From Planctomycetota bacterium (GTDB lineage Bacteria > Planctomycetota > UBA11346), in assembly GCA_038213805.1 (NCBI GenBank), contig JBBQSO010000064.1, positions 1 to 31,214 on the forward strand: a stretch of DNA of 31,214 nucleotides, written 5' to 3'. Shown in pieces: positions 1 through 31,214 of this stretch. The notes under the pieces are model-generated. The model searched no databases. It saw nothing but the letters and a program-made list of their open reading frames with translations, and had not been told where the DNA came from. Each line of letters starts with the position of its first letter. The first letter of the stretch is position 1. A program made the position numbers and the translations under genes.

Positions 1-1
1 C

Positions 2-2017
2 GAGACCATCATCTACCGCCTCAACCTGCTGCCCGAGCGTCAGCGGCGCGCCTTCCTCAATCTGCTGCATCTGCCGCTGCGCGCCGCGCGGCCGGCGCGC
101 GGCCTGGTGTGCATCGACCCGCCCGCAGCCGACCGCGCCGCGCTGCTGCCGCCGGCCACCCTGCTCGCTGCGGGCCCGGTGAAACTGAGCACCGACGGCG
201 AGCTGACGCCGCTGCCGCTGGCCCTGGCGGTGGTGATCAAGGACGCCGCCGCAGATCTTGACGCGCAGGGGGGAAGCGCGGGCAGGCGCTTCTTCCGCGC
301 GCGCACCCTGGTTGCCGGGCACGACGTGCTGCGCCCGGGCGCGGCGGTGGATGGCTACCTGCACCTCGCCTGCGCGGCGCCGCTGCCCGGTGCCGATGCG
401 GATGCGCTGCGCGCACTGCTCGCCGATGCCGAGCTCAACCTGGGAGTGGTGCCCGACTCCCTCAGCGACGCCGAGCAGGCGCAGGGCGCGAGCGCGCCGC
501 GCCGCCTGGTGGTGGAGATCGCCCAGGCGCTCGCCGGTGCGGACGAGAGCGATCCCGCGCAGCGCCAGGCCACCGCGTGGTGGCCGCTCGACCTGCTCGC
601 CGACACCAGTGCGGGCGGCACCGCGGCCGGCGTGCTGCGCTTGCGCCTGCCGCCGCGCGCCGCGCTGTTCGTACCACCGGGCCAGGACGACGCGGAATAC
701 ACCGGTGCCGGCACTGCGCCGCCCGAAGCGCCCGCCGACCTGCCCGGCCCACTGCTGTTCTGGCTGCGCCTGAGCTGCGCCGACGACGACGCCCTCGCAC
801 TCGGTTGGCTGGGGGTCAACGCCGTCGAGGTGGTGGCGCAAGAGACGCTGCAGCCGCGCGTCGTCGGCCTCGGCACCGGCGAGCCCGACCAGGCGGTGGT
901 GCTCAGCGGCGGCGACATCGACGCGGGCAGCGTCCAGCTCAGCGTGCAAGAGGCCGGCGGCTGGACGACCTGGGCGCTGGTCGACCACTTCGGTGGTCGC
1001 GGCCCCGACGACCGCGTCGCGGTGCTCGACGACCAGGCCGGCATCCTGCGCTTCGGCGATGGCGTGCGCGGCAAGCGCCCGCCCCTGTCCGCCCGCGTGC
1101 GTGCCGGCTGGCGCAGCGGCGGCGGCGCGGCCGGCAATCTCGCACCCGGTGGCGTCAAGGAGGTGGTCGGCGGGCCGCGCGGGCTGAAAGTGCGCCACGA
1201 ATGGCCGCTGGCGGGTGGTGCTGACGCCGAGACCGTGCCCGAGGCCGAACGGCGCATCCCCGAGTTCCTTCAGCACCGCGATCGCGCGGTCACCGCCGCC
1301 GACTTCCGCGCCCTCGCCCTGGCGCATCCCACCGCGGCGGTCGCGCGCGCCGAGGTCTGGCCTGGACTGCTGCCGGTGCCCGGCCCGGCGACCGGGCGCA
1401 GCGGTGTGCCCGGCGTGGTCAGCGTGTTCGTGCTGCCGCCCGGTGGCGGTGGCGTCGGCGACCCGCCGCGCCCCAGCCGCGGGCTGCTCGCCGACGTCTT
1501 CACCTGGCTCAGGCCACGCACCGTGGTCGGCACCGAGCTCTACGTGCTCAGTCCGGAGTTCGTGCCGGTGGCGGTGGCGCTCAGTGTCCGCGTCGAGGAT
1601 CCGCGCGCCCAGGCGACCGTGCTCGCCGCGGTCGAGGCGGCGCTTGCGCAGTTCCTGTCGGCGCTGCCACCGGGCGGGCAGGACGGCGCCGGCTGGCCGT
1701 TCGCCGCAGCGGGCGGGGCCAGCGACGGTTCTGACCAGGAGCAATCCGTGGTCGACGCCGAGGAACTCGCCACCCAGGCCGCGCGCGTGCCCGGGGTGCG
1801 GGCGATCGGCCCGGTGCGGGTGTGGCGCGGCACCGCTCAGGGTTGGCAGGAGGCGCTCGACGGGCGCATCCCGCTCGGCGGCTGGCAGGTGCCCGACCTG
1901 CAGGCGGTCTCAGCGCAGTTCGGCACCGGCACGCCGCAGCCGCCCGGCCCGCTCAGCGCCCCCGATCCGTCGACCGCCACGCTCGCGCCCGCTCCCACCC
2001 TGTCCGCGCTCTGCTGA
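2..2017 (+). CDS. Baseplate J-like / putative baseplate assembly protein of a contractile injection system (5' truncated)
   Basis: The frame is open from position 2 (ETIIYRLNLLPERQRRAFLNLL), so the true start lies upstream of the window. Typical motifs: LRFGDGVRGKRPP, GGGAAGN, RDRAVTAADFRALA, PGVVSVFVLP, FLSALPPGG..G.GWPF. Confidence 0.9.
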   Translation, partial: ETIIYRLNLLPERQRRAFLNLLHLPLRAARPARGLVCIDPPAADRAALLPPATLLAAGPVKLSTDGELTPLPLALAVVIKDAAADLDAQGGSAGRRFFRARTLVAGHDVLRPGAAVDGYLHLACAAPLPGADADALRALLADAELNLGVVPDSLSDAEQAQGASAPRRLVVEIAQALAGADESDPAQRQATAWWPLDLLADTSAGGTAAGVLRLRLPPRAALFVPPGQDDAEYTGAGTAPPEAPADLPGPLLFWLRLSCADDDALALGWLGVNAVEVVAQETLQPRVVGLGTGEPDQAVVLSGGDIDAGSVQLSVQEAGGWTTWALVDHFGGRGPDDRVAVLDDQAGILRFGDGVRGKRPPLSARVRAGWRSGGGAAGNLAPGGVKEVVGGPRGLKVRHEWPLAGGADAETVPEAERRIPEFLQHRDRAVTAADFRALALAHPTAAVARAEVWPGLLPVPGPATGRSGVPGVVSVFVLPPGGGGVGDPPRPSRGLLADVFTWLRPRTVVGTELYVLSPEFVPVAVALSVRVEDPRAQATVLAAVEAALAQFLSALPPGGQDGAGWPFAAAGGASDGSDQEQSVVDAEELATQAARVPGVRAIGPVRVWRGTAQGWQEALDGRIPLGGWQVPDLQAVSAQFGTGTPQPPGPLSAPDPSTATLAPAPTLSALC

Positions 2018-2029
2018 GGCCCCGCCGTC

Positions 2030-4417
2030 ATGGACGTCAACCGCACGCGTTTCCTGCTGCTTGCCGGCCGCGACGATTTCGCGCTCGCCGACGGCGCAGA
2101 TCTGGCGTGGCATGAACAGGATTGCCTGGCCCTGGCGCCGCAGCAGGCGCCGGCGTGGCCCAGCGCGGGTCTGGCCGAGGCGCCGGGCGCAGCGTGGGCG
2201 CGCGACCGCTTCCACCAGACCGCGCGCATTGCCACGGCGGCGGATGTGCCGGCGCAGGCCGCCGATCCGGCGGTCGCCATCGTCGCCGGGCGCACCATCC
2301 TGGTCGACGCCGGTCGCGGCTGGCAGGCGCTGATCCTGGATGTCGCGGCGACCCCGGCGGCGCTGCGCCCACCGCTCGGCGATTTCCTCGACCTCGCCAT
2401 CGGCGGACCGCCGGGCGAGGAGCGCCTTGCGGCGCTATGGAGCGACGGCGCGACCTGGGGCGTCACGCTGCTGCACCTGCGCACGCGCTGGACCATCGCG
2501 GTGCCACTAGCCATCGCCGTCGAGCGCATCCTGGTCGATGGCGCTGCGCGTACCTGGGCCGCGGGCGGCGCCGGCGTGGTGCGCATCAGTGGCGCGCCGC
2601 TGCCGCAACCCTACCGGCCGCAACTCGGCCGCTTCGAGCCGCTGCGCATCGTCCCCGACCCGCCGCGCGTGACCTGGCCGGCGGTCGGCGTGCTTGCGAT
2701 CCCTGGCGTCGGCGACGGCGTGCGTGGCCTGGCCTGCGATGCCGCGCGCCTCTACCTGCTTGCCGGCGCCGCGGACGAGCCGGTGCTGTTCCTGCGCCCG
2801 CTCGACAGCGACCCGCTCGACCCGTGGACCATCCTGTCCCTGCCCACCGCCGGGTTGGCGCTGCCGCTCAGCGATGTCGCGGTGCTGCACCCGGGACGCA
2901 TCGCGCTGCTCGCGGCCTTCGACCCGGTCGCCGATCCGGGCTGGCGGCGCCGCGACTGCGCCGTCTTCGACCTGCCGGCCGCTGCCAACGGCGAGGTGGT
3001 GGCGGTGGCGGTGCGCCATCCGTTCGCGTCGCGCCCGCAGGCGCGCTTCGCGTCGGTTGCGGATGGTGCCGTGCGGTGGCGCGCAGGCGGGACGCTGACC
3101 ACGCTCCAGCCGCTCGAGATCGCGCGCTTCGCGCGTCAGGGCCACGGTACCCTCGCGGCGTCCTTTGATTCGGCTACGCCCGGCTGCATCTGGCACAAGA
3201 TCACCCTTGAGGCGCGCATCCCCGCGGCGACTGCGCTACGCGTCGACGTACGCTGCGCCGATGATCCTGCCGACCTCATCACCGCCGACTGGCTGGAGCA
3301 GCCCGCGCCGGGTTGGCATCCGCTGCCCAGCGAGCTGCCGTGGGCCGACGGCGCGGTCGCCCAGCGCCCCGGTGAGGCTGGGCTGTTCGAGCTGCTGCTG
3401 CAGCGCCCGAGCGGCGCGGTGCGGCGCATCACCGGCCGTCATCTGCAGGTGCGCCTGCGCTTCAGCGGCGACGGACGCAGCACGCCGGCGCTGCGCCGCC
3501 TGCGCGTGCATCTGCCGCGCTTCTCGTACCAGGAGCACTACCTGCCGCTGCACTTCCGCCAGCAGGAGCGCGTGCTGCCGGTCGACGGCCGCGCCAACGG
3601 TGCGGACTTCCGCGAGCGCCTGCTCGCCGTGGTCGAGGGGCTGCTCACCCCGCTTGAAGACCGCGTCGCCAGCGCCGAGCTGCTCGCCGATCCCGCCTCG
3701 TGCCCTGCGGCGCTGCTGCCGCGCCTGGCCGCGCTGATCGGCGTCGACCTCGAGACGACCATGCCGCTCGCCACGCAGCGCCGCCAGGTCGCCGGCGCGG
3801 GCGCGGTGGCGCGCTGGAAGGGCACCATGCGCGGGCTGCGTCTGGCCCTTGACCTGGCCTGCGACGGCGCGGCCAGCGCGGGACGGATCATCGTGGTCGA
3901 AAACCATCGCCTGCGGCGGACCATGGCGACGCTGCTGGGTGTGACCTTCTCGGACGCGGACAATCCGTTGACGCTCGGCACCATGCGCAGCGGCAACAGC
4001 ATCGTCGGCGACAGCCTGATCCTGTCCGCACCGGCGGCGCGCTCCTACCTGGCCGCGCTCGACCCGTCCCTCGCCGAAGCCGACGACCCCACCGCCGCGC
4101 AGGCCTTCTTCGACCGCTACGCCCACCAGGTCACGGTGCTGCTGCACGGCTCGGCGCGCGCCCTGGAAGACACCGTGCGCAGGGTGCTGGCGCGCGAGCT
4201 GCCCGCACATCTGCAGTGGACCATCGTGTCCACCGACCACGGCTTCGTGCTTGGCCTGTCGCCGCTGCTGAGCGTCGACACCGTGCTCGAGCGCGAACCG
4301 GCGCCCGCGCCGGTGGTGCTCGACCGCACCATCCTTTCGCGGGAAGGGCTGCTCGGCGATCCCGCTGCGCTGCTGCCGTCCCAGGTCCGCGCCGACGACC
4401 GCTCCGATCCCACCTGA
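2030..4417 (+). CDS. Phage tail (P2 gpI / TIGR02242-like) baseplate wedge protein with long N-terminal extension
   Basis: C-terminal part has HYLP..F, DFRERLLA..EG, DPASCPAALLPRLAALIG, RWKGTMRGL and ELPAH. Starts 12 nt after the baseplate J-like gene. Confidence 0.8.
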   Translation: MDVNRTRFLLLAGRDDFALADGADLAWHEQDCLALAPQQAPAWPSAGLAEAPGAAWARDRFHQTARIATAADVPAQAADPAVAIVAGRTILVDAGRGWQALILDVAATPAALRPPLGDFLDLAIGGPPGEERLAALWSDGATWGVTLLHLRTRWTIAVPLAIAVERILVDGAARTWAAGGAGVVRISGAPLPQPYRPQLGRFEPLRIVPDPPRVTWPAVGVLAIPGVGDGVRGLACDAARLYLLAGAADEPVLFLRPLDSDPLDPWTILSLPTAGLALPLSDVAVLHPGRIALLAAFDPVADPGWRRRDCAVFDLPAAANGEVVAVAVRHPFASRPQARFASVADGAVRWRAGGTLTTLQPLEIARFARQGHGTLAASFDSATPGCIWHKITLEARIPAATALRVDVRCADDPADLITADWLEQPAPGWHPLPSELPWADGAVAQRPGEAGLFELLLQRPSGAVRRITGRHLQVRLRFSGDGRSTPALRRLRVHLPRFSYQEHYLPLHFRQQERVLPVDGRANGADFRERLLAVVEGLLTPLEDRVASAELLADPASCPAALLPRLAALIGVDLETTMPLATQRRQVAGAGAVARWKGTMRGLRLALDLACDGAASAGRIIVVENHRLRRTMATLLGVTFSDADNPLTLGTMRSGNSIVGDSLILSAPAARSYLAALDPSLAEADDPTAAQAFFDRYAHQVTVLLHGSARALEDTVRRVLARELPAHLQWTIVSTDHGFVLGLSPLLSVDTVLEREPAPAPVVLDRTILSREGLLGDPAALLPSQVRADDRSDPT

Positions 4418-4430
4418 ACCAGGCTGCCAC

Positions 4431-5420
4431 ATGGACCTCACCGCCATCTCTGAAGCCGATCCCGACCTGCGCGCCCTGCGTCTGGACACCGACCGCGCCG
4501 CGCCGCTGCGGCGCGTGAATTTCGCCGAGGGCATGCTGCTCGGCATCGAGGCGACCAACGCCGAGCAGGAATTCCACCGCCGCCGGCTGGTGCGCCACCA
4601 GCACTGGCTGCACGGCGCCGGCACGGTGGTCGGCCTCGCCGTGTCATTGCGCACGCGCACCCTGACCCCGCCGGACGCGCCCGTGCTGCAGCAGCAGGTC
4701 GAGATCCTGGTCGCGCCGGGCGTGGCCGTCGACGGTCTCGGTCGTGAGGTCCAGGTCGCCGAGCCCTCTTGCATCAATCTCATCGACTGGCTGGTGGCGC
4801 AGGGCAGCGATGCGGCGGCGGGGTCATTCGACGCAGGCGGGCGCTTCACCCTGGCCGGTTGGCTGGTGGCGCAGGCGCCCGCGCTCGCCGAGGCCGTCAC
4901 CGCCGGCGTGCTCAACCTGCGCGTCACGGTGCGCCAGGAGGCCGATCCGCAGGGCCTGCAGCCGGCTTTCGCCAGCGCACTGAACGATTCCACCGACGCG
5001 GTGTCCGCGAGCCGCATCGCCGATGGCCTGGCGCTGGAGCTGAGCCCCGACCTGCAGCCCGGCGAGGATCATGGCGGACGACCGGCGGCGTGGACAGGCG
5101 TGGTCGTTCCGGCAGACGCCGCGCTCGACGCGCACCTTGATGCGGCCGAAAGCGCGCGTCTCGCTGCGCTACCCGACGACGCGGCGCGCAGCGCGCTGCG
5201 CCGGCGTGCGCGTCTGCTCTTCGCCACGGGCGCCGGGCTGCCCGCGGGCGCCGGCAGCGGCGTGCAGCCGGACGCGCTCGCGGAACCGGCGCGCATCCTG
5301 CTGGCGCGCATCGCCATCGCGGTGCCCGACGTGACCAGCGTGGTGGTCGATCCCGCCACGATCCACGTCGACAACCTGGTGCGGCCGTTCGCGGTCGCCG
5401 GAGCGTTGCTGCCCATCTGA
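4431..5420 (+). CDS. eCIS-associated protein with fibre/anchor-like N-terminal module (paralogue 1)
   Basis: 329-aa ORF in the operon; RVNFAEGMLL..EQEFH..G.GTVVGLAV..VAPGVAVDGLGRE. Confidence 0.7.
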   Translation: MDLTAISEADPDLRALRLDTDRAAPLRRVNFAEGMLLGIEATNAEQEFHRRRLVRHQHWLHGAGTVVGLAVSLRTRTLTPPDAPVLQQQVEILVAPGVAVDGLGREVQVAEPSCINLIDWLVAQGSDAAAGSFDAGGRFTLAGWLVAQAPALAEAVTAGVLNLRVTVRQEADPQGLQPAFASALNDSTDAVSASRIADGLALELSPDLQPGEDHGGRPAAWTGVVVPADAALDAHLDAAESARLAALPDDAARSALRRRARLLFATGAGLPAGAGSGVQPDALAEPARILLARIAIAVPDVTSVVVDPATIHVDNLVRPFAVAGALLPI

Positions 5421-5474
5421 GCGCCGTTCATTTCCCTCCGTCCACAGCTGCGCCTGACCCCGAGCGAGCCCGCC

Positions 5475-7619
5475 ATGACCATCGTCCCGTCCCGCTTCCT
5501 ACAGCCCTTGAGCGGTCTGCGCCCACGCCCGGTGTTTGCGCCGCTGCCCGCGGTTCCGGCGAGCCCGGTGCCGACGCCGACCACGGTCGTCGCGCAGGTC
5601 ACCGACCCGCTGCTGACGCGCACCGCCTACTTCGACGGTCGCCTGCTGACCGCTGATGACCTGATCCGCGACCAGCAGTACCTGGACGAGCGCCTGCTCG
5701 AAGCCGGCCGCGTCGGCGGCGATGGCGTGGTGCAGGGCCTCGCACTCAGCCTGGACGCAGCCACCCAGAAGCTGCACGTGCGCGCCGGCATCGCCATCAC
5801 CTCGCTCGGCCGCGCCCTGGTGCTCGACCAGGAGCTGGTCGTCGACCTCGGCGACCGCGCCACGATCAGTCGCCTCAACGATGGCGCCGCTGCGCACTTC
5901 CCGGCCGGGACCTATGCGGTGGTGCTGCAGTACGCGGAACGGCAGTCCGGGCTCGCCGAGGCCTATCCGACCGACCTGGGCAGTGCCCGCACCCTGCATG
6001 CGGACGGCATCGTGGAGGGTGTCGAGGTGGTGCTGGTGCCGCTCGGCCTGCCGGTGCCGCCCGGCGGCGAGGCGGCGGCGCGCGCCCAGCTCGCGCTGCG
6101 CGTGGTCGGGCAGGACGCATTGACCGCGCTGCTGCCCGACGACGGCGTCGCCTTGGGTGTGCTGGCGCTGCGCGACGACGCGCCGCGCTGGGTGGATCCT
6201 GATCTGCTGCGCCACCCGCGCCGCCTGCCTTTCGCTCCCAACCTCGCGGTCGCGGACCTCTCCCGTCAGTACGACACGCTGGTCGCCGAGGTGCGCTACG
6301 AGCGCAGCAGCGCCGGCCTGCCCAGCGCGTGGGCGGCGCACGACTATTTCCACCGCCTGCCGCCAAGCGGGGGTTTGGCCAAAGACGCCATCGACCCGTC
6401 TGCGGGCACGCAGAGCTTCTTCCCGGAACAGATCGCGGTGTGGGTCGCGCCGGTGCGCCGCGACGACCTCGCTGCAATCCGCCGCGCGGCCCTCGACCTC
6501 GACTGGATCGACCTCGACGCCGGCGAGCCGGCCGAGGTGCTGGTGCTGGCCGCACTCGATCCCGCCGCCTACGCCACCTTCGTCAACCGCCTGGAGTCCC
6601 CGTTCGATCCACTGCAGCGCCTGCTGCCACGTCTCGATGGCCTGCAGCTGCGCGTGGTCGGCGCGCCGGCGGTCCACCGCCTCGACACCGACGCCGGTGC
6701 CTGGCAGGAGCTGTGGAACGGCTTGGCGGAAAAGGACGTCGTCTACGTGCGCCGCCAGCCGCGCGCCAGTGAGCAGGGTGTGGCCGGGATCGTGCTCGCA
6801 CGCGGCTATGCGGCACCGGTCGCGACGCCGGTGCCGACGCCGAGCCCGATCCCGAGGCCGACTCCCATTCCTGGTCCGAGACCGATTCCGATTCCCGTTC
6901 CCGCGCCGACGCCGCAGCCCGTTCCGGTCCCGTCGCCTGTTCCGCAACCTACTCCAACACCGGTCCCTGTTCCCACTCCGACGCCCACTCCGACTCCGAC
7001 TCCTACTCCCGCACCGGCCCCAACTCCTGTGCCTGCGCCTGTGCCTGTGCCTGTGCCTGTGCCGACGCCAATCCCAATTCCGACTCCGATTCCGATTCCG
7101 ATTCCGATTCCGACTCCGACTCCGACTCCGACTCCGACTCCGACTCCAACTCCGACTCCGACTCCCAGGCCCACTCCCGTCCCGATTCCCGCGCCGACGC
7201 CCACCCCATTCCCGCGGCCGCTCCCAACGCCGATCCCGGGCCCGCTCCCGCCCGGCCCGATCCGTCCACTGCCGGGTTTGGTTGACGGCAACGATGGCGC
7301 TCTGCTGGAGCGACTGCACGGCTTGGCCGAGGTGCGCGGCCCGGTCTCCGCCCGCGTTGCGGCCCGCGTGGTCAAGGTCGCCGGCGGCGACGCCACCGCG
7401 TTGCCGGCGGTGGTGGCCATCCTCGACGCCGTCGATCCCGTCGGGGACACGGCGCTGTGGCCGACCCTGTCCGCGGTGCTCAAGGCTGGCACCATCGCCG
7501 CGCTGGCGGCGGCGGTCGCAGGTGCTCGCGCGCCGCGCAAGCCCAAGGCGATGCTCGCCATCGTCACGCGCCTTGAGTCCGGCGCTGCCGTGCTCAAGGC
7601 CTGGCAGGCCCTGGCCTGA
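5475..7619 (+). CDS. eCIS-associated protein with the same N-terminal module plus a Pro/Thr-rich stalk (paralogue 2)
   Basis: 714 aa; [39 protein letters not shown]; (P-X)n tract at about 6828-7274. Confidence 0.75.
7038..7163 (+). repeat. Coding 6-bp microsatellites
   Basis: (CCTGTG)4 at 7038-7061, (CCGATT)4 at 7086-7109, (CCGACT)6 at 7110-7145, then CCAACT and (CCGACT)2. They encode PV, PI and PT dipeptides. Confidence 0.95.
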
Positions 7620-7629
7620 GGAGTCCCCG

Positions 7630-10600
7630 ATGCCCCGCACCATCCATCTCCACGATCTGCTGCGCACCCCGGCACACGCCGGGCAGGAGCGCCTTGAGCT
7701 CTTTCCCGGCCGCCACCTCGGCGAGGTCGAGTTCGACCGCATGCAGGAATATCAGCAGGCGCGCCTCGACCGCCTGCTCGCGGGCGTTCCCCAGGGTGTG
7801 GTCTACGGTCTCGAAGTGCAGCCCACGGCGGTCGCCGGAGGAGCGTTGGCCCCGACCTTCCTGGTCAAACCGGGCTTGGCCGTCGGCGCCGATGGACAAG
7901 CGATGCTGCTGCCGTCCCCGCTGCGTCCCCGTTGGGCCGATCTGACCATTGGCATTGCCGATGGCCTCTACCTGCTGGTGCTCACCCGCCAGGAGCTGGG
8001 CGACGCGCCGATCGCCCCCGGCGATCCGCAACGCCGCACCGAGAGCGACCCGAGCGTCGACCTGCGCATCGAGGCGGTGCTCGGCACCGCCCTGCGCCGG
8101 CTGCCCGACCCGGGCCTGGCCCTCGACCAGCACGACCTCATCGCCAACCGCTTCTGTCTGGACCATGCCGAACTCGACCTGCTGCCCGCGGGCATGGCGG
8201 CGGCGTCCCTGGCGCTGGTCGCAGTGCGCGGCGGTCTCGCGCTGTGGTGCGACCGCGCCGCCGGCCGGCGCCTGACCGTGACCACGTCGGGCCACTATGC
8301 GCTGTATGACCAGAGCGTGCTCACCATCCGCAGCGTCGTGGCGGCCAACCCGCAGGCGGCAGGTGAAACCCAGGCGGCGTGGTCGGCGCGGCTGGTGACC
8401 GCGTTGCGCAGCCGACTCGCCGGCTTGCCCGCGGCCATCCAGCTGCCGCCGGCGCTGCTGACCGCGACCCTCGCCGCGGTGCTGACCGCGTACGAGGGTG
8501 ATCCCGCGCAGGTCAGGCCGACCGCGGCCTACGCGTTTCTCGGCGACCCCGGCGTGGCGGTCGAGCTGGTGCCACTGCGCGCCAGCCAGGTGCAGGCGGT
8601 GCTGCGCAGCGAACTCGGTCGCGGGCCGCTGCACTTCGGCGCGCGCGGTGAACGTGTGCGCCTGTGCCTGGCGGTGAACGATCGCGACTTCCGCGGCGAC
8701 CTGCTCGACCTGCCGCAGGCGGACGGCGAGGTGCTCGAGGCGCTCTACCGCCAATATCTGACCGCGAACCGGGCGTGGGTGGCGTGGCGCGCCGCCCAGG
8801 ACGCCCTCACCGGCGACGCCACCGTCGACCAGCACGACGATTTCGCGCTGACCATCACTGCTGACGACGGCACGCAGCCACAGATCTTCGCCGCCGCCAT
8901 CAATGTCACCGCCGTCGAGAAGGCCGGGCTGCTGGCGGCGCGCACCGACGGCGCGCCGCCGGCGCCCCCGCAGCTGTTCCTGCGCTTGATCGACGCGGCG
9001 CTCATCGCACGCGGCCTGGCCGCCGGACCCGTCATCACCGACGCGCAGCGCGCGCAGCTGCAACCGCAACTGCCCGAGCCCTACCGCGGCCCGCTGCCCG
9101 CACCGTACGTCGACCTGGGTGGCTGGCTGCAGGTGCGCGGGCTGCCCGCTCCGGCCGCGGCCGCTGCGCCGGTGGCACCCGGTACCGGCGTGCGGCGCAT
9201 CACGGTGGAGCGCCTCATCGCGGCGCTCGAGCAGGCCGTCGCCAAGGACCAGACCGACCTTGATGGCGTGCGCGACTACGTGTTATCGCAGCGTCAGCAC
9301 CTCGACGCGCACACCCTCAACCTCGCCGCCCTGGCCGGTGGCGTGGCGACCGACGGCAGCGGCCTGCGGCTGCTGCGCACCCTGCCCTTCGTGCGCCTCG
9401 ACATGCACGCGGCGATCGCGCCCAGGGTGTTCCGCCCCGATTCCGCCCCGGGTCTACGCGCGACGCGCCTGGACGTGGGCGCGCTTGGCGCGGGGACCAT
9501 CGGCCGCCCGCTGCCCGCGCAGATCAACGTGGAGGCGCGCGCCGACCAGATCGTGCTGCAGCCGCGCGAGTTGGCGGACGGTTCGCTGAGCAACGTGCTC
9601 GGACAGAAAGTGGTCGATGGGAATCTTAACATCCCGGTGGTGGCGCAAGCCGTAACCGAAAGCCAGTTTCAGGCCAAGGCCGGCGATTTCGGCGTCATCT
9701 CGCACGTTGAGCCGGGCATCTACGCGGTCGGCGAAGCGCTCGGCAGCCTGGGCACCCTGCGCGACGCGGCGCAAAAGGTGGACGGGCTCAAGGGCCTCGC
9801 CTTCCCCGCCTTCAAGGACCCGGCCGGCGACGTGCCCAATCCCACCCCGGACCAGGTCCAGCCGCTGCGCTATCAGCAGCTGGTCGAGGCGGGCAAGTAC
9901 CTGATCGGGATCATCACCCAGACCGAGGCGCGACGCCTGTTCCTGGAGCGCTGCCTGCGTGCCAAGGCCGACGAGCTGGCCGCGCGGCGCAGCGAGCTCG
10001 CCCGGCTGCAAGCGGACGAGGCGCAGCTGGTCGCAGCGCGCAAGCGCGCGGACGACGACCTCAGCGAGGCCCTCGACGACTACGCCATGGCGCAGCGCAT
10101 GGCAGACGAGGATTGGACCACGGTCGCATCCAGCGACGACCGGCGGCGCGCGCTGATCCTGAACCCGGTGGCGCTGCTCATGGTGCGCGCACGCCAGGAG
10201 CCAATCGCCAGCGACCTCGCCGACCCGCTGCCGCTGCGCCTGGCGGTACGCGGCGATGCCGCGCCCGGCTGCGGCATCGTCGACGGGCCGATCGCGCAGC
10301 GCTTCGATCTCGAGCGCGTGATGCGTGCGCTGCCGGCCACCGGCAGCTTCGATGCGGCCACCGCGCGGCGCCTGCTTGGGCGCGAGCTGGTCGCGGTGCG
10401 CGGACTGGCCGGTGCGGCCGCGGCGCGTGCCAGCGCGCCGGTCGACGGTCACGCGGCCCCGGCCGAACTCGCGCCGTTCCTCGACGCGCTCTTCGAGCTG
10501 CCAGCCACCGACTTGGTCGCGCTGCGCCCGCTGCTGCCGCAGCTGCCCGAACGCAGCAGCCTGGCGGTGCTGATCGCGGCGCGCACCCCGCGCCTGCAGG

Positions 10601-11358
10601 CGCGCCTGGCCGCCACCGCGTCGCCACCGCCATACCTCGCGGCGGTGGGCGCGCTCAGCATGGGCACGCTGCGCGGCCTGCTCGCCACGGCGCCTGCGCT
10701 CGCGCTCGGTAGTGAGCGCCTCGCCCGTCAATCCGCGGGCGCGGTGCTGGGCGTCGCCGACCTGCTCGCCGGGCCGGCCGGTCCGCTGCGCAGTGCGGCC
10801 GAACGCCTGCGCGGCAATCTCGAACGCGCGGCGGGCTGTCTGGTCGCGCAACTGGACGGCGTCAGCGCCGGCGTGCGTCTGGCGTGGGGTGAGCGGGCCG
10901 ATGACGATCAGCTCGCTTGCGACCGGCCAGAGAGCTGGCCGCTGCTCGCCACGCTTGAGGCCAAGGCCTTCAATACTGCGCGCACCCTGGTTGAGATCGT
11001 GCAATGGTGGTTCCGCCAGGTCGACGGCGCCAGCAGCGATGCGACGCGCACCGCCTTCCGCACCGTGGTGCGCGCGGCGGTGCTGCAGGCGGCGCACGGC
11101 GACAGCGCCCAGCTGCTGCAGGGACCGGTGCAGCAGCCGGCGACGCTGCGGCCGGGCGCGATCCTGCGCCTGGACCTCAACCGCACCGCCACGCTCGGCA
11201 CGCAGCTGCAGCTCTTCGATCCGGCCAACCGCCTGGTCGGACTGCTGCGCGTCGACGATCACGACGACCGCGGCGCGGTCGCCAGCGTGGTCGCCAGCTA
11301 CCTGCCGGCGATGAACGTCACCACCGCATTCCGCGTCAGTGGCCGGAACGGAGGCTGA
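7630..11358 (+). CDS. Large eCIS-associated coiled-coil protein with the same N-terminal module (paralogue 3), 1242 aa
   Basis: ATG at 7630 follows GAGGAG at 7618-7623, just after the previous stop. [32 protein letters not shown]; heptad-like helical stretches at about 9205-9340 and 9919-10117. Confidence 0.75.
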
Positions 11359-12825
11359 GTGCACGACCGCATCACCATCGGCACGGTGCGTCTGCGCGGC
11401 CCCGGTGCGCGCGCCGCGGCACTGCCCGCGCAGGCACGCCGCGAGCTGGTCGCCGCGCCGTGGCCGCTCGCGCCGCGCGCCCAGGTCTTTGTCCGCCGCC
11501 TGCGCGTGCGCGGTCGGCCCGGCCAGCTCGGTCGCCTCGCGGCCGCGCGCCTGGCTCTGACCCTGGCCGGTGCCGACGGGCCCGAGGTGGTGCGCTTCGC
11601 CGACGACGCGGCGTTGGTCGCGGCGCTCAGCCTCGACCTGCTCGCGGGCAGCGCGGCGCGGCGCTGGTGGTGGTGGTCGCACCAGGATCTGGTCGCCCTG
11701 CCGCTGGGCGCCGCACTCGCGGCGTTGTGGAGCCGCCACGCACCGGACCTGGTCGCAGTGTGCGTCGCGCTCGCCCGCCAGGGGCGCCTGGAGGCGGTTT
11801 TCGCCGCGCTCGGCGCGTCCGGCTGCTGCACGGTGGCCGCCGCGCTCGCGCAGCGCCTGGCCACGCCCATGCCGCAGTCCGCGACCAGTCTGCACGCGAC
11901 AGTCGTAGCGCCCGAGCGCCTGCCGGCGGCCATCGATCGGCGCTGGCGGCCGCTGCTCGGCGCAACTGGGGCTCCGGTCCACGCCACCTGGCTGGCTGGC
12001 GTGCTCGCCCTGCTCGAGGCGCGGCCACTGCGCCTGGTCGGGATTGATGGGGCTGCCGCGGTCGCGGCGCTGGTCGCCGATGCCGCGCCGTCGGTCAGGG
12101 TATCGCGCGCCTGGGTGCCTGCGGCGGCACCGGCTGGCGGTGGCGCCGAGGTGGTGCTTCCAGGTGTCGCCGCACCGGCCGCGCTCGTACCGGGTCGTGG
12201 CGTCGCCGCACCCGCGGAGAGCGCGCTGCCATCTGAATCTGCCGGGTCTGTTCAGGTCATTCCGACTGCGGCGCATCCTGGCGAGGAATTGGGCGCGTCC
12301 GTGCCCGAGGTTCTCGCGACCAACGAGGCCGCCGCCGTCTGCGATGCAGAGGTCATCATCAGCGGCTACGCGGGCGCGGTGGTGCTGATCAACCTGCTGC
12401 GCGTGCCCGCCCTCGCGCAGGTGGCTGAAGATCACGGCCTGCTCGCGCGCCGCGGCAGCGCCTGGCGTCTGCTCGCCGCGCTCGCCGCGGCGCTCGGACT
12501 GCCCGCGGACGACGGACTCGCACTATGGCTGGAGCGCACCTCCGCGGCGCTCGAAGAGCCACCGCTGGTGGACGACGCCGCGCGCGCCTTCATCGCCGCG
12601 ACGGCGGCGCTGCTCGGCCCCGCGCTGTGGGACCCGGCGCTGATCGCGGTCGCCGGCACCCTGGTAGCCACACCGACGCACCTCGATGCGCACCTGCCGC
12701 TCGCCGCGGTGCGCGTGGCGCTGCGCCTCGCCGGGCTCGATGTCGATCCCGGCTGGGTGCCGTGGCTCGGCCGGGTGGTGGCGATCCACTACCACGCCGC
12801 CGCCGCCGACCAGGGCACGCCATGA
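11359..12825 (+). CDS. Putative contractile injection system tape-measure-like (Afp14-like) protein
   Basis: GTG abuts the previous TGA, with GGAGG at 11350-11354. C-terminal YAGAVVLINLL and AGLDVDPGWVPWLGRVVAIHY. Lies directly before the ATPase, as afp14 does before afp15. Confidence 0.55.
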   Translation: MHDRITIGTVRLRGPGARAAALPAQARRELVAAPWPLAPRAQVFVRRLRVRGRPGQLGRLAAARLALTLAGADGPEVVRFADDAALVAALSLDLLAGSAARRWWWWSHQDLVALPLGAALAALWSRHAPDLVAVCVALARQGRLEAVFAALGASGCCTVAAALAQRLATPMPQSATSLHATVVAPERLPAAIDRRWRPLLGATGAPVHATWLAGVLALLEARPLRLVGIDGAAAVAALVADAAPSVRVSRAWVPAAAPAGGGAEVVLPGVAAPAALVPGRGVAAPAESALPSESAGSVQVIPTAAHPGEELGASVPEVLATNEAAAVCDAEVIISGYAGAVVLINLLRVPALAQVAEDHGLLARRGSAWRLLAALAAALGLPADDGLALWLERTSAALEEPPLVDDAARAFIAATAALLGPALWDPALIAVAGTLVATPTHLDAHLPLAAVRVALRLAGLDVDPGWVPWLGRVVAIHYHAAAADQGTP

Positions 12826-14780
12826 CCGCCAGCGCCACACCTTCCGCCCCCATCCATGCCGCGCTCGGCGCCTGGGTGCGCGCCGGCCTGGCGCACTTCG
12901 CCGCCACCCACGTCACCGAGCCGGGCCCGGCCTGCCAGCAGCTCAGCCCGGCGACGGTCGCCGGCGACGCCAACGCTTGGCAGGCGCACGGCGAGGCCAT
13001 CGCCGCGTTGCTCCTCGACGCCCCCGGGCCGCTCGCGGCCGCGACACGCACCCTGCATCTGGATGCGGCGGAGCTGTTCCTGCTCGCGCTCGCCGGCGCG
13101 GTCGAGGACCACCACCTCGTCGGCCTCGCCCTGGGCGAGCTCCAGGCAGGTGGCGGCGGCACGCGGCCGCAGGTGCATACCGCGCTCGCCCTGGTCGGCA
13201 CGCTGTTCGCCGCCGACCTCGACGCCACCGCGCTGCTCGGATGCGCGCCGGTCGCGAACCACCTGCTTGAGCTGCGCGGTGACGGTCCGCTGCCGCTGCG
13301 CGAACTGGCGGTCGACCCGCGCCTGTGGCTGGCGCTGCGCGGTGGGGCGGCGGGCTGGCCCGACTGCACGGTGATCGCTGCAGCCGACGCTGAGCTGGTC
13401 GATGCCGCCACGCTCAAGGCACTGCCGCATCTGGCCGGACTGCTGCGCGGCGGCGGCGCCGGTTGCGCGGTGCTGCGCGGCACCCCGCGCAGCGGCCGCG
13501 GCGGCGCGGCGGCGCGGCTCGCCGGCCTTCTCGACCGCAGCGCGCTGCGCATCCCGCCTGAGCGTTGGCGCGGCGCGCCGGCGCTGGGCGCGGCCTGCCG
13601 CTGGTGCGGCTGGCTGCCGGTGCTCGAACTCAGCCTGAGCGCGGGCGAGAGCGCCGGGGCCGTCGACAATCCCGGCTACCGCGGGCCGCTGGCGCTGCTC
13701 GTCGGCCGCGATGGCCAGGTCGACCGCCGCGACGCCGTCGAGCTGAGTGTCGGCATGCCCGCGCCCGCCGAGCGCGCGCGCTGGTGGCGGCAGCACCTTG
13801 GCGACGCGGTGCTCGCCGATGAAGCGGCGCTCGCGGGCCTCGCCGGCCCGGCCATCGCCGCGGTCGCCGGCCAGGCGCAGGTGCTGGCGGCGCGCGCCGG
13901 CGAGCCGCTCGGCCGCGACCACCTGCGCAGCGCGCGCCGCCTGGTCGGTGCCGACGCGCTGCGCCTGCTCGCCCAGCCGGTCGATCGCCGCGTCGGCCCC
14001 GACGCGCTGGTGTGCACGCCGGCCGTACGCGGCGAGCTCGAACGCTTCGTGCTTCGCTGCCGCGCGCGCGAAACGTTGTGGGACGGCCTCGGTGCCTCGG
14101 CGGCCTGCACCGCGACGCGCGGCCTGCGCGCGCTGTTCGTCGGCGACAGCGGCACCGGCAAGACCCTGGCGGCGTCGTGGCTGGCCACCGAACTCGGCGC
14201 GCCGCTCTACCGCGTCGACCTCTCGGCGGTGATGAACAAGTATGTGGGCGAGTCCGAGAAGAACCTGGCGCGCCTGCTCGATCACGCCGCCGCCCACGAC
14301 GTGGTGATCCTGTTCGACGAGGCCGACGCGCTGTTCGGCGCGCGTGGCGATGGCGGCGAGGCCGGCGAGCGCTACGCGAACATGCTCACCAACTTCCTGC
14401 TCCAGCGCATCGAGGAGCACCCCGGCATCGCCATCCTCACCAGCAACAGCCGGCTGCGCATCGACAAGGCCTTCACCCGCCGCCTCGACGCGGTCATCGA
14501 ATTCCCGCTCCCCGGACCGGGCGAACGCCTGGAACTGTGGCGCAGCCACCTCGGCGGCCGCGCCGGCGACGACGGCATGTGCATGTTCCTGGCCAGCTGG
14601 TGCGACCTGCCCGGCGGTGTCATCCGCAACGTGGTGGTCGCCGCCGCCGCGCTCAGCGACGGGCCGATCGGCCTGCTGCCGTTGCTCGAGGCGCTCGCAC
14701 GCGAGTACCGCAAGCTCGGCCGCACCATGCCCACCGGCCTGGCGCACACCCTGACCAACGCGCCCGCGGCGGCGTCGTGA
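12822..14780 (+). CDS. AAA+ ATPase, Afp15/Pvc15-like
   Basis: ATGA overlap with the previous gene. Walker A GDSGTGKT (14142-14165), VDLSAVMNKYVGESEKNL, Walker B ILFDEADALFG, SRH TSN..IDKAFTRRLD. Confidence 0.92.
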   Translation: MTASATPSAPIHAALGAWVRAGLAHFAATHVTEPGPACQQLSPATVAGDANAWQAHGEAIAALLLDAPGPLAAATRTLHLDAAELFLLALAGAVEDHHLVGLALGELQAGGGGTRPQVHTALALVGTLFAADLDATALLGCAPVANHLLELRGDGPLPLRELAVDPRLWLALRGGAAGWPDCTVIAAADAELVDAATLKALPHLAGLLRGGGAGCAVLRGTPRSGRGGAAARLAGLLDRSALRIPPERWRGAPALGAACRWCGWLPVLELSLSAGESAGAVDNPGYRGPLALLVGRDGQVDRRDAVELSVGMPAPAERARWWRQHLGDAVLADEAALAGLAGPAIAAVAGQAQVLAARAGEPLGRDHLRSARRLVGADALRLLAQPVDRRVGPDALVCTPAVRGELERFVLRCRARETLWDGLGASAACTATRGLRALFVGDSGTGKTLAASWLATELGAPLYRVDLSAVMNKYVGESEKNLARLLDHAAAHDVVILFDEADALFGARGDGGEAGERYANMLTNFLLQRIEEHPGIAILTSNSRLRIDKAFTRRLDAVIEFPLPGPGERLELWRSHLGGRAGDDGMCMFLASWCDLPGGVIRNVVVAAAALSDGPIGLLPLLEALAREYRKLGRTMPTGLAHTLTNAPAAAS

Positions 14781-14797
14781 GATGAGAGGAGCCTGAC

Positions 14798-17700
14798 ATG
14801 CCCACTCCTGCCACCGCCCGCCGTCGTGCCCCGGCGCAGACCCCGGCCGCCTCCGCGCCGGCCAGCGCCCAGCAGCAGCCCGCGGCTGCCGGCGGCACGC
14901 CCGCCTACCTGCAGCGCAAGCTGCGCATGGGTCAGGCCGGCGACGCCTACGAAATGGAGGCCGACCGCGTCGCCGACCAAGTCGTGTGTGGCCAGCGCGG
15001 TGCGGCCAACGGCCAGGCGGCGCCGGGCGTGCAGCGCGCGGGCGACGAGAAGAAGCAGGACGCGGGCGCCGCCAAGCCGGGTCAGAAGGGCGACGGCAAG
15101 GCGGCTCCAGGCAAGGAGCAGGCCAAGGACCAGAAGGGCCAGACCGACACGAAGACCGCTGCGCCGGGCGCCGCCGGCAAGGATCAGAAATCTGCCGCGC
15201 CCGCACCCAAGCCGGCGCAGCCCGGCGAGAAGAAGGACCAGGTGGCGCGCAAGGAGGTCAGCGCCGAGGACAAGGTCGACAAGGCCAAGGAACAGCACGT
15301 CAAGAAGCAGGAAGCCCAGCAGCAGCACGAGGCGAAGGAGAAGGGGGCCCACGCGGAAACCACCGACAAGGACGTCGGCGCCCATGCCGCCAAGCCCGAG
15401 GAGAAGCCCGCCGCCGGCCCCGAGCAGGTGCAGAAGAAGTCCGCGCAACCGCAGATCTCGCGCATGCCTGATGCTACGCTGCAGCGCGAAGCCAGCGGCG
15501 CGGGTGGCGGGGTCGGCGCCGACACCGAACAGCGCATCGCCGCCAGCCGCGGCGGCGGCCAGCCCCTGCCCGAGCAAGCCCGTACCGGCATGGAGTCCGG
15601 CTTCGGCGAGGACTTCTCCGGCGTGCGCGTGCACCACGATGCCGAGGCAGACGCTCTCGCCCGCGACCTCGATGCGCGCGCCTTCACCGTCGGCAACGAC
15701 GTCTACTTCGCGCAGGGCGCCTACGATCCCGACAGCTCCAGCGGCCAGCACCTGCTCGCGCACGAGCTGACCCACGTGGTGCAGCAGGGCGGTACCGGCG
15801 GCGGCGTGCAGCGCCTGGCCGTGCAGGCGGCGAAACCCAAGAGCGGGGGGGGCGGCGGGAAGAATGCCGACGCCAAGGACGCCAAGGACGCCGAGGACGG
15901 CCCCAAGCTCGACGGGGACACCTATATCGGTCCCGAAGGCACCATCGACAAGGACCTGAAGGAGGTCCACATCAAAAGCGTGAACCTGGCCGCGGTCAAG
16001 GCGCCCCCGCTGACCCCCGGCGACACCGACCTCAAGCTGTCGGAGGACAAGCGCGGGCAGACCACACAACTCAGCACATGGGAGAGCGCGGTCGCGGCCT
16101 CCAAACTCGGCGACAAGCTTCAAAGCAAACTCGCAGAGCGGCCGGGCAGAAAGGGCACCAAGAAGGATGGCGCCGGGGACCCCGCCCAGGTGCACTACCT
16201 CAAGATCGGCAGCTCGGCCCAGCACCTGATCGGCACCAGGGACAGCCTGCTCAAGCAGCTGGCGCGGCCGTTCTGGTCGCGCAGCGGCGCAGCGGCGTTC
16301 TACCAAGTCGACCACCGCCACGAGCTGCAGCTCGGCGGACAGGACGAGCTTGCGAACCTTTGGCTCCTCCAGAACTGGGTCAACGGCCAGTCCGGGGTGC
16401 AAATCAACGGCGCTGTCCAGGCGGCCCTCATCACCCTGCGCGACGCGGCGAAGAATCTCAATTTGTGGAAGAAGGCGCCCACCTATGACGCGGTGCGCTA
16501 CGGCGCGAACCGCGTCATCGACAAGGCGGTCTTCACCGCGAAACCTGGCAAGGCCACCGCCGAGCAGTCTTACACCCTCGAGGACATCACCGGCGGCGCG
16601 CAGCTGGCGCCGCTCGTCCCCGTGACCGCGAAAGATGCCGGCATCACCGGCAAAGCGGACCAGCTCGAGCTGTTCAGTGGTCCGACCGGCGGACGCAGCG
16701 TGTCCGTCACGCTCAAGGATGGCAAAGGGACGGTTCCGGATGGCCTGCCCTGGCTGCGCGGGCTGCAGCCGCAGGGCCTGACCTGGGACGGCACGGCCGG
16801 CACCATGGGCGTCACGCTGTTCGCCAGCAAGAACCCCAAGAACAACCGCATCCTCAAGCCGATCACCGGGGTCTCGCTGACGCTGCAGTCGCTGGCGGGG
16901 GTCCCGGGTGCCGCCTATCTCGACGTCAGCGGTGTGCGCGGCCAGCTCAAGGGCCTCTCGATCAAGGGCTGGAGCCCGGTCGAATTCGGCGAGGTCGAAA
17001 TGGGCGACAACGGGCTGACCTGCCGCGGTACCATCACGGTCAGCGTGCCTCTGCTGAAAGGCGCGCCCATCGACATCATCATCAGCGGCGACGAGGTCGC
17101 GGTCGAGAAGACCTTCAGCGCTGAGGAGTTCCAGATCCCGGGCCCGGTCAAGGTCGATGGCGCCAGCCTGACCGTCAAGGTCGGCACCCATGGCCTGGCC
17201 GCGACCGGCCTGGTGAAATTCTCAATCGAGCGCGTGGGCACCGGCCACATCAAGGCCACCGGTTCGACTGAAGCCGGCGGCACCTGCGAGCTCGAAGGTA
17301 AATTCACCGTCGACCCGAAGATCGTCGACGAGGGCGAACTGACCGCGCGCTACAAGGACGGCAAATTCAGTGGCGAAGGCAAACTCGGCATCAAGGCCGG
17401 GCGCATCAAGGGCATCAAGGAGGCGCACGCCAAGGTCGCCATCGATGGCGACAAGTGGGACGCCAAGGGCGAGATCACGCCCGACGTGCCGGGCATCGAA
17501 CGTGGCGACCTGCACATCGCCTTCGATCCCGAGCAGGGCATGACCATCGGCGGCGACCTCTTCCTCAAGAAGCTGCCCGGCGTCAGCGAGGGCAAGCTTT
17601 CGGCCGAACTGCGCGACGCCGGTGACCGGCGCGTGTTGAAGGCGAGCGGCGACATCGTGCTCGCCATCCCCGGCCTGCCCGCGACGGTGCACGCCACCTA

Positions 17701-18679
17701 CGATGACGGCATCTTCACCGCCGAGCTCGCAGTCAGCTACAAGAAGGGCATGCTCGACGGCCAGGTCACCGTCGGCATCACCAATCAACCGCCCTCCGAT
17801 GACGGCGCGGCCGCGTCCACAGCGCCCGCCGCACCCGCGGCCAGTGCGGGTGGCGGCGGTGGCGAGCTCACCGTCTATGGCCGCGGCACCGTCACGATCC
17901 AGATCTGCCCTTGGCTCAAGGGCACGGTCGGCATCACCGTCACGCCCGACGGCCACGTCAAGGTCAGGGGCGAGGTCGCCCTGCCCTCCGACATCGACCT
18001 CCTCCCCGAAAAGAAGTACGAGAAGACCCTGCTCTCGATCGGCATCGACATCCCGATCGTCGGCGTGTCCTTCGCCGGCCAGCGCATCGGCATCTTCGCC
18101 ACCATCGGCGGCAGCTTGAAGTTCGACGCCGGCATCGGCCCGCTCAAATTGCGCGGCCTGCGCCTGGGCATCGAGTACGACCCCCAGAACGAGGACGCCA
18201 CCCACGTCACCGGCGGCGGCGAGATCGTGTGCCCGGCGCACGCCGGCCTGCGCATGGAGGTGCACGGCGGCCTCGGCGTCGGCATCCCCATCGTCAGCGC
18301 CACCGCCGGCGTCGAGATCGGCGGCGAGCTTGGCCTCAAGGGCGAGGCCAAGGCCGGGGTCGACGTCGACTGGACCCGGCAGAAGGGTCTCGACCTGACC
18401 GCGCACGGCGACATCACCGTCCAGCCGACCTTCAAATTCGATGTCAGCGCCTACGTCAAGGTCGAGGCCGACCTGTGGGTCACCACCGTCAACCTCTACG
18501 AGAACCACTGGAACCTGGCCTCGTTCGAATACGGCTCAGGCATGGAGTTCGGCGTCTCGTTCCCGGTCCACTACACCGAAGCCGAGGGCATGAACCTGGC
18601 CCTCGAGCAGATCGAGGTGAAGAAGCCGGACATCGACCCGATGTCGATGCTGAGCGGGCTGATGGACAAGATCACCTGA
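14798..18679 (+). CDS. DUF4157 (eCIS core domain) protein with internal HNH-like motif and Gly-rich beta-strand C-terminal region
   Basis: RBS GAGGAG. LQRKL.MG..GDAYEMEADRVADQV; DUF4157 at 15551-15787 (GQPLP..FG.DFSGVRVH..ARAFTVGNDVYF..LLAHELTHVVQQ); YQVDHRHELQLGG..NLWLL..N at 16301-16384. Confidence 0.9.
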   Translation: MPTPATARRRAPAQTPAASAPASAQQQPAAAGGTPAYLQRKLRMGQAGDAYEMEADRVADQVVCGQRGAANGQAAPGVQRAGDEKKQDAGAAKPGQKGDGKAAPGKEQAKDQKGQTDTKTAAPGAAGKDQKSAAPAPKPAQPGEKKDQVARKEVSAEDKVDKAKEQHVKKQEAQQQHEAKEKGAHAETTDKDVGAHAAKPEEKPAAGPEQVQKKSAQPQISRMPDATLQREASGAGGGVGADTEQRIAASRGGGQPLPEQARTGMESGFGEDFSGVRVHHDAEADALARDLDARAFTVGNDVYFAQGAYDPDSSSGQHLLAHELTHVVQQGGTGGGVQRLAVQAAKPKSGGGGGKNADAKDAKDAEDGPKLDGDTYIGPEGTIDKDLKEVHIKSVNLAAVKAPPLTPGDTDLKLSEDKRGQTTQLSTWESAVAASKLGDKLQSKLAERPGRKGTKKDGAGDPAQVHYLKIGSSAQHLIGTRDSLLKQLARPFWSRSGAAAFYQVDHRHELQLGGQDELANLWLLQNWVNGQSGVQINGAVQAALITLRDAAKNLNLWKKAPTYDAVRYGANRVIDKAVFTAKPGKATAEQSYTLEDITGGAQLAPLVPVTAKDAGITGKADQLELFSGPTGGRSVSVTLKDGKGTVPDGLPWLRGLQPQGLTWDGTAGTMGVTLFASKNPKNNRILKPITGVSLTLQSLAGVPGAAYLDVSGVRGQLKGLSIKGWSPVEFGEVEMGDNGLTCRGTITVSVPLLKGAPIDIIISGDEVAVEKTFSAEEFQIPGPVKVDGASLTVKVGTHGLAATGLVKFSIERVGTGHIKATGSTEAGGTCELEGKFTVDPKIVDEGELTARYKDGKFSGEGKLGIKAGRIKGIKEAHAKVAIDGDKWDAKGEITPDVPGIERGDLHIAFDPEQGMTIGGDLFLKKLPGVSEGKLSAELRDAGDRRVLKASGDIVLAIPGLPATVHATYDDGIFTAELAVSYKKGMLDGQVTVGITNQPPSDDGAAASTAPAAPAASAGGGGGELTVYGRGTVTIQICPWLKGTVGITVTPDGHVKVRGEVALPSDIDLLPEKKYEKTLLSIGIDIPIVGVSFAGQRIGIFATIGGSLKFDAGIGPLKLRGLRLGIEYDPQNEDATHVTGGGEIVCPAHAGLRMEVHGGLGVGIPIVSATAGVEIGGELGLKGEAKAGVDVDWTRQKGLDLTAHGDITVQPTFKFDVSAYVKVEADLWVTTVNLYENHWNLASFEYGSGMEFGVSFPVHYTEAEGMNLALEQIEVKKPDIDPMSMLSGLMDKIT

Positions 18680-18816
18680 CGGTGCGGGGCCGCATGATCG
18701 CACGCCGCCCCCGCAACGCCGTGGCGCATGCGGCGTAAACCCTGGGGATACGCGCCTTGCGGGGCGTAGCAGCGCGACCAAACTCGCCACCAGCACCCGT
18801 TGACGGAAGGCCGACC

Positions 18817-19053
18817 ATGGATCTGCAAGTCACCTCGCACGTGGTCGCCGCCGGCTTCGGCATGTTCAGCGGCATGCACTGGATCATCATCCTGGTCGTC
18901 GCCCTGTTGATCTTTGGGCGCCGCCTGCCGGACATCATGCGCGGCATCGGCAGCAGCGTGCGCGAGTTCCGTAAAGGTCAGGAGGACGGCGTCGCCACAG
19001 ACAAGGCGGCTGCCATCAGTCCGCCGGCGACTCCCGACGCGCTGAAGAAGTGA
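18817..19053 (+). CDS. tatA: Twin-arginine translocase TatA/TatE subunit
   Basis: GGAAGG RBS. TM helix WIIILVVALLIFG, then amphipathic RLPDIMRGIGSSVREFRKG. Confidence 0.9.
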   Translation: MDLQVTSHVVAAGFGMFSGMHWIIILVVALLIFGRRLPDIMRGIGSSVREFRKGQEDGVATDKAAAISPPATPDALKK

Positions 19054-19081
19054 GCGCACCCGCTCCGGCGATGCTCCGCCT

Positions 19082-20056
19082 CTAACCGTCCGTGCGCCGC
19101 GCCTCGCCCACCGCCGGCTCGGCCGCGCGCGGTGCGGGATTCTGCAACCAGCTCTGACCCCGTCCCGGCCGCCACGCGTCGTGGAAGGCCACCCACTGCG
19201 CCGGTGCTGCGGCGATGAAACGCAGCATGGTGCGCGCCAGGCGGCGGGTCAGCAGCTCTGCCTGCTGGTTCTTGGGCAGATCCGGGTCGGCATGGATCGG
19301 CTGACCGACGATCAGGGTGAAGCGCGTCGGGCCGCTGCGCGCCAGAAACAGCGGGATGATCGGCGAGTGCGTCTGGATGGCGAGGGCAGCAGGCCCGAGC
19401 GGCAACGCCATCGGCTCGCCGGCAAACGGCACCGCCAGGCCGTTCCCGGTATAGTCGCGGTCGCCGAGCAGGCCCAGGATCTTGCCTTCCTTGAGGGCGC
19501 GCAGCGAGCCGAGCGGGGCGCGGTCCAAGAGCAGGCTGCGCGTGCCGACCGCGTTGCGCTGGCGTTCAAAGAGCGCGTCGATGCGCGGATCGCCGCTGCC
19601 CAGCGCGACGACCTCGGCGCCGGTGATCAGCCCCAGGCGGTGGGTGACCGCGGCGAGCACCTCCCAGTGGCAATGCACCGTGACCAGGATCGCCGGGCCG
19701 TGCAGTGGGCGGTTTGCGAACACGCCCCACGGATCGACCACGGTCAGGCGCGGCGCGCGGAAGAAGTTCGCCGGCAGACTGCTGAGGCGGAACGACTCCG
19801 CGAGGTACCAGCCGAAATTGATGTAGCTGCGCCGCACCGCGCGGGCCAGGGCCTCGGGACAGCGCGCGGGCAGGAAGTGCGCGAGGTTGCGCCGCACCGT
19901 CACCCGCCCGCGCGCGTCGCAGGCCCACAGCAACGTGCCGACCGCGTAGGCTATGGTCCGCCCCAACCACAGCGGGCAGACGTGGGCGAGCCGCACCTTG
20001 GCCTGGTACAGCAGCAGGCGCAGGCGCGGGCGGTCGGCGAAGAGGTCGCGGCTCAT
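19082..20056 (-). CDS. Lysophospholipid / lipid A lauroyl-type acyltransferase (LpxL/PatA family)
   Basis: LVTVHCHWE, GLLGDRD, VPFAG...LPLGPAALA, I..APAQW. ATG at 20056 with upstream GGAG, downstream of recJ on the same strand. Confidence 0.8.
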   Translation of the reverse strand: MSRDLFADRPRLRLLLYQAKVRLAHVCPLWLGRTIAYAVGTLLWACDARGRVTVRRNLAHFLPARCPEALARAVRRSYINFGWYLAESFRLSSLPANFFRAPRLTVVDPWGVFANRPLHGPAILVTVHCHWEVLAAVTHRLGLITGAEVVALGSGDPRIDALFERQRNAVGTRSLLLDRAPLGSLRALKEGKILGLLGDRDYTGNGLAVPFAGEPMALPLGPAALAIQTHSPIIPLFLARSGPTRFTLIVGQPIHADPDLPKNQQAELLTRRLARTMLRFIAAAPAQWVAFHDAWRPGRGQSWLQNPAPRAAEPAVGEARRTDG

Positions 20057-20084
20057 GCGCGCATCCGCTCCAGGCCCAGCGCGT

Positions 20085-21821
20085 TCACAGCGATCTTCCA
20101 TCCACGAACACCAACCGCGGCTGCACCTCTCCCCGCCACATCCCCGCCTGCGGCCGCACCAGCAGGTCGAAGCGCGAGCCCGCGGCGCTGAAGGCCGGGA
20201 AGTGCTCCTTGGCGCGCCAGGCGAGGAACTCGCGCATGCCGCCGCCGGCGTCGCTGAGCGCGCCGCGCAGATGGCCGCCCTCCTTGCCGAACAAGCGCGG
20301 GCGCGACACGAACAGCGCGCTGCGGATGTGCAGGATCGGTTCGGGGTTGGCCACGCCGAACGGGCCCATGCCGCGCAGCTGCGCGAAGAACTCGGGGTCG
20401 AGCTCGGCGATCGCGGCCTCGCCGTCGTACTCGGTGCGCGGCGCCAGCGAGCCAGCGGGAACCTTGCGCGCGATGTGCTCTTCGAACGCGGCGCGGAAGG
20501 CGTCGACCTTCTCGGGTTGGATGGTCAGACCGGCGGCCATGGCGTGCCCGCCACCTTTGATGAGCAGCGGCCGGCAGGCGTCGATGGCATGGCCCAGGTG
20601 GATTTGCGGGATCGAGCGCAGGCTGCCCTTGCCGACCCCGTCCTGGATGGCGATCACCGCGGTCGGCTTGCCGAAGGCCTCGACCAGGCGGCTGGCGACG
20701 ATGCCGACCACGCCCGCGTGCCAGCCGTCGCCGGCGAAGACCAGGCTGGACAGCGCCTGGTACTGCGCGCCGGCGGCCTCGGCAAGCAGCTCGGTGGTCA
20801 GCAGCATGGTCAGCCGCTTGCGCTCCTCGTTCTCGGTGATGATCACCGCCAGCTCGGCCTTGGCCTCGGCCTCGCCGGGCGCGGTGAGCAGGCGGATGTT
20901 GGCCATCGCGCTGCCCAGGCGGCCAGAGGCATTGAGCAGGGGGCCGAGCTTCCAGCCGACGTCGGTGGCGCTGATCTCCTGGTCAAGGCGGGCGTGCTCG
21001 CGCAGCGCGACCAAGCCGGGATTGGTGGTGCGCATCAGCGCTTGCAGCCCGTGGTGGACCATGATGCGGTTCTCGCCGACCAGGGCCGCGCAATCGGCGA
21101 CGGTGCCGACCGCGACCAGGCTGAGGCTGTCGAGCAGGAAGGCGCGCAGGCGGTCGGTGACCTTGTCGCCTCCGCACAGCACCTTGGCGGTCGCCCAGGC
21201 CAGCTTCCACGCCACGCCCACGCCGGCGAGGTGCTTGTCCGGATAGGGGCACTCGGGGTGGTTGGGGTTGCACACCGCGGTGCAGTCGGGCAGCGATCCC
21301 TGCGGCAGGTGGTGGTCGGTGATGATCACCGCGCAGCCGGTCTCCTGCTCGATGCGGCGCGCGAAGCCGTGGTCGGCGATGCCGCAGTCGACGGTGATCA
21401 TCAGCTGCGCGCGGTGCTCCTGCACGGCCAGCAGGCTGGCCTCGCTCAGGCCATAGCCATCGATGCGGCGGTGTGGGATCCAGGCGATCGCCTCGTGGCT
21501 GCAGGCACGCACGAAATGCGCCAGCAGCGCGGTCGAGGTGCTGCCGTCGACGTCGTAATCGCCGTGGATGAGGATGCGCTCGCGGTTCTCAATGGCGCGC
21601 GCGAAGCGCGCGGCGGCCACGCCGATGCCGCGCATCAGCTCCGGGCGGTGCAGATCGGACAGCCGGCGGGCGAGGAAGCCGCCCGCCTCCTCTGCGCCCT
21701 GCACCCCACGCAGCGCCAGCAGCCGCGCCGCGAGGGGACTCAGGCGCAGCTCGTGCTCAAGCTCGGCGACCACGTCGGCGGGGGGCTGTCGGCACTGCCA
21801 GGGGCGCTGGGCGGTCAGCAT
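20085..21821 (-). CDS. recJ: Single-stranded DNA exonuclease RecJ
   Basis: HGDYDVDG, GYGL, ITVDCG, ITDHH, GTVAD, PLLNASGRL, GGGHAMAAG, GPFGVANPEP. Confidence 0.95.
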   Translation of the reverse strand: MLTAQRPWQCRQPPADVVAELEHELRLSPLAARLLALRGVQGAEEAGGFLARRLSDLHRPELMRGIGVAAARFARAIENRERILIHGDYDVDGSTSTALLAHFVRACSHEAIAWIPHRRIDGYGLSEASLLAVQEHRAQLMITVDCGIADHGFARRIEQETGCAVIITDHHLPQGSLPDCTAVCNPNHPECPYPDKHLAGVGVAWKLAWATAKVLCGGDKVTDRLRAFLLDSLSLVAVGTVADCAALVGENRIMVHHGLQALMRTTNPGLVALREHARLDQEISATDVGWKLGPLLNASGRLGSAMANIRLLTAPGEAEAKAELAVIITENEERKRLTMLLTTELLAEAAGAQYQALSSLVFAGDGWHAGVVGIVASRLVEAFGKPTAVIAIQDGVGKGSLRSIPQIHLGHAIDACRPLLIKGGGHAMAAGLTIQPEKVDAFRAAFEEHIARKVPAGSLAPRTEYDGEAAIAELDPEFFAQLRGMGPFGVANPEPILHIRSALFVSRPRLFGKEGGHLRGALSDAGGGMREFLAWRAKEHFPAFSAAGSRFDLLVRPQAGMWRGEVQPRLVFVDGRSL

Positions 21822-21929
21822 CGCGTCAGTTGCGCGGTGGCGCACCGGTAAAACGGGCCGCGGGGGGCGGCGCGGCGAATCTGGACTTCCCGGGATCGTG
21901 GCATGTGATGCCGTCTTTACCCGGGCCCT

Positions 21930-23174
21930 GTGACCAGTCCAACCCCATCACCAGCAGTGGCGGAGATCCCCGGCGGGCGCGACCCCGCGGCCGTGCAGGC
22001 CGCGACCGTGCGCTGGGACCGCCTGCGCGCCTGCGGCAGCGGCCCGTTCTACGCCCTGCCCGGCGCCCTGGCGCTGGTGGTGGCGGTGCAGCACTTCCAC
22101 GCCAGCGCCGTGGCCAAGGCGTGGCTGGCCTCGGCGATGGGCATCGGGTATCTGCTCGCGCCGTTCGCGGTGCTGATCGCGGCCCGCCTCGCCCTGCCGG
22201 TCGGCCGCGCCTTCGCCATCGGCCACTTCGCCGCCGCCGCCGCGCTGCTCGGCGCGGCGCTGGGCGCGGACGAGTGGGCCTACCTGCTCGGGCTCGGCGC
22301 CGCCCAGATGCTGGTCGCGCTCGGCGTGACCTTCATCACCGCGTGGTGGCAGCAGAACGCCGCCGCCGCGCAGCGCGGCCGCCTCTACAGCGGCAGCATC
22401 CGCCTTGAGGTCGCCGGCAACGTGATCGGCGCGCTGCTCATCGCCTGGTGGATCGGCGATGCAGCGGGCCGCTATCGCCCGGTGCTGGGCGTGGTCGCCG
22501 CAGGACTGGCCTGGGCGGGCTGGTGCGCCTGGCGCATCCCCAGCGTGGCGCTCGCGCAGCGCGCCGGCGGCGGCCGCAACCCGTTCGCCCCGCTCGCGTG
22601 GCTGTGGAAGGACCGCGCCTTCGGCTACATCAACCTGTCGTGGACGATCATGGGCTTCGCCAACTTCATGATCCTGCCGCTGCGCGCCGAATACCTCGCC
22701 AACCCTGCCTACGGGCTGGCCTACCGCGCCGACACCATCCTGCTGCTGCTGGTCGGCCTGCCCGCCCTGGTGCGCATCGTCGCGCTGCCGCTGTGGGGCC
22801 GGCTCTTCGACCGCAGCGACTTCGTGCTGATGCGCTGCGCCATCAACCTGCTGTTCGTCGCCGCGACGGTGGTGATCTTCACGCCCACGCCGGCGCTGCA
22901 GGCGCTCGGCGCGATCGGCTTCGGCCTGGCCTTCGCCGGTGGCGACATCGCCTGGAGCCTGTGGGTGACCAAGTACGCCCCCGCCGAACGCACCAGCGAC
23001 TACATGGCCGTGCACGTGTTCCTGACCGGCGTGCGCGCACTCGCCGGCCCCTACGCCGGCTTCGCCCTCTACGCCGCGGGGTGGAGCCCGCTCGCCGTTG
23101 CGTGGCTGTCCGGCGGCCTCACCGTGATGGCCACCTTGCTGCTGGCCCGCGAGAACCCCCGTCCCACCACGTAA
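21930..23174 (+). CDS. MFS transporter
   Basis: 414 aa with about 12 hydrophobic segments; QRGRLYSG, LWGRLFDR, APAERTSDYM. The GTG start is uncertain. Confidence 0.75.
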   Translation: MTSPTPSPAVAEIPGGRDPAAVQAATVRWDRLRACGSGPFYALPGALALVVAVQHFHASAVAKAWLASAMGIGYLLAPFAVLIAARLALPVGRAFAIGHFAAAAALLGAALGADEWAYLLGLGAAQMLVALGVTFITAWWQQNAAAAQRGRLYSGSIRLEVAGNVIGALLIAWWIGDAAGRYRPVLGVVAAGLAWAGWCAWRIPSVALAQRAGGGRNPFAPLAWLWKDRAFGYINLSWTIMGFANFMILPLRAEYLANPAYGLAYRADTILLLLVGLPALVRIVALPLWGRLFDRSDFVLMRCAINLLFVAATVVIFTPTPALQALGAIGFGLAFAGGDIAWSLWVTKYAPAERTSDYMAVHVFLTGVRALAGPYAGFALYAAGWSPLAVAWLSGGLTVMATLLLARENPRPTT

Positions 23175-23292
23175 GCCCGGGCCCAGACTCGCGTCCCAAT
23201 TCCTTCCCGCTTTCCGCTGTCCATCTGGGTTTCCGTATCGCTCGCGCCCCTGCTCCCTCCGGCCGTCCCTTCTCCCCTGCCAAGAGTCCCCC

Positions 23293-26124
23293 ATGCCCAG
23301 TCCCTGCCGTCCGCTGCTCCTGCTGCTGCTCGCCCTGGTTCCGGGCACCGGCGTCCTGGCGGCGGCCGACTTCCCGCAGGAGCACAGCGACCTCAAGCCC
23401 GACCCGGCCGTGCTCTACGGCCGCCTCGACAACGGCCTGCGCTACGCGGTGATGAACAACCAGCAGCCCAAGGACAAGATCTCGGTACGCCTGCTGGTCG
23501 AGAGCGGCAGCACCCTGGAAAGCGAGCCACAGCGCGGTCTGGCGCACTTTCTCGAGCACCTCGCCTTCGAGGGCACCACCCACTACCCGCCCGGCACCCT
23601 GGTCACCCAGCTGCAGGAGCTCGGCCTGTCCTTCGGCGCGGACACCAACGCCCACACCTCGTTCGATGAGACCGTCTACAAGCTCGACCTGCCCGACGCC
23701 AAGCCCGCGACCATCGCCACCGCGCTGACGGTGCTGGCCGACTACGCCGGTGGCATGCTCCTGCAGCAGGCCCAGGTCGACAGCGAGCGCGGCGTGATCC
23801 TGGCCGAGATGCGCGACCGCAATTCGCCGTCCTTCCGCCTCTACCAGGAGGTGTACGGCGCGATGTACCGCGGCCAGCTCACCGCCCAGCGCTTCCCGAT
23901 CGGCCTCAAGGAGACCATCGAGAAGGCCGATGCCACGCTGCTGAAGGCCTACTTCGACGATTGGTACCGGCCGGAGCGCATGGCCATCACCGTGGTCGGC
24001 GCCTGCGAGCCCCAGGCGGTGGTGGCGCAGATCCGCAACGCCGCCGGCGCACTCGCCGCGCGCACGCCCGCCCGGGCCGAGCCCGCCCTCGGCGAACTCG
24101 CCATCCAGGAACTTGGCGTGTGCTACCGCCGCGAGCCCGAGGCCGAGGGCATCCAGGTCGCGATCATGCGCATCACCCCGCGCGCGCGGCCCCACGACTC
24201 GACCACGCAGCGCCGCGAAGAACTGCTGCGCAGCCTCGCCGAAAGCGTGCTGGCGCACCGCTTCCAGGCACTCATCGCCAAGGATGCCAAGGGCCCGCTG
24301 TTGGACGCCGGCCTGGAGAACTACCAATGGCTCGGGAATTTCCATGCCGGCGTCGTTGGTGCGGCGCGACCGGGCCAGGCGCTGGTCGCGCTGGCGACGC
24401 TCGAGCAGGAGGTCCGCCGTTTCCTTGAACACGGCCCGACCGCTGCCGAACTCGGGGTGGCGGTCGCCGCCACCCGCGCCGCCGCCGCGGAAGCCGTGTC
24501 CAAGGCGGGCAGTCGCACCAACGCCGCGCTTGGCGAGGCGCTCTACGCCGGCCTCCACCACGACCGCGTCTTCCTCGCGCCAGAGGATGAACGCGCACTG
24601 ACCGTCGCCGCGCTGACCGGCGTCACCCCGCTCGACGTGCAGAGCGCCCTGCGCGGCGCCTGGGCGGGCGGCTCGCTGGTGCTGTGGATCACCGGCCCTG
24701 ACGATCTCGGCGCGGACGCCGAGGAGCGCATCCGCGCCGCCTGGCGCGCCTCGCTCGCCACGCCGGTGGCCGCGCCAGCCAGCCAGCAGGTCGCGACCTG
24801 GGGCTATGGCGCACGCCCGGCACCGGCAACCGATCTGGTCGCGGGCACCATCTCCGCCGACCTCGGCATCGCCTACTTCGGCCACGCCGGAACGTGGACG
24901 CTGACCAAGGCCACCGCCTTCAAGCCCAACGAGATCCTCGTCCAGCTGCGCCTGCAGTACCCGGCCGCGCCGCGCCAGGCCGGCGTCGCCGAGTTTGCCG
25001 AGCGCGCCTTCCTGGCCGGGGGCCTGGGCAAGCACTCGGCGCAGGAGCTCTCGGACATCCTCGCCGGCAGCACCGTGCGCATCGCCCCACCGCGCATCGA
25101 AGACGACGGCGTGGTGTTCACCGCCAGCTGCCTGCCCGGCGAATTCGAGCTGTGCCTGCAGGAGCTGAACGCCTACCTCACCGATCCCGGCTGGCGCAGC
25201 GACGGCGAGGCCACCGCCAAGTCCGCCTGGCTGGAGGAGCTCAAGGCGATCGGCACCAATCTCGACGCCCAGGTCGGGCGCACCTTCCAGTCGCTGACCG
25301 TGGGCGGCGCCCCCGGCCGACGCCAGGCCACCCTCGAGGAGGCGCAAGCGGTCGGCTTCACCCAGGTGCGCGCCTGGCTTGAGCCGATCCTGCGCAGCGC
25401 GCCGCTGACCCTGAGCGTGGTCGGCGACCTGGACGCGGATGGTCGCGTCCAGGCCCTGCTGCACACCGGCGCCTATTTCAACGGGCTGCGCAGCGTCGAG
25501 GTGGTCATGACCACCCCGGGCGAGGCCAAGCGCATGGCCGCTGGCGTGCCCATGCCCACCGGCGTGACCCGCATCACGGTGCCGGGCACGGTGCCGCGCG
25601 CTCTGATCCTGGTCGCCTGGCCGACCGCCGACTTCTATGACATCGCGCGCACCCGCCGCCTCGGCCTGCTCGCCCAGGTCTTCACCGAGCGCATGCGCGT
25701 GCGCATCCGCCAGGAATTGGGCGACGCCTACAGCCCCTTTGCCCACCGCATGGCCAGCGAGGTCTACCGCGGCGAGGGCTACCTGATGGCCGAGGTCGGG
25801 GTCGCTCCGGAGAAGGTCGAGGAGGCGCGCGCCACCGTGCTCGCGATCGCCCAGGAGCTGGTCGACAAGGGCGTCGGCACCGACCTGCTCGCCCAGGTCA
25901 AGCCGCCGGTGGTCAAGAGCCTGGCCGCGCAGCGCCAGCAGAACCAGTACTGGCTCGGCTCGGTGCTCAGCCGCGCCATGACCCAGCCCTTCCGCATCGA
26001 CTGGGCGACCACCATGGAGGCCGACTACGCGTCAATCACCGCGCTCGACCTCAGCCAGCTGGCCAAGCAGTACCTGATTGCCGGCAAGGCTTTGCAGGTG
26101 GTTGGGGTGTGTACGGGGAAGTAG
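23293..26124 (+). CDS. M16 family (PqqL-like) zinc peptidase with signal peptide
   Basis: Hydrophobic N-terminus; GRLDNGLRY, GLAHFLEH (HxxEH), NAHTSFDETVY, ERGVILAE, RFPIG, WYRPERM, IRQELGDAYSP. Confidence 0.92.
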   Translation: MPSPCRPLLLLLLALVPGTGVLAAADFPQEHSDLKPDPAVLYGRLDNGLRYAVMNNQQPKDKISVRLLVESGSTLESEPQRGLAHFLEHLAFEGTTHYPPGTLVTQLQELGLSFGADTNAHTSFDETVYKLDLPDAKPATIATALTVLADYAGGMLLQQAQVDSERGVILAEMRDRNSPSFRLYQEVYGAMYRGQLTAQRFPIGLKETIEKADATLLKAYFDDWYRPERMAITVVGACEPQAVVAQIRNAAGALAARTPARAEPALGELAIQELGVCYRREPEAEGIQVAIMRITPRARPHDSTTQRREELLRSLAESVLAHRFQALIAKDAKGPLLDAGLENYQWLGNFHAGVVGAARPGQALVALATLEQEVRRFLEHGPTAAELGVAVAATRAAAAEAVSKAGSRTNAALGEALYAGLHHDRVFLAPEDERALTVAALTGVTPLDVQSALRGAWAGGSLVLWITGPDDLGADAEERIRAAWRASLATPVAAPASQQVATWGYGARPAPATDLVAGTISADLGIAYFGHAGTWTLTKATAFKPNEILVQLRLQYPAAPRQAGVAEFAERAFLAGGLGKHSAQELSDILAGSTVRIAPPRIEDDGVVFTASCLPGEFELCLQELNAYLTDPGWRSDGEATAKSAWLEELKAIGTNLDAQVGRTFQSLTVGGAPGRRQATLEEAQAVGFTQVRAWLEPILRSAPLTLSVVGDLDADGRVQALLHTGAYFNGLRSVEVVMTTPGEAKRMAAGVPMPTGVTRITVPGTVPRALILVAWPTADFYDIARTRRLGLLAQVFTERMRVRIRQELGDAYSPFAHRMASEVYRGEGYLMAEVGVAPEKVEEARATVLAIAQELVDKGVGTDLLAQVKPPVVKSLAAQRQQNQYWLGSVLSRAMTQPFRIDWATTMEADYASITALDLSQLAKQYLIAGKALQVVGVCTGK

Positions 26125-26150
26125 GCGCGGGAAGCAGGACCTTGGAGCCA

Positions 26151-26244
26151 AAGACCCTAGACCCTAGGGAGATGTGCTGGCGTACATTCCGTCTTCGCGC
26201 ACCTATCTAGGGTCTAGGGTCTAGGGTCTAGGGTCTAGGGTCTT
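26151..26244. repeat. Intergenic heptamer array (TCTAGGG)5 with an inverted copy
   Basis: TCTAGGG x5 at 26206-26240. AAGACCCTAGACCCTAG (26151-26167) is the exact reverse complement of 26228-26244. Confidence 0.95.
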
Positions 26245-26264
26245 AGGCCCTCCCCGCCCCTCCC

Positions 26265-26292
26265 TTGCGGCTTCCAGGGCCCGGCTTACGTT
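26265..26292 (+). promoter_or_regulatory. Possible sigma70-like promoter for alaS
   Basis: TTGCGG-N16-TACGTT ending about 40 nt upstream of the alaS ATG; consensus resemblance only. Confidence 0.3.
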
Positions 26293-26332
26293 CCAAAGCC
26301 CGTTCCGCAGAGGCGGATTTCCTGGAGTTCCG

Positions 26333-29194
26333 ATGGCGCAGCCGTTCACCGTGGCCGAGATTCGTGAGGCCTACTTATCCTTCTTCGCCGAGAAGGGTTG
26401 CGTGCGCTATGCCAGCGCCTCGCTGGTGCCGGAGAACGATCCGACCACGCTCTTCACCGTGGCCGGCATGTCGCAGTTCAAGGACATGTTCCTGGGCCGC
26501 GGCACGCACCCCTTCACGCGCGCGACCACGGTGCAGAAGTGCATCCGCACCAACGACATCATGAACGTCGGCCGCACGGCGCGGCACCACACCTTTTTCG
26601 AGATGCTGGGCAACTTCTCCTTCAACGACTACTTCAAGAAGGAGGCCATCCACTGGGCCTGGGAATTCCTGACCAAACGTCTGGCCCTCGATCCCGCACG
26701 CCTCTCGATCTCGGTGCACCAGCTCGACGACGAGGCCTACCGCATCTGGCGTGACGAGGTCGGCATCCCCGCTGACCGTATCTTCAAGCTCGGCGACGCC
26801 GACAACTTCTGGCCGGCGAACGCGCCCAAGGAGGGCCCCGAGGGTCCGGGCGGCTGCTGCTCCGAGATCTTCTGGGACCACCGCATCAACGACGACCCCA
26901 GCGACAACCTGACCTCGTCGAGCGGGCGCTTTGTCGAGATCTGGAACCTGGTGTTCCCGGAATTCAATGTGCGCAAGCCGCACGCCGACGGCGCGCCCAA
27001 CCTCGAGAATCTTGGCCGCCGCAACATCGACACCGGCTCCGGACTGGAGCGCGTCGCCGCGGTTCTGCAGGGGGTCTACAACAACTTCGACATCGACGTC
27101 TTCCAGACCATCATCCGCGCGGTCACCGCGCTGACCGGCACCACGTACGACCGCAGCGCCGTGCTTGGCGCCAAGACCAAGGCGGCCGAGGACAACGCGC
27201 TGATCCGTCGCATCGCCGACCACGTGCGCGCGGTGACCTTCTGCATCGCCGACGGCGCCCTGCCCGGCAACAGCGACCGCGGCTACATTGTGCGCCGCCT
27301 GATCCGCCGCGCGACCCTCGACCTCGACAAGCTCGGTGTCGACGAGGTGGTGCTCTACCAGGTGGTGCCCGCGGTGGTCGAGGCGATGGGCGTGGCCTAT
27401 CCCGAGGTCGCGCGCCGCCAGGAACTGGCGCGCGAGACCCTCAAGGCCGAGGAACAGCTCTTCCGCCGCACCCTCCGCAAGGGTCTCGAGCTGTTCAACC
27501 GTTCGCTCGAAAAGCAGCGCGCTTCCGGAAGCACGGTCTTCAGCGGCGACGACGCCTTCGACCTGGTGACCACGCACGGCTTCCCCAAAGAAGTCATCGC
27601 CGAACTCGCCGGCAACGAGGGCCTGGGCATCGACGACGCGCGCTTCCAGGTGCGCTGGGACGAGCACACCCGGGTCAGCAACACCAAGCAGATCGAGGTC
27701 TTCACCACCACTGCCCTGCAGGAGGCCAAACCGCGCCTGGGCGCCACGCCCTTCATCGGCTACGGCCAACTCGTGCTCGCCGCGACCCTGACCCTGCTTG
27801 AAGCGGGCGGCAAGGCGGTTGCCAGTGCGCCTGCCGGCACCGCAGTGCGCTTCGCGCTCGACCGCACGCCATTCTACGCCGAGTCTGGTGGTCAGGTCGC
27901 CGACCACGGCACCGTGGATGGCGCCGGCTTCTCGATCCGCGTCACCGACGTGCAGAAGGACGAGGGCCTGATCATCCACAGCGGCACCGTCGCCAGTGGC
28001 ACGGCCGCGACCGGAGCGGTGCACGCCGCGGTCGATGCTGCGCGTCGCACCGCGACCGTGCGACATCACAGCGCCACCCACCTGCTGCACAGCGCGCTGA
28101 ACAAAGTGCTCGGCGACCACGTCGAGCAGCAGGGCTCGAAGGTCGAGCCCGAGGGCCTGCGCTTCGACTTCAACCACCCCGGCGGCATGAGCGGCGACCA
28201 GGTCGCCGCGGTCGAGGCGTGGGTCGCCAAGGCGATCGCCGAAGCCCACTCCGCCGACATCCGCGAACTGCCCATCGCCGCGGCCAAGGCGGCCGGCGCC
28301 AAGGCGCAGTTCGGCGAGAAGTACGGCGCCACCGTGCGCGTGGTCAGCTTCGGCCTGGACCATGAACCGGTGTCGCGCGAGCTGTGCGGTGGCGTCCACG
28401 TGCCAAATACCGCCGAGATCGGCGCCTTCCGCATCGTCAAGGAGGAGGCCTCCTCCGCCGGCATCCGCCGCATCACCGCGGTCGCCGGCGACGCGGCGCG
28501 CGCCCTCGCCGCCGAAGAGCAGGAGGTCGCCGACGCCTGCGGGCGCCTGGTCGGCCTGCCGCACGTCGCCGACCCGCGCGGCATCGAAGATCTGGCGCGC
28601 ACCTTCAAGTCCGGATTGAAAGAGGTGCCCGCGCGCCTCGAGGCGCTGACCCGCGAGGTTGGCGAGCTCTCCAGCCGGCTGAAGTCGCCGCTCAGCACCC
28701 TGACCGGCTCGCTGACTGCGCGCGTCGAGGTCATGCAGAACGAGCTCAAGCGCCTGCGCAAGCTCGCCGAGAGCCGCCAGGCCGCGTCCGCCGCCGGGCA
28801 GGTCGACACGCTGCTCGCCACCGAGACCGCGGTCGCCGGCATCCCGGTGCTCGCCGCCCAGATCGACGGGCTCGACGGCAAGGCGCTGCGTGGCCTGCTC
28901 GACCTGATCAAGGGCCGGCGGCCCAGCCTGGTGCTGGTGCTCGGCTCCGCGCACGAGGGCAAGGTCGCCCTGGTCGCGTCGGTCAGCGCCGATCTCACCG
29001 CCAAGGGCTACTCCGCGGGCGCGTTGATCGGCCGGCTGGCGCCACTGGTCGGCGGGCGCGGCGGCGGCAAGGCCGACCTCGCCCAGGCCGGCGGCACCGA
29101 CGCCGCGGCGCTGCCCGGCGCCATCGCCGCGGTCGCGGGCCTGGTGCGCGATGGTGCGCAGGCCGGCGCCAGCGGCTCCAGCGGAAAGGCCTGA
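26333..29194 (+). CDS. alaS: Alanine--tRNA ligase
   Basis: DPTTLFTVAGM, QKCIR, RHHTFFEMLGNFSF, EIWNLVF, IDTGSGLER, TPFYAESGGQ, HSATHLLH, ELCGG.H, GIRRI, GGRGGGK..AQAGG. RBS GGAG. Confidence 0.98.
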   Translation: MAQPFTVAEIREAYLSFFAEKGCVRYASASLVPENDPTTLFTVAGMSQFKDMFLGRGTHPFTRATTVQKCIRTNDIMNVGRTARHHTFFEMLGNFSFNDYFKKEAIHWAWEFLTKRLALDPARLSISVHQLDDEAYRIWRDEVGIPADRIFKLGDADNFWPANAPKEGPEGPGGCCSEIFWDHRINDDPSDNLTSSSGRFVEIWNLVFPEFNVRKPHADGAPNLENLGRRNIDTGSGLERVAAVLQGVYNNFDIDVFQTIIRAVTALTGTTYDRSAVLGAKTKAAEDNALIRRIADHVRAVTFCIADGALPGNSDRGYIVRRLIRRATLDLDKLGVDEVVLYQVVPAVVEAMGVAYPEVARRQELARETLKAEEQLFRRTLRKGLELFNRSLEKQRASGSTVFSGDDAFDLVTTHGFPKEVIAELAGNEGLGIDDARFQVRWDEHTRVSNTKQIEVFTTTALQEAKPRLGATPFIGYGQLVLAATLTLLEAGGKAVASAPAGTAVRFALDRTPFYAESGGQVADHGTVDGAGFSIRVTDVQKDEGLIIHSGTVASGTAATGAVHAAVDAARRTATVRHHSATHLLHSALNKVLGDHVEQQGSKVEPEGLRFDFNHPGGMSGDQVAAVEAWVAKAIAEAHSADIRELPIAAAKAAGAKAQFGEKYGATVRVVSFGLDHEPVSRELCGGVHVPNTAEIGAFRIVKEEASSAGIRRITAVAGDAARALAAEEQEVADACGRLVGLPHVADPRGIEDLARTFKSGLKEVPARLEALTREVGELSSRLKSPLSTLTGSLTARVEVMQNELKRLRKLAESRQAASAAGQVDTLLATETAVAGIPVLAAQIDGLDGKALRGLLDLIKGRRPSLVLVLGSAHEGKVALVASVSADLTAKGYSAGALIGRLAPLVGGRGGGKADLAQAGGTDAAALPGAIAAVAGLVRDGAQAGASGSSGKA

Positions 29195-29202
29195 CGCGCA
29201 CC

Positions 29203-31092
29203 ATGGCCAAGCAGAAACAGGACAGCTCGAGCGGCCGCTTCCCCAAGCATGAGAGCGGCAACACCGACCGGCAGACCCGCGACGCGCGCGCCGCGGCCAG
29301 ACGCAAGGCCGTGTTCCGCGGCGTGCCGGTGGTGCCGGGCATCGCCATGGGCGTGGTGCGGCTGAAGTTCCGCCAGACCCAGGTGCTGTCCGACCGCACC
29401 ATCGACTCGACCGAGGTCGAGCGCGAGTGCCAGCGCCTGACCGAGGCGGTGCGACTGTCCAAGGCCCAGCTGCTGGAAGCCCGCACCAAGATGCAGAAGG
29501 AGCTCGGCGAACTCGAGGCGATGATCTTCGACGCCCACCTCGCCATCCTCGAGGACCAGTCCTTCCTCAAGCGCGTGCGCGCCCAGGTGGCGAAGGACCT
29601 CAAACCCATCGAGGTGGTGGTCAGCCAGATCGTCGAGGGCTACTACCGCGCGATGAGCATGGTCGAGGACGAGCACCTGCGCGAGCGCTCCGCCGACATC
29701 CGCGACGTCGGCCGACGCCTGCTCGACAACCTCGCCAAACTGCAGAACCCGGACGTCGAGTATCCCGAGCTCGAACAGGTGCCGGGCGAGGATGGCGACA
29801 TCATCTTCTCGCGCGAGATCCTGCCCAGCGACCTGGTGACGCTTGAGCGCCGCCACTGCCAGGCGGTGATCTGCGAGACCGGCAGCGGCCGCGGCCACGC
29901 CGGCGTCATGCTGCGGGCGATGAACGTGCCGGCGGTGATGGGCCTTGAGGGCCTCGCCGAGCACCTTCAGGACGGCGACTACGTGATCGTCGACGGCGCC
30001 TCCGGAACGGTCTTCCTCAATCCGAAGAAGGACGTGCTCGATAGCTTCGCCAAGACCCGGCGCGAGTTCGAGCACTACAAGACCCAGCTGAACGCCGAGG
30101 TCGACCTGCCGGCGGTGACCACCGACGGCCACGCCATTTCGTTGCTCGCCAACGTCAGCAAGCAGTCCGACATCGACCTCGCCAAGCTCTACAACATCGA
30201 CGGCATCGGACTCTACCGCAGCGAGTTCTACCTGATGGTCGGCAACTCCTACCCGACCGAGGAGGAGCAGTACTGGATCTACCGCGAGGCGGTGGAGCGC
30301 ATGGCCGGCAAGTACGTCACCATCCGCACCATGGACATCGGCTCCGACAAGAAGCTGCCGTACGTGAAGATGAACGACGAGGACACCGGCGCGCTCGGGC
30401 GGCGGTCGATCCGTCTCGCCGCCGAACTCGAGGAATACCAGCTCATCCAGTTGCGCGCCATCCTGCGCGCCAGCGCGCACGGCAAGGTGCGGCTGATGTG
30501 GCCGTTCATCACCAGCCTTGAAGACATCCGCCTGGCCAAGCGCCTGGTGCGCTCGGCGCGCCGCGATCTCGAAGTGGCGAAGAAGAAGTTCGACCCCGAC
30601 ATGCCCATCGGTATGATGGTCGAAGTGCCCGCGGCGGCGCTGTCGATGGACAAGTACGTGCGCGACGTGCAGTTCTTCTCGGTCGGCACCAACGACCTGA
30701 CCCAGTACGTGTGCGCCGCCGACCGCAACAACGCCGACGTCGCGCCGTGGTTCAAGGGCCACAACCCGGGCATGCTCGCGATCCTCAAGATCATCGTCGA
30801 CACCGCCAAGGCGCACAACAGCGACCTGACCATCTGCGGCGAGATGGCCGGCGACCCGTTCTACACCATGTTCCTGCTCGGCCTGGGCGTGACCAAGCTG
30901 TCGATGCCCGCGCCGCAGGTGCCGCTGGTCAAGAAGATCATCCGCTCGGTGCACCTCAGCGGTGCGCAGAACCTTGCCAACCGCGCCCTGCAGTACACCT
31001 CGACCAGCCAGATCCGCGAGCTGTTCGCGACCACCGTGCAGCAGATCCTCGGCCGCGACCTGGGCGGGTGGACGAGGACGACGGAAGAGTGA
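29203..31092 (+). CDS. ptsI: Phosphoenolpyruvate--protein phosphotransferase (PTS enzyme I)
   Basis: IFDAHL.ILED, ERSADIRDV, GIGLYRSEF, IRTMDIG.DK, QLRAILRAS, MVEVPAA, FSVGTNDLTQY, CGEMAGDP. ATG 8 nt after the alaS stop; no GAF domain seen. Confidence 0.92.
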   Translation: MAKQKQDSSSGRFPKHESGNTDRQTRDARAAARRKAVFRGVPVVPGIAMGVVRLKFRQTQVLSDRTIDSTEVERECQRLTEAVRLSKAQLLEARTKMQKELGELEAMIFDAHLAILEDQSFLKRVRAQVAKDLKPIEVVVSQIVEGYYRAMSMVEDEHLRERSADIRDVGRRLLDNLAKLQNPDVEYPELEQVPGEDGDIIFSREILPSDLVTLERRHCQAVICETGSGRGHAGVMLRAMNVPAVMGLEGLAEHLQDGDYVIVDGASGTVFLNPKKDVLDSFAKTRREFEHYKTQLNAEVDLPAVTTDGHAISLLANVSKQSDIDLAKLYNIDGIGLYRSEFYLMVGNSYPTEEEQYWIYREAVERMAGKYVTIRTMDIGSDKKLPYVKMNDEDTGALGRRSIRLAAELEEYQLIQLRAILRASAHGKVRLMWPFITSLEDIRLAKRLVRSARRDLEVAKKKFDPDMPIGMMVEVPAAALSMDKYVRDVQFFSVGTNDLTQYVCAADRNNADVAPWFKGHNPGMLAILKIIVDTAKAHNSDLTICGEMAGDPFYTMFLLGLGVTKLSMPAPQVPLVKKIIRSVHLSGAQNLANRALQYTSTSQIRELFATTVQQILGRDLGGWTRTTEE

Positions 31093-31119
31093 CGCTCGCT
31101 GCGCATGCTGCACGCGCAG

Positions 31120-31143
31120 GTGCGGAGTGCGGAGTGCGGAGTG
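31120..31143. repeat. Intergenic heptamer array (GTGCGGA)3-GTG
   Basis: Three exact copies at 31120-31140 plus a partial copy, downstream of the enzyme I stop. Confidence 0.85.
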
Positions 31144-31214
31144 ACCGTGATGACCACGGTCCCGATGTGGTCAGACCGGCGTGGTCTTCATCAGCGCCTA
31201 GTCACGGACGGTAC

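Follow-up and report, generated by a model that had tools for sequence, protein, structure and literature searches.

A Cgo2-family eCIS cargo protein with a predicted internal HNH-like module

The window, by which we mean the whole 31,214-nucleotide stretch of DNA that was analysed, contains an eCIS operon encoding Baseplate_J, Tail_P2_I and CIS13-like proteins and an AAA ATPase, with a long cargo gene at its end. The genome that hosts the cargo gene is Planctomycetota-like. The features of this part of the window, all on the + strand, are as follows.

11359..12825, +, conserved eCIS protein of 488 aa, occupying the tape-measure position (BLASTP to an ORF of Cellvibrio locus L005)
12822..14780, +, eCIS AAA+ ATPase of Cis15/Alg15 type (PF00004, E 5e-25; PHROG ATPase, E 3e-47; frame from GC3)
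14798..18679, +, complete cargo gene closing the eCIS operon, 1293 aa (ORF list and translation)
14798..15562, +, Ala/Gln/Gly/Lys-rich disordered leader, aa 1-255, a candidate loading sequence (composition and repeated phi-Q-[RK] motifs)
14912..14965, +, conserved N-terminal box QRKLRMGQAGDAYEMEAD, aa 39-56 (107 of 221 family members have it; alignable with the N-terminus of Cgo2)
15563..15796, +, DUF4157 / eCIS_core / PVC-metallopeptidase domain, aa 256-333 (PF13699, E 5.5e-33)
15797..15949, +, low-complexity Gly/Lys/Ala/Asp linker, aa 334-384, starting with VQRL
15950..16645, +, central domain, aa 385-616, housing the HNH-like module (HMMER; AlphaFold2 model)
16301..16456, +, predicted beta-beta-alpha core, aa 502-553 (model secondary structure, conservation, hhalign)
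16646..16957, +, putative small domain of all-beta type, aa 617-720
16958..17989, +, tandem repeats, putatively beta-rich, of about 70-75 aa each (self profile comparison; repeat signal at about aa 653-1064)
17990..18676, +, C-terminal domain free of repeats, aa 1065-1293 (28 of 229 columns conserved at 80% or more; median identity 43%)
18862..19053, +, tatA, likely starting at an inner ATG, the boundary of the eCIS operon (98-aa ORF, with PF02416 at its aa 38-78, E 2e-11)

The ATPase stop lies 18 nt 5' of the cargo start, an SD-like AGGAG box stands 6 nt 5' of the cargo ATG, and the in-frame GC3 of the cargo gene is 0.84-0.98 across 15001-18600. An earlier sequence-only reading had confined the protein to 14798..16500; the start held, whereas the ORF continues for 725 aa past 16500 and is more than twice as long as that range allows. 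Apart from this end and one written spacing, the features it described were found where it had placed them; its observation is confirmed, and its interpretation, a nuclease injected as eCIS cargo and perhaps freed through HExxH-dependent cleavage or held inactive in cis, is partly supported. A scan of 14500-19200 for promoters and terminators found no promoter-like sites, and terminator-like sites were rarer than in shuffled sequence, with none on the + strand. The 488-aa protein, which matched nothing in Pfam or PHROG, aligned end to end by BLASTP (26% identity, E 6e-14) with the ORF preceding the ATPase in the Cellvibrio locus.

The protein runs from the disordered leader through DUF4157, with its HELTH motif, to a central domain of about 235 aa, beta repeats of about 70 aa and an end domain of about 230 aa. 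The leader is dominated by Ala (55), Gln (30), Gly (29), Lys (28) and Pro (20) and is punctuated by short motifs; within aa 1-345, the pattern [LIVMF]Q[RK]x occurs five times against 0.57 expected (LQRK38, VQRA78, VQKK211, LQRE228 and VQRL337), a count reached in 0 of 2000 shuffles. Four of the five motifs picked out in the sequence-only reading (LQRK, VQRA, VQKK and LQRE) fit this pattern, while VARK does not, and the phi-Q-[RK] enrichment extends across the cargo family (1365 occurrences against 188 expected). The genome-wide search for DUF4157 matched 15563-15796, with HELTH at aa 322-326 (nt 15761-15775), as had been noted; the H, E and H of HExxH are each at least 90% conserved in the family. 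The linker that follows has no conserved column in its 51 positions and a median identity of 16%. Beyond the central domain, self-comparison of the repeats gave off-diagonal probabilities of 96.5-98.7% at shifts of 72-81 and 117-147 residues, and the C-terminal domain showed the highest median identity to relatives of any part save DUF4157.

The central domain contains YQVDHRHELQLGGQDELANLWLLQNWVN (aa 502-529, nt 16301-16384), in which the sequence-only reading had recognised an HNH-type pattern written as DH-x6-GG-x5-NL-x6-N. The motif is present at these positions, although its spacing had been miscounted and its true end is NL-x7-N. In this corrected form, 6e-7 occurrences would be expected in 1293 aa from the composition of the protein, and the pattern occurs a single time in the six-frame translation of the window. 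An AlphaFold2 model of the central domain (pLDDT 91.7, pTM 0.86; motif block pLDDT 94-98) placed a strand at 502-506, carrying D505 and H506, a second strand at 521-525, directly after N520, and a helix at 526-553, carrying N529. As the HNH assignment had anticipated, the motif residues proved near-invariant in homologues: D505 in 153, H506 in 154, N520 in 154 and N529 in 152 of 154, and all four in 107 of 107 near-full-length family members. E509 (151/154) and Q511 (153/154) were likewise kept, and 150 of 154 proteins carried the full motif signature, as did 117 of 117. Outside the motif, identity across the central domain falls to 22-24%, with 0-2 conserved columns per roughly 100.

Profile-profile comparison by hhalign against 20 PF01844-verified domains yielded 93.7% probability (E 2e-07, 37 columns) with DH, GG, N and N aligned; flanking regions (0.1-0.3%), a reversed profile (0.3%) and 60 column-shuffled profiles (at most 5.4%) served as controls. 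Sub-threshold matches to PF01844 or PF14279 fell exactly on the motif in 8 of 40 members, the best at 18.6 bits against a cut-off of 21.4, and weak VIA matches of the central domain were to NucB and the Cas8 HNH domain. No curated HNH model in Pfam or NCBIfam matched the central piece of this protein, even at E<=10, and a PDB sequence search gave no match with the single protein and two chance-level rows with the family profile. Foldseek of the central-domain model against PDB and BFVD returned nothing at E<=1e-3. PHROGs yielded a single weak match (E 0.007, aa 504-525), to a family without assigned function. Atlas feature searches scored below 0.9 throughout and serve as leads only; among their matches were an 'HNH endonuclease signature' cluster (0.78), Ntox15 (0.77) and DUF6603 (0.82), and Atlas feature scores of the central part were below 0.8. 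We regard an HNH-type fold as very likely, given the near-invariant catalytic-type residues, the AlphaFold2 model and the profile-profile match.

The module shares its modelled beta-beta-alpha topology with canonical HNH domains (PF01844) and with the His-Me finger nucleases, among them NucB (6ejs), Cas8 HNH (8w1p) and Gme HNH (4h9d), and the DH, GG, N and N/H positions of canonical HNH domains align with it. Unlike those domains, it has no CxxC zinc knuckles, and E509 and Q511 are family-specific invariants where canonical HNH has Pro or Ser. The spacing from H to N (14) and from N to N (9) is, we presume, that of H840, N854 and N863 in the HNH domain of SpCas9. An acidic residue before the His together with a helix Asn characterises an Mg-type site (PMC5758888), and the cargo module shows the same arrangement.

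HMMER searches with the central domain recovered 200 representatives at E<=1e-3, and about 200 representative relatives share one fixed layout; a leader and DUF4157, the module and a body of at least 740 aa were present together in 110 of 154 proteins. The internal position of the putative nuclease, which had been remarked on as unusual, is the fixed architecture of a large family and not a peculiarity of this gene. None of the 154 proteins examined had the module fused to another delivery domain, which sets it apart from typical shuffled toxin cassettes. A separate search for related loci, with two patterns of which one was the N-terminal box, confirmed 636 relatives.

Among the proteins found by the profile search was A3HTA9 of Algoriphagus machipongonensis (1228 aa, 1647 bits), which is Cgo2 (ALPR1_12690; Supplementary Table 1, PMC8894135). 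BLASTP aligned aa 684-1288 with Cgo2 at 36% identity (E 2e-115) and matched the N-terminal box as well; Cgo2 shares the leader with this box, DUF4157, the D-H...N...N motif and the C-terminal body. The counterparts of D505 and H506 in Cgo2 are D394 and H395. Its central domain is too diverged for BLASTP alignment, and its motif loop is 7 residues longer; the impression from BLASTP that Cgo2 has a different central region was rejected when direct inspection showed the motif there. A second 1228-aa entry, P0068, had been considered as Cgo2 and was rejected, its cluster carrying no names; Cgo2 is P0182. Within the text of PMC8894135 available to us, Cgo2 was located in the AlgoCIS tube lumen by cryoET and MS, and killing of E. 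coli was reported for Cgo1 only, though Cgo2 was also expressed, which argues against a toxin that is simply active at all times. The proposal that the protein is an eCIS cargo is well supported by this kinship with a demonstrated tube-lumen cargo, and we hold with high confidence that it belongs to the Cgo2 family.

Like the cargo gene, Cgo2 sits in an eCIS cluster beside an AAA ATPase, yet the order of genes differs: tape measure, Cgo1, Cgo2, TPR and ATPase in AlgoCIS, and ATPase, cargo and tatA here. Unlike AlgoCIS, this locus has no TPR gene, and the genome has no second DUF4157 protein. The next gene is indeed tatA (PF02416), which also adjoins the cargo in a genome of the same genus (G214). 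An immunity-like gene had been reported missing, and the gap between cargo and tatA (18680-18861) contains no free-standing ORF of at least 20 aa; every ORF in it shares sequence with tatA or with the cargo gene's 3' end. All 8 relative loci place the cargo in the same eCIS neighbourhoods, and in 7 of them a TPR gene lies directly 3' of it, the place taken by tatA here. In AlgoCIS the corresponding gene, ALPR1_12685, is directly 3' of Cgo2 (PMC8894135), and its TPR protein is not packaged. A search for a TPR partner elsewhere in the genome gave generic TPR matches only (best E 8e-9, partial coverage). Since most relatives have a TPR gene beside the cargo, the absence of a partner holds for this lineage only, and the TPR protein is a candidate chaperone or inhibitor.

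As an explanation of the whole, we lean towards a leader-loaded Cgo2-family cargo with a divergent HNH-like, predicted nuclease module. The disordered leader would act as a loading signal through which the upstream AAA+ ATPase may feed the cargo into the tube lumen, and contraction would expel the cargo into the target, as experiments on AlgoCIS suggest. The accessible part of a preprint (10.64898/2026.05.27.728243) describes the NTD of Cgo1 and Cgo2 as needed for loading. Behind DUF4157, in silico analysis places a predicted divergent HNH / His-Me-finger module, in which D505 could be the acid before the base, H506 the general base, N520 the structural Asn and N529 a metal ligand at the helix start. 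Such a module might act on nucleic acid in the target as an Mg/Mn-dependent endonuclease; whether an active nuclease is the activity delivered we judge evenly balanced. A literature search found no description of the strictly conserved nuclease-like centre of this family and no nuclease assay for any member. The conserved beta-repeat body and C-terminal domain may have a second role, in delivery or folding.

It is possible, though doubtful, that the protein instead behaves like a polymorphic toxin, its DUF4157 HExxH peptidase freeing the nuclease after injection or holding it inactive in cis until then. Zhang et al. (2012; PMC3482391, consulted in part) predict that PVC-metallopeptidase acts as a releasing peptidase and name HNH-fold toxins among its fusion partners. 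In the cargo family, HExxH is conserved as given above, and a phi-Q-[RK] motif followed by the unconserved linker comes right after DUF4157, within 35 aa of HExxH, in 180 of 221 members. Set against this, our literature search found no cleavage shown for any DUF4157 protein, the toxicity of Cgo1 is independent of its HExxH motifs, the accessible part of the same preprint reports DUF4157 as dispensable for loading, and the module, internal and fixed in position, differs from a variable C-terminal cassette.

Rather unlikely, in our judgement, is that the module is a structural or binding element devoid of nuclease activity, the work of the family being mechanical, for instance to fill or block the tube or to assist other cargo across membranes. 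The fixed, non-modular architecture would fit such a role, as would a C-terminal body at least as well conserved as the motif region; against it, D, H, N and N are kept in 152-154 of 154 proteins whereas elsewhere in the central domain identity declines to 22-24%, and inactive HNH relics usually lose residues of this catalytic type. In the parts of PMC8894135 at hand, loss of Cgo2 cuts tube filling from about 96% to about 37% and no toxicity of Cgo2 in E. coli is reported, and a preprint, in its accessible part, describes no significant toxicity of retargeted AlgoCIS particles, all of which favours the mechanical role, whereas AlgoCIS particles still assemble without Cgo2 (PMC8894135). It is very improbable that the protein, rather than being cargo, belongs to the eCIS structure as a baseplate, fibre or cap component: Pfam names PF13699 the 'eCIS core domain' and Geller et al. 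call DUF4157, found in 13 phyla, a core domain, but Cgo2, as far as the available text of PMC8894135 goes, is absent from the AlgoCIS cryoEM map yet detected by MS, occupies the lumen and mostly disappears when the particle contracts (28 versus 4 peptides).

The preferred reading, that of a leader-loaded cargo with a predicted nuclease module, has a close parallel in the PVC-metallopeptidase toxins (Tox-HHH, Tox-LHH, Tox-WHH and NGO1392-like, of HNH/EndoVII fold), which likewise carry DUF4157 N-terminal to an HNH-fold nuclease-type domain, are also PVC/eCIS-associated and often lack an adjacent immunity gene, according to the portion of Zhang et al. seen (PMC3482391). Their toxin domains, however, are C-terminal cassettes that vary and also occur in other secretion systems, whereas the cargo module is internal, invariant in position and followed by about 790 aa, was found in no other context among the 154 proteins and reaches no curated HNH model. 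Since fusions of DUF4157 to HNH-fold toxins are already known, the cargo represents a divergent form of these, with the module internal and the architecture fixed. A precedent for an eCIS that injects a nuclease is the MAC effector Pne1 (Rocchi et al. 2019, by its title as given in PMC8894135), which has a disordered NTD and lacks DUF4157 (accessible part of preprint 10.64898/2026.05.27.728243).

An improbable but more far-reaching conjecture is that Cgo2-type proteins are self-contained effectors, putatively nuclease plus translocator, that are conserved in different phyla. Their beta-repeat body and C-terminal domain would then act as a device that takes the HNH-like domain across a membrane, from where it was injected into the target cytoplasm, with DUF4157 and the unpackaged TPR protein keeping the nuclease silent in the producer; if true, this would explain the fixed architecture, the conserved C-terminal part and the absence of reported toxicity of cytoplasmic Cgo2.

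For the window itself the result is modest, one more family member, from a Planctomycetota-like lineage and without the TPR partner, which most relatives encode beside the cargo and which may serve as chaperone or inhibitor. Long DUF4157 proteins account for much of the predicted eCIS effector set; most of them, 983 of 1130, lack an annotated second domain (PMC11297309), and their middle has been termed a 'very long linker' (PMC8213781). One such family includes Cgo2, the native cargo of AlgoCIS, a system under development as a vehicle for proteins. Sequence conservation and the structural model indicate that the interior of this family is ordered and conserved and contains the full set of HNH-type site residues, and this site gives long DUF4157 proteins a concrete enzymatic hypothesis.

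The cargo protein (1293 aa) is encoded by a single ORF, as seen in the ORF list and its translation; the sequence-only reading had placed its start correctly, but the range that it gave stopped at 16500 and took in no more than the first 568 aa. An AGGAG box 6 nt ahead supports this start, which lies 18 nt past the stop codon of the preceding AAA ATPase gene, while an in-frame GC3 of 0.84-0.98 along the entire ORF indicates that one frame is coding throughout. The metalloprotease-type and nuclease-like motifs that had been read from the sequence were both found in place:

14798..18679, + strand: cargo gene
15761-15775, + strand: HELTH, inside the PF13699 (DUF4157) match at aa 256-333 (E 5.5e-33)
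16301-16384, + strand: 28-residue HNH-like motif

The 5' side of the cargo gene encodes Baseplate_J, Tail_P2_I, two CIS13-like proteins, a 488-aa protein that is an end-to-end homologue of the ORF preceding the ATPase in a Cellvibrio eCIS locus, and a Cis15-type AAA ATPase. The 3' side carries housekeeping genes (tatA, which had been named as the next gene, lipid A acyltransferase, recJ, alaS and others), and the cargo gene is therefore the last gene of the eCIS operon. The window makes up an entire 31-kb contig of a 5.5-Mb, 90%-complete genome, in which the eCIS sheath gene is located on a different contig and the cargo protein is the only PF13699 protein; the nearest relatives of its AlaRS are from uncultured Planctomycetota (74-77% identity).

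Sequence comparison assigns the cargo gene to the family of Cgo2, a cargo of the AlgoCIS particle. A profile of Cyclobacteriaceae members retrieved, at 1647 bits, a 1228-aa Algoriphagus machipongonensis protein whose accessions include UniRef100_A3HTA9, and A3HTA9 is listed as ALPR1_12690, Cgo2, in Supplementary Table 1 of Xu et al. 2022 (PMC8894135). BLASTP aligned Cgo2 with the window protein over ~610 C-terminal residues (36% identity, E 2e-115), and the conserved N-terminal box common to both (aa 39-56) also aligned; the central part of Cgo2 was left unaligned, and direct inspection revealed the same motif there, with a loop 7 residues longer. As reported for AlgoCIS, Cgo2 fills the tube lumen, occupancy falling from ~96% to ~37% without it, and most of it is lost upon contraction (28 vs 4 peptides; PMC8894135); a preprint (10.64898/2026.05.27.728243) describes its loading as requiring the NTD, with DUF4157 and the CTD dispensable.

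The central motif had been written as DH-x6-GG-x5-NL-x6-N; the motif itself stands, but the spacing to the conserved Asn is NL-x7-N, and the corrected pattern has 6e-7 occurrences expected from the composition of the cargo protein. Among 154 proteins, conservation was near complete at D505 (153), H506 (154), E509 (151), Q511 (153), G514 (153), N520 (154) and N529 (152), and D505, H506, N520 and N529 were invariant in 107 near-full-length proteins; a flexible-loop signature matched 150/154, and each of the 117 Bacteroidota-type relatives listed. An AlphaFold2 model of aa 380-720, built from 59 sequences (pLDDT 91.7, pTM 0.86), placed the motif on two strands (502-506 and 521-525) followed by a helix (526-553). 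When the core (aa 485-560) was compared, profile to profile, with an alignment of 20 domains passing the PF01844 cut-off in related genomes, it matched with 93.7% probability (E 2e-07), with DH and GG aligned to their counterparts, N520 to the N position and N529 to the N/H position; among the controls, the flanking regions gave 0.1% and 0.3%, the profile in reverse 0.3%, and none of 60 column-shuffled profiles exceeded 5.4%. The spacings of the module (H-to-N 14, N-to-N 9) are the same as those of H840, N854 and N863 in SpCas9. NucB (PMC5758888) and Cas8-HNH (PMC11459484) are described as beta-beta-alpha-metal nucleases, and D505-H506...N529 match the general site as set out in the NucB paper, in which His is the base and the acid just before it and a helix Asn are Mg ligands.

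The module failed the curated-threshold test for HNH models: PF01844 or PF14279 matches were sub-threshold, in 8/40 relatives and always at the motif, the best reaching 18.6 bits where the cut-off is 21.4. It is thus a divergent branch. In silico, there is good support for an HNH-type fold whose site is complete. Lunatimonas-type members (loci L092 and L093) carry a variant (…VEHIVDWQV…), E-H for D-H and D for E509, in which residues are swapped and charge is kept.

With aa 385-651 as query, exhaustive searching by HMMER returned 200 family representatives at E<=1e-3, 61 of them at E<=1e-10, and most were 1150-1350 aa long. Of 154 proteins examined, 110 had an HExxH upstream of the motif and 740-1050 aa behind it, six had the same body without the upstream HExxH, 35 were C-terminally short (<740 aa past the motif, many <300 aa in total), two were longer and one had no motif; none joined the HNH-like module to another delivery domain. 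Behind the central domain, units of ~70-75 aa recur in tandem between about aa 653 and 1064 (self profile comparison, probabilities 96.5-98.7%), and a ~230-aa non-repetitive domain comes after them.

Regions whose median identity to the window protein exceeds 35%: that identity, and columns with at least 80% one residue
DUF4157: 53%; 21/78
beta-beta-alpha core: 37%; 17/76
beta repeats: 36%; 45/344
C-terminal domain: 43%; 28/229

Outside the core, the central domain is drifting (22-24% identity, 0-2 conserved columns). Four representatives of 2380-2639 aa (P0016, P0035, P0037 and P0106) have two or three HExxH together with the HNH-like motif in one or two copies, which looks like two cargo genes fused or annotated as a single one. 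Some loci hold two or three consecutive DUF4157 genes (L006 7322-17599; L094 6343-7440), where the window's genome has one; in an Aquimarina example one of these has an OmpA domain, and in an Echinicola example one encodes a 365-aa Cgo1-like protein.

The cargo gene was present in 3/10 same-genus genomes (best identity 53%), in 0/30 more distant relatives searched, and in 10/201 sampled genomes from the family of the Cyclobacteriaceae MAG locus L001; this distribution is that of a gene on a patchy accessory island. In the DUF4157/eCIS, DUF4157/HNH, PVC-metallopeptidase and Cgo2 literature searched, an HNH-like centre in Cgo2-type proteins is undescribed, a claim on which any domain drawings among the supplementary figures of the preprint and of Geller et al. 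may bear; the wording in Geller et al. (PMC8213781) is 'very long linker'. 'HNH' is absent from both AlgoCIS papers (PMC8894135 and the preprint), and 'nuclease' does not occur in the preprint and stands in PMC8894135 only in a reference title. The new element is a divergent, internal and apparently complete HNH-type module, common to the Cgo2 cargo family, with predicted nuclease activity.

As an active toxin the module is putative. Its catalytic-type residues are strictly constrained inside a drifting scaffold, and DUF4157 (PVC-metallopeptidase) has been associated with HNH-fold toxins (Zhang et al. 2012, PMC3482391), both of which favor activity. Against a simple toxin, the architecture of the 154 proteins is fixed and not cassette-like, E. 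coli killing is reported for the AlgoCIS protein Cgo1 only, with Cgo2 expressed likewise (PMC8894135), and the preprint describes no significant toxicity from retargeted AlgoCIS. The observation on the cargo gene was confirmed; its interpretation as an injected nuclease is partly supported.

The reported lack of an adjacent immunity gene was borne out, there being no free-standing ORF of at least 20 aa between the cargo stop codon and tatA, an order kept in a same-genus genome (G214); many PVC-type toxins are described as having no adjacent immunity genes (Zhang et al., PMC3482391). In 7/8 relative loci, L006 being the exception, a 288-322-aa TPR-repeat gene lies directly 3' of the Cgo2-type cargo gene, its start codon often overlapping the cargo stop codon:

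L001 13435-14301: TPR-repeat gene directly after cargo gene
L003 13759-14727: the same
L005 13257-14168: the same
L002 3158-4126: the same
L092 1805-2674: the same
L093 4907-5776: the same
L094 1898-2773: the same

In AlgoCIS the same gene is ALPR1_12685, whose 289-aa product carries a tetratricopeptide repeat annotation; the particle preparations tabulated in PMC8894135 list zero peptides for it. The TPR protein may act on the cargo as a chaperone or an inhibitor; searches of the window's genome gave only generic TPR matches, and the partner is absent from its lineage.

The leader, described as Lys/Gln/Ala-rich with repeated LQRK/VQRA-type motifs, is by composition Ala/Gln/Gly/Lys-rich, and phi-Q-[RK] ([LIVMF]Q[RK]) is indeed enriched over aa 1-345 of the window protein (5 sites vs 0.57 expected). 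Across 221 members, 1365 sites were observed vs 188 expected, with individual enrichment in 185 and a site within 35 aa past HExxH in 180. In the window these repeats occupy the leader and the stretch just past HExxH (14798-15830); they may serve for docking or for processing.

Between the CIS13-like genes and the gene at the tape-measure position, a coding frame identified from GC3 (7621-11358) encodes a 1245-aa protein with no Pfam or PHROG match, whose position would suit a tail fibre or a receptor-binding protein. Two consecutive proteins (4431-5420 and 5475-7619) match the CIS13 family model over their N-terminal ~80 residues only (E ~1e-10, far under the full-length cut-off), which points to a pair of fibre-like proteins that share an anchor and differ in their distal parts.
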